A stretch of 64,000 nt of DNA from a phage: the sequence record NC_100371.1. One strand, 5' to 3'. The position numbers were made by a program, and so were the translations under genes. The notes beneath the pieces were generated by a model that saw only the letters and a list, made by a program, of their open reading frames with translations, was not told where the DNA came from and did no database searches. Every line of letters begins with the position of its first letter. The stretch's first letter is position 1. Shown in pieces: positions 1 through 64,000 of this stretch.

Positions 1-832
1 ACTTGTTAGGGTCGTATTTGTTCTTGAAGGTCTGAACCTCGTTAGCCTGTTTTGTCAAGAAAACCTGCGTATCTGTAAAGATTGCAGGATTTACTCTCGC
101 CTGACGTTGAGGGTACCCTGTCGATTGGTTAAACCACTGATTACAAGAGTAATCTCTCATATAGTCATAATCAGAGTATTTGTTTGCATCTTCGTTCCAA
201 CACATATTTAGGTTGGTACCGCCCATGCACACAATGTATTCTGCGATATACTTATCGCTTCTGGTAGGAATACCTATGAACCATCTATTAACAGGCTCAT
301 CCCAAGCTGTGCGCTCATCTTTAACGCAGATAGCAATCCAGTCATGTGTTCCTGTTTTCTTGCATACATCTCGCTTCATACCGTAGTAGAACTCTTTAGT
401 ATTCGGCTCAGGTGCATTTATCAGGTAACTCCATGCCTGATTTGCATAAGTTCCATTGGTTCGCGGGTCATGATCAAAGGCATACATGATGATCCTTTCC
501 CCACCAAGATGTTCGCCAAGAGTAACTTTGACATTCACATCGCCGTAACCATTGCGAACAACATCCATATTATCAATAGAGATGCCCCTAGGGGTGTAGG
601 CAATTTTCAGAGAGCTATCTTCACTGGTGCCTCCAAGTGTAATCCCTATGTTGTTTGTTGTCCCGTCGGCATATCTTACTGTGGCTTCCCAGCGTATTCC
701 GAAATATCCTGCATCATGGCTGACAATTTTCAGTGTACGAGCACCTGGGTGAGGTTTTCCAGGATCAGGCCAAGGGTCTGGGTGTTCGTGGACAGTCAAC
801 GACGTTCCGTTTTGCTCGTTAACCTGCAACAT
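1..832 (-). CDS. tail fibre-like structural protein, partial (runs off window start)
   Basis: Minus-strand frame has no stop codon from 934 down to 1; ATG at 832-830 preceded by GAGGCGG Shine-Dalgarno. Missing from ORF track because no stop lies inside the window; plus ORF 344..886 is its shadow. Confidence 0.5.
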   Translation of the reverse strand, partial: MLQVNEQNGTSLTVHEHPDPWPDPGKPHPGARTLKIVSHDAGYFGIRWEATVRYADGTTNNIGITLGGTSEDSSLKIAYTPRGISIDNMDVVRNGYGDVNVKVTLGEHLGGERIIMYAFDHDPRTNGTYANQAWSYLINAPEPNTKEFYYGMKRDVCKKTGTHDWIAICVKDERTAWDEPVNRWFIGIPTRSDKYIAEYIVCMGGTNLNMCWNEDANKYSDYDYMRDYSCNQWFNQSTGYPQRQARVNPAIFTDTQVFLTKQANEVQTFKNKYDPNK

Positions 833-934
833 TTTACCGCCTCTGCCGTTAGGGTTGAACTCCCATACGGCCTGTGTCTGCACTAAGTTGTTGTAGGTAT
901 TTCGTCTCTGATCATAAATCTCTTGGGTAACATC

Positions 935-2785
935 CTAGGTGACTGATCCAGCATCCATTCTGTGGAGTCGGACCATATACGATGTATCTCCTTCTACCGC
1001 AGGCTGAGTCCCATTCAGCCCGAAGTATACAGTATCGTTAACATGGAACTGCTTGTTTCTACCAACGGTATGCCACTTACCGTCAGAAGGATACGCAGGA
1101 ACTATGGTGTTCCAGTTCAAAGTCCTTGTCGTGTGAGTTCTTCCTGTGCCATGTTTGTCATGATAGGTTATTTTTACAGAGTACAGGCCACGTCTGTTAA
1201 CATTCCTGTTATACTGAGTAACAACAACTTCGTTGGCCCCGCCGTGGTTCCAGTTGGTGGAGAATTGGTAATTTGCATCTGTAACAACCGTACCCGCAGC
1301 ATTTACCAGTTCAATCTTGTCAATAATGAACGTAGCCCCCTCTGGCTGAGGCTTCAATTTCATCTTGACCGTGTCACCAATGTAAATATTGCTAACACTG
1401 CTAACACCGTTAACGTCAAAAATATCATCAACACCCCAACTGTCTACTGGGACATTTTTATACCAATTCTCAGGAACCTCTGTGAACCCCTGACTATTAA
1501 GTCTTCCGCCAAACAGGTTGTTAGAGCCTGCAAAACTTCCCCTTGGGATGCCTGACCACCAAAGTTTACCATTAACAACAGTAAAGGTACCTAAAAAACC
1601 TTCTCTGTGAATGCCCTGGAAATAAACACTCTCTGTCCAGCTAACTGGGAGGCGTTGCTCAACGTATTTGGCTGTGGCAAGAGCTTGATAGTGGATAAAA
1701 TTGGCCCTAGGGTTATTGTTTGCAGATTGTGCGCCAATATCATTACATAAGTTGCGAGAGAATCCGCGATACTGCTTAGTGCCATTATTGAAGAAAATGC
1801 CACTTGTTCCGTACCCACGAGCCATTATTACTTCATGGGTGTAGGTAATATTTAAGGAACGCCATGTATCATCTCCCCAGACATCTTGCCCGTAGAATAC
1901 GTTAACAAGCTGCTGATCATTAGGCTTGTGCATCCTCTGCGTTGCAATTATCGCCCCGTTCGGACCACACATGAATCCTTTCCACTCCTCATCTGCAGGA
2001 ATGCCTTTCAAATCGTTGCGAGTAATCTGAGCAGGGGGCCAAACAAGGTCGTTTCTACTGTTGTTTCTCAGAAAGTCGTATCCAGCAATCCAAAAACCTC
2101 TGGGCCCACCGAAAATAACAGAGTTGTCATGCACCTCGCAGTTGATACTTGGGTTTTTCCAAGGGCCTGTTTCAGGATTTTCCGATGTTTCACCAATCTT
2201 TACAGGGGTTGCATGCTGGTTCTTATCTACATGTAAAGATCCGTAGGTGTTGTTACCAGACCCGTACAGGTGTAAAATGCCGTCACCCTCAGCCTCTGCC
2301 ATAACCCAAACAGTGTTGTTAATACCGCCCATTACCTCGATAAGGCGCTCTGGGTGGGTGTCAAGGTGCAATCCTTGAACAATCTGTTCCGGAAGAGGTG
2401 TCCACTCGTTTACGCAAACATCGTTACCACCTGCCGCAGTGGATCCGATAAGACCTGCAGTGCAGCCGATGTAGAAAAACTGGTTATCAAAAGTCCGGAT
2501 CACAAACGCACGGTCTGCTCTCCACACATGATCAACATTCCAGGCCGTCTCGCTCGGGTAGTTTATAGGGTTACGATCCCCAGTGCGACACTCCCCGAAC
2601 TTGTTATAGCCAGTAATATTAAGCTGACCATCGTCAAAAAGTATAGCTAAGCTATTTACATAAGCTACTGTAGTGCTTGTACCGTCACTGTTGTCTATTG
2701 GGTATGACAGAACAGCAAGTTCCTTAACTCCACCCCTCTTATCGAGGAAATGACGACCAAGTTTTAGCAAAGGGATTGGAAGCAT
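935..2785 (-). CDS. tail fibre or tailspike-like protein (616 aa)
   Basis: Long ORF with GGAG RBS upstream; Gly/Asn/Thr/Trp-rich beta-type composition; sits in a run of fibre-like genes. Function from context only. Confidence 0.4.
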   Translation of the reverse strand: MLPIPLLKLGRHFLDKRGGVKELAVLSYPIDNSDGTSTTVAYVNSLAILFDDGQLNITGYNKFGECRTGDRNPINYPSETAWNVDHVWRADRAFVIRTFDNQFFYIGCTAGLIGSTAAGGNDVCVNEWTPLPEQIVQGLHLDTHPERLIEVMGGINNTVWVMAEAEGDGILHLYGSGNNTYGSLHVDKNQHATPVKIGETSENPETGPWKNPSINCEVHDNSVIFGGPRGFWIAGYDFLRNNSRNDLVWPPAQITRNDLKGIPADEEWKGFMCGPNGAIIATQRMHKPNDQQLVNVFYGQDVWGDDTWRSLNITYTHEVIMARGYGTSGIFFNNGTKQYRGFSRNLCNDIGAQSANNNPRANFIHYQALATAKYVEQRLPVSWTESVYFQGIHREGFLGTFTVVNGKLWWSGIPRGSFAGSNNLFGGRLNSQGFTEVPENWYKNVPVDSWGVDDIFDVNGVSSVSNIYIGDTVKMKLKPQPEGATFIIDKIELVNAAGTVVTDANYQFSTNWNHGGANEVVVTQYNRNVNRRGLYSVKITYHDKHGTGRTHTTRTLNWNTIVPAYPSDGKWHTVGRNKQFHVNDTVYFGLNGTQPAVEGDTSYMVRLHRMDAGSVT

Positions 2786-2796
2786 TGTGTTCTCCA

Positions 2797-2824
2797 GATA
2801 AGAAAACCGCCCCGTCAGGAGCGG
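2797..2824 (-). terminator. intrinsic terminator-like hairpin (minus strand)
   Basis: On minus strand CCGCUCC-UGAC-GGGGCGG (7 bp stem incl. one G-U) followed by UUUUCUUAUCU; lies between stop of 2834..4579 and start of 935..2785. Confidence 0.5.
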
Positions 2825-2833
2825 TCAGATATA

Positions 2834-4579
2834 TTAACGTTGTGCAATAACCACATCCACAATATCACCAACACCACAATATGTCAATTGTAGCAAGGTG
2901 ACACTGTTGGCTTTGTTGTTAATAACAGGAGTAGCCGACAGTATGGCATATTTATCGTGTAAAGTCACGTTGTGGCCTACAGCATCCTGAATGACATAGA
3001 TGATTGCAGTGAACGGGTAAGGTTTATCTTCAGCCGATGTTCCAGGCCATTGCCCTATTGTAAAATCCCCTTTCGCGTGGACAACATACATATTGGCCTG
3101 CCCGTTAGGTGTCCATGTCCCACTAGATGCGTCAGCCTCCTCTAAGTCAAACTCCACCTTCCCTGCATGGAAAGCAGGGGCAGTAATAGTTTTACCAGCT
3201 TCAATTTCTTGAGAGGTGGTTATCTTGCCACTAGAGTTAATGCCATTACAGACAAAGTTGACATTAGAGAAGTCTGGCAGCCACCCAGTCACTGTACCTG
3301 ATATTTCAAGGTTGTGAAGGTGGGTGGTGCCAGTCCCTGCTGCGTTTAAACTAACATCTCCATTTACCTGCAAGTTTCTGGTAACGTTGCAGTTTTCAGA
3401 GTTTGCAGTTGTTGCAGTTAAAGTGGTGGTTGTCAGCTCGGTAATTACACCTTTGTTGGCTGTAAGTCCTTCTCCTTCAAAAGTGGCACGCTCATTCACC
3501 CTCAGAGTATTTAAAGATATGTTCTGGACAGATGCTGTGCCACGAATGACTATAGATCCTCCAACCTCTAAATCTCCATTGATCAGTGCATCTCCCGTGC
3601 TTTCAATATAGCTAGGGTAGATCATGGTGCCATCTACAGAGTAGGTTATCCCTGTAACGGTGCCTGTCACCTCAAGGTTCTTAACCCTAGTGGTCCCATC
3701 AACCTGCAATGTCGGTTCGGTGGCTGCCTTCATGGCATTACCGCGAATGTACACGTAGTCAAAAAAGTTATTACCTAGACCATCAAAATGCACATCGTTG
3801 TTATTAGCCACTGGTTTCCCAGAAGTTATAGTGTCAGCTATAACTCTGTGAGTTGATACTTCATGAGGTTGCAGCTCTGTGCTCCTCCAGTCTGCATGCT
3901 TAGGATCGCTCCACGCAAAAGTCAGTGTAGAAGTATTTGCCGTAAGGATTAGGTTCCTGAAGCGTGCAGTAGAATCTGCTCCATTAACAGGTCCGTGTAA
4001 GGTAAGGGTACCCCCAACTATAGTGTTAGCAAGTTCTGTAAGACCTTTTACCACCAAAGATCCTACAGTAACTTTCATCCCCTCCATGGCTTTAAATATG
4101 CTATCCACATAGTCAACAACAAACTCTGTGTTTGCTATAGACTCGGACTTATCATCCATTGGAGGTGTAGGTACTCTCGGGTCACCTTCGAACCTTGGGC
4201 TGTTAAGTTTTGCGTAGTATTTTGCCATTACTGCAGAGTCGGTGTATAATCTCCAGTTCGGAGATTGTGAAGGATCTGCTGGCATCCTAACCGGGTTAGA
4301 TTTTGACGCTGCTGGAGCGTACCACCACTGAGGGCCTGTATCTCCTTTAAACTCATACAGCTGGTTAAAAACTGTTGTGGATGCACCATACGCCCAAGGG
4401 ATCGGTGGCGTTTTAAAATAAAGGTTGTCAAGCATGGCTTTTCGTACCGTAGGGATAGTGGTCCCATCCTCTACGACAACTTCATCCACAGCGTTACCGT
4501 TGACAACCAAGTGCAAACGTTCAGAATCAACAATTACTTGATCTACCGCCTGCTCGAAGCTTGTCATGTCTTGCGCCAT
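2834..4579 (-). CDS. tail fibre protein with repetitive beta-helix-like segments (581 aa)
   Basis: ORF; repeated V-x-G-x-V/T-G type segments typical of fibre/spike proteins; position in fibre module. Confidence 0.4.
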   Translation of the reverse strand: MAQDMTSFEQAVDQVIVDSERLHLVVNGNAVDEVVVEDGTTIPTVRKAMLDNLYFKTPPIPWAYGASTTVFNQLYEFKGDTGPQWWYAPAASKSNPVRMPADPSQSPNWRLYTDSAVMAKYYAKLNSPRFEGDPRVPTPPMDDKSESIANTEFVVDYVDSIFKAMEGMKVTVGSLVVKGLTELANTIVGGTLTLHGPVNGADSTARFRNLILTANTSTLTFAWSDPKHADWRSTELQPHEVSTHRVIADTITSGKPVANNNDVHFDGLGNNFFDYVYIRGNAMKAATEPTLQVDGTTRVKNLEVTGTVTGITYSVDGTMIYPSYIESTGDALINGDLEVGGSIVIRGTASVQNISLNTLRVNERATFEGEGLTANKGVITELTTTTLTATTANSENCNVTRNLQVNGDVSLNAAGTGTTHLHNLEISGTVTGWLPDFSNVNFVCNGINSSGKITTSQEIEAGKTITAPAFHAGKVEFDLEEADASSGTWTPNGQANMYVVHAKGDFTIGQWPGTSAEDKPYPFTAIIYVIQDAVGHNVTLHDKYAILSATPVINNKANSVTLLQLTYCGVGDIVDVVIAQR

Positions 4580-4588
4580 GATTTCTCC

Positions 4589-4780
4589 TTAAGCTTTTTG
4601 CTCTTCGTTTTTAACGTGGTCAGGGTGCTGGCAACCCCACCGGAGCGAGATGAATTTGCTAATAAGCTGGGGGCAGGCTACTGAAGGTGCGTATATCCAC
4701 GCATACCATTCAGGAAGCGTATCATTGTACCCCATATGAATAAACACCCCAGTCATCACTGCCATGCCTATGTAGACCAT
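4589..4780 (-). CDS. hypothetical small protein (63 aa), possible fibre accessory
   Basis: Short ORF directly downstream of fibre gene 4864..5910; no motif recognised. Confidence 0.25.
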   Translation of the reverse strand: MVYIGMAVMTGVFIHMGYNDTLPEWYAWIYAPSVACPQLISKFISLRWGCQHPDHVKNEEQKA

Positions 4781-4863
4781 AGCTTAGATTGGGACACTTT
4801 CGTAGGGTCATCCGATGCCGCAACCAACCCCCATAAAAACTGAGTTAATTTCATTTACCCTCT

Positions 4864-5910
4864 TTAAGCATAAGATATAGTGATCCATTGACCGTTTACA
4901 AATTTTTGAATGGCACCAGTCCAATAGTCGCCTTGATACGGGTGTTTATAGGCGTAATTGCCGGAGCACATTACATGCCCAGGGTATACTCTTGATTCTC
5001 TGTAGGTGGTTCTGAAACGGTTTGCTATCCTTACATCTTCAACACCCCTACTAGGCATAGGAATAGTAAGGTTACCACTGCTATCTGCGCTACTACCATT
5101 TACCCTGCGGACCACGTTTCTCCCACCAACTGTTGCATATTGACCCCTGGCGGTGTTATCGTTACAATCCACTCTTCCACCTATTTGAGCGCTGCCGCAG
5201 GATTGTTGTCCATTAACAGTGGCTCTTGGTATCGTTACCGCATTAGCATTTGCAGAGGAGCTTTTTGCATCATTGCATTCAAGATTCCCTTGGATAGCCA
5301 GTCTTGCACGGTTGGCAGTTATAGCATTAAGCTTCATAGCCGAAAACACAGGCTGCCCACCAGAAGGTTGAAATCTCCAACGGAAACCGTCTATTTGGTG
5401 AGAAGGATCATCAAGGTCTGTGCCGTCAGCGCCGCCGATGTTGTCCATAATCCAGAAATCCATCATCGTTTTGTCTGGAGTTATGGTGGTGTATATCGCT
5501 GCATTGTCTGTTGACGCGGATGCAAACTCGATTCTTTGAAGACCCAAAGTTTGAGTCTGGGTCATTGTGTCTCCAGTCTTGTCAACATACAGGTCATCCA
5601 TTTCTTCAGGCGAGTATACATTGAGGACTTTACGTGCAGCAGCTTTGTCTGGAACGTCTGCCAGATTATTAGTGACCCTTAAGAATCTATTATCCCATCC
5701 AGGGACAACATCTTCTGTTAAATGCTTTAGCCACGCAGAGAGCATGTGGAGTTCAAAGTTAACAACTTCACATGCTATCCTTTGTGTCATATCCCAACCT
5801 TTCAATCTCTCTTCTTTGTTCGGTTGAGACTTGTTCAACTCTCCTGTATTTTCAAGCACAACATCCTGATTGGCCCAAATATCGAGAGGGATAACTGGTT
5901 TAGTCATCAC
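4864..5910 (-). CDS. tail fibre protein, paralog A (348 aa)
   Basis: N-terminal (PLDIWA...KGWD) and C-terminal (KFVNGQWITISYA) segments shared with 6923..7963; contains VDKTGDTMTQ. Confidence 0.5.
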   Translation of the reverse strand: MMTKPVIPLDIWANQDVVLENTGELNKSQPNKEERLKGWDMTQRIACEVVNFELHMLSAWLKHLTEDVVPGWDNRFLRVTNNLADVPDKAAARKVLNVYSPEEMDDLYVDKTGDTMTQTQTLGLQRIEFASASTDNAAIYTTITPDKTMMDFWIMDNIGGADGTDLDDPSHQIDGFRWRFQPSGGQPVFSAMKLNAITANRARLAIQGNLECNDAKSSSANANAVTIPRATVNGQQSCGSAQIGGRVDCNDNTARGQYATVGGRNVVRRVNGSSADSSGNLTIPMPSRGVEDVRIANRFRTTYRESRVYPGHVMCSGNYAYKHPYQGDYWTGAIQKFVNGQWITISYA

Positions 5911-5997
5911 ATTCTCCTGAGAAAATTCCTTAAGGACTATTTTAACACTTTAGAGAACAAAATGCAAGAACGGCATCCTTACCGTTCTTACCTTTGT

Positions 5998-6312
5998 TTA
6001 CCTTTTACTATGCTCTACAAGCATGTGCAAAATCTTTTGTACATCAGCTCGGATACCGGAGACATCTGTCCTGACATCTTGCTTAAGGTCGTTAATATCG
6101 GCCTCTAGCTTACTTAACCGGGTCTCGATAATGGAATCAAGTCTATCTTTTGTAACCATGCTATTTTTCACTAAAATGAGGTCTTTCTCCAGCTCATCCA
6201 ACCTCTTGGAAATGCCTTTCCATTTGGTGTGCCACTGGTTGAAAGCCCATACACAGATCGGGACAACGGTACCCATGCAGATACCGTACAATGCCGCCAA
6301 ATCCAACTCCAC
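5998..6312 (-). CDS. small membrane protein with N-terminal TM helix and coiled coil (104 aa)
   Basis: Hydrophobic segment ALYGICMGTVVPICVWAF followed by heptad-like charged region (LDELEKDLILVKN...LSKLEADINDLKQDV). Confidence 0.4.
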   Translation of the reverse strand: MELDLAALYGICMGTVVPICVWAFNQWHTKWKGISKRLDELEKDLILVKNSMVTKDRLDSIIETRLSKLEADINDLKQDVRTDVSGIRADVQKILHMLVEHSKR

Positions 6313-6323
6313 AACACCTCCTC

Positions 6324-6908
6324 TTAGAGGGTAGGTCGTTCCGGGAAGAAAATGTCAGGGGCTTTAGATGTATCTATTTCAAGAAGTTTTACCCTGTACA
6401 TTTTCAAATCTCTGATGTTGCGTTTTTGGTCATCAGTAAGATCGTATTCAAGGTCAATCATGTCTTGATAGGCACCAATTCTAGCAGTAGCCCAAGCAAG
6501 TTCTGTCTCTATGACACCCTCTGCCTGTTGAACAAAGAATTCATTGTCTGTGACAAATTCATCACCAACTAAACGCAAAGCGTCGTGGTGGAGCATAATG
6601 TTTTCTGGTACCTCTTCTTTTTTGGCGATAACCACACGAAGACCTGGAGCAGGCCACAAGGCATCAGGTTCTTCTGTAGATGTCTTAAGAATACCCTTCT
6701 CGTCAACAAGTAAGAAGATACAGCCGGGATTTTCTTGTCGCAGTGTTCGTGATTGCACATACCAATCGCCATCATCATTACGTAAAAAATATCCAGTGTA
6801 TGCTGTGTAATCCTCAACCTCCTGAGGAGTCAGCTCCTTGGTCTCCTTGTTGGTGTAGTATTCGCCAGATCCCGGTTGGTAAAGTTTAAACTCTTGAAGT
6901 ATTTTCAT
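6324..6908 (-). CDS. hypothetical protein (194 aa), possible fibre assembly/accessory
   Basis: ORF immediately downstream of fibre paralog B; acidic; no motif recognised. Confidence 0.3.
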   Translation of the reverse strand: MKILQEFKLYQPGSGEYYTNKETKELTPQEVEDYTAYTGYFLRNDDGDWYVQSRTLRQENPGCIFLLVDEKGILKTSTEEPDALWPAPGLRVVIAKKEEVPENIMLHHDALRLVGDEFVTDNEFFVQQAEGVIETELAWATARIGAYQDMIDLEYDLTDDQKRNIRDLKMYRVKLLEIDTSKAPDIFFPERPTL

Positions 6909-6922
6909 GCTAGTCCTCCGAT

Positions 6923-7963
6923 CTACGCATAATTAACAGTGATCCATTGACCATTTACAAGTTTTTGTAAAGGTCCTGCCCAGTAGGTTGAACCACGCAT
7001 CTCTTTTTTATCACCAAAATGCCAACCTGTGACAACGTAGCCGTTGCGAACTGGAGATTCAGAAACACCATCAACAAGTCTTGCACCGATTCTGATATCC
7101 TGTACCCCTGTCTGCGGGATGGTGATCGTTACATCTCCGTTACCGTTAGCCGTCACTCCATTCACAGAGCGCACCACATTTCTGTTACCGACAACACAAT
7201 GCTGGCTTCTTACAACCATACTGTCACAACTTGCACCGCCATTAACATATACGGACCCAGCGGTCAACTGACTAGCCACATTACAGTTGGTGAATGTTGC
7301 TGTGCTGCTGATGGTAAGGTTGTTACACCGCATGTTATCGACAACTTCAACATTACCTACCACTTTCAACAGCGCACGGTTAGCCGTGATCGCGTTCAGG
7401 TACATCAAAGTGAACTCTGGATTAATGTCTGGCTGAGTTGGCTGGAATCTCCAACGAAACGCATCTACTGTAGATGTGCCACCATCATCAAACGCCCCAG
7501 TGTTATCACTTAACCCAAAGTCGAGAGTTGTCTTATCTGGACCAATAGTTGTCTCTATCCAAGCCTTATCTGTCTCGGCAGCTTTAAAGTTGATACGCTG
7601 CAAACCTAAGGGGCCTGTCATTGTATCGCCTGTAACTTTTACATACCTGGCGTCTGCCTCTTCCTTAGTGATAATCCCAAGGTTTCTACGGGCAACAGGA
7701 ATGTTCAAAAGATCGCTCAGGTTATTATCACGTACCAGATAACGGCCCTCTTGGGCAGGGATCTGCTCGTCAGCAATATATTTTGCCCAAGTCCCGAGCA
7801 TATTGAAAATATAGTTAAGTTCTTCACATGACGGCTTTTGACCAAGATCCCAACCTTTTCTCCACAAATCATCAATCGGGCGTAGCCTGTTCTGTCTGTG
7901 GGTGTTAGGCAGAACCTGATCCTCCTCTGCCCAAATCTCTAATGGAAAACTAGGTTTTGACAT
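6923..7963 (-). CDS. tail fibre protein, paralog B (346 aa)
   Basis: Shares N-terminal (PLEIWA...KGWD) and C-terminal (KLVNGQWITVNYA) segments and VKVTGDTMTG with 4864..5910; central region divergent. Confidence 0.5.
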   Translation of the reverse strand: MSKPSFPLEIWAEEDQVLPNTHRQNRLRPIDDLWRKGWDLGQKPSCEELNYIFNMLGTWAKYIADEQIPAQEGRYLVRDNNLSDLLNIPVARRNLGIITKEEADARYVKVTGDTMTGPLGLQRINFKAAETDKAWIETTIGPDKTTLDFGLSDNTGAFDDGGTSTVDAFRWRFQPTQPDINPEFTLMYLNAITANRALLKVVGNVEVVDNMRCNNLTISSTATFTNCNVASQLTAGSVYVNGGASCDSMVVRSQHCVVGNRNVVRSVNGVTANGNGDVTITIPQTGVQDIRIGARLVDGVSESPVRNGYVVTGWHFGDKKEMRGSTYWAGPLQKLVNGQWITVNYA

Positions 7964-7975
7964 TTTATCTCCTGA

Positions 7976-10048
7976 TTATGAGAAGTCTGGCGGAACAACA
8001 TCTTCTACATACCCTTTCAGAGCAACCTGCCCCATATGCAGAACAGTAGAATCTCTGGCGGTAACAGTGATGCTGTCAGACATTACTTGCGGGTATGCCC
8101 ACACATACTGTTTTACCTCAGGGTATCTATACTCTATGGTTGCCATGTTTCCGCAAATACATCTCCATAAAAATTCTTGGTAATTCCTGGTTGGGTCGTA
8201 GCCATATACCGGAGCAAGCTCTTTGCTAGGAACGAACCCTGCAAGGTATTGTATTTCAGACGGTTTCCAACCTAACTTAACGATAGGTATGTTTACAGAC
8301 TCTTTTGCCTTTTCAATACCTCCCTGCATCACCCAATCGTAGCACTCAGTGCAGAAGAAATCAAGAGCACCTGCTTCCTTTTTATATTGGTCAGCAAGGT
8401 TCAGTTTTTGCGTAAGCTCGGTTTCCATAATAGTGGGGAAAAACAGTAAAGCTGTCATCTGAGCCGATGCAGCGTGTGCTTTTATTGCCTTTGAAATGGC
8501 TGCAATACGAGCGCCAAGCTTACCACGACAAAATGCTACATACTTGTCATAAACACCGCCAGTTTTAGGATCGTCAATAGTCCCAATGTCTAGTGCATAT
8601 TCACCAGTCTCATCATAAAACGCCTGCTTTGTAGGGTAGTCATAAATACAAGGCTTACGAGTATCGGTATTGAACCACCACCACGGTTCACCAATCTGCA
8701 TAATCACTGGCAGGTTGTTTCTCATAGCGGCTGATGCAAAATTCTTAAATACTGCAGTAAGGAAATTCATGCCCTCTTCAATGGTTGGAGACAGGAGGTA
8801 ACTACAAGGCGTATAGCCTGTTTTAGCATAGTTATCGTTCCAGTCTCTCTGGGTCCATTCCAACGGACAGGCATCGCTATAAAGCTCAAAGCTTACAGAC
8901 TGCATAACGTCGAAGTCATGTCGTTTGGCATTGTACATAAAATCATCATGCCATTTATAAGCTGCAGCGTTTAGAGCTCCTGTTTTGTTTATAGACCATT
9001 GGGTTCCTGACCATGTGTAGTCATAATAATGGCTCATACCAACATAATGGTTTATGGTTCCTGTATAGCCCAGACGCTTGATATTGCTCAACACCCTTAA
9101 AGGGGATACGTTCCACATATCGTCATATGCTGTGCAGATCCCAACATCGTGTTCTTTCACCTGAATATTGTTAAGTTGCATCATTTTCCAGCCTGTGTCC
9201 GGCTGAAGAAGATCTAGACGCAACTCACACTCTACATTTTCCGTTCTCGGGTCTGTGCTATTACCTACCCAATCTTTAGGCATAAGTGGTATTAGAATCC
9301 TTCTCACCTGCCGAGGATCAACACCCATCATGTTGTTGTTCTGGTCCATCCCGACGCAGTCCTCGAAATCAATATGAATTTCTGCAACATTCTTATCCTC
9401 TGAGATGCTGACAGCATATTGAGCTAAAGGAACATAGATGATTGTACCATCAACAAGGTCTACAGTCATAATCATCTTTTCAGGGGTGGAGAAGTTGCTG
9501 GCATTGGTTATTGACATTCTGAACCAAAGCTTGGTGTTTCTCATCTCGTAGTGATCATCAAATCCAATGCCGAAATGGTCATACTTGTCAACTGTTTCCC
9601 AAATGCACCCAGCCATGCCCCCATATGTTCTTGACACTAAACGGTTAATACAGCAGTTATTATCCGCAACAATACAGGTGCTTTCAGTCTGCTGTGTGGT
9701 TGTAACCCAGTATCTTGGGTGAAACATTCTCTCCTCAACTGTATCCCAAGATATTCTGTCAAGATTCTCATCTGAAACTATTGTACATTTCGCTCTTTGT
9801 GTTCCAATCATAACCCCTTGGGAGTTTGATGAAAACTCCATAAAGAAGCTCCTTGGCAACCTGTTTGGCAATTTGTCAACAATTTCTACAGGGATCTCGA
9901 TACTGGTTGCCCCAACCGGGATAGTTACATCGCCCTCAACATGATCATAATCCCTACCCGGAACTGCAGTATCCTGAACTGTGCGGTAATGAAACCGTGC
10001 AGCCATTGTAGAGTAATCACGGTAAGGTTTAAAAACAGCTGTTGCCAT
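7976..10048 (-). CDS. large tail-associated protein, possible carbohydrate-active enzyme (690 aa)
   Basis: Long ORF rich in Trp/Tyr/Asp, embedded in fibre module; enzymatic role is a guess from composition only. Confidence 0.3.
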   Translation of the reverse strand: MATAVFKPYRDYSTMAARFHYRTVQDTAVPGRDYDHVEGDVTIPVGATSIEIPVEIVDKLPNRLPRSFFMEFSSNSQGVMIGTQRAKCTIVSDENLDRISWDTVEERMFHPRYWVTTTQQTESTCIVADNNCCINRLVSRTYGGMAGCIWETVDKYDHFGIGFDDHYEMRNTKLWFRMSITNASNFSTPEKMIMTVDLVDGTIIYVPLAQYAVSISEDKNVAEIHIDFEDCVGMDQNNNMMGVDPRQVRRILIPLMPKDWVGNSTDPRTENVECELRLDLLQPDTGWKMMQLNNIQVKEHDVGICTAYDDMWNVSPLRVLSNIKRLGYTGTINHYVGMSHYYDYTWSGTQWSINKTGALNAAAYKWHDDFMYNAKRHDFDVMQSVSFELYSDACPLEWTQRDWNDNYAKTGYTPCSYLLSPTIEEGMNFLTAVFKNFASAAMRNNLPVIMQIGEPWWWFNTDTRKPCIYDYPTKQAFYDETGEYALDIGTIDDPKTGGVYDKYVAFCRGKLGARIAAISKAIKAHAASAQMTALLFFPTIMETELTQKLNLADQYKKEAGALDFFCTECYDWVMQGGIEKAKESVNIPIVKLGWKPSEIQYLAGFVPSKELAPVYGYDPTRNYQEFLWRCICGNMATIEYRYPEVKQYVWAYPQVMSDSITVTARDSTVLHMGQVALKGYVEDVVPPDFS

Positions 10049-10734
10049 TAACCCTCCTGTCTAGTTGCGTTTACTGTAATACTTTCACAATAAATGGTTG
10101 TAGTGTCCCAATCAAGTCTTACGTCAGGAACATATAACAAAGTAGCCAGCCCACCAACCCCGAACTGATTTTCTTCCCACACTGATCCAAAGCCGAGAGC
10201 TGTAGAGTCCCCTTCAAAACCAAAAGCTTGTCCTTGCGACTCCGTAAGACGCAAATGACAAGGCAATGGCAGCATATCTAAGATTTGGTCGATAGACTGC
10301 AATATGTCAAAGCAAGTTTTTCTAATGTTTATGTCAAACCTGAAATTGTCACCTTTCCACGTATCGAAATTATCTCTTCCGAACAACTGTCGTAAGGTGG
10401 AGATGACATCTTCGCGAGTACCACCTCTTGATGATGCTGCCTGCTGAATAATCAGCGTAGCACGAAAATCCGCGTCTGAAAGACCATTCCTAAGAATACC
10501 AAGTTGATTACCAACTTCGTCAAGGTATCTCCCGCTGGCATTGTTAAGCAATCTTCCTTCAGCCAAGCCTACCAGCATTTTATCAACATTCTCCAACCTT
10601 TTAAGGTACACGGTTAAGAATGTGACTAAATTAACCTTCTCAGCCAGAAAATCCCCAGAGAGGTAATCAAGACCTCCCTGAACAAAATCTGGCAGAGTGT
10701 GGATGTGGTTGACATCCGACTTAATCTCTGCCAT
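10048..10734 (-). CDS. hypothetical structural protein (228 aa)
   Basis: ORF with start overlapping stop of upstream gene (translational coupling) within tail module. Confidence 0.3.
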   Translation of the reverse strand: MAEIKSDVNHIHTLPDFVQGGLDYLSGDFLAEKVNLVTFLTVYLKRLENVDKMLVGLAEGRLLNNASGRYLDEVGNQLGILRNGLSDADFRATLIIQQAASSRGGTREDVISTLRQLFGRDNFDTWKGDNFRFDINIRKTCFDILQSIDQILDMLPLPCHLRLTESQGQAFGFEGDSTALGFGSVWEENQFGVGGLATLLYVPDVRLDWDTTTIYCESITVNATRQEG

Positions 10735-10745
10735 ATCTCACCGCC

Positions 10746-12236
10746 TTAAATAGTTTGTTGGAAAGTTATATTACTTTCGTCTAGATCAAACACCTCAGTC
10801 ATGTTTGCAACAATATCGTTTGTGGTGTAAGCTTCATCAGAGGCCCCCACAGGTTTGACTTGAATTACAAGTCTGTTAAATCTGCCTATTGACACAGCAG
10901 CCGATGCAGCACCAACCAATTGGATATTGTACAATGTATCTGCAACATCCAGTCCGTTAACAACCTGCAAAAGAGCCTCTACAATGGCATCTTTTTCGGT
11001 TGTAGAAAGCGCAGCACCTGAGTAGGTAATTCTTACATCTAGGCGGTAGGTATTTGCCTTGGAGTAATAAATCCTTTCAGTCTGACCGTCTGATGTGGTA
11101 ATATCGTAGAAGATATTCCCATAAGTTCTGTTTGTGCAAGCTATGGTTTGATACAGCGCCTGACAGATATCCTCTGTTGCACCACCAAACACCACCACTT
11201 GAAACTTATAAGGTGGTATACCTTTCGCATCCGTTTTATCGGTGTTGTTAGAGAACACTCTTACTTTCTCAACACCCTTCACCTCGCTTACAGCGCTAAG
11301 GATTGCAGGACGGGTAGCTTTAGATGTCAACTGTTTAGTGCTGGAAGCTCTTAGGCGATACTCAGAGTCTTTCTCAACATCCCTGCCCTCATTGAATCTT
11401 TCTCGGTTGGTAAGCTTGATAAATCCACTGGGAGTAGGTGACATTGTTGTCACGGTTTCTGCCTCTCTTGACAGCTCACCCGCCTCGTTAGCGATAACAT
11501 CTAGGGTGATAGTTCTTTCCCCTACAATCGGGGATACTCTGAAATCTACCCTGCTATTAAGTCCAACTTGATCAAGATTCGAATTGTACCCTATCCACAA
11601 CGTCCCTGTCAACATATCTATCTGAATTAAATCATCATTCAGCAGGGTTGTATTATCGACAATGAATTGCTTAATCTCGCCGTAAAAGCTTGGCAAATCA
11701 GAAGAGTCCAGAGCCTTATCTGTTAAAACCAGACTTTTTGTTTTGATACTTCCGTCTGTCTGGTTGGTAATTTGAAAGTTGTATTTCCCAATTCTTAGGT
11801 CTGGAGCGTTTATTCTGTGAGCAATAAGATTTCCCGCCACCTGCACATCGTTGCTAAGAACAAAGTTGCCACTGTCCAGCGTATAAGTTTTGGAATCATA
11901 AATCATATTGTACGGCACAGTTGTATTGATTGTCAACTGGCAGGTACCTGATGATTTAGAACGGCCTCTTCGGTAAATACCCTGTCTTCCAAGAAGCTCA
12001 TCCAGGTAAATACCTTCTGCCCCATATAGCGTCTGTGATGCGTATACAGATGCTGCCATAAGAATAAGTTGATATTCTCGCTCGTTGAAAATAGTGGTCA
12101 GCTTATCTGCAACTGAGTTACTTTGTACGTTGAAGTTTTCGCCAAAAGCACGGATCAGGCTTTGCTTAGTTTCAACGATTAGGTCATTTAGGGTTGGTAT
12201 AACGAAACCAGCCTCTGTCAATCCATACTTAGCCAC
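10746..12236 (-). CDS. hypothetical tail/fibre-associated protein (496 aa)
   Basis: ORF downstream of J-like gene; Thr/Ser/Asn-rich. Confidence 0.3.
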   Translation of the reverse strand: MAKYGLTEAGFVIPTLNDLIVETKQSLIRAFGENFNVQSNSVADKLTTIFNEREYQLILMAASVYASQTLYGAEGIYLDELLGRQGIYRRGRSKSSGTCQLTINTTVPYNMIYDSKTYTLDSGNFVLSNDVQVAGNLIAHRINAPDLRIGKYNFQITNQTDGSIKTKSLVLTDKALDSSDLPSFYGEIKQFIVDNTTLLNDDLIQIDMLTGTLWIGYNSNLDQVGLNSRVDFRVSPIVGERTITLDVIANEAGELSREAETVTTMSPTPSGFIKLTNRERFNEGRDVEKDSEYRLRASSTKQLTSKATRPAILSAVSEVKGVEKVRVFSNNTDKTDAKGIPPYKFQVVVFGGATEDICQALYQTIACTNRTYGNIFYDITTSDGQTERIYYSKANTYRLDVRITYSGAALSTTEKDAIVEALLQVVNGLDVADTLYNIQLVGAASAAVSIGRFNRLVIQVKPVGASDEAYTTNDIVANMTEVFDLDESNITFQQTI

Positions 12237-12305
12237 GTCACTCCTCCGGTATGAAAATCTCTACAAGGTATTTTACCAAATTTTGTAACAATAGTCAATC
12301 TGAGC

Positions 12306-12334
12306 ATAAAAATAAACCCCGCCGAAGCGGGGCT
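12306..12334 (-). terminator. intrinsic terminator (minus strand) after J-like gene
   Basis: CCCCGC-UUCG-GCGGGG hairpin followed by UUUAUUUUUAU on minus strand. Confidence 0.6.
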
Positions 12335-12341
12335 TTAAAGG

Positions 12342-15300
12342 TTAGTCGTGAGACTCGTTCCAAGGTCCCTGGAAGCTTGAGTTAGAACGACTAACGATCA
12401 CAGTGGGACAGGAGATTGTGACACCTGTCACGCTAGACGTTGACCACGGTGTGTAAATCTCGATAACAATGTCTATAGTTTGTTCACCCAGACCTGTTAT
12501 CCCTACCGCACACATGCCGTTGTTGTCGTTAAAATACTTCTTGCCAGCAAGGATCTGATGACCAGCTATCCATGCATTCAGCTGGGAGCTGGCAAGAGTA
12601 CCATTCAGTTTAAAGAAGAATGTTACGTTCTTACCCTGACCTGAAACGTTATCTACGTATCTCCACCTCCAACGGCAAACCCTTTGCTGGGAGTTATATA
12701 CTGGAGCACAATCTCCGTAAGTCCTGTGTGCAACGATTGCACCTTCGAACTGGTTAGCACGGATAACGGAAGCTTCTACACGTCCACGGAATGTACCTCC
12801 TGTTGCATCTATGGTCCCTCTAAAGCTACCGTTGTTGGCATAAACATCCCCACGGAAGGTACCACTGGTGGCGTTAACTGCCCCTGTGAAGTTACCTGCA
12901 CTAGCGTTAATGTTACCTTTCACCCACACATCCATAAACTGGGCGTGCCCGTTCTTGTTAATATACCAACCGTATTTGTGGTACCCATTGCCATCGTAGT
13001 TGTTTGACGAAATTTCTTGCGCGATCTTGGCAGAAGAGATCGTGCCGTTCTCTATAAAAGCGTCTTTCAAGAACGCTTGGTTGTTCTTGATTGCGAAAGC
13101 AAGGGTTGCTGTCCCATTGCCCGGGTTGTATACCGCAAAGTTGTTTGCGCTAACCATGAAATATGACTGAACTTGGCCTCCAGAGCCTTCCATGCCTAAC
13201 TGGATACCTGCCACATACTTATTCCCTGCGGAGTCTACCTGTATTTTTGTGCCCCATTGAGCATTTACTTTGCCCTCTAAGTCGGTCACAGCCTTAGATG
13301 TTGTAGCCACTGCAGCTCTGAGCTCTGACACATCCCCAACATCATCAATGATCTCCTGCTTAGCAACAGCAAGTTCTTGACGAATAGCTGACGCTGTGCC
13401 GTTAATAAGATCCACGGTTGCTTTGTTGGTATCGGAAATTGTAGCATCCAGAGCTGTCTTTGTGGAGGTCAGTTTACCATCTAAATCCTTAATCGCCTGT
13501 TTGTTGGTAGAAATCTCCCCACGTGCAGAGGTTATCTGCTCTGACAGTGCAGAGGTTTTCTGATTCAACAAATCGGTGGTGGCCTTGTTGGTATTGGCAA
13601 TCAAGGTATTGAGATCAGTTTTTGCGGTAGTTATCTTACCATCAAGGGTGGTATAGTTTTTAGATACCGTCGCGTTTGTCTGACTAATCTTTTGATCCAG
13701 GGTCTCAGAGGTCTTGTTCAAAAGATCCACTGTCGCTTTGTTGGTGCTCAGGATGCTTGCATCAAGTTCCGTTCTCTGGGTGTTGATCTTGCCATCCAGA
13801 GTTTTATCTCCGGCAAGGTATCCGCTCTCCACACCATCTATTTGTTCTACCAACTCCCCTTTGGCTGCAACCAATTTCTCGTCTAAAGCCTCTGTCTTTT
13901 TGTTCAGAAGATCAGTGGTTGCTTTATTGGTTGTCTCGATCAGGGATGCCAGTCTTCCACTTTCAGTGTTCAGATCGTTGGTGAACTTGTTCTGTGCAGC
14001 AACAAGTTTCCTATCCAGAGCTGTGATATTTCCATTGACATCCTCAAACTTCTGAGTTGTCTCTGTAACTACCGCACCTATCCTATCTCCAAGTTGTTGG
14101 AATGCCTCATCTACCCTTCCGTCCATGTACTTGTTAAGCTCTGTGACACGATTTTCAACCTCCTCGATAGAGGAATCTAAAGTGCTCATCAACTCTTTAT
14201 AAGTTTCTGTCTTTTTAAATTCAGCATCTATCTGAGGCATCAAATCTTCAATAGAGGTGTAGCAGCGTGCAGCGCATTCTACAAACTGAGAACTACCAAA
14301 AGCGTTTGTGGTTCGAATATACCAATAATAAATCTTATCGTTCTGCAGACCTTCAGATGTCCAAGTTGAACCAACACCCATACGGGTGGCTTTTGAAGTA
14401 ACGGTTGCATCACTTGTGTCCGGCAACCTTGTCATACCAGATGTCCAAAAATCATACTGGGTGCTTACACTTGCTAAGTCCCTGCTGTGCGGAATCAAGG
14501 TGATAGCAAAGTATCCCTGCTTAACTTCTACAGAAACAGGAGCTTCAGGTGCTTGAATGTTGAACTCGCAGTAGGCTTCTGGAGATACACCACCTTTATA
14601 AGATGTTGCAACCACGGTTGCTGTGTATGACCCTTTGGTCAATCCTTCTACGCGGACAAACTGCTCGACTGTTTGTGCTGTCCAAATAATCTCTCCGTTC
14701 TTTCTTACCTGCACAATATTTTGAGCATAAGTTCCAACGTTGTCCCAAGCCAAAACACCATGAGTTACTTCCCCAGCTTGAAGAACAGAGTATCTGAAGT
14801 TTTGCGGTTGAGCTACGCCGGACGGGGATATCGGAATATCCACATCTCCAGAATCCGGAAGTTGCCCTGTGGCATCATTCCACTCTTTAGCATCTTGACG
14901 GAGTTTTACCTTGACACCGCCCTTTTTGGTGAACTCCCATTCAAGAACCCTCATTTCTTGGCCCACTATACCAATACTTGGAAGGTCCATCGTAACGTAA
15001 CGCCCAGGCTTAAATTTAAAACCCCGCATATTGCAGGTTACTTCAATAATCCTGCCAGCTCTGGCACGTCTTAAGAATATTGCGGAAACACGCTGAGCCT
15101 GATAAGGACTGGTAACAAAACGATAATCTATATCAATTATCTTTCTTTCTCCGTCCTTCTCTACCCATTCAGGTACGAACACCGACGGGAAGTCTGTTTC
15201 AGAATACCCTTTGGTTGGACTGGTGAATCTTCCGGTTATTGTGTTTGATCTTTTGTCGAAGGAGGCTTCAGGATAGATCTTAACCTCACCGCAAACACAG

Positions 15301-16181
15301 TCCTCACTCAGTGTCATTGTTGCCGGGCCATAGTATGCACCTACCAGTAGACCATATTTGCCAGCCACATAGCTAAGGTCTGCACCACAAGCCTTCAGCA
15401 TCTCTGCCATAATACTTGCTGGTGCTTCGTCCATGTCGAACTCGCCATTAATGGTGTAACGGCGCTCACTGGTTCCGTCCGCGTTTTTTACAGCCTCGTC
15501 GCATATGTTGGCAGCTTCCTTGAAGGACTCCCAGTTGATGGTTTCGTCAGGACATTTAAGGTACGTTCTTAGATAGTCCAGAATCACCAAGGCAGCGTTA
15601 TTGGTATACATCTCTTTACTGATACGAGGATCATAACATTTTTTACCAACCTTGACAAGTGTAACGTTTGGCAACCCAAAAGGAAACTTGTTAGGGTCAA
15701 ACTTAAAGCTGGCACGTAGCCAACTGATACCTCTACCTATCATGTCTGGTGACCACGAAGGGCAGTGTGTTCCCATGAAAGGATCAGAGGTTTTCCTGTC
15801 GTTATGTAACTCCCACGATACCAAATCCCCATACGAGGAAATAGGATTACCGTCGATAAGTATATCTTCTATACCTTCCAAGGGATGATTGGCAAGAACA
15901 ATAGCACAATGAAGGGTTCTGTCCCTGTCCTGCTCCAAAAACGCAAGCAACCCAGATGTGCGTGTCTTCCCATACACTACAGAGCAAGGTGCAGCAGAAG
16001 ATCTGAGAAGTTTTTGTCTATCTTGCTGACTCCTGTAAGATTTGTTTCCTTCGAAAATCTTATCCAGGGTTCTGGTGGTAACAGTGTTCAGGCTGTCAGC
16101 CAGAGCTGCCTTGGATGCGTTCCAGTCATAGCTCGAAGATCTTGCAGAAGCAACGATGTTATCAATCATTGCAATTGGCAT
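12342..16181 (-). CDS. central tail fibre / host specificity protein, lambda J-like (1279 aa)
   Basis: Segments KQGYFAITLIPH, YYWYIRTTNAFGSSQFVE and VAGIQLGMEG...FMVSANNFAVYNPGNG resemble the fibronectin-type region and C-terminal part of lambda gpJ as I recall it; size fits. Confidence 0.55.
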   Translation of the reverse strand: MPIAMIDNIVASARSSSYDWNASKAALADSLNTVTTRTLDKIFEGNKSYRSQQDRQKLLRSSAAPCSVVYGKTRTSGLLAFLEQDRDRTLHCAIVLANHPLEGIEDILIDGNPISSYGDLVSWELHNDRKTSDPFMGTHCPSWSPDMIGRGISWLRASFKFDPNKFPFGLPNVTLVKVGKKCYDPRISKEMYTNNAALVILDYLRTYLKCPDETINWESFKEAANICDEAVKNADGTSERRYTINGEFDMDEAPASIMAEMLKACGADLSYVAGKYGLLVGAYYGPATMTLSEDCVCGEVKIYPEASFDKRSNTITGRFTSPTKGYSETDFPSVFVPEWVEKDGERKIIDIDYRFVTSPYQAQRVSAIFLRRARAGRIIEVTCNMRGFKFKPGRYVTMDLPSIGIVGQEMRVLEWEFTKKGGVKVKLRQDAKEWNDATGQLPDSGDVDIPISPSGVAQPQNFRYSVLQAGEVTHGVLAWDNVGTYAQNIVQVRKNGEIIWTAQTVEQFVRVEGLTKGSYTATVVATSYKGGVSPEAYCEFNIQAPEAPVSVEVKQGYFAITLIPHSRDLASVSTQYDFWTSGMTRLPDTSDATVTSKATRMGVGSTWTSEGLQNDKIYYWYIRTTNAFGSSQFVECAARCYTSIEDLMPQIDAEFKKTETYKELMSTLDSSIEEVENRVTELNKYMDGRVDEAFQQLGDRIGAVVTETTQKFEDVNGNITALDRKLVAAQNKFTNDLNTESGRLASLIETTNKATTDLLNKKTEALDEKLVAAKGELVEQIDGVESGYLAGDKTLDGKINTQRTELDASILSTNKATVDLLNKTSETLDQKISQTNATVSKNYTTLDGKITTAKTDLNTLIANTNKATTDLLNQKTSALSEQITSARGEISTNKQAIKDLDGKLTSTKTALDATISDTNKATVDLINGTASAIRQELAVAKQEIIDDVGDVSELRAAVATTSKAVTDLEGKVNAQWGTKIQVDSAGNKYVAGIQLGMEGSGGQVQSYFMVSANNFAVYNPGNGTATLAFAIKNNQAFLKDAFIENGTISSAKIAQEISSNNYDGNGYHKYGWYINKNGHAQFMDVWVKGNINASAGNFTGAVNATSGTFRGDVYANNGSFRGTIDATGGTFRGRVEASVIRANQFEGAIVAHRTYGDCAPVYNSQQRVCRWRWRYVDNVSGQGKNVTFFFKLNGTLASSQLNAWIAGHQILAGKKYFNDNNGMCAVGITGLGEQTIDIVIEIYTPWSTSSVTGVTISCPTVIVSRSNSSFQGPWNESHD

Positions 16182-16618
16182 TAATACCTCCAGACATCAA
16201 CAACGATAGAATCTTTCATGTCGAACATAAAGATCCCTTTATCACCTTTCGCCCAAATCTGGTTGTTCCAGAACACACCAGCGGTTAGCCCGTTCAGACC
16301 TTTGAAAATAACAATATCACCACGCTGAACCTGTTTAGGAGTATCCAGTCGAGTCAAAAAGAGATCAAAAATAGTAGGCAGGTGTGTGGTTTTGAAACGA
16401 AGCATGCACCATCTCTTGCTTTCCAACTCTGTTTTATATGTTCCTTCAAAGTTAGAAATAAAATCTGTTCCGTATTGGGCATCAACACACTTAGCCGCAA
16501 AGGTGCAGCAATCGTGGAATCCCCATTCAAACGGGACGGTGGCTTCTTCGTCAAACACTTTCCACAATCTTTCTTGCCAGTCTACTAAACGAGGGTGTGT
16601 GCTCATTAAACCTCCCAA
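16181..16618 (-). CDS. tail tip assembly protein (145 aa), possible Cys/His peptidase-like
   Basis: Start overlaps J-like gene start region; contains FHDCCTF; placement like lambda I/K. Confidence 0.3.
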   Translation of the reverse strand: MGGLMSTHPRLVDWQERLWKVFDEEATVPFEWGFHDCCTFAAKCVDAQYGTDFISNFEGTYKTELESKRWCMLRFKTTHLPTIFDLFLTRLDTPKQVQRGDIVIFKGLNGLTAGVFWNNQIWAKGDKGIFMFDMKDSIVVDVWRY

Positions 16619-17172
16619 ATGATCGGGCGGCTTGCCACCTGATCCACATATTTAAAAAATCTGTCATTATCGTTTCTTGAGCTATGGCTTTCCTCTGTGT
16701 ATCGATAAGGAAAACCTCTTAACCAGCTGTTGAAGATGGAAGAGATGGATATAGACAAAGCACTATTCTCCCCTGTCTGAATAGCCATGTCTGTTATAAG
16801 GCCGTCAAACAAGCCATTAGTTGTAACAGGTAAACCATTCTCCATAGCGGTGATATATAACGTGGCACGGCAACCAGAATACTCCGTCTTCAGCAGATCA
16901 CCTACATACTTGGGATCAAACCCGTTCAATGTTGCTACCACAGATCCGAAGTTGGTGGCATCTTTCTCAGACACAGCAGTCAATGTTGCTGATCCACCTA
17001 TTCCTATAAAATGTTGCCCCTCAATCACCACAACACCAGTGCCTGAGCACACCCTGACAGTTCCTGTTGGCAGCTCTAGCTTTGCAGCAATTAAGATCTC
17101 AACACTATCAAGCTCTAGCTTTTCAAGAAATAAATTATCTAATGGCGCTCTTATCATCTTAGAAATCCTCAA
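16606..17172 (-). CDS. tail tip protein (188 aa)
   Basis: ORF overlapping neighbours in an M-L-K-I-J-like run; no motif recognised. Confidence 0.3.
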   Translation of the reverse strand: MRISKMIRAPLDNLFLEKLELDSVEILIAAKLELPTGTVRVCSGTGVVVIEGQHFIGIGGSATLTAVSEKDATNFGSVVATLNGFDPKYVGDLLKTEYSGCRATLYITAMENGLPVTTNGLFDGLITDMAIQTGENSALSISISSIFNSWLRGFPYRYTEESHSSRNDNDRFFKYVDQVASRPIIWEV

Positions 17173-17749
17173 AGAAGTTGATAACTATATTGTCACCTTT
17201 CTGCATAGCATCAACCTTTTGCTTAATCTTATAGAGATCCCTGATATGAAATCTACCCTTCGGAGATTGAGTTATTATCTTCATAGTATCTCCTGCGGCA
17301 ATAGGTTTCCTAAGTCTTGGTGATATGTTTATAACAGCTGCCCCCACACCATCACTTCGCACTGAGGATGTTACAACTTTCAACTCATCATTGACAGATA
17401 TTTTATCCCCAGCCCTGACTATATCTCTGTTCGGTTCCCAACCAACCGTCTTCAAAAAATCGTCATTACCAGTTGGTCCTAGAGCGATTGGCTCATTGGA
17501 AGTAACTGAATGACCATAGGCCTTGATAAGAAAAATGTTTCCATCTTTGTAAACCTGATCAACAAAACTTTTAAGCTCCAATAGCTGGGACTCACTTATA
17601 TTGGAAACCGTCAAAGTTCCTTTCCAGTTGGGCGTGGCATAGGTTACTTTTTGCGTCTTACCTGTAAACGGGCTTTTAAACGTAACAATATCTGCCAGCA
17701 ACTCCAATCTAATATCTGGAAGATATCTAGGTCTTTCCCATAAAAACAT
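17159..17749 (-). CDS. minor tail protein (196 aa)
   Basis: ORF in tail-tip run; size resembles lambda gpL-class proteins; weak. Confidence 0.3.
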   Translation of the reverse strand: MFLWERPRYLPDIRLELLADIVTFKSPFTGKTQKVTYATPNWKGTLTVSNISESQLLELKSFVDQVYKDGNIFLIKAYGHSVTSNEPIALGPTGNDDFLKTVGWEPNRDIVRAGDKISVNDELKVVTSSVRSDGVGAAVINISPRLRKPIAAGDTMKIITQSPKGRFHIRDLYKIKQKVDAMQKGDNIVINFFEDF

Positions 17750-17810
17750 TATGCCTCCAGGTTAAACAATTATGATAGTTATTTTACCAGATTTTAAGTT
17801 AATACGCAAT

Positions 17811-17841
17811 ACAAACAAAAAGCCCTCGCCGAAGCGAGGGC
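17811..17841 (-). terminator. intrinsic terminator (minus strand)
   Basis: GCCCUCGC-UUCG-GCGAGGGC hairpin followed by UUUUUGUUUG on minus strand, just downstream of 17855..18187. Confidence 0.6.
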
Positions 17842-17854
17842 AATACTTTATACT

Positions 17855-18187
17855 TTAAAGTGCTTCCAAGGTAGATACTGATGGGTCGAACATGTTCAAC
17901 CTTATCGGATCTACAATTTTTCCGCTTTTAGAGATGATATTTTCTGCATCTTCGTCCAGAGCCAGAACGTTGACATAAAACAATTTACTTTTCTCGCAAA
18001 CTGGGTAGACAACCATGTTGCCAAACTCATCCTCGGCCTCATAAGTGTCTTCAGTTTCTGTGTAAATGAACCCGACAACCTCTACAAGAAGGGTGTTTTG
18101 CAACACCTCATTCTCGTAAAAGCCGATTTCGTCCATGAAACCGTTAAAATCCTCCCTACCAGTAAACCCAAGGGTAAAAGTATTCAT
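17855..18187 (-). CDS. minor tail protein (110 aa)
   Basis: Small acidic ORF overlapping stop of the 1479-aa gene; size like lambda gpM. Confidence 0.3.
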   Translation of the reverse strand: MNTFTLGFTGREDFNGFMDEIGFYENEVLQNTLLVEVVGFIYTETEDTYEAEDEFGNMVVYPVCEKSKLFYVNVLALDEDAENIISKSGKIVDPIRLNMFDPSVSTLEAL

Positions 18188-21100
18188 TATTCAACACTCT
18201 CCATCATAAGCTGGGTGTCGGTCAATGCAGAGTTCCAAACTCTTACATCTTTAATATGACCAAACAAATGTCTTTCACCTGTCGCCGTTTGACCTCCGAG
18301 ACGGATGAGAGCGCCTCCTGCCAGGAATTCCCAAGAAGATTGCGTTTCCGTACTCACCAATCCGTTAGCAAAAGAGCAGGTTTTACCGTCATCTTTTATC
18401 CTGAACCCAATTTTCAATTTACGTGTTTTAGCCATCTCATAGACACGTCTGTTTGAACCGCCAATATCACAATATGGATAACCATCTTCTGCAATATTTG
18501 CTGCAGAGCCAAATCCCATGATAAATGCAGCACCGTATTGGTGGCCCTCTGTATCAATAACTCTAGGAGCTGCGTTAGGAGCTTTTCCCCAACCTCTCCA
18601 GTTGGCATCCACCGTAGCGGCGATGGTGAACGGTCTAGGTGCTAAATTATCAGTCATTGGGAATTTACAAAGGTCTGCTGCCCTAGTCACTGGTGAAGAC
18701 CCTGTAGGGATAAACGAGGACTCACAAGATCCTAACTCGAACTGAGGTATTGCGACGTCAACCCAATCCCCTACGGCATGTTGAGAACCATCCGGTGGGG
18801 CAATCTGGAACTGGCACCCAATATTCATGTCAGAGTCCACTGCCTCAAACGTAGCAACAACTCTTATCCAAGCAGGTCCGGCTGTTTGCCATCTCTCAGC
18901 TTTTACTTTAATTCTCCCAGCTGCAACACCTGTTGTTTTAACTTCAAGTGTTGACAGGTTAACATAGGCATCACCTTGGAATACTGTGGTGGATCCGTTA
19001 TACATGTCAAATCTTACACGCAGTCTCTGGTGAGCTTTACCACCTCTTGCAATAATAGACCCAGTACAAAATTTCTCAGCACCTGTTACATCTGCACCAC
19101 GGGTGGCTGGAACTGTAGCCAGGTTTAACGCTGTTGTTTCTACACCGGATACGTTGCTTACTGTAAATCTTGCACCTTTTGTGCCGTTGGTGTTTGTTAC
19201 AGTGTTACCGACCGTAATCTGTGACTGGGCTCCCCATTTGCTCGGATCTTCACTGTTAAGCATCAGATTTGTCCTTTGACCTTCAATGAGCAGACCATCT
19301 CTTTCGAAACGTGGTTGGTTTGCCTGTGCAACAGCCATGACACCGCGCTTAGTGAAATAGGTTGCGGTAGAAGGTCTGGAGAAGATCATCTCCCCCTCAC
19401 CTAACACAGGTTTCAGGTTAGAGGTTAAAGGTAGCCACAGATCTGGCATAACTGGGGCAGTTGTACTTTCTGGGAAGCTAGTTCTCTTCCAAGGGCTCCA
19501 GTTCATTCCACTGCCAGTGTTATTATAATACCTTTCCCACGTTCCACCAAGATACATTTTATATATCTGGACACACCCTGTACCCTCGTTGGCAGAGTTT
19601 CTAAGCACGATAAGCGTACCAGCCATCTGCTGTCCTGGTGGGTAGTGTCTCTCCGCTGTGGCGTTGGCATTTGCCTCTTGATGGTAAATACCTTCGCGAT
19701 CCGCTTTGTAATCGTTAAGGTCGCTAGTTCCCAACCCTTGTCCACGGTGCTGAATAACTTTGTTCCACGCTCTGTGGTTACCCTGCTCTATGGAACGGGT
19801 GTACAGCTGATCTAAACGACCTGCCATCTGGAAAGCATAGTTTCCAGAAAATGCCACAGACAACCCACCAACAACCATTGAACCTTCAGGCCCGTTGACG
19901 TTGCCAGCCAGTATTTTGGACGGATTATTATTTCCGAACTGGTTGTTCCAGTCTGCACCTGTGTGGCATACAAAACCACCTGGGGCCGAGAAAGTACCGT
20001 CTTTGTTGAAATTGTAGAATCTGTGAGCTGTGCCAACAACATCGCGAACAATAACTTGACCCGCTTCTGGAGTAGATCTGAACTCTGCCTGACCTTTGAG
20101 ACCAGCACCATTGCCGCATTTAGAGGTAAATGTGCCGTTAGTCAGATCCTCTGTCCCATCTGATGCACACTGGAATCCTGCATTAGAGAATAACGCCTTT
20201 CTAGGACTGCTGTAGCACAAATAGTCAATACCGTCTGCCCATAGCTCGACTTTCGGCATGTTCATTTTGCTCATCACTGCATAGCGTTCAGCAGTGCCTA
20301 TATAGTGCCACTGTGTGCCGCCGCCAGTGTAGAACCCAGAAGTACCTTTGAAGTCAACAATAGGTCTGGTGTTTGTATTGTTATCTCCAAGAACAGCAAG
20401 ATTCAAGTCTGCCGACTGGAGAGGTGAAACGAACTTAACACCGTCCTGATTGTTTGTTACAGAGCCGACCTGATAATCTTGCTCTCTGGTAAACACTTCG
20501 ACAACATTTCTACTTGCGTATATGCTAACAGGGAAAGCACGAGCCTCTACATAGAAAGCAACATACTCTTGTTTACCCCTTGTTGGAGCAACCATCCCAA
20601 GAATTGCTTTTTCATTCTGGTAGAAATTTACTACCCCGTAGAAAGAGTCTCCTCTGTCTGTCCAACCACCAGTTCTATAGTGACACTGCAAGGTGGCGCA
20701 GTTCATAGGGTCACCGCCAGATGAAGATCTGGTAACTATGGTAATATCAGTGCCAGTTGCTGGAGCATAGTACGGATCTGTTCTGACGATGATCGGGTAG
20801 TATTTCCCATCTTCCATTCCTGCGGTTCTTGGCAGTGTTAAGAAGTCTTTTACACCTGCTGCTATAGGAACTTTGAACAGATTCTGAGCATCTGCTAAAG
20901 TTGTAGCCCCAGTGCCGCCTGCGGCTTGAGGTAAAGGTTCCCACTTGGCCTTCCGGTTGTTATACACACCCCATTCCAGAGTGCCGTTACCGGATTCATC
21001 CATCCCTCCATCCCAAACGACCATTTTTGCGGCTTTCTTGGATCCCCAGAACCCTCTTTCTGCTCCTGAACTACGGATCCATTCCCCAAGTCCCCAGTTT

Positions 21101-22626
21101 GTCAGCTGACCAGTGAGATCCCCAACCTGCATGTATTTAGGACAATCTAATACGCCATCCTCACGGAATCCTAAATATCTATGAGTTTCAGATCCTTTTG
21201 CACCTTTGTGGAGGTGAATTGTTAACCAAGCCTTATTATCGTTTCTTACCTCGGAGTAGATCCTATACCCATGCTCAAGAACACCGTCGGTGTCATATTT
21301 ATCCCCATGGAGAATACCTGAAGCAGATTTAACATCTCCTGAGTATTGAGCCAAGTAAAGGTGCCCGAAAGCAGGGGAGTTGTTTTTACCAAGGCCGATA
21401 TGAGATCTGAAGGTGTCATCATTCCGAGGTCTGACCATCGGCTGCCATGCAGTCCACTGGTTTGTGTTGGCCTGATAGGTTCTCAAATACCAAACATCTA
21501 CGTTAGAGAATGGATAGTATTCCTGACGACAGCCAGTGCCACCGTTAGCATTGTTCTGCCAAACAATCAGGTGACCAGCACCAGAACCTGCAGGGTAACC
21601 ATTTGCCTCAGTTGCATTAGCGGTTATCGGCTGGTAGTATATGCCGTCCTGATTACCAGTCAAGTTATTGATATTGAAATTTGCCTCAAGGGCTGCACGT
21701 TGCTTATAGAAAGCACCGATATTGATACGGACTCCAGCGGCATCTCTAGCTCCTGTACCGCCTTGCTCTATAGCAAGAGGTTGCCACGAGGCTGTTTGTT
21801 GGTTCCACATGCCCCAACGGCCTGCTGCATCAAGCTGCAAATACCCTGCCGTGTTTAAATCATCTCCGGCACGGATAACTGTTCTTGTTGGGTTGTTTGC
21901 CTCTAGGCGTTTAAATTCATCACGAAGTGCTATTCTTTTTGTTGTTGCCACACCGTTGGTCACTGCAATGGTGTACATGGCTCCGGAGGTAGCGCCACGG
22001 AAAATACCATCAACAGTTGTAGTATCACGACGAGATACCACACCGTTCAGAAATTTTTCACCAGCTGCTTCAGAAGGGTAGTTAGTAGTTCTTCCCTCTT
22101 CAATAACTGCAGGACCCACAAAGTTGACAAGGTGAATAACATCGCCTACAGTATGCACTGTACCAAAATCTACCCGCTGTGCAAGTGCTTTAGCATCGTT
22201 GGCTGTCTGAACAGTAACATCCATTACATCCTGGACAGACTGCCCTTCGGCTGTCATGATCATAGATGCGCCAATGGTAGATTCCAGCTCCTCCCTTAAG
22301 GACGGATCTGTATATACCATCCATGCAGCGTCAGTAATCCCCCCGTCGGAGTACGGTGAAGACAGTGCAGGAACAGTGTGTGGAAATTCGCCTTTCCAAC
22401 GCAGGTAGAGGTCTTCCTCTTCGAAGTAGGCAAAATCCATTGGGCCGTTTAACTTACCACCTTCCTTAAAGGAGATTACATGAGAAACAGTCCCATCCAC
22501 ATGGACAACATCGCCAATTTTTACACGACGGGTCAGGTCTGGTTGTTGAACAACCAGGTAATCATCCTCTGTCACTGCGGTAGTGGCAGGAAGAGATTCA
22601 ATTCTGACAACTTTAATATCAGCCAT
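18187..22626 (-). CDS. giant tail fibre protein (1479 aa) with internal duplication
   Basis: N-terminal ~100 aa homologous to N-terminus of 25263..25931; duplicated segments (ANATEANGYPAGSGAGHLIVWQNNANGGTGC vs ANANATAERHYPPGQQMAGTLIVLRNSANEGTGC; WQPLAIEQGGTGARDAAG vs WEPLPQAAGGTGATTLADA). Confidence 0.5.
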   Translation of the reverse strand: MADIKVVRIESLPATTAVTEDDYLVVQQPDLTRRVKIGDVVHVDGTVSHVISFKEGGKLNGPMDFAYFEEEDLYLRWKGEFPHTVPALSSPYSDGGITDAAWMVYTDPSLREELESTIGASMIMTAEGQSVQDVMDVTVQTANDAKALAQRVDFGTVHTVGDVIHLVNFVGPAVIEEGRTTNYPSEAAGEKFLNGVVSRRDTTTVDGIFRGATSGAMYTIAVTNGVATTKRIALRDEFKRLEANNPTRTVIRAGDDLNTAGYLQLDAAGRWGMWNQQTASWQPLAIEQGGTGARDAAGVRINIGAFYKQRAALEANFNINNLTGNQDGIYYQPITANATEANGYPAGSGAGHLIVWQNNANGGTGCRQEYYPFSNVDVWYLRTYQANTNQWTAWQPMVRPRNDDTFRSHIGLGKNNSPAFGHLYLAQYSGDVKSASGILHGDKYDTDGVLEHGYRIYSEVRNDNKAWLTIHLHKGAKGSETHRYLGFREDGVLDCPKYMQVGDLTGQLTNWGLGEWIRSSGAERGFWGSKKAAKMVVWDGGMDESGNGTLEWGVYNNRKAKWEPLPQAAGGTGATTLADAQNLFKVPIAAGVKDFLTLPRTAGMEDGKYYPIIVRTDPYYAPATGTDITIVTRSSSGGDPMNCATLQCHYRTGGWTDRGDSFYGVVNFYQNEKAILGMVAPTRGKQEYVAFYVEARAFPVSIYASRNVVEVFTREQDYQVGSVTNNQDGVKFVSPLQSADLNLAVLGDNNTNTRPIVDFKGTSGFYTGGGTQWHYIGTAERYAVMSKMNMPKVELWADGIDYLCYSSPRKALFSNAGFQCASDGTEDLTNGTFTSKCGNGAGLKGQAEFRSTPEAGQVIVRDVVGTAHRFYNFNKDGTFSAPGGFVCHTGADWNNQFGNNNPSKILAGNVNGPEGSMVVGGLSVAFSGNYAFQMAGRLDQLYTRSIEQGNHRAWNKVIQHRGQGLGTSDLNDYKADREGIYHQEANANATAERHYPPGQQMAGTLIVLRNSANEGTGCVQIYKMYLGGTWERYYNNTGSGMNWSPWKRTSFPESTTAPVMPDLWLPLTSNLKPVLGEGEMIFSRPSTATYFTKRGVMAVAQANQPRFERDGLLIEGQRTNLMLNSEDPSKWGAQSQITVGNTVTNTNGTKGARFTVSNVSGVETTALNLATVPATRGADVTGAEKFCTGSIIARGGKAHQRLRVRFDMYNGSTTVFQGDAYVNLSTLEVKTTGVAAGRIKVKAERWQTAGPAWIRVVATFEAVDSDMNIGCQFQIAPPDGSQHAVGDWVDVAIPQFELGSCESSFIPTGSSPVTRAADLCKFPMTDNLAPRPFTIAATVDANWRGWGKAPNAAPRVIDTEGHQYGAAFIMGFGSAANIAEDGYPYCDIGGSNRRVYEMAKTRKLKIGFRIKDDGKTCSFANGLVSTETQSSWEFLAGGALIRLGGQTATGERHLFGHIKDVRVWNSALTDTQLMMESVE

Positions 22627-22640
22627 TCTTTCTCCTGAAA

Positions 22641-22657
22641 GGGGGCAAACAGCCCCC
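22641..22657 (-). terminator. hairpin (attenuator-like) immediately upstream of RBS of 1479-aa fibre gene
   Basis: GGGGGC-UGUUU-GCCCCC on minus strand followed by UUUCAGGAGAAAGAAUG (RBS and start of 18187..22626). Confidence 0.4.
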
Positions 22658-22663
22658 TATATG

Positions 22664-25261
22664 TTAAAGGTACAATCCACGGTATTGAGCATAAAGACCC
22701 AGACCGCGAAGGATTTCGCCAGAGTGATAGCCAACCGGATCAGAAACTGCCCAGCAGCCGTTTAAAATATTATCCCCGTTAATGAAGTGGTGCTTTTGCA
22801 GTAACTTCACACAGGCCTCTACAACAATATCTATTTGAGGTATTGTCTCTGAATACCCGCAAAGACCTAGCCAGCAGCAACCTGCAAGCCATTCACCTAC
22901 CACCCACATCCTGTCACCTCTGTCTTGATAAGAGTATCCACCAGAGGTGTTAAAGTCTGTAGGCAAATTTCCTGAATGGGATGACTGGAATCTGTTGAGG
23001 AACCATGCCCATTTCTGGCAGAACAGGAATAGTCTTTCATCAACAGGCTCTTTATGTTTCTTGAGCTCATATATTGTGCGGCACGCAGCAACAAAAGATC
23101 TTGACTGGAGTTTAGAGTTATCTACCATCTCCCACCAACCAGTCAACCCTTCATTACCTCTCTGCCATACATAACGTGAGGCAACTGGACCCTCTGTCTT
23201 AAATGTATTGTTATACCAGACTTGAGAGTCATACAGAAAGCCTATTGTATTTGACAATCTATGGCGGTCTATGTTTTCTGCGCCCATGCAGTAGACTGCT
23301 GGGTATTGCATACCAGGGTAGGGCCAATTTGGCCTTTCCTCTAAGAGATAATTTTCCTTATCTATCACCTTTCCGGCAGGGAACACACCCGGCGTGTGCC
23401 TGTATGCACCTTGCTTGTAGTTTCTGACATAACAATCGCCAACCTTAGCGGTCGATTCTGTCTTGCTTGCCATCCATACACTAAACCAAATTAGGTAAGC
23501 ATCTCTATCTGCAACATAAAATTGCGGTAGCGTGTTGACGCAATACAGATCAAACAAGCCATTGCCTATCTGCCTGTCGCTCAGACTGAAATCTACAGAG
23601 GTGATCCCCTTGGTGTTAGCAAAGAAAGGTTTAATCTCCTCTTCGGTGTGATGAGGTTGTGTAGGGTCTAGTTTAAAATCTCCCAGAGTAAGAGTTTCTG
23701 TTATCCATTGTCCATTAGTGGCATATAGATCAGCATACCATAACCAACGGTCTTTGTCAAGAAATTTGACCCTTACCATCTCATCATCTGATCGATAAGT
23801 CACTGAGTTTAAAGAAATCTCTCTTCCAAAATTGAAAGTTACTTTGCCTTTTACTATATTGCAACGGGTGAAGTTGTCAGAGTGGTTGTAAATGTCGGTA
23901 TCATACTGCATACTAACACTAGCGCCACCGCTTACGGCAATGTTTTCCTCTTTTGGCAAGAGATATGGGTTACCGTCTTTACCAACCACCTCTACAAAAT
24001 CAGTAACCTTGGCAACTGTTTCTGTTACCTCTGCCCCTCCAAAAGGGACACCTATTCTGTACTGTTTTTTGTTATTGTTGCCATCATTAAGGATGAAATG
24101 TGGCTGGAACAGAACCCCTTCTCCTCCGAAATTCATAACAATTTCAGCATCTCTGCCTATTTTGTATGTAGTCCCTTTTTGGATTATTTCGCAAGGCTGG
24201 CGTGCGTTCATTCTAAAATTGATATATCCGTCACTATCCCTACTTATGACAGGTACTGTTCCTGCAACTAGACAAGTGCCATCTGTGAACGGGGCCTTAA
24301 TCAACGTGGTCTTTCTGAACAGCTTGTCGTAGGCATTTATATCACTAAAATTAAGCAACTTATTGTAAGACTGCTTAAACGCGGTGTAATACTTTTCCTC
24401 ACCTGTCAGGGTGTAGAGTTGATAACAAGCGTCACACCACATCTCTTCCCCATCTAACTCTGGGGCTTGATTGTCTGCAACCACGTTTATAGGATTTACA
24501 ATTACAGGGGATCCAGCAGGTATCACCGATCCGCCCTGCTCTTGAGGCAATCTCACACAATAGGTAACCTTGTGGTTGCCTGTAACACCCTTATCTTGCA
24601 GTTGGATTGTGCCGAACTCTGCAGACGTATGACCACTGTCGGCTATGCTACCGTTGGCCCAATAGCGGTTACCATCCCATGCTATATACCACTCAACCCA
24701 CCAACTTAATCCGGAAGTTGTCCAATTAGGATTAGCATCTGTGCCGCCGTAAACATCAGAGTCTACAGTGTTTCTTCCTAAAACACCGTTATACGCCTGA
24801 AAAGCCTTGTCCAAGTATTCTCCCCATGTCGGGGATCCTGCTGGTATTTTTCCTCTACCTTTGTTAAAAGACACAACCACATCTTTAAACCCACCATGTG
24901 ATGGAACTCCATCTGTGGATAACGGGTAGTGGGACAATCTTTGCATTTTACTTTCTACTGCATATACGCCCAGAAGATGACTGTTGTAGGCTTCCCAAGC
25001 CTCTTTGGCCCTGTCTAGATAAAAATCGCTTTTTGATGCCCTGTATGCCTCAATGTATCCCAGAATCAACACAGCTTGGGACTCATGCATTGCCCAATCA
25101 TTATTTATCTTACTCCCTGACCAACCTGACGCTATAAGTCCATCCTGGTTTACCAGTTTGTTCTGTGTAGGGAGATTGGTAATACCTGTGTTGTTATCGA
25201 GGCACTTCCTGTGCCCCTCGATCATCTGAAATACGTTATCAATGTTGTGTTGAATACGCAT
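22664..25261 (-). CDS. large tail-associated protein, possible glycan-degrading receptor-binding protein (865 aa)
   Basis: Long Trp/Tyr/Asn-rich ORF between baseplate-like genes and giant fibre; enzymatic role is a guess. Confidence 0.3.
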   Translation of the reverse strand: MRIQHNIDNVFQMIEGHRKCLDNNTGITNLPTQNKLVNQDGLIASGWSGSKINNDWAMHESQAVLILGYIEAYRASKSDFYLDRAKEAWEAYNSHLLGVYAVESKMQRLSHYPLSTDGVPSHGGFKDVVVSFNKGRGKIPAGSPTWGEYLDKAFQAYNGVLGRNTVDSDVYGGTDANPNWTTSGLSWWVEWYIAWDGNRYWANGSIADSGHTSAEFGTIQLQDKGVTGNHKVTYCVRLPQEQGGSVIPAGSPVIVNPINVVADNQAPELDGEEMWCDACYQLYTLTGEEKYYTAFKQSYNKLLNFSDINAYDKLFRKTTLIKAPFTDGTCLVAGTVPVISRDSDGYINFRMNARQPCEIIQKGTTYKIGRDAEIVMNFGGEGVLFQPHFILNDGNNNKKQYRIGVPFGGAEVTETVAKVTDFVEVVGKDGNPYLLPKEENIAVSGGASVSMQYDTDIYNHSDNFTRCNIVKGKVTFNFGREISLNSVTYRSDDEMVRVKFLDKDRWLWYADLYATNGQWITETLTLGDFKLDPTQPHHTEEEIKPFFANTKGITSVDFSLSDRQIGNGLFDLYCVNTLPQFYVADRDAYLIWFSVWMASKTESTAKVGDCYVRNYKQGAYRHTPGVFPAGKVIDKENYLLEERPNWPYPGMQYPAVYCMGAENIDRHRLSNTIGFLYDSQVWYNNTFKTEGPVASRYVWQRGNEGLTGWWEMVDNSKLQSRSFVAACRTIYELKKHKEPVDERLFLFCQKWAWFLNRFQSSHSGNLPTDFNTSGGYSYQDRGDRMWVVGEWLAGCCWLGLCGYSETIPQIDIVVEACVKLLQKHHFINGDNILNGCWAVSDPVGYHSGEILRGLGLYAQYRGLYL

Positions 25262-25262
25262 C

Positions 25263-25931
25263 TTAGATAGCTCCTGCGATGATCAGTGCCCCGTACCAAG
25301 TTAGTCCATTATCATATGTTTCCAACTTGAAAATGTCTGTTGCACCAGCTGTAAATGTTAGGATAGGATCTCTTCCGTAGGCCCATTTAACATTGTCAGG
25401 CCAATAAACTTTGTTACCACCAGAGGTCTGCGTTATGCATACAGTTATAGTTCTTGCCACTCCGTCGAGCCCTTCTGTTTGATTTTCAAAAGAGATTGTG
25501 GTGTTTGAAGTGAGCCGAACTTTAAACGTGTCTGCAACGTCAAGATCCATGTCAAGTTGACCACCAATAGAGCCGTAATCAACTATCCTACCTGAAGAAG
25601 TTGCAGCAAGCTCTCCAAAAACAGACCATGCTTTTGCAGACACACCTCCGGCACCCTCTACAGTGGAATCTGGGAGGATTATTTTAGGATAATCTCCATT
25701 CCATGTGTAGTAGCGCTTAGTTTCCGGATCATAAGCAAAATCCTTCTTGCTCTTAAGATAACCGCCCTCTGTGAAATAAACTATTTTAGTAATGCTAAGA
25801 TCATTGACAACATCATCAATCTTAGCCTTTCTTGTCCCGTCAGTCTGGTTGACAACCAAGAAGTCATCACTCAAGACTGTTTCTGCATCTTCAAGATCTG
25901 GGATTGGTATTGTAGGATAAGCTACAGCCAT
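25263..25931 (-). CDS. tail protein sharing N-terminal anchor domain with giant fibre (222 aa)
   Basis: Residues ~10-110 align with N-terminus of 18187..22626 (FLVVNQTDGTRKAKIDDVV vs YLVVQQPDLTRRVKIGDVV; FTEGGYLKSKKDFAY vs FKEGGKLNGPMDFAY). Confidence 0.45.
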   Translation of the reverse strand: MAVAYPTIPIPDLEDAETVLSDDFLVVNQTDGTRKAKIDDVVNDLSITKIVYFTEGGYLKSKKDFAYDPETKRYYTWNGDYPKIILPDSTVEGAGGVSAKAWSVFGELAATSSGRIVDYGSIGGQLDMDLDVADTFKVRLTSNTTISFENQTEGLDGVARTITVCITQTSGGNKVYWPDNVKWAYGRDPILTFTAGATDIFKLETYDNGLTWYGALIIAGAI

Positions 25932-25940
25932 GATTTCTCC

Positions 25941-26657
25941 TTAGTTAACATCAATAGCACGACCAGACTGGTTGGCAATAGCCTCATCATTAGAGGTAGC
26001 AATAACACCAGAATATTCGCGCTCATCTGGAGCAAGCGTCCAGGTATTGCGGTTAATGGTTTGTTCTGCATCAGTCATCAGCAGATCTTTATCCTGAGTC
26101 AACAGAGAACCTACAGGGATCGGGTTTTCCATCTCAGGACCAGCATACTGGTTCCACCACGTAGCATCCCCAGTTCTAGGCAATCTGAAATTGATCAGGT
26201 AGTACAGTTTATTAGCCCACTTAATCCAACCTTCATCATCACAAAGAGAGGTTGCCCCGTCATCAGGCTGTGGGTAGGTAAACTGATCAAGACCTACGAA
26301 AGCCAGCCTTACAATCTCGTTCTCCTTGGTAACAACCTCAAAGAACGCTTGGTATGTTCTCGATCTTCGATCCATAGTAGACTGGAAGTTTATGATGTTT
26401 AGCACATCTGGCTCTTGTCTTGCCACTTCCATAATCTTGTTATCAAGAACAGTCTTCATGACCTTCTTACTGAGAAAGTCCATATAAGGGAAACCAAACA
26501 ACTCATCAAAGTACCAGCTCCCCTTCCATGTATTAAACCTCATCCACAGGCGCTGGCGCAGACTTACTTGGTTTGAATCTATCAACTCAAGACCTTTGTC
26601 TATCGCCAAATCACCTGTCTGTGGGTCCATCAATATATCACTATAAAGCGTAGCCAT
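25941..26657 (-). CDS. baseplate-like protein (238 aa)
   Basis: Position just downstream of spike-like gene; no motif recognised. Confidence 0.3.
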   Translation of the reverse strand: MATLYSDILMDPQTGDLAIDKGLELIDSNQVSLRQRLWMRFNTWKGSWYFDELFGFPYMDFLSKKVMKTVLDNKIMEVARQEPDVLNIINFQSTMDRRSRTYQAFFEVVTKENEIVRLAFVGLDQFTYPQPDDGATSLCDDEGWIKWANKLYYLINFRLPRTGDATWWNQYAGPEMENPIPVGSLLTQDKDLLMTDAEQTINRNTWTLAPDEREYSGVIATSNDEAIANQSGRAIDVN

Positions 26658-26669
26658 TCAAGCCCTCTA

Positions 26670-27347
26670 TTAGTGCGGTCCACTTGTCTCGCCATCAGGG
26701 CAAGAGTGGGTATGACCTTTATATTCTGCATAGAATGAGTCCAAATCCACACCAGCAGCCGTTATAATTCTACCTGATGGGTCTATTGTGGCACCATTCA
26801 TTCTGATATTTCCATCCACAGCAGCTCGTAAATTGGCAGCCCCGTTGGTGAAAGAAAACTCCCCGCTACTGTCGCACCGTAATGTTCCACCAGGTGTTTG
26901 AAGCTCAAAATCACCAGAAGGTGTCAGCTTAAAATAAACCCTATCATTCCATAACTCCACATTATCAGGATCGATCTGTAAAGCGTTAGAGTCTGAATGA
27001 ACAGAGGTTATTGCCCACCCTGGAAACAGGCCGTGAGTTTGTTGATCATCATTATTGTTTTCATTTCTCTCTGAAAACTGCAATCCTACAACATCACCAG
27101 CCTTAATAGGAAGTGTTAACCTTGCCTTCCCGCTGTTTGCAGACATCACCTGGATTGGCACATCATAGATAAGAGGGTATCTCTCAACATCCCCGTCATC
27201 AAACGTGGTTTCAGCTATTGGCTGCACTGCTGCGGAGGGGATACTGTAATCTACACTGACAACTCTGGCCCTGATACTGGTGTGGTAGTCCCTCATTATT
27301 TTTTCTATAAAGGATCTTACAGCAGCATCTTTCCTATTAATTGCCAT
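26670..27347 (-). CDS. baseplate central spike-like protein (225 aa)
   Basis: Size and position like gpV/gp5-type spikes; C-terminus YKGHTHSCPDGETSGPH has an HxH motif as found at spike tips. Confidence 0.4.
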   Translation of the reverse strand: MAINRKDAAVRSFIEKIMRDYHTSIRARVVSVDYSIPSAAVQPIAETTFDDGDVERYPLIYDVPIQVMSANSGKARLTLPIKAGDVVGLQFSERNENNNDDQQTHGLFPGWAITSVHSDSNALQIDPDNVELWNDRVYFKLTPSGDFELQTPGGTLRCDSSGEFSFTNGAANLRAAVDGNIRMNGATIDPSGRIITAAGVDLDSFYAEYKGHTHSCPDGETSGPH

Positions 27348-28348
27348 TATACCTCCTCAGTTTTGTCAACAACTCCACCCACTGTTTCCCCAAGGCCAAG
27401 CTCTGTAGTGTAATCACCACCTTCTATGGTGCCCTTATGATGGACTGTGATCACCTTATAGAAGCCTGTGTATTGCCTACTTTTAAGATAAATGGTGGAC
27501 TCTGGGAGGATAGCCCCGTTAAGACATGTGGTTACAGTAAGACCAACATCCTCTCTCGGGTTTTTCTTTTTCTTCTTACTTGTGCCACCTTTCGCAGCAG
27601 CTTTAGCTTTTCGTTTTTTAGCAGGTTCTGGGTTTTTAGGTGTGGGTGAACCGTGCATCCCAGACTCTGCACTTATTTCAAACACAGAGTCCTTGAACCT
27701 TTTTCCAACCTTGGTCCAATATAAAGCCCCGTCCTGAACGCTAAATGTTGAGTTTGTCAGCCTTGCAAACCTGCGCAGGTTCTCTGCGGTGTTTCCGGAG
27801 AAAGCCATAGAGTATTGCAAAGTTTGGTTTCCAAAACCAACAACCCTCCCTTTTGGCAAGTTCATATCCTTCAGCAGGTCATTAAGCACAGAGTTCAGAG
27901 GTGTACCTTTCTGATAAGATCTTGTGCTTTGGCACTTAATGATGTTCTCAGTGCCATCCCCAAAGATGAACTTAGTTTTTCTGGTAGGGCCTTCCCATCT
28001 GTCCTCAACAAACTCTACAGTTCCGGAGAATATCAACTGGTTCTCATTATCATAGCCAGCCTCAAACATAACTGCAAGAGCATCAGCTTGATGCATATCT
28101 AGATAGTTAACTGTATCGTCAGACAGGTTGTAAACTGTCACATAGCCTTTGTTTGGCTCTTTGGTATTGTCCTTTTGTATGTCAAACTCTATATTGGCAG
28201 CACCAGTGTCCGAGCTAATCTCATAAACTCCGGAATCACTTTCTCCTTTCTTTTCAACAGATTTCGGGATATTGGTTTTTGATTTACCACCATGCTCTAC
28301 AGGGCGACCAAATAACAATCGCCATGTTCTACGTCTGTACTCTGCCAT
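27347..28348 (-). CDS. baseplate hub-like protein (333 aa) with Lys-rich linker
   Basis: ORF with PAKKRKAKAAAKGGTSKKKKKNP segment; position after tape measure as in P2/Mu-type baseplates. Confidence 0.3.
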   Translation of the reverse strand: MAEYRRRTWRLLFGRPVEHGGKSKTNIPKSVEKKGESDSGVYEISSDTGAANIEFDIQKDNTKEPNKGYVTVYNLSDDTVNYLDMHQADALAVMFEAGYDNENQLIFSGTVEFVEDRWEGPTRKTKFIFGDGTENIIKCQSTRSYQKGTPLNSVLNDLLKDMNLPKGRVVGFGNQTLQYSMAFSGNTAENLRRFARLTNSTFSVQDGALYWTKVGKRFKDSVFEISAESGMHGSPTPKNPEPAKKRKAKAAAKGGTSKKKKKNPREDVGLTVTTCLNGAILPESTIYLKSRQYTGFYKVITVHHKGTIEGGDYTTELGLGETVGGVVDKTEEV

Positions 28349-28728
28349 TATTCTAACCCTTGCTGTTCCTTGTAAAGATCAACTGGAGTACCGTATACAA
28401 GTTGCAACTCAGATCTTGCTCCAAGGTTGTATCTTCCAACTCTCCCCCAATATTGATCGTCTTTAAACGACAGCGCCATCAATCTACCTTTCGGTAAATC
28501 GTCTCTGTAATGCAGTCCGTCTAGAATATCTTGACAAGCTGTTACTTTTCTGGTTACTAAAGGGCTGTCACCTACCGGACCAAGAGATAACCACCAGGAC
28601 TCATCCCTCTCATTCCATTGCATACGCATTTCATACGTCTCATTGTCTAAAACAACACGCATGGTTTGATCAGGAAAGCCGTCAATGTCCCACACAAAGG
28701 TGATTATGCACCAATCTTTAAGCTCCAT
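28348..28728 (-). CDS. baseplate/tail assembly protein (126 aa)
   Basis: Small Trp-rich ORF with start overlapping stop of downstream gene. Confidence 0.3.
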   Translation of the reverse strand: MELKDWCIITFVWDIDGFPDQTMRVVLDNETYEMRMQWNERDESWWLSLGPVGDSPLVTRKVTACQDILDGLHYRDDLPKGRLMALSFKDDQYWGRVGRYNLGARSELQLVYGTPVDLYKEQQGLE

Positions 28729-28739
28729 TGCACGCCCCC

Positions 28740-29651
28740 TTATTTTCCGTTAACTTTGTTGTAGTTTCCCTGCTCAGATGGGACTATGGTAGAAGGTCTT
28801 CCATATTCCTGATAGTACCAATCCGCAGCAGATTGGGTGACACCGTTTTCATCTGTCCACATCATAGATTTGTATGGCTGCCACTCTTCTGCGGCATTTG
28901 TGGATGCAGTGTCTGCAAATGCCCCTGTGTCCCTCTTGTTACCTACGTTACTGCCATTCTTACAGTCGTTGACAGCACCTTTTTGCTGGGTCTTGCCTAC
29001 TTTCTTAGGGTTGCTGTATACAGTTGCATTAACAACCTTGTTCAAGTAGAATGTGCGGAACTCTGTAAGTTCTACATCAAACACCATCGCAGCACCTTCA
29101 CCAACAGACTTGTTGGCAGAAAGGCTGGTTATGATGTAGTTCTCAAGGAGTCTTTCCTCGGTAACCAAAGAAACCAACTGGCGCTTATTAATGATCTCAG
29201 TCAAAGCCTCCAGTGCAGCGCCTGGTCGCATAGATGCTGCAGGATTTTTAGAGTCAGTATTCCTGTCAATGTAGTTTTGCTCATAGATTATATGTGGTGA
29301 TGTATTTACCCTACCAGTAAAAGAAAATACACCATCTTTAATTACAGCGTGGTCTGACAGAGTAGATTTATCTTCCACCGCAAACCCAGTTTTATCAACA
29401 GAATGTTTGAAAGAGTAGTTCTCAACCTGATCGAAGATAATGGCAAGATCGTTAGTAAAGTTTTTACCCTTCATCTCCATATTGCGACCACCATAGTTAA
29501 GACCGCTGACAAACATAGTGTACTTTACATCGCTTTCAGTTTGCTGCTCTGCCTTTTCAGCCTTTGGAGATTTAACCTCTTGAGGCTTGTACAGGTCTTT
29601 TTCATCAACTATATTGCTTGGCATAACCTCTCCAGGACACTCCGATACCAT
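28740..29651 (-). CDS. tail protein downstream of tape measure (303 aa)
   Basis: ORF immediately after tape measure gene; function from position only. Confidence 0.3.
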   Translation of the reverse strand: MVSECPGEVMPSNIVDEKDLYKPQEVKSPKAEKAEQQTESDVKYTMFVSGLNYGGRNMEMKGKNFTNDLAIIFDQVENYSFKHSVDKTGFAVEDKSTLSDHAVIKDGVFSFTGRVNTSPHIIYEQNYIDRNTDSKNPAASMRPGAALEALTEIINKRQLVSLVTEERLLENYIITSLSANKSVGEGAAMVFDVELTEFRTFYLNKVVNATVYSNPKKVGKTQQKGAVNDCKNGSNVGNKRDTGAFADTASTNAAEEWQPYKSMMWTDENGVTQSAADWYYQEYGRPSTIVPSEQGNYNKVNGK

Positions 29652-29692
29652 CTAGATATTGTATCATAAAATAGCCGTTTTTACAACACCGA

Positions 29693-29717
29693 TAAAATAA
29701 AGGGGGCCGGAGCCCCC
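29693..29717 (-). terminator. intrinsic terminator (minus strand) after tape measure gene
   Basis: GGGGGC-UCCG-GCCCCC hairpin followed by UUUAUUUUAU on minus strand. Confidence 0.6.
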
Positions 29718-29730
29718 TATGTGCCGTTTA

Positions 29731-32067
29731 TTACCAAAGATCTGTTGACATAAAGTTAATATCTTTGTTGTTCTCCCACTCAAGTTTTGCATCAATTATT
29801 TTGTTAAACTCGCCCTCATTTATTGAAATAGTGATTTTCCCATCACTGATCTCTAAAGGTAGCATTTCCATAGTTCTTAATTGAGAAGCAAAACCAGGGC
29901 CACCTGGCAACGGAAGAGTACCGCCAAGTAAGGTGTCCAAAGGATCAACAAACCCGTTACCTCCCGATATGATATCTTTGCGAATCATATCGCTGATAGT
30001 ATCCAGTTGCTGATTTCTCTCACTCAGTGGGTTGAAACGGTCATTAAATAACTCTCCGGCGCTCAATATTGTACCGATAATACCCAGCTTACCAAGCAGG
30101 CCAACTTTACCACCAGGTGTCTTGAGGCCACCTCCACCTTTTCCTGCCGCGCCACCACCACCAGATCCTTCTGCAGTAGCTGCACCTGCTGCTCCAGCTG
30201 CGCCTCTTATAGAGCTAAGGAATTTAAAGGTTTTTACAAGCATAGATGCCATGACAAAACCTTTTGTTAGGGCGTTGACGACCAGCATGATGGCAGCAGC
30301 AAAACCTGCCCATTTAGCATAACTAAAGGTGTCATGAAGCTCTTCAGAATATTCCTTCGTCTTAGCTGTTATGAATCCCCATTTAATCCCCCATTCAAGG
30401 AAAAACAGGCGGATCTTGACTATGGTATTGTTTAGTTCACCAACTACCCAGTTGAGGCCTCTCACAAACCCGCTAACAAAATCACCAGAGGCATCCCACA
30501 CAAATTGCAAAGTCTCACCAGTGCGAATCAGTGTATAATAGAACTCTGTTAGTTCGTCAGCCCAACGGGTGAACAGTTTCTGACGGGACAGTTCGATGAA
30601 GGTTTTCAGCCTGTTTTCTGCCAACACGTTAGACTTCTGCATTCTCTCATAACCAGCTGCAGATGCCTCGTTCATGTACTTAGCCACATACTTCATGATC
30701 TTGGCTGTTTTAACCTCGCCTTTCTTCATCATGTCCATGAACTGATCCATGGAGAGTTCAGAAAGACCAAAAGCCTCTTTGGTGGCCTTGATAAAAGGTT
30801 CATATGCCCCAGGTAACGCTTCAGCAAGCTGTTGCTTAAGTTCTTCGGACATTACCTGCCCTTTACCGAGCATTTGCTGGATTGCCATAATACCGCGCTG
30901 GTATTTTACCTCATCAGCACCATAAGCAGCAGCATACTGGGAGTATGCAGAGAATAGCTCATGGACCTCTTGGTTTGTCATCTGGTTTTTGGCGTTTACC
31001 GCCATCTGGGCGTAACCTTGAAGACCAGATTTGAGATCAAAACCAAGACGCATAGCCTCTTGCTGGACAAACGCAACCTCACTGTTGGCTTTGTTTGGAT
31101 CTCCAGTAACAGCAGTAAGAGCAGCACTTGCCCCCTCCATCATGTGACCAGATCTGTTCACAGCAGTAAATCCAGAGAAAGCCGTATACGCAGCTGTTGC
31201 ATTAATAACAGATCTACGTAAGTCTCTCATGGCATCGCCTAGTGTAAGCGTTTGGCTGGTGGCGCTTTTAAATCCAGACTGCAGCGCTGACAGGTGGGCG
31301 TTAAAGGTTGACTTTTTCATCTCTCCGCGAGCAAACCTAGACTCTAACTCTGAGTATCCAGGCAAGCTTCCACGGAATCCGGCTCCATACTTGGCAGAAA
31401 GTCTTATTGCAGAGTTGTAGAGGTGGGTTCTCCTTGCCTCACGATCCGACATAAGCCTATTATCCATACCAGCTTTACTGTCCCTTCTTAGCTGTCTATG
31501 ATAACGATTCATAGCTGCTGTCTGAGCTTTCACAAGGTTAGGGTCGGAAGCCACACCACCCATATTAGGGTTACCGGGGATATACTTGAAAGATTTGGCA
31601 TTAGCCAAAACTCTTGCCTTAGGTGCCTTATAACCGCCGTAAGACACTGGTGCAGATTTGGCAACCTTTTTGGCCTCTTTAGCTTGCTGCTGGTAGAACT
31701 TACGCATCCTAGCCATTTCTGGATTTTTAGCGGTAAGATTACCTACAGCTTGTTTACGTCTCGCGTTCTCCCTACGTTCTATTGCAGCCCTTACTGCAGC
31801 CTCTTTCTTGGCTTGTGTTACGCTCTCCCTGTGCAGTTTAGCATTTGCCTGAGATTGCTGTCTGGCAACCCGCTGCATTGTTTGCTGGGTTTTAACAGCC
31901 ACTGCCTGCCATCTACTCATTGGGTTGGCTGAGTTAAAATCCTCGCCCAGTTTCCTGAACTCCCTCCCAATACTGCGAATTTTCTCTACAGCTTTTTTGT
32001 AGGAGGAGTTCTCTATCTCAAAGCCAATCTTGTTGACTGTTGTGGCAACTATTTTGTTTGTAGCCAT
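29731..32067 (-). CDS. tail tape measure protein (778 aa)
   Basis: Alpha-helical Ala/Gln/Lys-rich N-terminal half, hydrophobic segments, Gly-rich tract (GAAGAAGAATAEGSGGGGAAGKGGGG); preceded by chaperone pair. Confidence 0.7.
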   Translation of the reverse strand: MATNKIVATTVNKIGFEIENSSYKKAVEKIRSIGREFRKLGEDFNSANPMSRWQAVAVKTQQTMQRVARQQSQANAKLHRESVTQAKKEAAVRAAIERRENARRKQAVGNLTAKNPEMARMRKFYQQQAKEAKKVAKSAPVSYGGYKAPKARVLANAKSFKYIPGNPNMGGVASDPNLVKAQTAAMNRYHRQLRRDSKAGMDNRLMSDREARRTHLYNSAIRLSAKYGAGFRGSLPGYSELESRFARGEMKKSTFNAHLSALQSGFKSATSQTLTLGDAMRDLRRSVINATAAYTAFSGFTAVNRSGHMMEGASAALTAVTGDPNKANSEVAFVQQEAMRLGFDLKSGLQGYAQMAVNAKNQMTNQEVHELFSAYSQYAAAYGADEVKYQRGIMAIQQMLGKGQVMSEELKQQLAEALPGAYEPFIKATKEAFGLSELSMDQFMDMMKKGEVKTAKIMKYVAKYMNEASAAGYERMQKSNVLAENRLKTFIELSRQKLFTRWADELTEFYYTLIRTGETLQFVWDASGDFVSGFVRGLNWVVGELNNTIVKIRLFFLEWGIKWGFITAKTKEYSEELHDTFSYAKWAGFAAAIMLVVNALTKGFVMASMLVKTFKFLSSIRGAAGAAGAATAEGSGGGGAAGKGGGGLKTPGGKVGLLGKLGIIGTILSAGELFNDRFNPLSERNQQLDTISDMIRKDIISGGNGFVDPLDTLLGGTLPLPGGPGFASQLRTMEMLPLEISDGKITISINEGEFNKIIDAKLEWENNKDINFMSTDLW

Positions 32068-32085
32068 GCTTTCCTCATAATAAAA

Positions 32086-32117
32086 AGGGCCAGATCCCAG
32101 AAAAGGAATCCGGCCCT
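32086..32117 (-). terminator. hairpin/attenuator between chaperone genes and tape measure gene
   Basis: AGGGCC...GGCCCU stem with 20-nt loop followed by UUUUAUUAUGAGGAAAGC-AUG (tape measure RBS/start) on minus strand. Confidence 0.4.
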
Positions 32118-32121
32118 TAGA

Positions 32122-32370
32122 TTATCCTCTCCTGCGCTTAGCTTTCGCAGCAGCTGCGGCAGCCTTCTGCTCCCGCTCCATTTCCCTGTTTTGGACGGTA
32201 TCTAGGAATTCTTCGATATCAAGATACTCACAGAGCTTCAGGAAATACGCCATATCTGCAAGATTTAGCGATTCAAAATTTTCCCCTTTGAAATTCTTGA
32301 GCACCCTGCACCAAAGAAAGTCGAACCAGTTAAGTGAACTGTTCTTGGCTGCCCACTCACTGGCCCTCAC
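32122..32370 (-). CDS. tail assembly chaperone, -1 frame extension (T-like part of a G/GT pair)
   Basis: ORF in -1 frame relative to 32382..32855; its frame stays open upstream across the slippery site near 32481-32490; C-terminus Ala/Lys/Arg-rich. Confidence 0.5.
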   Translation of the reverse strand: MRASEWAAKNSSLNWFDFLWCRVLKNFKGENFESLNLADMAYFLKLCEYLDIEEFLDTVQNREMEREQKAAAAAAKAKRRRG

Positions 32371-32381
32371 AACAACCTTGC

Positions 32382-32855
32382 TTATTCCTGCTCTTCCGGA
32401 GTCTGATCCAGATTGTTCACCTGCTGGATCATACCCATCTGCTGTAACATCTCCAGAAGGCTTCCTAAACCGTCTTGTGTGAAAAAACAGCCGTAGTTAA
32501 CCTCCAGAACCTTACCTGCCAGCTTAATCATCTCCAGCAGATGCCCTGCAAACACAACATCAGGGTTAAGCTTATCCACACCATCCACGGTAATATCTTC
32601 GAACAAGATTTTAAATAACTCTTCAATAGAGTTATCATCAAGTTCTTGGAACAGGTAAGCCAGGGCTGTAGGAAGGACCTCTGCCATATTCTGACCGCCT
32701 GAGAGAATAGATCCACCGATAGCACCTAGTGGGACAGCCACAATCTTACCGATTTTAGGCATGTTTTTCATTGCTTTCATCGGTCCCCAGTGAGTGATCA
32801 CAAAGTTGTGCCCTGCTAAATCAATCTCTGTTGTAGGTCTAAAGTTTATAGCCAT
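32382..32855 (-). CDS. tail assembly chaperone (G-like, 157 aa)
   Basis: Acidic ORF between tube-like gene and tape measure gene; contains slippery UUUUUUC near its 3' end. Confidence 0.55.
   Translation of the reverse strand: MAINFRPTTEIDLAGHNFVITHWGPMKAMKNMPKIGKIVAVPLGAIGGSILSGGQNMAEVLPTALAYLFQELDDNSIEELFKILFEDITVDGVDKLNPDVVFAGHLLEMIKLAGKVLEVNYGCFFTQDGLGSLLEMLQQMGMIQQVNNLDQTPEEQE
32481..32490 (-). promoter_or_regulatory. candidate -1 programmed ribosomal frameshift site (U UUU UUC)
   Basis: Minus strand reads GGC UGU UUU UUC ACA in frame of 32382..32855; the -1 frame is open from here into 32122..32370. Confidence 0.45.
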
Positions 32856-33018
32856 TTTATAGCATCCTTATTAGTCATGTTGTGCACCATATTTGTGTAT
32901 TTTACCATGATTATAATGCATTGTCAATTTAACCTTTCAAGCAATCCAAAAATGGTGTGTCAAAACCATAAAAGCAAAAAGCCCCACCCGAAGGTGAGGC
33001 TTATACTAAAGTGTGCCC

Positions 33019-33492
33019 TTAGATAATGCCTGCAAGACCTGCGAGGCCAGTGAGAGCACCAGTGATGTTGTCACGGTTGAGCCATGCATCCAGAATACCG
33101 ATATCCCAGTCCAGCTGACCTACTTCGGTTCCGTAAGTGAGGTCAGGCTGTTTTTGGATCCAACCGATTGTAGCAATACCAGGACCCTGGCTACCTTCCA
33201 GCAGAACCGGGAAGAATACCAGACCAGTAATAGATGCCTGTTTCTGCCAGTCAGAAAGGTAAGCGTTCCATACAGAAGTGTTCTGCAAAGACACAGTCAT
33301 AACACCGGATTGGTTACGAGACAGGGCCGCAGACATTTCGCCATCCACACCAACATGAGGGTAGATGTTGTCTTCGTTTCTTGAAACAACGATCTTGGTG
33401 TCAGCAGCGAAGCCAGTGACACGCTGCTGCATCAGGTACAGTTTGACCTTTTTAGGGTCATAAGCATAAGGAGTTAAAATTTGAGTTTCCAT
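33019..33492 (-). CDS. tail tube-like protein (157 aa)
   Basis: Small ORF directly downstream of sheath-like gene and upstream of chaperones/tape measure; size typical of tube proteins. Confidence 0.45.
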   Translation of the reverse strand: METQILTPYAYDPKKVKLYLMQQRVTGFAADTKIVVSRNEDNIYPHVGVDGEMSAALSRNQSGVMTVSLQNTSVWNAYLSDWQKQASITGLVFFPVLLEGSQGPGIATIGWIQKQPDLTYGTEVGQLDWDIGILDAWLNRDNITGALTGLAGLAGII

Positions 33493-33502
33493 CTAGTCTT
33501 CC

Positions 33503-34879
33503 TTATTCAGTCATTGCAACAGCATTGGTGGATTTAGAACCAACTTTGTCCAGAAGGACGTTGATCCGGATACGAACGAAGTGCAGGGCGTTGTTATACA
33601 CCAGTTCTACTTTCACACCTTCCAGAACACGAGCAGCCAACTGATTGGTTGGGATCTCTGCACGTTTAGGAACTGTGATAATCGGGTCGTAGAACACATT
33701 GTTGTCTTCGTCAAAACCTGTCAGGATCGCGCCATTCTTAATGCCAGTATTGATCGGGTTGTTCATCAGAACAGACTTGATAACCGGAAGATCATCATCA
33801 GACATCTTCATGCTTAAACCCATATTGGAGCGGCGATGCATGTACCCAAACATGGATTCTTCAGATCTGAACTTGATCCAGTGTGCAAAACGAATAGCGT
33901 CTGCATACTGACCTGAAGCACACTTACCTTCCCAGAAAGCGCCAACACCGTTAATCATTCTGTAGAAGTTAACGTGGTTTTCCCAAATCGCCATACGCTG
34001 AGTTAAAGTCAGAGATGGTGCAATCACACCCGGCATCTGTTTTAAGTGCAAGCTGTCACCGTAGGACGGATCGTTGGATGCCATAGCACCTATGATACCA
34101 CCCTCCGGGAAGTCCTTATCTGCACGAGGATCGTACATGCCAACACTGTCATATTGTGCAGCTTTCAGTTTGGTAGCGATGTTGCTATCTTTGCCAGTCA
34201 CATCTTCTGCAGTAGAGTAGACGTGCAGCTTGTAGTTGGCCTGAGCCCACTTAGCACATGCTTCAATGTCGGTGTGGTCTTCATGGCACAGGAAGTACCA
34301 ATTGTCCCGCTCAGCATTGATCTTATCAACTACTGTAGAAGGTTTTTCAGAATTGGCGATATTCTTGATTGTATAGTTACCAGTATGATAACCAACAGTG
34401 CAGTTACCAGTGATGGTGATAACACCTTCTTCAGCCTCTACAGTGATACCGTCCAAATTATCATCTGCTTCGATTTTAGTCTTCATTGACTCTGCAATCT
34501 GAGTTGCACCTGTTCCACCAGAGATAGGCACTATCAGAGAGGTATTGTAGCCACCTTTTGCAATAGTCATTACGACATCGGTATCGGCTGCGGCAGCAAT
34601 ACCTTTAAAGTCTACAGTGGTTTTTTCTTTGGCCTGTCTGCCGATCATAACATATTGTGGAGGGAATACACCACCAAAAGCTTTTGCTGCAAACTCATAC
34701 GCTGCAGAGCCTTGTGCGAAACCATCTTCCACCATCTGATCCAGCTCCGCATATACGCGAGCTCGCTCAGTAAAGTTGTTGTGGATAGCGATGAACAGGG
34801 GAGTTTCGAAACCTACAGTGTCAATAGGTTGGGTTCCGAGGTTAACTGTAACATCTACCACTTTATCTAAATATGGCAT
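33503..34879 (-). CDS. tail sheath-like protein (458 aa)
   Basis: Size and position (neck genes, then this, then tube-like gene, chaperones, tape measure) match contractile-tail gene order; no motif confirmation. Confidence 0.45.
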   Translation of the reverse strand: MPYLDKVVDVTVNLGTQPIDTVGFETPLFIAIHNNFTERARVYAELDQMVEDGFAQGSAAYEFAAKAFGGVFPPQYVMIGRQAKEKTTVDFKGIAAAADTDVVMTIAKGGYNTSLIVPISGGTGATQIAESMKTKIEADDNLDGITVEAEEGVITITGNCTVGYHTGNYTIKNIANSEKPSTVVDKINAERDNWYFLCHEDHTDIEACAKWAQANYKLHVYSTAEDVTGKDSNIATKLKAAQYDSVGMYDPRADKDFPEGGIIGAMASNDPSYGDSLHLKQMPGVIAPSLTLTQRMAIWENHVNFYRMINGVGAFWEGKCASGQYADAIRFAHWIKFRSEESMFGYMHRRSNMGLSMKMSDDDLPVIKSVLMNNPINTGIKNGAILTGFDEDNNVFYDPIITVPKRAEIPTNQLAARVLEGVKVELVYNNALHFVRIRINVLLDKVGSKSTNAVAMTE

Positions 34880-34951
34880 TTGTTTCCTCTTAATATCTGT
34901 GCACGGATATCAAACACGCAGTGTAATCATTACACTACACAATTATAACGA

Positions 34952-35503
34952 TTACTGACCACTGTCTGTAACCGCTTTACCAGAATTGGGTGAAGGGAAG
35001 TGTGTGGTTATTTCAGCCTTAATTCCCTGAAGATCCTCAAAAGCCCCAATGTCTGTCTCAACAAACCTTACGTTAAATGTCAGCATTACGGTGGCTCTAT
35101 TTTCATACGTCTGCTTATTCAACGGCACCCTTTGAGGTGAAATTGTTGAATTGTTAGAGTAGGCAAAGCACGATCCCAGAGGGAAATACTTGTCATAAAA
35201 CATTGGAAGGTTTATTGCTTGCAATACTCTGCTAAGTGCAGCATATGCCCTGCCGCGATAAGCTGTTAACAGATAAGAAACAGTGTAACTGTGGGTGACG
35301 TAAGCATTACCCTCCGCATCTTGAAACTCATTATCTTCCCAAGTGGTGGGATTGATCGCCAGGGTTTGCAAAAGTACAAACTCACCTTCCGGCTTCGGTA
35401 TGGTAGAGCTTTCTGCCAGAACTACAGTTCTTCCTGTGGCAACCTTGACAAGCTTAGCGATGGTTGTTTCAAGATCAGAAAAAACTTTTTCGAAAGCTTC
35501 CAT
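34952..35503 (-). CDS. neck / tail completion protein (183 aa)
   Basis: ORF between head and tail modules. Confidence 0.3.
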   Translation of the reverse strand: MEAFEKVFSDLETTIAKLVKVATGRTVVLAESSTIPKPEGEFVLLQTLAINPTTWEDNEFQDAEGNAYVTHSYTVSYLLTAYRGRAYAALSRVLQAINLPMFYDKYFPLGSCFAYSNNSTISPQRVPLNKQTYENRATVMLTFNVRFVETDIGAFEDLQGIKAEITTHFPSPNSGKAVTDSGQ

Positions 35504-35928
35504 CAGTTTTCTCCTTCAGGCTCTTCTACCACAAAAAATCTATATCTTCCACCACCAGACGTGACATAAGCATCACATTTTAAAACGGTAAACCACTTCA
35601 GGTCACCACGGATGTCAGGCAGTTGAATTTGATCAGCCATTGCATATGTTCCTTCGTCTGGACTATACAACCTGGTTGAGGAGTAAACTGTAAAAGCCTC
35701 GTACTGTCTGTCACCCTCAGGATTTATTTGAGAGGAGTAATCTTTAGCTGCCCTTCCTGTCAACGGCTGCACAACACATTCTAAGACATCAAACTCTTCA
35801 TACTCAAGTTCTAACCCCTCGTTAGCAAAAGGACCACCAACTGTTTTGTTATACACTCTGTGGCGACCTTTGAATGTTTTGCGAGGTATTAGCCTGTTCT
35901 TTCCTATCAGCTTATAACCTGCTGCCAC
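35503..35928 (-). CDS. neck / head-tail joining protein (141 aa)
   Basis: ORF with overlapping start/stop with neighbour, between head and tail modules. Confidence 0.3.
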   Translation of the reverse strand: MAAGYKLIGKNRLIPRKTFKGRHRVYNKTVGGPFANEGLELEYEEFDVLECVVQPLTGRAAKDYSSQINPEGDRQYEAFTVYSSTRLYSPDEGTYAMADQIQLPDIRGDLKWFTVLKCDAYVTSGGGRYRFFVVEEPEGEN

Positions 35929-35943
35929 TCAACCCCCTTATTT

Positions 35944-36414
35944 TTACTGTCCAATTTTAAAGGTTGCAGATTCAAGCAGCACATCGTAATGCCGCATAGC
36001 CTCGTTGAAGCCCTTCTCTTGTGCCCACTGCTCACTAACAGTGGGGTTACTAAACTGACCAGCCTCAATAACAAACTGGATAGCTTTGGCCCCTGTATCC
36101 CCCATCTGCCTAAGAACAGCCTCTGCACTTGATCCTCTAGCCATAGCTCTCAACAATTTTTCTGTTAAGGTCTGCAGTTGCGTGCTGTGAAATGCAAAGG
36201 CCGTCTCCATGAAATTGCGAACAGGCAGCCCGTTCCAACCGAAGTTGTGAATAGCTGCCAATGTTGCCATATTTAAGCCTGACGGGTGAGGTTCATCATA
36301 AAAGCCGTAGGTTATTGTTTTGCTTTCAAGTTTCACAAGGTCTTTATAAAAGCGATCTAAACGCTTTAGGTTGAACCTTGTTTGACATTTAACCTTTAGC
36401 ATTATATTCCTCAC
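35944..36414 (-). CDS. head completion / neck protein (156 aa)
   Basis: ORF between head and tail modules. Confidence 0.3.
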   Translation of the reverse strand: MRNIMLKVKCQTRFNLKRLDRFYKDLVKLESKTITYGFYDEPHPSGLNMATLAAIHNFGWNGLPVRNFMETAFAFHSTQLQTLTEKLLRAMARGSSAEAVLRQMGDTGAKAIQFVIEAGQFSNPTVSEQWAQEKGFNEAMRHYDVLLESATFKIGQ

Positions 36415-36455
36415 TAATGTATTTTACCACAAAGATACATCAAAAGCAACAATTT

Positions 36456-37133
36456 TTAAAAACTGCGTTTGCGTCTTGGGTGGCGAGGAGGTTGATTATT
36501 TAGACCACTGATAGGTGTAATCCCTTGAACATCGAACGGGCCGTTACTGTTTTCATTAAATTTAACCCGAATTCCCTCGTCTACACGAACACCGCCGATG
36601 ATAATCATTCTGCTATAAGCATCTAGCTCAGAGTCTACATAATCTGGGTGTGCCAGCAGCCAATCAAGAAAATCTTTCCACTGGGCGTAGGAAGATCCAC
36701 CACGAATCTCTATGGTCTCATCACCTATTTTTTCCAGACGAGAAGTTATACTTGCATTACCACTAGAAACTTCCTGCATCATCAGCCACCGCACAAGCTG
36801 CACAAGCACATTGTACTTAAGCAGGGGTAGCTTATCGGGGTCTGCCGGATAGTTTAGTTTCAGCTTCTCCATGTCAAGGAATGTTTTAATTACCTCATCA
36901 GGGAGTGTTTCCTCATCAACATTGCCAAGCAATAACCTCATAATATCGATAAGAGGTTGGTCTGGATCAGGTTCCGGAGGCACAGGATCTTCTTTTGGTG
37001 GTTCTTCTGGGGTATCGACTACACCATCATGGTTAGGCGGTGACGGGATAATCTCTTCATCTTCATACCATGCCATTTGAAAATACCTCGTAAAAATAAA
37101 GCCCCATTCCTGATTTGGAAGGGGCCTTAACAA
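36456..37133 (-). CDS. hypothetical head-associated protein (225 aa)
   Basis: Acidic Pro-rich ORF downstream of capsid gene. Confidence 0.3.
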   Translation of the reverse strand: MLRPLPNQEWGFIFTRYFQMAWYEDEEIIPSPPNHDGVVDTPEEPPKEDPVPPEPDPDQPLIDIMRLLLGNVDEETLPDEVIKTFLDMEKLKLNYPADPDKLPLLKYNVLVQLVRWLMMQEVSSGNASITSRLEKIGDETIEIRGGSSYAQWKDFLDWLLAHPDYVDSELDAYSRMIIIGGVRVDEGIRVKFNENSNGPFDVQGITPISGLNNQPPRHPRRKRSF

Positions 37134-37135
37134 AA

Positions 37136-37990
37136 TTATGCCAGTGCAGCCTCAAAATCTTTCATCATATTTTGGAAAGTTTTTGCCTTACTTAAGGTAA
37201 CACCGTGCTCTTTAGCGAAGGTTTGGAGTGCATCTTTCGAACCACTCTTGTCATCTTCGTTGTTAAGAGCTGCGGCTTGCTGCAGTATGGCATCAACATC
37301 GCCGTGAGAAGATCTTGATTCTTGTGCCTGTTCAGGATCCTGCTCAGTACCTTCCGTACCCTCCGGTGCGGTCGGACCCGGTGATTCCTCACTGCCACCA
37401 CCAGGTTCAGTAGGGCCTACAGGTGGCTCCGGCTCTGGTTCAGGTTCTGGGGCTACTGTAGAAGTCAGACCAAGATTTACAACCTGAGAACGTTTCTTAG
37501 GCCACTCAATGGTGAAAGTCTGGGTATCTTCTGCATAAGCAACATCGCATTGCTCATCGTTTATGGTCACTTTTTTGGGCATCCCTTCAGGGTCCCACAG
37601 ATGACCTTCTGCCACTGAAACTTTGAAAGCGGCATCTACCTCTTTAAACACTGACGGGGTGAGTGTGATATTGACATCACCGCTTTGCAGTGTTAAAGTG
37701 CTTTCATCAAGGTTCTCTGTGAAGAACAGAAGAATAACACCCATACGGATAGTTGAGATACCAGTATCAATTGGCAGGCCTGTGTGTTTTGCAATCTTCT
37801 CGAAGAAGTCTACAATCGTTCTGCACGGATAGTGAACACTGCCAATAACGAATTCTGTTGGTGGCAGCAGGGCTGATAAACCAACATTGATTTCTGGATT
37901 GTATTGTGCTAAAAATTGATAAAAACTTAACTGATTGTTGAAAACTCTTAATAGAGGATCATACTCGACTGGATATACGGCTCTCTTCAC
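37136..37990 (-). CDS. hypothetical head-associated protein with PEPEPEPEP linker (284 aa)
   Basis: ORF downstream of major capsid gene; low-complexity Pro/Glu linker and acidic tail. Confidence 0.3.
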   Translation of the reverse strand: MKRAVYPVEYDPLLRVFNNQLSFYQFLAQYNPEINVGLSALLPPTEFVIGSVHYPCRTIVDFFEKIAKHTGLPIDTGISTIRMGVILLFFTENLDESTLTLQSGDVNITLTPSVFKEVDAAFKVSVAEGHLWDPEGMPKKVTINDEQCDVAYAEDTQTFTIEWPKKRSQVVNLGLTSTVAPEPEPEPEPPVGPTEPGGGSEESPGPTAPEGTEGTEQDPEQAQESRSSHGDVDAILQQAAALNNEDDKSGSKDALQTFAKEHGVTLSKAKTFQNMMKDFEAALA

Positions 37991-38016
37991 GGGACACTCC
38001 TGTTAAACCCTAATAA

Positions 38017-38046
38017 GTAAAAAGGGGAGGGGAGAACCCCCTCCCC
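38017..38046 (-). terminator. strong intrinsic terminator (minus strand) after major capsid gene
   Basis: GGGGAGGGG-AGAA-CCCCCUCCCC hairpin (written as on plus strand) followed on minus strand by UUUUUACUU. Confidence 0.65.
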
Positions 38047-38070
38047 ATATGGGATGAATCACATTAGTGA

Positions 38071-39093
38071 TTATTCACTTTTCAGAGTTACTTTAACAAC
38101 CAGCTCTGGGCGGGTGTTAACTGCCAGCATGGAAGTTTCAGATTCGATTTTCTGTTCTCTCAGGTAGGCAGAGTGTTTATACCACATATACAGCTCTTGA
38201 GCTGGGGTATTTGCATCTTCCAGAGTGTCAGCCGGAGCAAAGTGCAGCTGGAACATCTGATCGATACCCATAGGCATCAGACGAGCCTCACCGTCCGGAA
38301 TGTTGCCAGAGATGTCTTCGATGAAGGTCATACCCTTGTGTTCAAACACACGGTAAATGCTCTGTTCACCACCTGCACCCAGACGACGACGCAGCGGTTC
38401 CTGAGAAGAGCTGTAGTAGGTGTAAGCCAGCTCTACCAGCGGGTGATGAACCAGTGCTGAGAAGAATTTCGGAGAGCACAGCGCGATGATGTTGTAAGCA
38501 CCAGCGTTGTCACCAGCCTGCAGAGCAATGTGCAGACGTGCATCTTCGATTACTTCCATCGGGTCCTGTGCTGCATTTTTAGGATCGATTTCGATAGATT
38601 TCTGGGAAACGCCCCACAGTTTGTAATAGTCATACTGACAGGTGGTGTCGCCAGGGGCATATGATTTACCCAGAACTGCAGCAAACAGTGCTTTTTCACG
38701 CAGAGTTTCGTGGGTCAGACGGATACGACGAACCACACGGGTAACTACGTCCTGAACAGTTTTCGGTGCATCAGGGGTGAAGTAGCGACGGAAGTTCTGA
38801 ACATCCGCAGCGGTGATGCCTTTATCCAGCGGGAAGAACGGGATGTTCAGGTTTTTGATCTGAGCACGTTCGCTACCAACGTAGTTACGTTCACCACCAC
38901 GGCGACGTGCAGCAATATCACCAACCACTTCATCTACACGTTCAATCTGTGCGATTGTTGAGGTGCCTAGATGAGTTTCAAACAGATCCATACCAGTGAT
39001 CAGTCGGAATTGGCGCGGAACCAGTTCAAGAGTAGCACCTAAATCAACAATACCAAAATCATCTTTACGGGTGTTAGCCATTATTTTCTCCAA
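38071..39093 (-). CDS. major capsid protein (340 aa)
   Basis: Order scaffold-decoration-this gene as in lambda Nu3-D-E; size like HK97-fold capsid proteins; strong terminator follows. Confidence 0.6.
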   Translation of the reverse strand: MEKIMANTRKDDFGIVDLGATLELVPRQFRLITGMDLFETHLGTSTIAQIERVDEVVGDIAARRRGGERNYVGSERAQIKNLNIPFFPLDKGITAADVQNFRRYFTPDAPKTVQDVVTRVVRRIRLTHETLREKALFAAVLGKSYAPGDTTCQYDYYKLWGVSQKSIEIDPKNAAQDPMEVIEDARLHIALQAGDNAGAYNIIALCSPKFFSALVHHPLVELAYTYYSSSQEPLRRRLGAGGEQSIYRVFEHKGMTFIEDISGNIPDGEARLMPMGIDQMFQLHFAPADTLEDANTPAQELYMWYKHSAYLREQKIESETSMLAVNTRPELVVKVTLKSE

Positions 39094-39127
39094 ATAACTT
39101 TAAAATTTATTTCCCAAAGATCTAGGA

Positions 39128-39502
39128 TTATTCCTGAACTTTGTTGCCTTTGGCTTCAAGCTCTGCCAGAACTGCTTCAGCTGCCGCTGTGCCGCCAGCA
39201 ACTTTCAAATGAGCTTTAGCGAAGGTTACACCGCGAACAGCAACAACCAGCTTGTACTTCTCGCCAACTTTCAGCGGTTCTGCAAGATTTACACGACCAG
39301 CAGAGTCGGGCAGAAGCGCACGGTCAACCAGCACACCAAAGGTGTCTGAACCATCTTGATTAGCCAGAGTACCGGTTTTGGTAACTACTGCGCCAGCAAC
39401 GTGATCAGCAGTGAGAGTGATTTCAATTTCTTTAAAGTTGAAACCTGCATCGCTAGAATCAACTTTGCCGAGCACGATATCAGAATATTGAGTGGTGATC
39501 AT
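39128..39502 (-). CDS. head decoration protein-like (124 aa)
   Basis: Small Gly/Ala/Val-rich ORF between scaffold and capsid genes. Confidence 0.45.
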   Translation of the reverse strand: MITTQYSDIVLGKVDSSDAGFNFKEIEITLTADHVAGAVVTKTGTLANQDGSDTFGVLVDRALLPDSAGRVNLAEPLKVGEKYKLVVAVRGVTFAKAHLKVAGGTAAAEAVLAELEAKGNKVQE

Positions 39503-39523
39503 TATTTTCCCCTATTAAACAAA

Positions 39524-40504
39524 TTATTTATTGGATTCTTTACGTGCGCGAGCCAGAGCTTTAGCGACGTTTTCAGCAATAATGTCTTCAGCAGATTTAG
39601 CAATGTCGTCCACCACGACATCACCATCTTTACCTTGCTCTGTGGTTGCGAACTCTTCTTTAGCTTTTTCAACTTTAGCTTCCAGTTCAGCAATACGAGC
39701 TTGAGCTTTTTCCAGCAATTCAACAACAGGGGCGTTAGCTTTATCCAGCATGAATTCGACCAGAGATGCGTGGTCTTCTTCAGTGGTGAAGCTTAACGCC
39801 TGAGCTTTTTCCAGCATTTTAGCTTTTTCAACTTCTACCTGAGCCTTGATGATTTCTTCAGCTTTTTCATTGGTAGCTTTCAGTTCTTCGAACTGTTTCA
39901 GCAGGTCCAGGTACTCTTGAGACTTGGTTACGTCTTCCACCGGATTCTCCTCGGTATTTGCGGATTTATCAACATTGTCCACAGCGTCTGTAACAACTTC
40001 TTCTGTGGTTTCCTGTGCCGCTTTAATAAGTTTCCCTTCTTCATCGAAGAGATCAGCGGTCATCTGCTCAAAAACTTGTTGGGTTTTCAGCAGAGTGTAT
40101 TGGTCAACAATACTTAAATCTTTACCTTCTTTAGCAGCTTTGTGAATGGTTACGTTATCACAACGTTCTTCTAACCACTGCACACAAGCCTCTGCATCAG
40201 CCTGTGCCCACTCCCAATCTGGGTGTTCTTTTGCCCAAGCTTCTTCCTCAATCTCGAACCCAAGCAGGTGAGCCAGTGCCTTAGCATCGTCATACCACAT
40301 ATCGAAAAAACGACGCAGGTATTCTTCAAAGCTAAGTTCAACAGTAACTTGGCGAAGAGCCTTAACGATATCCTCTGTTAACTGCTCAGGCTTAAGATCG
40401 CTCTTCATTAAAAGAGATACAGGTCTGTTGTTAGCGCTATAACCTTGCGCCTTATGGCACAGGGCAATCCCCTTCTCTTTAATAGTGATTGTTTTTTCAG
40501 ACAT
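39524..40504 (-). CDS. capsid scaffolding protein (326 aa)
   Basis: Highly acidic, heptad-rich Glu/Lys/Ala C-terminal half (ELEAKVEKAKEEF...); position between portal-side genes and capsid gene. Confidence 0.55.
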   Translation of the reverse strand: MSEKTITIKEKGIALCHKAQGYSANNRPVSLLMKSDLKPEQLTEDIVKALRQVTVELSFEEYLRRFFDMWYDDAKALAHLLGFEIEEEAWAKEHPDWEWAQADAEACVQWLEERCDNVTIHKAAKEGKDLSIVDQYTLLKTQQVFEQMTADLFDEEGKLIKAAQETTEEVVTDAVDNVDKSANTEENPVEDVTKSQEYLDLLKQFEELKATNEKAEEIIKAQVEVEKAKMLEKAQALSFTTEEDHASLVEFMLDKANAPVVELLEKAQARIAELEAKVEKAKEEFATTEQGKDGDVVVDDIAKSAEDIIAENVAKALARARKESNK

Positions 40505-40923
40505 TATTCATTGCCCTCTTCTACAACACTGATCCCGAAATTTACGTTGGTAATTTCGCCCGTCTCTTCATCAACATTGCCTGTTGCCTGAATGCTTAGG
40601 CCACCAACAATGCCAGCCTTCTTAGCTTCCCATAATTCAGGATTATTGTATTTAACTTTAGCAACCCAAGAGCCAGCCTTGATGACCTGCTCAGTACCAA
40701 TTACTACAACATCAAACTCTTCTTGAATCCACGTCTTTTCAATAGTGAAAGCATCTGTAGAGGTCAAGTGGAAAAGGTTTTCAGAAACTAGGCCTGCGGC
40801 GTATGCTGCGTCCCAATTATCTTTAGCCTTTTTGATGGTGTCTTTACTCATCCACTCACCGTGAGCGTCTTTAGTGTCCGGTTCGTAGATGATTTCGTAG
40901 GAAATCATTTCTTCCTGTGGCAT
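40504..40923 (-). CDS. head morphogenesis protein, possible prohead protease (start uncertain)
   Basis: ORF track start at 41076 overlaps portal; internal ATGs at 40935/40923/40905 have better RBS (GGGGA, AGGAAG). No protease motif seen. Confidence 0.3.
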   Translation of the reverse strand: MPQEEMISYEIIYEPDTKDAHGEWMSKDTIKKAKDNWDAAYAAGLVSENLFHLTSTDAFTIEKTWIQEEFDVVVIGTEQVIKAGSWVAKVKYNNPELWEAKKAGIVGGLSIQATGNVDEETGEITNVNFGISVVEEGNE

Positions 40924-40990
40924 CTTATTCCCCATGTGGATTATTTTATCACGCCAAAGGAGGTTTTGCAACCCCCTGTGTTGATAATTT

Positions 40991-42547
40991 TTAATTTTCC
41001 ATGTTGGATATGGAATTATCTCTGGTTGATGACATCTTAGAAGTGCCGTTGCCAGTGGATCCTGCAGCCATTCCATCGCCAGCTCTACTGATGTCCTGGC
41101 CCAAGAGCTTCATTAGCTCTTCCTGATCCATGTCCTCGTCAAATCTTTCATCAAACCCACCTACTTCAAGAATCTTATTAATTACTGCAGGAGTTTTTGG
41201 CAAGTAACCTACAGCACCGATCCTCTGGACAAACTTGGAGAAGCTCTCCATGTCCACCTCTTCAATCAGGCCAGGTTTCAGTTTAGGCATATCATCATCT
41301 TCAAGGATGATACCATTCAATGCCAGAAGCTGTGGAATAAGATCTTTATTGAAGGCCTCAGTGATAATATCTATATCACGCTGAACAAAATGACCATGGA
41401 TAGACTGTTTTGACTCAGACAGAGAGAAGGATCCAACGTTATCGTTACCGAGGTTAATAAAGCCAGCACCGAAACGGTCAAGAATCGCCTTCTTACGGGC
41501 ATCAATCAAATCTTTAGTGGAATACTGCTTACCCATACCGTCAACCCCCTTCAGGGTCATGGAGTAAAGCTCTTTACCAGACTTATCTCTATCAGACGGA
41601 AGTATAAAGAAACTTTGCTCCCCACTATGGGCGTTTGCTGCGTCCAACATAAGATCTGCAACCATTCTCCCTTCCATCGAATTCGGGTCAATGCTGGCCT
41701 TGTTCAAAATATTGGAAGGAATTTTCAGCTCAAGCACACCACCAAGGTCTTTGGAGCAGCCAACAACCTCAAGGTTTTCAATCAAAACTTTCTCACGGAA
41801 AGATCTGTAGCAACCTATCATCGGTGACACACCTGCAGGATTAGATTCTGTTCCTGACAGAGTCATGAGCATAAGCTTTTTAGCAGGGATGAAAATTTCA
41901 GGCTCATTAAAGCCTTTTGAAGGCATTGCAGCGAGAGGTCCAGCCCAGCGTGCATTCTGAGTGTTTAGAAATGCATTAGGTGACTGATAAATACCTGTCA
42001 GTGTTCTGCTATTCTTGTCAAAGACAAACGGCTCTGATCTGGACAAACTGGCCTGTGGTCGGAATGCAATTTTATCAATAAGAAGCATCCCGGCATATTT
42101 ACCTTCTTTCTCTCTGCGGTATACTTTCTCAAACAGTGAAAAACCATACTCGTTAAAGGTAGCTGCGCTTCTTGCAATATCTCGAAGAGTTTGTTGGTTT
42201 GCCAAATTACGCAAAGAATACTCTATAAGCTCGGCGGCTTTCTTAGAGTCTTCACTTTTAACATTATAAAGGATCTTAAAATCATTGAATGCTTTCGTGA
42301 TGAAAACATATTTTGTATCTAAGGCAGTAGCAACTGTGGAATCACATTTCATAGTCTCCACTGTGGCAATCAGCTGAGGCCAACGCAATTCCTCAACCAT
42401 CATAGATTGTGATTCTGCCATAATTTGGGAAAGTGCGCCAGAACCGATCTCACTCATACGAACATTATGAGTTGGTGCGCCTGCGTTCCCAGATTTATTC
42501 ACAGTTTTGGCTGTGGCGTTGTGTTTCCTGCGGTTCTTTTTGGACAC
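40991..42547 (-). CDS. portal protein (518 aa, GTG start)
   Basis: Large ORF immediately downstream of terminase large subunit; GAGGGG RBS 9 nt upstream of GTG. Confidence 0.55.
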   Translation of the reverse strand: MSKKNRRKHNATAKTVNKSGNAGAPTHNVRMSEIGSGALSQIMAESQSMMVEELRWPQLIATVETMKCDSTVATALDTKYVFITKAFNDFKILYNVKSEDSKKAAELIEYSLRNLANQQTLRDIARSAATFNEYGFSLFEKVYRREKEGKYAGMLLIDKIAFRPQASLSRSEPFVFDKNSRTLTGIYQSPNAFLNTQNARWAGPLAAMPSKGFNEPEIFIPAKKLMLMTLSGTESNPAGVSPMIGCYRSFREKVLIENLEVVGCSKDLGGVLELKIPSNILNKASIDPNSMEGRMVADLMLDAANAHSGEQSFFILPSDRDKSGKELYSMTLKGVDGMGKQYSTKDLIDARKKAILDRFGAGFINLGNDNVGSFSLSESKQSIHGHFVQRDIDIITEAFNKDLIPQLLALNGIILEDDDMPKLKPGLIEEVDMESFSKFVQRIGAVGYLPKTPAVINKILEVGGFDERFDEDMDQEELMKLLGQDISRAGDGMAAGSTGNGTSKMSSTRDNSISNMEN

Positions 42548-42564
42548 AAGCTTTACCCCTCAAA

Positions 42565-42599
42565 ACAGTATAACAAAATAGCCCTCGTGTCAGAGGGCT
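42565..42599 (-). terminator. hairpin between terL and portal gene (terminator/attenuator-like)
   Basis: AGCCCUC-UGACAC-GAGGGCU on minus strand followed by AUUUUGUUAUACUGUUUUG. Confidence 0.4.
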
Positions 42600-42649
42600 A
42601 GTATCTCCGATTACTCTATTCTACCACATCTAATTAAGATTGGCAACAC

Positions 42650-43741
42650 TTAGATAAAACGCTTGAACATAGAAGGTGATGAGATTGATGGAATCACACA
42701 AGGCAGCGCTACCTCCTCTTTCTCCAGGAAATTAATCGCAGAAGCTACACAGTCGGCCCAGTCGTCTTTTCTGTTAAATGTTGATCTTTCCCCGTTGAAC
42801 TTTTCAAGTTCAGTCAGAAATGCTTCCAGAGTGTCAGGATGGAAACTGGATTTTACAATCCTCACCATTCCTTGTTGGGCAAGATTGGCAAAAGGTGAGA
42901 ACCTTGTCAGTTTAGATTTGTTGGAAGGCATTGGATCTTCTTCAACCCTGAACCCTTCGGCGAGCAAGGATCTGGACGAGGTTAAGAATTCACTCTTACC
43001 TGCCTGACCGGGGTCCACAGAAAATACGATTATGCAATCATCTCCATCAAACTGCGCCTGTTTCCTGATGATCACATCTCGTTCCCCAGCCTTTTTACAG
43101 AACTTACCTTCCAGACCTGTGGAATACCTACCGTCATCCACGTTCTCAGGACAATAATCTCCGGACAGGTAATAAAAGCCGTCGCTATCTTTACTTACCT
43201 TAACACTGGCGGTAAAGTCAGGAAATTTATTACCGGAAGTTCTCTCGGTTCCTGCTTTATCCCATGCCCTGCAAGATACTGATCCAAGAGGTACTCTATC
43301 GGCATCACGAAGGAAAGATCTTTGGAAATAGTTTGCACCCTCAGGTTTGGCAAACCAGTTGCCATGAAGAAGCTGGGCTTTTTCAAGCTCTGGCAGACCT
43401 TCAAGGAAAGCAAGGTATTCTGGGTTGTCTCTCAAGCAGACAGGGTTATCGAAAATTGTTGCTCCTATAAACGAGAATGACAACGGTCTTGGCTTGATCT
43501 CCACACCCAGTCCGTTAACCGTGGTGTATTTCTCTATTAACTCTTCTTTAGAGTCTCCCCAAATAAATTCACCGTCGCGTCGGATAAAATATCTTTTCTT
43601 ACCACATTTCTCCGGATCTGGATACCCTTCATCGTCCAACCACCACCTGACCAGTTTGGCAAGCATGTGTTCTGAGTCGGGGTTACAACTGATAACCATT
43701 CTTGATGGATACTTTGACTGAGATCGCAGACGAGACATCAA
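42650..43741 (-). CDS. terL: terminase large subunit, exon 2 (C-terminal part; 5' boundary approximate)
   Basis: Begins near SRMVISCNPD (motif III-like) and continues through a nuclease-type region; reading frame is open upstream into the intron, exact 3' splice site not determined. Confidence 0.65.
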   Translation of the reverse strand: MMSRLRSQSKYPSRMVISCNPDSEHMLAKLVRWWLDDEGYPDPEKCGKKRYFIRRDGEFIWGDSKEELIEKYTTVNGLGVEIKPRPLSFSFIGATIFDNPVCLRDNPEYLAFLEGLPELEKAQLLHGNWFAKPEGANYFQRSFLRDADRVPLGSVSCRAWDKAGTERTSGNKFPDFTASVKVSKDSDGFYYLSGDYCPENVDDGRYSTGLEGKFCKKAGERDVIIRKQAQFDGDDCIIVFSVDPGQAGKSEFLTSSRSLLAEGFRVEEDPMPSNKSKLTRFSPFANLAQQGMVRIVKSSFHPDTLEAFLTELEKFNGERSTFNRKDDWADCVASAINFLEKEEVALPCVIPSISSPSMFKRFI

Positions 43742-44654
43742 ATAGTCTATCTGCTCCCATTCGAATTGCGTCGTTTATGTTCGGGCAAGGTCGCTAGTCT
43801 TGCCCCGCCATTTTCAGGCAGCTGCATGTCTCCATGCAGACCAGACTATATCTTATGAATGTGCAAATACTCTGCTGCTCTAAGAATGGTTTCCTCATCC
43901 TCTTGGAAGAAACCTAAAGCTCTGTTGCATTTATCACAAAGCAACCCTCTTACAGCACCAGTTTTATGGTCATGATCAACACAAAAGAAATCTCTGTACC
44001 CTTGCGTCCTATACTCATCAAGAGATATTCTACAAATGGCACACTTATGATCTTGATCTGAGAGTAAGCGATAGTATTCATCTTTTGTTATGTGAAATTT
44101 CTTCTCAATCTGATAAAACTTTTCACACATCTTACACCTGTTCGTAACCAGATACACTTTACCATAGTCACGTTTTGTGTAAAAACTATCAGCAAGCATA
44201 CTTTCATGACAAGATTTACATTCAAAAAGCTCACCTTTCTTCAGTAAGTCTTGAATAAAAGATGCTGCATCATCTCTCTTAACCATATTTTTGTTTCTAC
44301 GAGATCCATTCTTCCTGTAGTACATATAGCATTCCTTGCATGTACCGGAGTATCCATCCTTGCTCTTAGATGATAAAAAGAAATCATCAAGAGGTAGAAC
44401 TCTTTGGCAATCCATACATTTTTTAGTATTACACATTCACCCTCCCGTTTCGAATCGCTTGATTCTACGTCTTTCGACTAGTCGTTGAACGTTCATCCTT
44501 TCGGATGCTTCGCTGCGGATTATCTAAATTAACACACTGTTACCATACCTTCGATCTCTCTTCGAAGCCTCTATCATGTTACCATGACAGGTTGGTGGTG
44601 TCAATAATAAAGATTTCCCCGCAATTAGGGAGGTTTTACGAGAGCTACAAATTA
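43742..44654 (-). mobile_element. group I intron (td-like) in terL, carrying HNH homing endonuclease ORF
   Basis: Minus strand begins UAAUUUGU... right after exon codon GGU (in-frame UAA); contains P-like AAUUGCGGGGAAA, Q-like AAUCCGCAGC, R-like GUUCAACGACUAGUC and S-like AAGAUAUAGUCU in canonical order. Confidence 0.7.
43846..44436 (-). CDS. HNH homing endonuclease (intron-encoded, 196 aa)
   Basis: Own GGGAGGG RBS; several CxxC zinc-finger pairs and HNH/EndoVII-type motif CVDHDHKTGAVRGLLCDKCNRALG; stop codon UAG lies inside the S element. Confidence 0.7.
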   Translation of the reverse strand: MCNTKKCMDCQRVLPLDDFFLSSKSKDGYSGTCKECYMYYRKNGSRRNKNMVKRDDAASFIQDLLKKGELFECKSCHESMLADSFYTKRDYGKVYLVTNRCKMCEKFYQIEKKFHITKDEYYRLLSDQDHKCAICRISLDEYRTQGYRDFFCVDHDHKTGAVRGLLCDKCNRALGFFQEDEETILRAAEYLHIHKI

Positions 44655-45080
44655 ACCCTCATCGAAGCAAACCATGGTGTACTCAAGTCCTTGATGGTTA
44701 AGCTTATCTTGGACATACTCCATGTGGCAGTATTTTACAACAGCTCCTTTTTTGCTCCTGTCCCACTTGCCAGTGCTCGGATCAAACCGTGGAAAAATAA
44801 ACTTATGATCCTTCTCTCTGAACTTTGGTTTAATGTTTTCAGGCAGATCACTGTAAATAGCTACTGCTTTAGGCCATAGCCCACCCTCACCTTCCAACTG
44901 TGGAGTTGTTCTTCGGAACATAACCACAGAGCTGTGTGGGTCATCAATAATTTTAAGCGGCATCAACTGCAGGAGGAACGACTTACCTGACCCAGCCGCA
45001 CCACCAATGACAAGAATGTCTGCATCGTTTTCCAGGATCATCTTCTGCTTTTCAGAACACGGTCCGTAAATCTTAGACAT
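44652..45080 (-). CDS. terL: terminase large subunit, exon 1 (N-terminal ATPase part)
   Basis: Walker A ILVIGGAAGSGKSF and Walker B MVCFDEG; ORF ends at TAA directly after DEG, which I read as the first intron codon. Confidence 0.7.
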   Translation of the reverse strand: MSKIYGPCSEKQKMILENDADILVIGGAAGSGKSFLLQLMPLKIIDDPHSSVVMFRRTTPQLEGEGGLWPKAVAIYSDLPENIKPKFREKDHKFIFPRFDPSTGKWDRSKKGAVVKYCHMEYVQDKLNHQGLEYTMVCFDEG

Positions 45081-45367
45081 TAACCTCTCTCCTTTGGAAA
45101 CAGTGTTCTAATATAGTCTTGCAAAATGATCAATTTAGCCCTATCATTACTGCAAGACAGGTTATTATCCCTCATAATGCCAGAATTCACCGCATCAGGC
45201 GCACCTTTCTTTAAAGGTATAGCTTTAGCAGGAGGCTTCATAGCACCCTCGGGAGGTTTAACAATCAACCTTCCTACATCCGGAGGGTCAATCTTGTATT
45301 CTCTCTCAACGCTGGTTGCACACCCACACAATAACAAGCACAAAACAACCAGTGCAGTAACTCTCAT
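45080..45367 (-). CDS. o-spanin-like outer-membrane lipoprotein (95 aa)
   Basis: Signal peptide with Cys-containing lipobox-like LLLCGC; Pro-rich (PPDVGRLIVKPPEGAMKPPAKAIP); overlaps i-spanin stop by 4 nt. Confidence 0.5.
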   Translation of the reverse strand: MRVTALVVLCLLLCGCATSVEREYKIDPPDVGRLIVKPPEGAMKPPAKAIPLKKGAPDAVNSGIMRDNNLSCSNDRAKLIILQDYIRTLFPKERG

Positions 45368-45762
45368 CGAACCTCCTGATTGATACTCTCATTATAAATA
45401 TCTATTAGCTGATCAGGAAGTGTTGACTTCTTACCTTCAGGAGATTGGAGGTAGATAATCTGCTTTTCTTTGCCTGCCTTCTCAGCCATATTTAATTTAT
45501 CCTGTAGATCAGAAAGAGATTTTTCAAGGTTTTTAACCTCCTCTGCGTGGCCCATTTTAATTTTGTCGGCCTGCTTTTGTTGTTGGTCAAGGATCCGTTC
45601 CCACTTTAACTCTGTTGCTGACACACCTTCTTGATAAGCATCATTGAGCTTAGAGTTAAACCAATACACGGCCCCAAGATAAGCCATACCTATAGCCGCT
45701 GCAAAAACTAAACCTTTTATGATCCCTCTGTGTTTACTCATCAATGTTAAAACTGAAATCAT
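45364..45762 (-). CDS. i-spanin-like protein (132 aa)
   Basis: N-terminal TM helix (GIIKGLVFAAAIGMAYLGAVYWF) followed by coiled-coil region; GGAG RBS. Confidence 0.5.
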   Translation of the reverse strand: MISVLTLMSKHRGIIKGLVFAAAIGMAYLGAVYWFNSKLNDAYQEGVSATELKWERILDQQQKQADKIKMGHAEEVKNLEKSLSDLQDKLNMAEKAGKEKQIIYLQSPEGKKSTLPDQLIDIYNESINQEVR

Positions 45763-45781
45763 TTTTAAGGCTCCAGAAACG

Positions 45782-45812
45782 AAAAAACCCCGCAGCTATA
45801 CAGCTAACGGGG
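45782..45812 (-). terminator. intrinsic terminator (minus strand) downstream of tRNA cluster
   Basis: CCCCG...CGGGG stem with inner AGCU/AGCU pairing followed by UUUUUUCG on minus strand. Confidence 0.55.
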
Positions 45813-45868
45813 CGGGTTAAAATTGAGTAACCTAAATAGATCGAAACTAACTAAAAGGAGACTAATAC

Positions 45869-46138
45869 TTATCGAGGCACTCGGTGGATGATTCTGACAG
45901 TAACCGCATTCTCATTCATCAAGTAAGCATCCACATCTCTGTAAATATAAAACTTCTGCTCGCTATCAACAACACAAGCTACTGCCCCTTCAGAGTTGTC
46001 TTCAAAGAAGACCACAACTGCATCGCAGCTTAGTTCATGATACGACTCTCGAAGATTTACAGCAAGAGGGTTGAAATCGTCACGAAGATCTAAAGTATGG
46101 GTTGGATTTACACGTTCTACAATTTTAAGTGTATACAT
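45869..46138 (-). CDS. hypothetical protein (89 aa)
   Basis: ORF between tRNA cluster and terminator. Confidence 0.35.
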   Translation of the reverse strand: MYTLKIVERVNPTHTLDLRDDFNPLAVNLRESYHELSCDAVVVFFEDNSEGAVACVVDSEQKFYIYRDVDAYLMNENAVTVRIIHRVPR

Positions 46139-46184
46139 TTTAAAGGTTCCTTTTGTGTGTATATATTTAAAGTATAACTAAAGG

Positions 46185-46261
46185 TGGTCTCCACGGAGTG
46201 ATTCGAACACTCGACCTCCTGATCCCAAATCAGGCGCTCTACCAAGCTGAGCTACGCGGAG
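46185..46261 (-). tRNA. tRNA-Pro (anticodon UGG)
   Basis: Manual fold: acceptor CUCCGCG/CGUGGAG, anticodon arm CCUGA-UUUGGGA-UCAGG, T-arm GAGUG-UUCGAAU-CACUC, encoded CCA. Confidence 0.75.
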
Positions 46262-46272
46262 TATTTATTATT

Positions 46273-46347
46273 TGGTGGCCCTGGGTGGAATTGAACCACC
46301 GTCTGGCGATTATGAGTCGCTTGCTTGAACCTTCCAGCTACAGGGCC
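46273..46347 (-). tRNA. tRNA-Met (anticodon CAU; could be Ile-lysidine type)
   Basis: Manual fold: acceptor GGCCCUG/CAGGGCC, anticodon loop CUCAUAA, T-arm GGUGG-UUCAAUU-CCACC, CCA. Confidence 0.7.
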
Positions 46348-46348
46348 A

Positions 46349-46424
46349 TGGTGCTGATGGCAGGACTTGAACCTGCAACCTATTGATTACAAATCAATTG
46401 CACTGCCAATTGTGCTACATCAGC
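46349..46424 (-). tRNA. tRNA-Thr (anticodon UGU)
   Basis: Manual fold: acceptor GCUGAUG/CAUCAGC, anticodon arm AUUGA-UUUGUAA-UCAAU, T-loop UUCAAGU, CCA. Confidence 0.7.
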
Positions 46425-46430
46425 AAAAGG

Positions 46431-46527
46431 TGCTAGGTGATGGAATCGAACCATCTATGTATTCAACGACTACCTCGTCTATTTTCAGGATTAAAAATCC
46501 TCGCCCTTGCCAAAGGGCTTACCTAGC
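46431..46527 (-). tRNA. atypical tRNA-like gene (97 nt; Lys-like UUUUUAA loop; identity unresolved)
   Basis: Perfect 7-bp acceptor GCUAGGU/ACCUAGC, D-arm GCCC-UUUGGCAA-GGGC, T-arm GAUGG-UUCGAUU-CCAUC, but 46 nt between D- and T-arms; no encoded CCA. Confidence 0.4.
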
Positions 46528-46625
46528 TCAGCATGTTGACCATGTTGCTAGTCGGCGATGACGACTGTAACATTTGATAATCCGGTTCTGCTTCCGGCTT
46601 TCGCTTAATTACAAGGTCAACAATA

Positions 46626-46716
46626 TGGCAGAGGATAATGGAATCGAACCATCATCGAGTCATCCTCAACGGGACGGTTTTCAAGACCGCTTGAGCACCA
46701 TTGCTCCCTACCCTCT
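46626..46716 (-). tRNA. tRNA-Ser (anticodon UGA), class II
   Basis: Manual fold: acceptor AGAGGGU/AUCCUCU, anticodon arm GCGGU-CUUGAAA-ACCGU, long variable arm, T-loop UUCGAUU, CCA. Confidence 0.7.
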
Positions 46717-46830
46717 TTTATAAACAATACTGATAATGACACTGATTTTCGAGCAGTTAGTGACTAGTATAAACGACGATAAATATCAATGCCATTATCT
46801 GTATGATTTATGCATTTAAAAATATAAATT

Positions 46831-46918
46831 TGGTGGTGAGTGATGGAGTCGAACCACCCGAATCGCAATGATAACAGATTTACAGTCTGCCCCGCTACCC
46901 CTACGGAATTAACTCACC
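46831..46918 (-). tRNA. tRNA-Tyr (anticodon GUA), class II
   Basis: Manual fold: acceptor GGUGAGU/ACUCACC, anticodon arm GCAGA-CUGUAAA-UCUGU, long variable arm, T-loop UUCGACU, CCA. Confidence 0.7.
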
Positions 46919-47048
46919 TAAATACTAATATTTAAATTCTTTTTAAAATAGCTAGTGTTCTAACCACTAACTATGAGGTATCGGTAAAGTGGTTACCGCC
47001 ACTTGCCGAAGATTTACTCTGCTAAAGTAAGCTACATTAAAAAGAACT

Positions 47049-47123
47049 TGGCACCCCGTACTGGACTCGAACCAGTGTCAACGGCTTAGAAGGCCGCTGC
47101 TTTATCCACTAAGCTAACAGGGC
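47049..47123 (-). tRNA. tRNA-Arg (anticodon UCU)
   Basis: Manual fold: acceptor GCCCUGU/ACGGGGU (two G-U pairs), anticodon arm GCGGC-CUUCUAA-GCCGU, T-arm ACUGG-UUCGAGU-CCAGU, CCA. Confidence 0.65.
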
Positions 47124-47181
47124 ACTGGGTGGCTTTCTTTTACACCTGAGCCGCCAGAAAAGGTGGGAGACCATGTTTATA

Positions 47182-47210
47182 ATATTACACTGTTAGGCAA
47201 AGTTTGTCAA
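47182..47210 (-). promoter_or_regulatory. sigma70-like promoter for tRNA cluster (minus strand)
   Basis: Minus strand TTGACA, 17 nt spacer, TAATAT, about 55 nt upstream of tRNA-Arg 5' end. Confidence 0.5.
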
Positions 47211-47219
47211 GAAAATATT

Positions 47220-47558
47220 TTAACTATTGCCAACAGGCTGTATTTCTGTGGTAAATGGCATAAAAGGTGCTGGTTTTTCAGCCTCTTCCACTACCACCTC
47301 TTCCTCTTCACCAAACATCTCATCATATTCTTCCTGCATTCTGTCTGCCTTATCAAGAACATACTCTGCAATGCTTTGACGAATATTTTGTTTGGTTTTC
47401 GGGTCCAACATCAGCTCTCTTAAAACTTTGTGAGCTTCTGGAACCATCGCTATAAAAGATTCCTTCATATCAAGAATGTTCTTCTCTAGCTGAATGGCGT
47501 TGGACTCCTCTTTCAGAGGTCTGCCTCTACGGCGACGCTTTTTAGTTGTATCCGCCAT
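47220..47558 (-). CDS. hypothetical basic/acidic DNA-binding-like protein (113 aa from internal ATG)
   Basis: Protein starts MADTTKKRRRRGRPLK (AT-hook-like RGRP) and ends with acidic EEEEVVVEEAE; ORF track start at 47678 likely too far upstream. Confidence 0.35.
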   Translation of the reverse strand: MADTTKKRRRRGRPLKEESNAIQLEKNILDMKESFIAMVPEAHKVLRELMLDPKTKQNIRQSIAEYVLDKADRMQEEYDEMFGEEEEVVVEEAEKPAPFMPFTTEIQPVGNS

Positions 47559-47903
47559 GTTTCCTCCATTATCACGTGATAGGTGGATTTTATCACGGCA
47601 AATACTGATTGTCAAGTTCGCCGCAGGGTGGTATTCCCTGCGACTTGCCCAGCGTCCTGGACCAGCAAGACCCAACAAGTGGGTTACCAGATACCCATTA
47701 CCGCGCTCTGGCTCGACCTTATTACAGGTTGGCTGGGGTCACATCGTCATGTGCTGGCTGCCCCTACCATTTTAAGTGTGGTGCACTATCAAGCCCTCTA
47801 AGGGGAACTCAGCCTTCTCCGAACCCTGTTTCAAAGCATCCGGAGATAAAGCCATCAAACTCATCTTTAAATTGGATATTCATCATGATACACGAAAACA
47901 ACC

Positions 47904-48146
47904 TCATTGTAAAGCACAAATAAATAAAACATACTTAATTTGTTTGTTATCAGGCTCAGGGTAGAAGTAGAAGATCTTGCTATCACCGATCTGAACACCA
48001 CCATCCCAACAGCATAACCCATAACCAGTATTCATACAAGCTAAGTCGTTGGCAAAATCTATTGCATCATCTAGTGCACGAAATTCACCTTCATCTTCTA
48101 AATAATCCTCATTCATGGAACGGAAAACGAGCTTAACCTTAAACAT
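47904..48146 (-). CDS. hypothetical protein (80 aa)
   Basis: ORF only. Confidence 0.3.
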   Translation of the reverse strand: MFKVKLVFRSMNEDYLEDEGEFRALDDAIDFANDLACMNTGYGLCCWDGGVQIGDSKIFYFYPEPDNKQIKYVLFICALQ

Positions 48147-48222
48147 AGCATTACCTGTAGACCTCGTAAGTTAAAATTGTATCACATCATATTGCAGATC
48201 TTATCAGGTAACATTATTTTTG

Positions 48223-48411
48223 TCAACAGATTCCGGCCTTATCCCTCCTGTCTGCGTATTCTTTAATCGCAACCTCACCTGCATTGGTAACCAGATCTTC
48301 AAAGTAATTCTCAAGCTCCTCGTCAATGTCCGGTGACCAGCTCTTTTTCCTGTCAGTGTGAATTGCAGACTTGTTGAACTTATTACAATTCTTTGCTACC
48401 GGATTGTTCAT
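48223..48411 (-). CDS. hypothetical protein (62 aa)
   Basis: ORF only. Confidence 0.25.
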   Translation of the reverse strand: MNNPVAKNCNKFNKSAIHTDRKKSWSPDIDEELENYFEDLVTNAGEVAIKEYADRRDKAGIC

Positions 48412-48421
48412 TAAGCTCTCC

Positions 48422-49000
48422 TCAACGTTCGTAGTAAATCTTATTCAACATTACCTCATCGTTTGCAGAAAGGATATCAAGATATGCATCACCAAATCTG
48501 CCTGCAACAACCTCTGCATGATACATCACTTCGTTAACATCGTCAAGAGTGATAACCGGATGACCATATCTTTCTGAATATTGTCTCAGTGTGCGATGTA
48601 ACGAGTCGTCATCATATGCAGACTTTTTAATATCACAAACACGACGAATGGCCTTGATGTCGAAAAAACCTGTGCGATACCACCCAAGAAAAAAGTTCCG
48701 TGTAGTGTCAACATCTACATCAATACCATTAAGAACCTTATCTACAAGATAGCTGTCATCCTTTGGACTAGCGTCCTTAGTGCGAATGTAGTTGCCATCT
48801 TTTCCAGGTGATAGCTCCTTCTCATCACCAACCTGCATGCCATCATTTGGCGGTGTTAGCCACTTATCAGGATGCTTACGATCACGAGCGTTAGAATGAT
48901 TACGCTGGAAACCTGGCTTCCACTTGAAAGTTTTCTCCATCTGTTCTTCATTCTGATAACGTTTTGCAATCTTTTCACTGGCATCTTTGCGTGAACTCAT
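48422..49000 (-). CDS. hypothetical protein (192 aa)
   Basis: ORF with start overlapping upstream ORF stop; no motif recognised. Confidence 0.35.
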   Translation of the reverse strand: MSSRKDASEKIAKRYQNEEQMEKTFKWKPGFQRNHSNARDRKHPDKWLTPPNDGMQVGDEKELSPGKDGNYIRTKDASPKDDSYLVDKVLNGIDVDVDTTRNFFLGWYRTGFFDIKAIRRVCDIKKSAYDDDSLHRTLRQYSERYGHPVITLDDVNEVMYHAEVVAGRFGDAYLDILSANDEVMLNKIYYER

Positions 49001-49140
49001 AGCAGACTCCTCTTCAAGTTATAGAAAAACTCACTGTATCGCTTTGTAACGAGCTTTTCTATCAAACTGGTGCGATTGCCTTACTTGGTATAGTTTATAT
49101 AGCTGTGGAGCGATTTAGGGGCCTTCTTGTCAGTTTCCAC

Positions 49141-49375
49141 ACATAAACTTTATCCGAACTCGCGCGGGAGGCTCTCAACCGACTCCTTCCGGCGCTGGCA
49201 AGCTTTCGTCGGTGGTCCACATTAGTGCTCGGCCTTTGGCCTGCGCTATCGCTTCGCTCCCACACATGTTAACAGTCCTGCATGTATGCACTTCTGTTAT
49301 TGTGTGCACTATGGAGGCCCGGCATCTCGCCCCTCGTAGGCGAGTGCCAATGAAGGGCCGACACTACCCATAATA
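49141..49375. other. GC-rich hairpin-dense island in intergenic region
   Basis: Composition shift versus AT-rich flanks; multiple local dyads (CCGAC...GUCGG, GGCC-UUU-GGCC, CUCGCC-CCUCGUA-GGCGAG); no ORF of 60 aa or more. Confidence 0.3.
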
Positions 49376-49505
49376 AGTAATAAATTTAAAACATGGTACT
49401 TAGGATCTAGTATATTCTACATAAGTTAAGTATATGTACTTTAGTACCATAAGTACTAGATCTTTTATTTTTTATTATTTAGTTATTTTAGTTATATTCT
49501 TTATG

Positions 49506-49587
49506 TGTCCGTATCACGGACAGTTAGTGTCCGTATTACGGGCAGATGTGTCCGCGTGACGGACAGTAGTGTCCGTATCACGGACAG
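49506..49587. repeat. four tandem 21-22 bp iteron/operator-like repeats with internal dyad symmetry
   Basis: TGTCCGTATCACGGACAG at 49506 and 49570 (identical), variants at 49528 (TGTCCGTATTACGGGCAG) and 49549 (TGTCCGCGTGACGGACAG); period 22/21/21 bp; AT-rich tract with inverted repeat AGATCTAGTA at 49402-49462 just upstream. Confidence 0.6.
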
Positions 49588-49661
49588 TTACTAACCTCTG
49601 TTCCAGAGTGAACATAAAACATACAAATCCTTATAGTACAGATGTTTAAGTTTTTACTGGT

Positions 49662-50012
49662 CTAACCAGTTGTTGACATTCGAATAACTTCTTCTGGTGG
49701 CAAAACTTTGGAAAATGTGCATCTTTTACCTCTCCCTTGTGTGGATATTTCAACCACTCCTGCACATTCTAAAGTTTTAACGCACGCTGCTGCTTTTGTT
49801 TTCTTTATCCCAACATCTGCTGCAATTTTCCTGGTGCTGGGTGTGAAGCGTGAATTTTCTCCAAGCTTATACCAGTTGTGCAGGTAGCAGTATACGATCT
49901 TGTCATATAAGTCAAGAACAATAACCTCCCCAGTTGTGCCATTCAAAACTTTTGACATAGACAGTATTTCAAGGGGGACTTTAAGATATAGCAGCTTATC
50001 CCCATCTTTCAT
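49662..50012 (-). CDS. helix-turn-helix DNA-binding protein (116 aa)
   Basis: Segment FTPSTRKIAADVGIKKTKAAACVKTLECAGVV resembles a winged-helix/HTH; adjacent to the repeat array. Confidence 0.4.
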   Translation of the reverse strand: MKDGDKLLYLKVPLEILSMSKVLNGTTGEVIVLDLYDKIVYCYLHNWYKLGENSRFTPSTRKIAADVGIKKTKAAACVKTLECAGVVEISTQGRGKRCTFSKVLPPEEVIRMSTTG

Positions 50013-50059
50013 ATCTCCTGATTCTCCTTGTGTGGCAATTTTCTTTAAAATAGCAGGGA

Positions 50060-50614
50060 TTACTCCCCGCTGTCAATAGCAAGACTCATTGCAATACGGT
50101 ATGCCTCTTCTAATGGTAAGAGTCTCCCCCACACATCCCAACCGACATCAAACTGCCTGCCAAACAACTGCTGTGTGGTTCCGTGAGCATGACCGAACAG
50201 TTGGACTGATCCGTGAGGCTTTCTGTTCCACTTTGCAAACTGGTAATGGCTCATACAGATCAAATTCTTGTTGTGGCGAAGCTCGTAATAATCTACAACC
50301 TCATGACCGAACTCTTTCATAATTCTGACAGTCGTCCTTGTGTCATGGTTACCACGAACAAGAATAATATGTCCGTTCAACATATTTAGAACATCTGGAA
50401 GCAATTTGTTGATATTCTTATCATTAGTGCACGCAATATCCCCCAAGTGAAACACAGTGTCTGCAGGTGACACAACAGAGTTCCACTTGGTGATGATTCC
50501 CGCATTCATACTGTCAAGATTGTGATCATACTGAGATCTGTGTTTTTGACATGAGTCGAACTCCATTACCCGCTGGTGGAGAAAGTGTGTGTCGCTTGTT
50601 ACAAAGTATTTCAT
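50060..50614 (-). CDS. calcineurin-like metallophosphoesterase (184 aa from ATG at 50614)
   Basis: Motifs SDTHF, GDI, GNHD, GHAHG; start with GAGGAA RBS; ORF-track start at 50719 would overlap the kinase. Confidence 0.6.
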   Translation of the reverse strand: MKYFVTSDTHFLHQRVMEFDSCQKHRSQYDHNLDSMNAGIITKWNSVVSPADTVFHLGDIACTNDKNINKLLPDVLNMLNGHIILVRGNHDTRTTVRIMKEFGHEVVDYYELRHNKNLICMSHYQFAKWNRKPHGSVQLFGHAHGTTQQLFGRQFDVGWDVWGRLLPLEEAYRIAMSLAIDSGE

Positions 50615-50621
50615 ACATTCC

Positions 50622-51032
50622 TCATTTAAGTTTAATGCAGTTTTTAAGCTGGCGTTCCATACGATCCACAACCCTGTCTGGAACATCATGAATGCTTTTA
50701 TTACCATGGCGGTTTTCAACCACGATCACGGTATAACTATATCCATGACTGATCGCCATGTCAATATATTCTTGCACATATTTTTCTTTTGTAAACGTAT
50801 TACTTACCACGATACGGTCGTAGCCCATACGCATCATATCTTCTACGTTATCTTTGCACCATTTTGCTGCAAGTGTTACTTTACTTGCATCCCAATTGTA
50901 ATTGCCGTCATCGTCGTACCAGAACATATCGTTCTCAAAATGTGGATACAGACCTTCTAAAGATAGCGCATTTGCCAGTGTTGATTTGCCAGACCCTGGT
51001 AGACCACGCACGATATATAGCATTTTAGACAT
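50622..51032 (-). CDS. P-loop polynucleotide-kinase-like kinase (137 aa from ATG at 51032)
   Basis: Walker A IVRGLPGSGKSTLA near N-terminus; GGAGAG RBS upstream of ATG at 51032. Confidence 0.5.
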   Translation of the reverse strand: MSKMLYIVRGLPGSGKSTLANALSLEGLYPHFENDMFWYDDDGNYNWDASKVTLAAKWCKDNVEDMMRMGYDRIVVSNTFTKEKYVQEYIDMAISHGYSYTVIVVENRHGNKSIHDVPDRVVDRMERQLKNCIKLK

Positions 51033-51150
51033 AGTAACTCTCCGTTTTAATTTTAATGATAGTATACCTAACTGTTTTGTTAATTTCAAGTGTTGACACC
51101 AGGTTATTTGTGTGGCAGAATAAAGGGACAAAATGACAAATGAGGAATGT

Positions 51151-52068
51151 ATGATGAAGTATTTTAATGCAGACGACCTGGTTGACAAAGGTCTTGTAAC
51201 CAGCAGATATTACCCAGATCTTGGATTAAAGATCTACAAATATGCCAGAAAAGTATTCTACAACAATTTATGGCATTTGTCTCCGCGTTTACTAGAGTGC
51301 CGAGGCATTGTTGTCGGTAATGAAGGAAATGTTGTGGCATGGCCCTTCACAAAAGTGTTTAATTTGGGAGAAAACTCCACCAACCTGCCTGACAATAAAC
51401 TTGTGACGGCGGTAGAGAAAAAGAACGGATTCCTTGGTGTGGTATCATCTCATAAAGGTGAACTATTGTTTTCAACAACCGGGTCTCTTGATTCTCCATA
51501 TTGTAACCTTGCAAAGGAAACCATCCAGGAGCAATGTGGTAATTTAGATCTTATCAAGAAGGTTATGGGCCATGAAAACATGACATTCATGTTTGAAATT
51601 TGTCACCCTTCAGATCCGCATATTGTTCAGGAAGATCATGGCGCATATTTGATAGGTTGCAGATATAATGATTCTGGAATAATGCTACCAGAAGCAGCTT
51701 TAGATGGGATTGCCAAATACCTTGGTGCAAAACGTCCTCACACTGTGCGTGAAATTCCGTTCAGCTATGCAAAAGAATTAGCTGCAGAAACAAGGGGTGA
51801 AGGGTATATGATCCGTAAGCCTTACTACCCTTATGACCTGCAACTAAAGATCAAGTCTCCCTACTATCTGGCACGGAAGGCCGTAATGAGGTGTAGAGCT
51901 TGGAAGATTTGGGATGATGATATCTTTAAACGTGTTGACGAAGAGTTTTACGGCATGGTAAACTTCATTCGTAGGAACTACACAGAAGATGTGTGGAATT
52001 GCCTCCTGGAGCAGGAACGCCGTGAGATACTTGACTGCTATTTCCACAACGAGGACTATATGCAATGA
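51151..52068 (+). CDS. RNA ligase-like nucleotidyltransferase
   Basis: Motif I-like VEKKNGFLG (KxNG as in Rnl1/tRNA-ligase type); GAGGAA RBS before ATG 51151; divergent from kinase/phosphatase pair. Confidence 0.5.
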   Translation: MMKYFNADDLVDKGLVTSRYYPDLGLKIYKYARKVFYNNLWHLSPRLLECRGIVVGNEGNVVAWPFTKVFNLGENSTNLPDNKLVTAVEKKNGFLGVVSSHKGELLFSTTGSLDSPYCNLAKETIQEQCGNLDLIKKVMGHENMTFMFEICHPSDPHIVQEDHGAYLIGCRYNDSGIMLPEAALDGIAKYLGAKRPHTVREIPFSYAKELAAETRGEGYMIRKPYYPYDLQLKIKSPYYLARKAVMRCRAWKIWDDDIFKRVDEEFYGMVNFIRRNYTEDVWNCLLEQERREILDCYFHNEDYMQ

Positions 52069-52415
52069 AGAAGTTGATTGTGTGGCTTGATGATTTTAGA
52101 GATCCGTCAGATTATGGACTACCAGACGCTCTGTGGCTGAAGAATTCTTCTGAGTTTATGGATTTTCTTAATGATAAGAGAAAGCTCTACAGACGCGTAT
52201 CTGAGTGGTATTTTGACAATGATCTAGGGGAAGTGCTTGAAGGGTACGACTGCTTCTCTGCGCTAGAGGAGAAACTTGTATTCGGAAAGCCACCACTTAT
52301 TGACAACGTGATTATTTTCGTGCATACTTCTAATCCATCGGCAGCTCGTAAATTTATGCTTGCTGCTGACTCATTCAAGAAGTTTGGAATAGAGATCAAA
52401 CAAAACATCTACTAA
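52065..52415 (+). CDS. hypothetical protein (116 aa), translationally coupled to RNA ligase
   Basis: ATGA start/stop overlap with RNA ligase gene; no motif recognised. Confidence 0.35.
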   Translation: MKKLIVWLDDFRDPSDYGLPDALWLKNSSEFMDFLNDKRKLYRRVSEWYFDNDLGEVLEGYDCFSALEEKLVFGKPPLIDNVIIFVHTSNPSAARKFMLAADSFKKFGIEIKQNIY

Positions 52416-52423
52416 GGACATTT

Positions 52424-53185
52424 ATGCGACGACTTATTGTTATTTCTGGTGCTGGCTTGAGCGCAGAATCTGGGATCCCAACTTTTCGTTCTGGTCAAAC
52501 TGCAATGTGGGAGAATTTCAGCATCGATGAGGTGTGTAACATCCACACCTTTGCCAAGAACTACTATAAGGTGCATGACTTTTACAATGCACGGCGTGTA
52601 GCTCTGGGCAGTGTTGATCCTAACCTTGCACATCTCCGGATCGCTGAGTGGTATTCACGTTGGTCTGGTCGTGTGATCAACCTGACAACCAATGTAGATG
52701 ATTTGCTGGAGCGTGCTGGTGTTAAACATGAAGATATCTTACATGTCCACGGGTATTTGCCTGAAATCACCTACGAAGATGCTGAAGGTAATGATGTAAT
52801 TAAAAATATCGGATACACGGAGGTAGATACAGGCAAGTATACTTGGGTTAAGCCCAATGTGGTGTTCTTCGGTGAGGTTGCTCCTAAGTATACAGACATG
52901 TATGACCTATTGACATCTCTTACCAGCAATGATATGGTGATCCTGGTGGGTTGTTCTAACACAGTTATTAATTTTAACTGGGAATTGTTTCCTGCTACTT
53001 GTAAAGGCACAAAACTACTGATTGTAAACAAGTATGATTCGCAGAGTGCAGATGGAAGCGGCATTTCACGTAGCGACCTTTATCAATATGAGGATCGCGG
53101 GATCCCGGTTTGGTTTAACGGGGCGGTTGATGCTTTCTCTGATAAAACATTCATTGAGACCGTAGAAAACTTTATGGAACTTTAA
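52424..53185 (+). CDS. Sir2 (sirtuin-fold) family protein lacking zinc-ribbon cysteines
   Basis: Motifs GAGLSAESGIPTFR, NLTTNVDDL, catalytic-type HG (LHVHGYL), VGCSNT; no CxxC pairs where the sirtuin Zn module would be. Confidence 0.6.
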   Translation: MRRLIVISGAGLSAESGIPTFRSGQTAMWENFSIDEVCNIHTFAKNYYKVHDFYNARRVALGSVDPNLAHLRIAEWYSRWSGRVINLTTNVDDLLERAGVKHEDILHVHGYLPEITYEDAEGNDVIKNIGYTEVDTGKYTWVKPNVVFFGEVAPKYTDMYDLLTSLTSNDMVILVGCSNTVINFNWELFPATCKGTKLLIVNKYDSQSADGSGISRSDLYQYEDRGIPVWFNGAVDAFSDKTFIETVENFMEL

Positions 53186-53198
53186 AAGGAGACCTTTA

Positions 53199-53912
53199 AT
53201 GCTGAATACCAAATTAATTGACAACCTGGAAAAACTGTCCCAGCCTGAAAACTACCTTTGGTCTGCCAACTGGGTGGAAAACTGGAACCGTGTAGCAGCT
53301 AAAGTGAAAAAATCATACACACCATTCGAACTTCAGCTGAGTTTCATTGAGGAAGAGTTCAATGAGGTTTTGGAAGAGTTGGAGAAAGGTGATGGTGGGG
53401 ATCATCTCCTAAAAGAGGCCTGCGATCTTCATGTTGTCACAAGTTATGCCGCTTATCTTGTTAACGATAACCATGAAAAGTGGTCAAACCTGTTTGATAA
53501 TCCGCGAGGTCTTAAGTTTAAGATCGGTGAATTTTATGATACACTGATCGCTGCGAAAAATACCTCTAAGCAAAGAGCGTCTGCTTACCGCTTAGCAGAG
53601 TTGTCAACAGCTTTGCTGTTCCAGCTTCGCGGTGATGTGTGCGGGATGATGCGGAAGGTTCTAAAATCTAATGACAGCAAGTTTGCACGCGTCAACCATC
53701 TGCGGTATTCACACGGTGCCAGTGCAGATATGCCTGCTGAACAACTCATCGAGTTGGAGATTAAAGATCTTGAGCGACGCTTTGATGGTCGCTATGAAGG
53801 TTTTGTTGCTAAAGAAGAATTCTACAACGGAAATAAAGTTATCATATTCCTTGACAGTAAAGGTAAGATTATGAAGCCTTCAAGCTTCAAAGATGTAACA
53901 GAATATATTTAA
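53199..53912 (+). CDS. MazG-like nucleotide pyrophosphohydrolase domain protein (237 aa)
   Basis: N-terminal EEEFNEVLEELEKGD...EACD matches the MazG/HisE E-x2-E...E-x2-D pattern; C-terminal half unassigned. Confidence 0.4.
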   Translation: MLNTKLIDNLEKLSQPENYLWSANWVENWNRVAAKVKKSYTPFELQLSFIEEEFNEVLEELEKGDGGDHLLKEACDLHVVTSYAAYLVNDNHEKWSNLFDNPRGLKFKIGEFYDTLIAAKNTSKQRASAYRLAELSTALLFQLRGDVCGMMRKVLKSNDSKFARVNHLRYSHGASADMPAEQLIELEIKDLERRFDGRYEGFVAKEEFYNGNKVIIFLDSKGKIMKPSSFKDVTEYI

Positions 53913-53918
53913 TAACAT

Positions 53919-53947
53919 AGCCGGGGCGATCCCGGCTTTACTTGTTT
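53919..53947 (+). terminator. intrinsic terminator (plus strand)
   Basis: AGCCGGG-GCGAU-CCCGGCU hairpin followed by UUACUUGUUU, 7 nt after stop of 53199..53912. Confidence 0.6.
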
Positions 53948-53976
53948 CGGAAAGTATGCAAGTGAGGTAGAAAGTT

Positions 53977-54285
53977 ATGTACAAGCACTCCAGAGATCTT
54001 GAAAACGATGATGTGTTTGGGGATCAGATGAAAGAATTGGTTAAACTTATAGGTAGGATAGAGGATAAGTTTGACACTAAGATCTACATCGACAGTAAAG
54101 TATTCAACCACAAAATATGGACAAATCTGTGTGTTGGACTGCATGGAGATAAAGATGTGGTAAATTTGGTTGTAATTAAGTTCATAGTGTGGCAGAATAA
54201 AACTATAAATTATTACGATCCACACCCACTTGTTTACCCGATAAAAGACCTATTAGAGAAGGAGGACTGCAATGCAGTTATTTAA
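53977..54285 (+). CDS. hypothetical protein (102 aa)
   Basis: ORF only. Confidence 0.3.
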   Translation: MYKHSRDLENDDVFGDQMKELVKLIGRIEDKFDTKIYIDSKVFNHKIWTNLCVGLHGDKDVVNLVVIKFIVWQNKTINYYDPHPLVYPIKDLLEKEDCNAVI

Positions 54286-54541
54286 TCTTGCTAAACCTGT
54301 AGAAGCACACCAGTTTGACGGAAGCTCTTCATCAGTATCTGATCTGCAACGGTGGATTGATACAGGTGTGTTTACACCGTCACCTGTTCGGACCAGAGAT
54401 ATTCTTCGCATGTGTGAGCTTGTCGAGCCGTTTGGTAACCTGGTCTTGTACCAAGGGGATTGGTTAGTTGACTTTATGGGAGACTGGTTGGTAATTAGCA
54501 AAGAAGAGATGTTTAAAATTTTTAAGGAAGAGGCTGAGTAA
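54272..54541 (+). CDS. hypothetical protein (89 aa)
   Basis: ORF with overlapping start/stop with neighbours. Confidence 0.3.
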   Translation: MQLFNLAKPVEAHQFDGSSSSVSDLQRWIDTGVFTPSPVRTRDILRMCELVEPFGNLVLYQGDWLVDFMGDWLVISKEEMFKIFKEEAE

Positions 54542-55824
54542 TGCATCAGATCAAAACAACACTGTACGCACTGAACAAAGATGGCAGCTACCAACAGTGG
54601 AAAGTATTCACGGATGGTGATAAGGTTATCGTAGAGTTTGGCAAGCTTGATGGTAAACTGCAATACAAAGAGACGATCTGCACACCTAAGAACGTGGGTC
54701 GTGCCAATGAAACTACAGCTGAGCAACAGGCTGAGCTGGAAGCGATCAGTAAGTGGGAAAAACAAGTCCGTCTGGGGTATGTTGAAAATATGGAAGATTG
54801 CGAGCAGGGTGTTGACCTTTTACCCATGTTGGTGCATGACTACCTGAAGCGTGGAAAGGCACTTAAATTACCTTGCTGGATTTTGCGTAAGTTAGATGGC
54901 CTTCGTCTACTGGTTGTTTTCCAAAACGGTGAGCCTAAATTTATTTCCCGTGGTAATAAGTCCTACCCTATTCAAGGAAAGCTTCTGGAGCAACTTCGTT
55001 CTTTCCACTTCACCACCGGGATTAAACAGCTCGACGGAGAGATCTATATTCATGGTCTGCCTCTGCAGAAAATAGTGTCTCTTGCTAAACGGTGGCGCAC
55101 ACAGGAAGAGATTCAGGCCGAGATCGATAAAGACTACGAGGCAGATAAAAAACGCCGTCATGCCGCAATTAAGGCAGGCTTATCAACATACAAAAACTTC
55201 AATAAGGTAGATATTCCTGTTGATGTTGAGCCTGTTCGTGATGATTTGCGTTACGGAGGGTACTGTAGCTATGACTTAGAGTATCATATTTTCGACATCC
55301 CTAGTGACAAGGTATGGTGGGATCCAGAAACAGAATCTGGACGATGCAAGGATCTTATGGATGCAGAAGATACCATTACCACCCTGATGCTTGACCATAT
55401 CAAGGTTGTTGACGCAGAGCTTGCGTACACAGTTGATCATTGCGAAGAATCTGTTGGTGTATTCATGTCCGAAGGATATGAAGGTACTATCATGCGTAAC
55501 TTCTGTGGTAAATATGAATATGGTCAGCGAACATCTGAAGCATTGAAATGGAAAAAGTTCAACGATGCTGAGGTGAAAGTTATTGACGTTGAGAAAGATA
55601 AGAATGATGAAGGTGTTCTTATCTGCGTTGACAAGGAAGGTATCGTTGTTAAAATGAAGATGAAAGGCACGCACGAGGAGCGTAGCTATGACAGGATGCA
55701 GGAAATGATCGGCAAGTTTATCACCTTCAAATATCAAGCAAGGACAGAAGACAACAACTACCAATTCCCTGTCGGCATCTGCGTCCGAAATGTTAACCCT
55801 GACACTTGGGAGGTTCTGGAATGA
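54541..55824 (+). CDS. ATP-dependent DNA ligase
   Basis: Motif I KLDGLR (KxDGxR) at about residue 118; size compatible with phage ATP ligases. Confidence 0.55.
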   Translation: MHQIKTTLYALNKDGSYQQWKVFTDGDKVIVEFGKLDGKLQYKETICTPKNVGRANETTAEQQAELEAISKWEKQVRLGYVENMEDCEQGVDLLPMLVHDYLKRGKALKLPCWILRKLDGLRLLVVFQNGEPKFISRGNKSYPIQGKLLEQLRSFHFTTGIKQLDGEIYIHGLPLQKIVSLAKRWRTQEEIQAEIDKDYEADKKRRHAAIKAGLSTYKNFNKVDIPVDVEPVRDDLRYGGYCSYDLEYHIFDIPSDKVWWDPETESGRCKDLMDAEDTITTLMLDHIKVVDAELAYTVDHCEESVGVFMSEGYEGTIMRNFCGKYEYGQRTSEALKWKKFNDAEVKVIDVEKDKNDEGVLICVDKEGIVVKMKMKGTHEERSYDRMQEMIGKFITFKYQARTEDNNYQFPVGICVRNVNPDTWEVLE

Positions 55825-55948
55825 TGTAGGAATGTTTAGTAGATAATGGTAGCCAATTGAATGATGGTTTTTCAATTGGCACCTACATAACCACATTATG
55901 CAGTGTTGTTGATCTGGTTAGTTATGAGTAAACTGGAGAGTATGAAAA

Positions 55949-56419
55949 ATGAAACTTGATAAAAATGTTCAACGAAAAGCTTTCTTGGATATGATCGCAT
56001 ATTCAGAAGGTACAGATAATGGTAGACAACCTACCAAGGATCGGGGCTATGATGTCATAGTCGGTGGCAAGCTGTTTAGCGATTACAGTAAGCATCCAGG
56101 TGTTTACGTTAAGCTAAATGCTAAACTTACCTCCTCTGCTGCTGGGCGTTACCAGATTTTGGAGAAGTTTGCTAAACACTATATGGAACAGTTAGGATTA
56201 CCAGATTTTGGCCCTGCCAGTCAGGACAAGATTGCATTGCAACTGATCCGTGAGTGTAAGGCTCTCACTGACATTGACGAAGGTCGCATCCACGAAGCTA
56301 TCCGCAAATGCCGTTCCCGCTGGGCTTCGTTACCCGGTGCCGGATACGGTCAGCATGAACAGAAGATTGAGAAGTTGATCGAGGTGTTTAAAAAGGCAGG
56401 CGGCATTGTCCTAGATTAA
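55949..56419 (+). CDS. endolysin, lambda R-like lytic transglycosylase
   Basis: Near-identical blocks to lambda R as I recall it: QRKAFLDMIAYSEGTDNGRQ, GYDVIVGG, AGRYQ, WASLPGAGYGQ. Confidence 0.8.
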   Translation: MKLDKNVQRKAFLDMIAYSEGTDNGRQPTKDRGYDVIVGGKLFSDYSKHPGVYVKLNAKLTSSAAGRYQILEKFAKHYMEQLGLPDFGPASQDKIALQLIRECKALTDIDEGRIHEAIRKCRSRWASLPGAGYGQHEQKIEKLIEVFKKAGGIVLD

Positions 56420-56482
56420 TCATTGACATGACCACATGGACGTGGTATTGTTACCTAGTAAAATGTTAAGAAGGGTTTAACC

Positions 56483-56689
56483 ATGAAAGATTTTCTGTTG
56501 GCAATTTTGTTCATGGCAGCATGTCTGGCCTGTGGTGTCGTGTTTGCAGGTGAAACAGCGTATCTTGTCGATGTATATCGGGACAATGGTAAACGTATTT
56601 GCCTTTATGAAACAAGCCAAGGTGAGCTCTACGAGCTTGTTAAACAAGGCGAGGCTGGATCTTGTCCTCGGACTCACTTCTTCGAATAA
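56483..56689 (+). CDS. small membrane protein, candidate holin or lysis accessory (68 aa)
   Basis: Single N-terminal hydrophobic segment FLLAILFMAACLACGVVFA; directly downstream of endolysin. Confidence 0.3.
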   Translation: MKDFLLAILFMAACLACGVVFAGETAYLVDVYRDNGKRICLYETSQGELYELVKQGEAGSCPRTHFFE

Positions 56690-56699
56690 GGTTGGTAGT

Positions 56700-56918
56700 A
56701 TGGCTTTAGAAGGCACTGATTATATTCACGATTACCGTGGGAGTGCAGTGTATGTGGGCGATACTGTTGCAGTATACTACGGTTATGGTTCCCTAGAAAC
56801 AGCGAAGGTCATACAGATCAAGAATGACCGTGCTAAGCTTGAAGTTTATTACTCTAATGGTGAAAGATCGATTTCTAAGTGGAAAGATGGTCATTGTATG
56901 GTCAAATTGGAGGGCTGA
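56700..56918 (+). CDS. hypothetical protein (72 aa)
   Basis: ORF from ATG 56700; ORF-track start at 56532 probably too far upstream. Confidence 0.3.
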   Translation: MALEGTDYIHDYRGSAVYVGDTVAVYYGYGSLETAKVIQIKNDRAKLEVYYSNGERSISKWKDGHCMVKLEG

Positions 56919-57382
56919 TGGAAGACGGACGTTTAATGAAGTCTGAACGCAGGCTTATTGTGCAGCTGATCCCAGAAACAGCTTGGTATAATAATCTCCG
57001 AAACGCTGTGAAGAAGAGTGAGTGGGATAAGATCCGTAAGAAGTGCTACAGAGAAGCCAACTATACTTGTGAGGTGTGCGGCGGTAAAGGCAGCAAACAT
57101 CCGGTGGAGTGTCATGAACTTTACACTTTCGAAGAGGGAGTGATCCGGCTTGTCGGACTGATAGCGTTGTGCCCAGATTGTCACACATCGGTGCATCCTG
57201 GGTTAGCAAATATCCGTGGAAAGTATGCTCAGGCAGTTAATCAGTTGGCTAAGGTGAATAAGATCACCAAGGGTATGGCAGAGGCCTATTACCGAGACTG
57301 CTTTGCAGAATGGCGGGAGCTTAGCAAAGTTCCTGAATGGAGAACTGACTTTTCGTGGATAGAGGGTTACCTTGATGGCTAA
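56918..57382 (+). CDS. HNH-like zinc-finger nuclease family protein
   Basis: CEVCGG...ECHELY...LCPDCHTSVH pattern; GGAGGG RBS; ATGA overlap with upstream ORF. Confidence 0.35.
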   Translation: MEDGRLMKSERRLIVQLIPETAWYNNLRNAVKKSEWDKIRKKCYREANYTCEVCGGKGSKHPVECHELYTFEEGVIRLVGLIALCPDCHTSVHPGLANIRGKYAQAVNQLAKVNKITKGMAEAYYRDCFAEWRELSKVPEWRTDFSWIEGYLDG

Positions 57383-57665
57383 GAAACCTGTAAAAGAGAA
57401 ATTTGATAAGACAGCTTTTGTATTCGATACACCTCTGGACGACATTATTAGAGGTATGCAAGCACTGTATCGAAAGGCTGAATCTGAGCAGTTGTCTGAA
57501 TCAGAACTTTACTGGCTTGGTTGGTGGGAGTTAAACCTGCCTAAAGCTGAAAGTTCTTGTCTGAGAACTGTTAAAACGTGCGCCCAAGAAAACGCCGCAC
57601 TTGGAATCTACCACAAAAGGAAAAGATCAACAAAAAGCTCTCCAAGAAAGACTAAAAAGTCTTGA
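57372..57665 (+). CDS. hypothetical protein (97 aa)
   Basis: ORF only; basic C-terminus. Confidence 0.3.
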   Translation: MMAKKPVKEKFDKTAFVFDTPLDDIIRGMQALYRKAESEQLSESELYWLGWWELNLPKAESSCLRTVKTCAQENAALGIYHKRKRSTKSSPRKTKKS

Positions 57666-57691
57666 CAAAAGTGCTATTAATCTGATATTAT
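57662..57691 (+). promoter_or_regulatory. sigma70-like promoter
   Basis: TTGACA (57662-57667), 18 nt spacer, TATTAT (57686-57691); GGAG RBS and ATG of 57725..58033 follow. Confidence 0.5.
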
Positions 57692-57724
57692 CAGTCAGAT
57701 ATTTATAAACTAGGAGAACTAGAC

Positions 57725-58033
57725 ATGCTTAAAATTTTTATTGTTGAAGATAAAGATATTGTCCAGTTGTATGCAAACGAGAATCATAAAGGTATGATCC
57801 TGAAGAAGGCAAGCAACCTTCATGAAAACACCATTCAACCTGGCGATGTAATTAAGATCTGTGGCTATCTGATACCAGACTCCTTGATGAAAATAACCCA
57901 CCACTGGGGGTCTAATCCGTTCCTTTTTGAAAAATATTGGGATGTTGAGTCGCTTATTGCAGAGAGTGATGATGCATTCCATTACAGCATCCAACCATCT
58001 TGCAGAGTAACTAACAGGAGGGTCTTTGAGTAG
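57725..58033 (+). CDS. hypothetical protein (102 aa)
   Basis: ORF with RBS downstream of promoter-like site. Confidence 0.35.
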   Translation: MLKIFIVEDKDIVQLYANENHKGMILKKASNLHENTIQPGDVIKICGYLIPDSLMKITHHWGSNPFLFEKYWDVESLIAESDDAFHYSIQPSCRVTNRRVFE

Positions 58034-59165
58034 AGAATATCCGCTTATTGAGTCCATAGATTGTCTAGCTGATCTTCTTGAACCTGACGCTATAGTTTAT
58101 TATGACTTCGATCAGGTTGCATACCAAGCTGCAGCAAGCTGTGAAAAAAGGACAATTGAGGTAACACATAAAGCCTCCGGACGTAAGAAGGTGTTTAAAA
58201 CACGAACAGAGTTTTGGGGGAGGCAGAAGAACGCAGTTGGCGGCTGGTTAAAGGCTGAGAACACCAACCGTGAAGCTGCATGTAAAAAAGCTGGCAAGGA
58301 GTTTATTCCGTGGACACGAGAAGATTTCGATGTCTTGGATATCCAAACCCCTGATCCTGTAGAGAACTGCTTGCACACAATTAAGTGTAAAGCTAATGCA
58401 GTCCTTAACTATCTCGGTATTCCTGAAGATCGGTGCGTAGGGGTGCTTGGAGGAACAGGCAATTTCAGACTAGATCTTCCCATGCCGGAACGATATAAAG
58501 CCAACCGTAACAATACTCTTCGACCACTGTTGCTTGAAGATGCAAGACAGTATCTACAAAAGCAATATAACGCTCAAGTGATCAACGGTATTGAAGCTGA
58601 CGACTGGTTAGCTATCCAGCAATTTGAAGGTTGGAACCACTACCAGAAAACAGGAAAGTTCAACAAGTTTATTATCTCTATAGATAAGGACCAGCGAACA
58701 CTTCCTGGGCTTGTATTCGATCCGATGAGGAACGATAAAGGTGATTTTGTAAGAGAGACACCTATGCTCATTGATAACGGTATGGGTAACATATTCATGA
58801 AACCAAACGGCGATGTTGGTGGGTATGGAATGTTGTTCTTCGGTTATCAAATGCTGTGTGGTGACTCGGCTGACAATATTAAGCCTTACCAAGGGCTTAT
58901 TGGTAAAGGAAAGTTTGGAGATGCATCTGCATTCTCCTTACTGTCTCAGTGCAGCACACCGAAAGAGATGTGGTTAGCAATTATTGATCAGTATAAAAAA
59001 TGGTTTCCGAAAGGTGCCGTTAAGTATACTGATTTCAATGGTATCGACCGTAGGATTTCCGTAGGCCAGTGGATGAGTATAATTTTTGACTGTTTGTATA
59101 TGAAGCGAACATTCAATGATCAAACAAAACTTGTTAACGTTCTTAGAAATGTTGGAGCAATTTGA
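58026..59165 (+). CDS. 5'-3' exonuclease / flap endonuclease (T4 RNase H, T5 D15 family), TTG start
   Basis: Motifs INGIEADDWLAIQ and LCGDSADNIKPYQG typical of FEN/5' nuclease family; AGGAGG RBS before TTG. Confidence 0.6.
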   Translation: MSREYPLIESIDCLADLLEPDAIVYYDFDQVAYQAAASCEKRTIEVTHKASGRKKVFKTRTEFWGRQKNAVGGWLKAENTNREAACKKAGKEFIPWTREDFDVLDIQTPDPVENCLHTIKCKANAVLNYLGIPEDRCVGVLGGTGNFRLDLPMPERYKANRNNTLRPLLLEDARQYLQKQYNAQVINGIEADDWLAIQQFEGWNHYQKTGKFNKFIISIDKDQRTLPGLVFDPMRNDKGDFVRETPMLIDNGMGNIFMKPNGDVGGYGMLFFGYQMLCGDSADNIKPYQGLIGKGKFGDASAFSLLSQCSTPKEMWLAIIDQYKKWFPKGAVKYTDFNGIDRRISVGQWMSIIFDCLYMKRTFNDQTKLVNVLRNVGAI

Positions 59166-59488
59166 TGACTAAAAATTCTGTAGATAATGCAATTATGGAA
59201 GCTGTTTTTGAGGATGATCATACAACAGGGACCCTTAAAACAAAAAATACATTTATTGTTGCTACAGGTATGTGGCGGTTGTATGAAGATGACACTATTG
59301 CATACATCCTGTATACTGATGATTACGCAGATGATCGTGTATGGTCTGCTGTTTTAAAAGAAGATTGCGAGCTGATTGAGGGCGAGCGGTTATGCATGTT
59401 TACCAGCGTGGAAACAGACGTTAAGCTTTGCTCTCTTGTGCTATTCAAAGACAAAGCTTATTCTCCAGATGAAGAGGAAACAGCATGA
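59162..59488 (+). CDS. hypothetical protein (108 aa)
   Basis: ORF with overlapping start/stop with neighbours. Confidence 0.3.
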   Translation: MMTKNSVDNAIMEAVFEDDHTTGTLKTKNTFIVATGMWRLYEDDTIAYILYTDDYADDRVWSAVLKEDCELIEGERLCMFTSVETDVKLCSLVLFKDKAYSPDEEETA

Positions 59489-60114
59489 GAGAAAGACTGC
59501 TGTCTATAGACCAGTCTCTTACCCACACAGCCTGTGTTGTATGGGACGATGGTAAGCCTGTTCATAAGATTGTGTTACGCACACAAAGCTCATCTGCAAA
59601 AGAGAAGAAACCAGGGACGGTTTCTTTTGCAACAGCTGCTGAGCGTATTGACTGGATCTGCAAACAGGTTAGATATTATATCCACACGCACGGAGTCGAT
59701 ACTGTGGTTATGGAAGGGCTTTCCTTTGGATCGCGAGGTGATGCCACACGTGAGCTGGCTGGGTTGTTTTACGGTCTTGAAGTTATGCTTTGGGATGCTT
59801 TAGCAGATTGTGAAAATGACGGCCTGTTTAAGGTTCACACAGTGACACCAACAACTGCCAAAAAGTTTGCTCGTAGTCATCTTCCTGAAGAACTTGCTTT
59901 TGAGGAGAAGAAAAAGCTTGACAAAAGGACAGGTAAAGAGCATACTGTGAAGAAACCTGTTACGATGGATAAAAAGTTGATGGTTAAGGCCTGCGAAGTA
60001 TCTGAACCCGGGTTCCTGGATGGGATCAACTTGGTACAAGGTAAGGCCGATCTCGCAGATGCTTATTGGATAGGCAGGGCGCATCTGGAGGGATTATCGC
60101 AAAGCGTAAAATAA
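59485..60114 (+). CDS. RuvC-like Holliday junction resolvase
   Basis: N-terminal LSIDQSLTHTACVVWDD, MEGLSFG and C-terminal DAYWIGRAH acidic-residue pattern consistent with RuvC/RNase H fold resolvases. Confidence 0.45.
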   Translation: MRERLLSIDQSLTHTACVVWDDGKPVHKIVLRTQSSSAKEKKPGTVSFATAAERIDWICKQVRYYIHTHGVDTVVMEGLSFGSRGDATRELAGLFYGLEVMLWDALADCENDGLFKVHTVTPTTAKKFARSHLPEELAFEEKKKLDKRTGKEHTVKKPVTMDKKLMVKACEVSEPGFLDGINLVQGKADLADAYWIGRAHLEGLSQSVK

Positions 60115-60201
60115 GAAAGAAAGCTGTCAAAGCCCCCGTTCATAGCGGGTGGCTAAAAGATTCTAAGGACATAGCTAACTTTCGGAAAGAATTGTCAGAA
60201 G

Positions 60202-60671
60202 AGCAGGATGGTCTTGATCCGATCTTGTGCGAACCACTTCGTAAGCCTTGTTTAGATCATGATCATCTGACTGGTCGTTGCAGGGGTGTTTTGTCCCAAT
60301 GCACTAATACCTTTGAGGGGTATGTGCTTAAATACTGGATGAAATACTGTAACGAGTATACAGATTGCAGTTTATCAGAGGCGTTACGCCGGATGGCTGA
60401 CTATCTGGAGAAAGACTACAGCGACTTCCCGCTCCACAAAAACTACAGAGATGATATGACAAAGTTCTTGAGGAGATGCTCTAAAGCTACGATTATTGCA
60501 CGTGCAGAATCAGATCTCGGTCTTGTCATTAATTCAGAGTATACCAAGCATGAGGCTATTGAGGCCTACATGCAGGAGTTTATAAAGAAAACTGAGGAGA
60601 GAGATTTCTATGGGGACGAAAAAGGTATTCAATCCTTGCGATTCAGTTCTGATCAGGATGAAATACCGTAA
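60202..60671 (+). CDS. endonuclease VII-like (T4 gp49-type) HNH nuclease; start uncertain (TTG 60202 or 60066)
   Basis: CEP...CLDHDHLTGRCRGVLSQCTN matches EndoVII core as I recall it; no in-frame ATG near 5' end. Confidence 0.5.
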
Positions 60672-60831
60672 CTGGAAAGGTGTTGTTGCAGATCGCTGCG
60701 TTACTGAGCCTAATTTATGGTTTGGCTCTACAGAGTATCATAAAGAAGAGCAGTGGTTGATGCATGCATTTGACGTAGATAAGGGCGAATACCGTGACTT
60801 CGCTTTAAAAGACATTCTTCAGTTTTACTAA
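60658..60831 (+). CDS. hypothetical small protein (57 aa)
   Basis: ORF from ATG 60658 overlapping end of EndoVII-like gene. Confidence 0.2.
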   Translation: MKYRNWKGVVADRCVTEPNLWFGSTEYHKEEQWLMHAFDVDKGEYRDFALKDILQFY

Positions 60832-60843
60832 GGAATCTTAACG

Positions 60844-61827
60844 ATGATGACAAAGTTAACTCTTGAGCAAATTTTAACACTAAAGCAACAGGGATACACT
60901 AATAGACAAATTGCTCGTGAATTTTTAGGGCGTGAGTCGCGTGAGAGCTGGATCCGACTACAGCTTAAACGTGCACAAGAGAATATGTCAGAGATTGTAG
61001 GAGAGGCAACGGAGCGCTTCCTTGAAGAACACAAAGGCGCTAAAGTTTGGGTGTATGATACAGAGACATCCCCAACAAACGGCTGGTTCTTTGGGCACTA
61101 TAAGACCAACATTCAAACCTGCGGTATTGAAATTATGCCTTATATGCTAACTTTCGCAGGTAAATGGTTAGACAGCCCTAGTGTGGTCGACTGTGCTCTT
61201 CCTGATTACAAAATGTGGGGCGAGGATATCCACAACGATCTTGAACTGATTCAAGATTTGTGGTATTATCTGGATAAATGTGATGTTGCAGTAGCGCACA
61301 ACTCTGGTTTTGACTGTGGATGGGCCAACCAACGATTTGCATTTCACGGTTTACCACCAACAAGTCCATACAAAGAGGTTGACACCCTCAAGATGATTAA
61401 AAAGGCATTCCGTTTGAATGCAAACACGTTAGAGTATGCATGTAAATACTTCCAACTGGCCCGACAGAAGCTGATTGACCACACATTTGAAATGTGGATC
61501 AAGTGTGTTCATGGTGATCTTGAGGCGTTTAAACAGATGCGGGAGTATAATGTTGGGGACATCTTGTCTCTTGAAGGCCTGTATTTGCTGGCGCGTCCGT
61601 TTGCTAAGCAGCACCCTAACATGTCGTTGTACTACCAAGATGAGGAGTCAAAAGTTCGTTGCCCACGTTGTGGTGGAGAACACCTTCACGAGGAAGAAGC
61701 TTTGGCGTATACTCAGCTGAGTGCATTTAAAACATACCGCTGCGAAGGTTGTGGATCTGTTGTTCGTGATCGTAACAACATCCGTACTAGGGAAGAGATG
61801 AAAAACACCCTTATTCAGATAATCTAA
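60844..61827 (+). CDS. DEDD-type 3'-5' exonuclease with C-terminal Cys4 zinc finger
   Basis: Exo I-like VWVYDTETSP and Exo II-like VAHNSGFD motifs; CPRCGG...CEGCG near C-terminus. Confidence 0.5.
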   Translation: MMTKLTLEQILTLKQQGYTNRQIAREFLGRESRESWIRLQLKRAQENMSEIVGEATERFLEEHKGAKVWVYDTETSPTNGWFFGHYKTNIQTCGIEIMPYMLTFAGKWLDSPSVVDCALPDYKMWGEDIHNDLELIQDLWYYLDKCDVAVAHNSGFDCGWANQRFAFHGLPPTSPYKEVDTLKMIKKAFRLNANTLEYACKYFQLARQKLIDHTFEMWIKCVHGDLEAFKQMREYNVGDILSLEGLYLLARPFAKQHPNMSLYYQDEESKVRCPRCGGEHLHEEEALAYTQLSAFKTYRCEGCGSVVRDRNNIRTREEMKNTLIQII

Positions 61828-61833
61828 CAAATA

Positions 61834-61863
61834 GAGGGAGGCTTGCGCCTCCCTTTTCCTTTT
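61834..61863 (+). terminator. intrinsic terminator (plus strand)
   Basis: GAGGGAGGC-UUGC-GCCUCCCUU hairpin followed by UUCCUUUU; directly after stop of exonuclease gene. Confidence 0.55.
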
Positions 61864-61872
61864 GGAGGCACT

Positions 61873-62679
61873 TTGAGCAAGAAAGAGTCCAACGACAAAT
61901 ATTACACAGACCCCGAGTATGCAGAATATCTTGTTGGTAAAGTAAAAGGTAAGTATGGGAATTGTGCATACGTTGAGCCTTCTGCTGGAAAGGGTTCTTT
62001 TTCAAAACTATTTTCAGAGATACTGTCGTATGATTTGGTACCAGATCCTGAATTTGAAGGCCCAACCCCGTGTATTAAGGCAAACTTCTTAGAGGTGTAC
62101 CCCAAGGCCGATGTATTCATAGGTAATCCTCCATTCGGCAAAAATTCGTCTTTAGCTTGCAAGTTCTTTAACCACTGTGCATCATTGCTAGAGCCTGGTG
62201 GAGCTATAGCCTTCATCTTGCCACGGACTTTTGAAAAAATATTTTTTGCAAACAAACTGGACATGTCGATGCACCTTATTTACAGCGAAAGGTGCCCCAA
62301 GAACTCGTTTTTACTTAACGGCAAACCTTATGACGTGCCATGTGTTTTCCAAATTTGGGAGAAAAAGGTGTGCAATAGGGACCCTGTAGAGATCGGGGAG
62401 AATAAGTTATTTTCTTTTAGCACACCGGACGATTACGACTTCTGTATAAGACGTGTTGGGTATAATGCTGGGAAAGTATTGGGAGAGGATGACCCAAAAT
62501 CTGAAGAATCAACATATTTCATAAAATCTTTAGTTGATGGTGTTGACAGAGTGTTTGCTGAGTGCTATTCTTCTTTTCAAGAAGAAGCAGGTAAGACTGC
62601 TGGAATGAAGAGTATAGGCAAGAAAGAACTACAATACATTTTGGAGACCAGGTATGATCAAAAGTATAGACTTGACTAA
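61873..62679 (+). CDS. DNA N6-adenine methyltransferase (TTG start)
   Basis: Motif I EPSAGKGSF and motif IV FIGNPPFG; GGAGG RBS 4 nt before TTG 61873, downstream of the terminator. Confidence 0.55.
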   Translation: MSKKESNDKYYTDPEYAEYLVGKVKGKYGNCAYVEPSAGKGSFSKLFSEILSYDLVPDPEFEGPTPCIKANFLEVYPKADVFIGNPPFGKNSSLACKFFNHCASLLEPGGAIAFILPRTFEKIFFANKLDMSMHLIYSERCPKNSFLLNGKPYDVPCVFQIWEKKVCNRDPVEIGENKLFSFSTPDDYDFCIRRVGYNAGKVLGEDDPKSEESTYFIKSLVDGVDRVFAECYSSFQEEAGKTAGMKSIGKKELQYILETRYDQKYRLD

Positions 62680-63112
62680 AGAGCTTACTGATGCAAAAGC
62701 TTTTGGTGAGACAGCTGTGCAAAGGGGGCAGGCTATGGGGCTGGCACTACCTTTTGTCTTAAAAGAGCATTTTACAGATTTTCAGCTTATCCGTGGTGAA
62801 AAGGGGATGCTTATTCTGGAGCATAAGCTGAGTAAGAAACGTTATAAAGTTGTTTTTAATTCTAAAGCTCCAACAAAACTTGGATTCAGAACTTACAATC
62901 TCAACCCTTCTTATACTAAGGGTGTTGGAAGAGTGGAACAGCAACATCTCAGTGCTAGAGCTTCTTTAGCCCCTTTGATGCTAAATTTCTCAGGTGTTGC
63001 TTTGGGATACCTGGATAAGAAAAGAGTTCTTCATGTTCGTTTTACAGACTTCGTAACGCTTTTAGCTAACAACGAAGTAGATGAAAAGGGACGTGTAAAA
63101 ACAAACTTCTAA
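62654..63112 (+). CDS. hypothetical protein (152 aa)
   Basis: ORF only. Confidence 0.3.
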   Translation: MIKSIDLTKELTDAKAFGETAVQRGQAMGLALPFVLKEHFTDFQLIRGEKGMLILEHKLSKKRYKVVFNSKAPTKLGFRTYNLNPSYTKGVGRVEQQHLSARASLAPLMLNFSGVALGYLDKKRVLHVRFTDFVTLLANNEVDEKGRVKTNF

Positions 63113-63127
63113 TAACGTGCAGTATGA

Positions 63128-63331
63128 TTGGAGACCGCAATGACACCAGAGTTAACAATTCCAGACAGCTTTTCAGAAAGCTTTATCCCAGAAATGATGA
63201 AGAAGATGCAATCACTGCTTGATCAGATTGAGGAGGCTGTTTGGGAAGACGATGCTGTAGTAGCTAACGAGCTGGTAGATAAGTGTAAAAGTATTATTGA
63301 TGCAATTGAAGAATACCACGGAGGTTTTTAA
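63128..63331 (+). CDS. hypothetical acidic protein (67 aa)
   Basis: ORF only. Confidence 0.3.
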   Translation: METAMTPELTIPDSFSESFIPEMMKKMQSLLDQIEEAVWEDDAVVANELVDKCKSIIDAIEEYHGGF

Positions 63332-63933
63332 TGGATATTATTGTTCTTAATGCTCCACCAAGTTCTGGAAAAGACCATATCGCAGATCTTTTGTTGGAAG
63401 CCATTCCAAACTCGCATCACCGCGAGGTAAAGGAAATGCTATTCAGTGTGGCAATTAAGGCAGCGGGTATTTCACCACAGTTGTGGAATGCACTCTATGA
63501 TCGCCGCTACAAAGAAGAACCGTGCCCGTTCTTAATGATAGACGGCAAGCATGTTTCTCCGCGAGAATGGATGATCCATTGTAGTGAAAATCTGATTAAA
63601 CCTATCTTTGGTGAAGACGCTTTCGGTAAGGCCGCAGTCGCATCCTTGAAGAAAGATTTCCCTGAAGGTAAAGGGGTTGTTGTTTACTCCGATGGTGGCT
63701 TCAAAGAGGAGCTGGCATGCCTTGGCGAGTACGCATACAGCACAGGTGGCGATCTTCTACTGTTCCGTATCCACCGTGCAGGATATGATTGGGGAAATGA
63801 TTCCAGAACTTACCTTAGCCTAGAGAAGAACGGGATAAAAGGTATCGAGTTTGATGTTGTTAACCCTGAGGGGTCTCCTTGGGAGTGCGCATCTGAGATT
63901 GTGTGCAAGTATATTGATGCTAAAGAGGTCTGA
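63331..63933 (+). CDS. P-loop nucleotide kinase, dNMP kinase-like
   Basis: N-terminal IVLNAPPSSGKDHIADL resembles the glycine-rich loop of T4 gp1-type dNMP kinases; weak. Confidence 0.4.
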   Translation: MDIIVLNAPPSSGKDHIADLLLEAIPNSHHREVKEMLFSVAIKAAGISPQLWNALYDRRYKEEPCPFLMIDGKHVSPREWMIHCSENLIKPIFGEDAFGKAAVASLKKDFPEGKGVVVYSDGGFKEELACLGEYAYSTGGDLLLFRIHRAGYDWGNDSRTYLSLEKNGIKGIEFDVVNPEGSPWECASEIVCKYIDAKEV

Positions 63934-64000
63934 GAACAATGCTGATCGGAACTGATGTAGATTTAACACTGGTAGACTCAGGAACAGCATGGTGGGAGTG

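Follow-up and report, generated by a model that had tools for sequence, protein, structure and literature searches.

The window, a 64,000-nucleotide stretch of phage DNA (sequence record NC_100371.1), contains a real and intact phage sirtuin gene that lies in a conserved RNA-repair operon. From its genomic context, we tentatively propose that the encoded protein performs the NAD-dependent step of a phage tRNA/RNA heal-and-seal module directed against host anticodon nucleases, a proposal to which we give somewhat less than an even chance. The window belongs to a Vequintavirus (an rV5-like E. coli phage), and the locus is approximately 96% identical to sequenced E. coli phages, with 123 phage records matching the sirtuin locus at the nucleotide level. 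The relevant features are the following:

46185 to 47123, minus strand: phage tRNA cluster (Pro, Met/Ile-CAU, Thr, Lys-UUU, Ser, Tyr, Arg-UCU; ARAGORN, Rfam)
50060 to 50614, minus strand: calcineurin-like metallophosphoesterase (Metallophos, Metallophos_2; PHROG 547, E = 5e-52)
50622 to 51032, minus strand: P-loop polynucleotide-kinase-like kinase with GLPGSGKS (AAA_33, E = 1e-9; Zeta_toxin; PHROG 2071/505 "polynucleotide kinase")
51093 to 51121, plus strand: sigma-70-like promoter match upstream of the Rnl1 gene (consensus scan, 10/12 plus TG extension; pattern match only)
51133 to 52068, plus strand: T4 Rnl1-type RNA ligase (RNA_lig_T4_1, E = 8e-15; PHROG 562, E = 2e-65)
52065 to 52415, plus strand: cREC, a cyclic-phosphate processing receiver-like domain (PF20274, E = 1.1e-13; PHROG 1479)
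52424 to 53185, plus strand: zinc-less sirtuin of the phage clade, PHROG 2162 (Pfam SIR2, PHROG, AlphaFold2, Foldseek, alignment)
53199 to 53912, plus strand: MazG/PRA-PH-like all-alpha nucleotide pyrophosphohydrolase (PHROG 671, E = 5e-22)
53919 to 53937, no strand assigned: GC-rich hairpin with a T-run (terminator scan; 8 pairs, 6 of them G-C)
54541 to 55824, plus strand: ATP-dependent DNA ligase, a recurrent downstream neighbor of the sirtuin (DNA_ligase_A_M, OB_2)

The sirtuin gene begins with ATG, has the Shine-Dalgarno sequence AAGGA 6 nucleotides upstream of its start, and encodes a protein of 253 amino acids that carries the sirtuin motifs GAGLSAESGIPTFR (residues 9-22), TNVDDL (89-94) and HG (109-110). 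The Pfam SIR2 profile (PF02146; 180 positions, cutoff 24 bits) aligns with the protein over its positions 1-178 with a score of 98.6 bits and E = 5.4e-28, far above chance level, and PHROG 2162, "Sir2", is matched with E = 2e-108. An AlphaFold2 model, for which 58 diverse homologs served as input, reached a pLDDT of 91 and a pTM of 0.89 and predicts a Rossmann-type NAD-binding fold that carries a small lobe and can be superposed on solved sirtuins. When this model was compared with the PDB by Foldseek, E. coli CobB was the best match (6rxq/1s5p; E = 5e-18, TM 0.75/0.83), followed by Sir2Af and SIRT5, and E values were around 1e-17 for these leading matches. CobB is also the nearest protein by sequence (phmmer E = 3e-21; family profile E = 2e-29; 27% identity), with human SIRT5 again close by. 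The original prediction of a phage-encoded Sir2-fold protein, which a missing SIR2-family profile match or a predicted structure without a Rossmann NAD-binding fold would have contradicted, is therefore borne out on both counts. Orthology with CobB was also considered and is ruled out, because the scores against all seven NCBIfam CobB equivalog models fell far under their cutoffs, even for the best of them (NF001753, 124 vs. 243 bits).

Residue conservation was assessed in an alignment of 58 representatives (pairwise identity below 80%; identity to the window sirtuin 52-61%). In the glycine-rich NAD-binding loop, S16 and G17 are invariant, and at least 90% of the representatives keep G9, A10, G11 and S13. 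F21, R22, N90, D92, H109, G110, F148, F149, E151, G176, S178 and N202 are invariant, and V181 joins F148 and F149 as an invariant residue of the acyl-lysine tunnel. The NAD-binding and catalytic residues are thus intact: the NAD-binding set (G9-A10-G11-x-S13, where x is L; F21-R22; N90/D92) and the catalytic histidine, H109, align to the same residues of CobB. In CobB and SIRT5, a Tyr-x-x-Arg pocket binds acidic acyl groups; its counterpart here, Y54/R57, is invariant among the 58 representatives and aligns with FYNARR of CobB and FYHYRR of SIRT5. Together with CobB and SIRT5 as top PDB matches, this pocket points to a class III (CobB/SIRT5) sirtuin. The phage protein shares with CobB and SIRT5 the GAGxS, FR, NxD and HG motifs as well as the pocket for acidic acyl groups (FY-x-x-RR), but it differs from them in several positions that are fixed in the clade. 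Thr89, itself invariant, replaces the Gln of TQNID; Cys38 stands where CobB has Ala76; and Asn183 replaces the Pro of the substrate-staple motif (V-Y-P in CobB). It differs further in having no zinc-binding cysteines and in being linked to RNA-repair genes. The phage sirtuin family is also acidic (pI 4.6-6.05, median 5.1).

The zinc-binding cysteines of CobB fall between HG and the strand equivalent to KPNVVFFGE. The window sirtuin has only three cysteines (C38, C177 and C193), none of them in the corresponding 35-residue segment (residues 111-145). The absence of the Cys4 ligands, already pointed out in the original prediction, holds across the clade. Among the query and the 120 cluster representatives closest to it, the segment contains no cysteine in 66 sequences, one in 46 and two in 1 (8 of the 121 could not be scored), and a Cys4 zinc module occurs nowhere in this set. 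Since every scored sequence has between zero and two cysteines in the segment, the zinc site has been lost clade-wide. The beta strands of the small lobe (110-118, 124-128 and 142-146) remain predicted in the AlphaFold2 model, which argues that the zinc ligands were lost but the module itself was kept. Zinc in sirtuins is structural, not catalytic, and its loss therefore does not preclude sirtuin activity. We suggest that the gene product is an active, zinc-independent sirtuin and that the phage clade arose from the class III branch represented by CobB and SIRT5. Absence of the zinc ligands was previously reported for the Sir2/CobB protein of KVP40-like phages by Skliros et al. 2016 (Front Microbiol 7:1807; PMC5107563).

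The original prediction likened the missing zinc module to that of the SIR2-domain NADases of defense systems, and this comparison is not supported. PF02146 was the sole Pfam match at E ≤ 0.01, with no match to SIR2_2 (PF13289), and none of the PADLOC SIR2 models matched the sirtuin, the single PADLOC match being to a non-SIR2 model (E = 0.009). Therefore, the protein is not of the defense type and kinship with the defense SIR2 NADases is ruled out; its nearest relatives are the deacylases CobB, SIRT5 and Sir2Af, and its beta module is still predicted. Like the defense enzymes (Thoeris ThsA, DSR1/2, SIR2-HerA and SIR2-pAgo), it belongs to the broad SIR2 superfamily, takes NAD+ as its substrate and has no canonical Cys4 zinc module. 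Unlike them, it is deacylase-related, encoded by a lytic phage within an RNA-repair operon, and a single-domain protein free of any sensor or partner fusion or pairing (SLOG, HerA, pAgo or a long C-terminal domain). Its neighbors are instead an RNA ligase, cREC, a MazG-like protein, a kinase and a phosphoesterase.

The sirtuin gene is the third of four in the operon, which runs from Rnl1 through cREC and the sirtuin to the MazG-like gene. The Rnl1 stop codon overlaps the cREC start codon (ATGA), and gaps of 8 and 13 nucleotides precede and follow the sirtuin gene, respectively. This gene order and spacing, together with the profile matches, confirm the predicted operon with an RNA ligase, a coupled ORF of 116 amino acids and a MazG-like protein. 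Two points were absent from that earlier account: the 116-amino-acid ORF is the cREC domain, and a kinase and a phosphoesterase gene lie divergent from the operon, making the RNA heal-and-seal set complete. Purifying selection acts on each of the four operon genes (dN/dS of 0.03-0.12 relative to two relatives). The likely start of Rnl1 is at 51151, following the annotation in relatives (phage AlexBoehm), and its KxNG lysine motif reads EKKNG. The kinase start was likewise taken from the AlexBoehm annotation, the mechanical ORF extending to 51188, and the mechanical ORF of the metallophosphoesterase extends to 50719. The latter protein is a candidate 2',3'-cyclic phosphodiesterase/phosphatase.

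The product of 53199-53912 can be called MazG-like at the superfamily level only. The window copy is sub-threshold against Pfam PRA-PH (E = 0.084), 8 of 9 orthologs match this profile (best E = 2.6e-5), the EExxE...D motif is present in the alignment, and a family-specific extension is found at the C-terminus; a PDB sequence search with the protein gave no match. The hairpin at 53919-53937 begins 7 nucleotides past the stop codon of this gene and probably serves as the terminator at the end of the four-gene operon. On the opposite strand, promoter matches at 51089-51056 face the kinase gene, again as pattern matches only.

The phage sirtuin clade is phage-restricted and widespread. By tblastn, homologs were found in 986 of 50,697 phage records, including T5-like, Mydovirus, Phapecoctavirus, KVP40-like and jumbo phages. 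The gene neighborhoods of 76 sirtuin loci were surveyed over a range of 8 kb with seed profiles built from sequences of the present analysis. The same gene set as in the window, in a rearranged order, accompanies the Mydovirus sirtuin (56% identity), and approximately 14 loci carry Rnl1, kinase, phosphoesterase, MazG and DNA ligase, some of them with cREC as well. Even for three distant homologs (25-27% identity), Rnl1 and the kinase are still encoded within 3-5 kb. A cREC gene lies 0.5-0.9 kb downstream of the sirtuin in four jumbo phage loci, and 29 loci, all T5-like, have a HAD_SAK_2 "Swiss Army Knife RNA repair" phosphatase 160-1143 nucleotides downstream (Pfam E = 7e-18). An ATP-dependent DNA ligase was detected in 17 of the 76 loci, mostly 186-2080 nucleotides downstream of the sirtuin and approximately 6 kb away in two. 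Only a DUF7275 protein lies near the sirtuin in about 10 loci, and the DUF7275/DUF7277 neighbor had no match in a PDB sequence search. For 11 loci, the seed profiles detected no RNA-repair gene over the 8-kb range, and several neighbors in loci of this kind had no Pfam match. The link to RNA-end enzymes thus recurs in different lineages without being universal. The Sir2/CobB protein of KVP40-like Vibrio phages and the Sir2-like protein of T5 are homologs of the window sirtuin (41-57% identity by tblastn), and their neighbors differ from those in the window, being HAD_SAK_2 in T5-like phages and the DUF7275 protein in KVP40-like phages.

Among the three roles offered in the original prediction, this genomic context favors NAD-dependent RNA end processing. 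In our proposal, which follows Iyer et al. 2022, the operon, the kinase and the metallophosphoesterase would make up a heal-and-seal module by which the phage counters host anticodon nucleases through repair of tRNA/RNA. The kinase would first phosphorylate the 5'-OH end of the cleaved RNA, cREC and/or the phosphoesterase would open the 2',3'-cyclic phosphate, and Rnl1 would then seal the break. The sirtuin, using NAD+, would ADP-ribosylate and thereby remove the leftover 2'-phosphate in the manner of Tpt1/KptA, and the resulting ADP-ribose-cyclic-phosphate by-product would be degraded by cREC and the MazG-like enzyme. These associations are the basis on which we infer RNA 2'-phosphate as the substrate, the sequence of the steps and what cREC and the MazG-like protein do. 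The module resembles T4 Pnkp-Rnl1 and bacterial Pnkp/Hen1 in combining a kinase, a 3'-end phosphoesterase and an Rnl1-type ligase against anticodon nucleases, but here the healing enzymes are separate small proteins and a sirtuin and a MazG-like protein have been added.

In fungal and plant tRNA splicing, Tpt1 acts beside a ligase, a kinase and a cyclic phosphodiesterase. Sirtuins are not known to act on RNA. The phage sirtuin may be a functional analog of Tpt1/KptA, as both would use NAD+ in a two-step reaction and both occur in a ligase/kinase/cyclic-phosphodiesterase context. The two nevertheless differ: Tpt1/KptA has an ART fold, whereas the phage protein has the unrelated Rossmann fold of sirtuins, shows no Pfam match to KptA (PF01885) and is acidic. 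In Tpt1 and in sirtuins alike, a substrate oxygen attacks C1'' of NAD+, after which the ribose O2'' attacks the adduct (PMC11417386). Because sirtuins and Tpt1 employ the same two-step logic, RNA 2'-phosphate chemistry is plausible for the phage sirtuin. The fully specified version of this scheme, in which an RNA-acting sirtuin is a non-homologous replacement for Tpt1/KptA, cREC replaces the 2H cyclic phosphodiesterase and the MazG-like protein clears ADP-ribose-cyclic-phosphate, seems to us possible but rather doubtful in all its parts.

Much of this has a precedent. Iyer, Burroughs, Anantharaman and Aravind 2022 (Viruses 14:1977, section 3.7.3; PMC9503650) described the same neighborhood, with Escherichia phage V5 as the prototype, and proposed that the sirtuin acts like KptA/Tpt1 in the NAD-dependent removal of 2'-phosphate from cleaved RNAs. 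All six members of their type 2 set (sirtuin, T4-like RNA ligase, cREC, nucleotide kinase, MazG and calcineurin-like phosphoesterase, the last of which they list as present sometimes) are found within 50060-53912. The window thus has the same family (PHROG 2162) and neighborhood as their phage sirtuin clade, with nothing essential being different. The gene family, the zinc loss and the gene neighborhood are already published, and the gene is annotated in hundreds of genomes. To the account of Iyer et al. we add the clade-wide absence of zinc ligands, the invariance of the class III Y-x-x-R pair and the boundaries of the operon. Literature searches on phage sirtuins, cREC and Vequintavirus Sir2 turned up no experimental characterization, only computational and transcript-level work.

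Several observations weigh against RNA repair. The acidic pI of the family is not expected of an RNA-binding enzyme, and the linkage of genes in phage early regions can mirror expression timing instead of a common pathway. The loci in which no RNA-repair gene was detected, or that have just a DUF7275 protein close by, count against it as well. In addition, the metallophosphoesterase might heal 3' ends alone, as in bacterial Pnkp, and if it did so fully, removal of a 2'-phosphate would be unnecessary. Since the protein retains all the hallmarks of a deacylase, its sequence fits protein deacylation equally well. It could then be a genuine protein-lysine deacylase similar to CobB/SIRT5, maybe preferring acidic acyl groups, for instance succinyl or malonyl, with host or phage proteins as targets during infection. 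The nearest sequences and structures are all deacylases, His109, the tunnel residues and the class III pocket are invariant, and an acidic protein would resemble many protein-directed enzymes. Candidate roles include the reactivation of acetylated host enzymes, such as acetyl-CoA synthetase, and the maintenance of the active-site lysines of the neighboring RNA and DNA ligases in an unmodified state. The frequent adjacency of a DNA ligase gene, close downstream in most of the 17 loci that have one, including some without cREC, hints that ligases are possible clients of the sirtuin. Skliros et al. 2016 proposed that the homolog of KVP40-like phages deacetylates host Acs and reported a peak of its transcript at 20 min post infection (PMC5107563). 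However, the scores against the CobB models are far under the cutoffs, the Gln-to-Thr change at T89 is invariant in the clade, and Asn183 stands where the CobB V-Y-P motif has its Pro. Deacylation also leaves unexplained why the unrelated cREC, HAD_SAK_2 and Rnl1 plus kinase genes recur beside the sirtuin across phage lineages. On balance, we regard a deacylase as the main rival to RNA repair, credible yet rather unlikely.

Two other readings appear less likely than either RNA repair or deacylation. The sirtuin might act on small molecules instead of RNA, as an NAD+/ADP-ribose-directed counter-defense or metabolic enzyme that destroys or remodels ADPr-derived immune signals or that takes part in NAD/ADPr turnover with a pyrophosphatase. 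In one jumbo phage locus (L068) the sirtuin lies between DUF4326 and a nucleoside 2-deoxyribosyltransferase-like protein, an arrangement that would suit this possibility, as would the acidic surface. The cREC and MazG/Nudix partners are likewise predicted to process ADPr derivatives (PMC9503650). We nevertheless think such a role improbable: the protein has no similarity to the SIR2 domains of defense NADases, no known anti-defense family matches it, the deacylase-type tunnel is kept, and the gene is tightly coupled to an RNA ligase gene in the window. Moreover, consumption of NAD by the phage enzyme would aggravate host NAD depletion. Similarly remote is a SirTM-like macromolecular ADP-ribosyltransferase that modifies a host protein or nucleic acid during takeover, with coincidental RNA-repair neighbors; the NAD site is intact and sirtuin scaffolds are able to ADP-ribosylate (PMC9503650), but no Macro domain partner was found among the neighbors scanned in the window and six other loci, and the recurrent neighbors are RNA-end enzymes.

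If the sirtuin does participate in RNA repair, sirtuin chemistry would extend from protein deacylation to RNA end processing, and the breadth of its distribution noted above would make it a widespread phage counter-measure to tRNA-cleaving defenses. An RNA-directed activity would be the first nucleic-acid-directed sirtuin reaction, and phages would have rebuilt the fungal/plant type of heal-and-seal tRNA ligation from unrelated parts. Because an RNA-directed sirtuin has already been predicted (PMC9503650), only experimental proof would be new. The locus is already annotated and computationally described; its value lies in offering biochemists a well-defined target, one accessible phage being AlexBoehm (Bas56) of the BASEL set.

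Finally, the tRNA cluster lies 3 kb from the locus and provides a context for tRNA-directed conflict. One of its members, at 46431-46527, is 97 nucleotides long, and we considered whether it contains an intron whose removal would call for a splicing-type ligase. This was ruled out, as the 26 additional nucleotides make up a long variable arm, and the anticodon loop, with UUU, is intact.

An ATP-dependent DNA ligase recurs as a 3' neighbour of the sirtuin, the zinc-less SIR2-family protein encoded by the third gene of the RNA-repair operon.

54541-55824, + strand: ATP-dependent DNA ligase

This ligase was found near the sirtuin in 17 of the 76 phage loci compared that carry a sirtuin homologue, mostly 186-2080 nt downstream, and loci lacking cREC, such as L047 and L071, also have it downstream. 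Because the DNA ligase recurs in this position, two lysine-adenylyltransferases often flank the sirtuin. Another gene may encode a further conserved partner.

L003:1799-2740 and L005:2809-3570, + strand in both, and nine further loci: DUF7277+DUF7275 protein (PHROG 2141/6944), 1.5-3 kb upstream of the sirtuin

The phages with this arrangement are Phapecoctavirus-like and KVP40-like, without the Rnl1/cREC set. A PDB sequence search with this candidate partner returned no match. A jumbo-phage locus, L068, presents a different context that looks like NAD/ADP-ribose processing.

L068:7721-9198, + strand: sirtuin homologue and its neighbours, on a 279-kb jumbo-phage contig

Here, a gene for a DUF4326 protein overlaps the start of the sirtuin homologue, and a nucleoside 2-deoxyribosyltransferase-like protein begins 2 nt past its stop codon.

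The sign of the GC skew flips at about 50000-52000 in the window, coinciding with the switch of gene strand from minus to plus. The minus-strand block (1-51000) holds structural, tRNA and small genes, and the plus-strand block is devoted to nucleic-acid metabolism, with the RNA-repair operon coming first. On the minus strand, directly downstream of the calcineurin-like phosphoesterase, lies a gene whose product some relatives label "transcriptional regulator" and others "DsrC like protein".

49662-50012, - strand: helix-turn-helix protein (DUF6945/HTH_36), 116 aa

Three tRNAs of the cluster merit description.

46431-46527, - strand: tRNA with UUU (Lys) anticodon, 97 nt
46630-46716, - strand: Ser(UGA) tRNA
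46834-46918, - strand: Tyr-like tRNA with GUA anticodon and long variable arm, matched in Rfam

The first, annotated as tRNA-Lys in the related phage AlexBoehm, has an unusually long variable arm (~26 nt); the four-base anticodon called by ARAGORN is a misreading. Since tRNA-Lys(UUU) is a classic target of anticodon nucleases, this long-armed tRNA could serve as a nuclease-resistant substitute. The top-scoring model for the Ser(UGA) tRNA was tRNA-Sec, yet below that model's gathering score. The Tyr-like tRNA was absent from the ARAGORN output, though detected with Rfam.

Finally, unannotated "Campylobacter phage" records (GenBank MG0656xx; matches H10-H12, H14-H16, H18, H19, H21 and H23) share 95-99% identity with E. 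coli Vequintavirus over the sirtuin locus; they probably bear a wrong host label or represent contamination. A comparable case is H29, an 8.8-kb "Listeria phage" record that contains a T5-like sirtuin.
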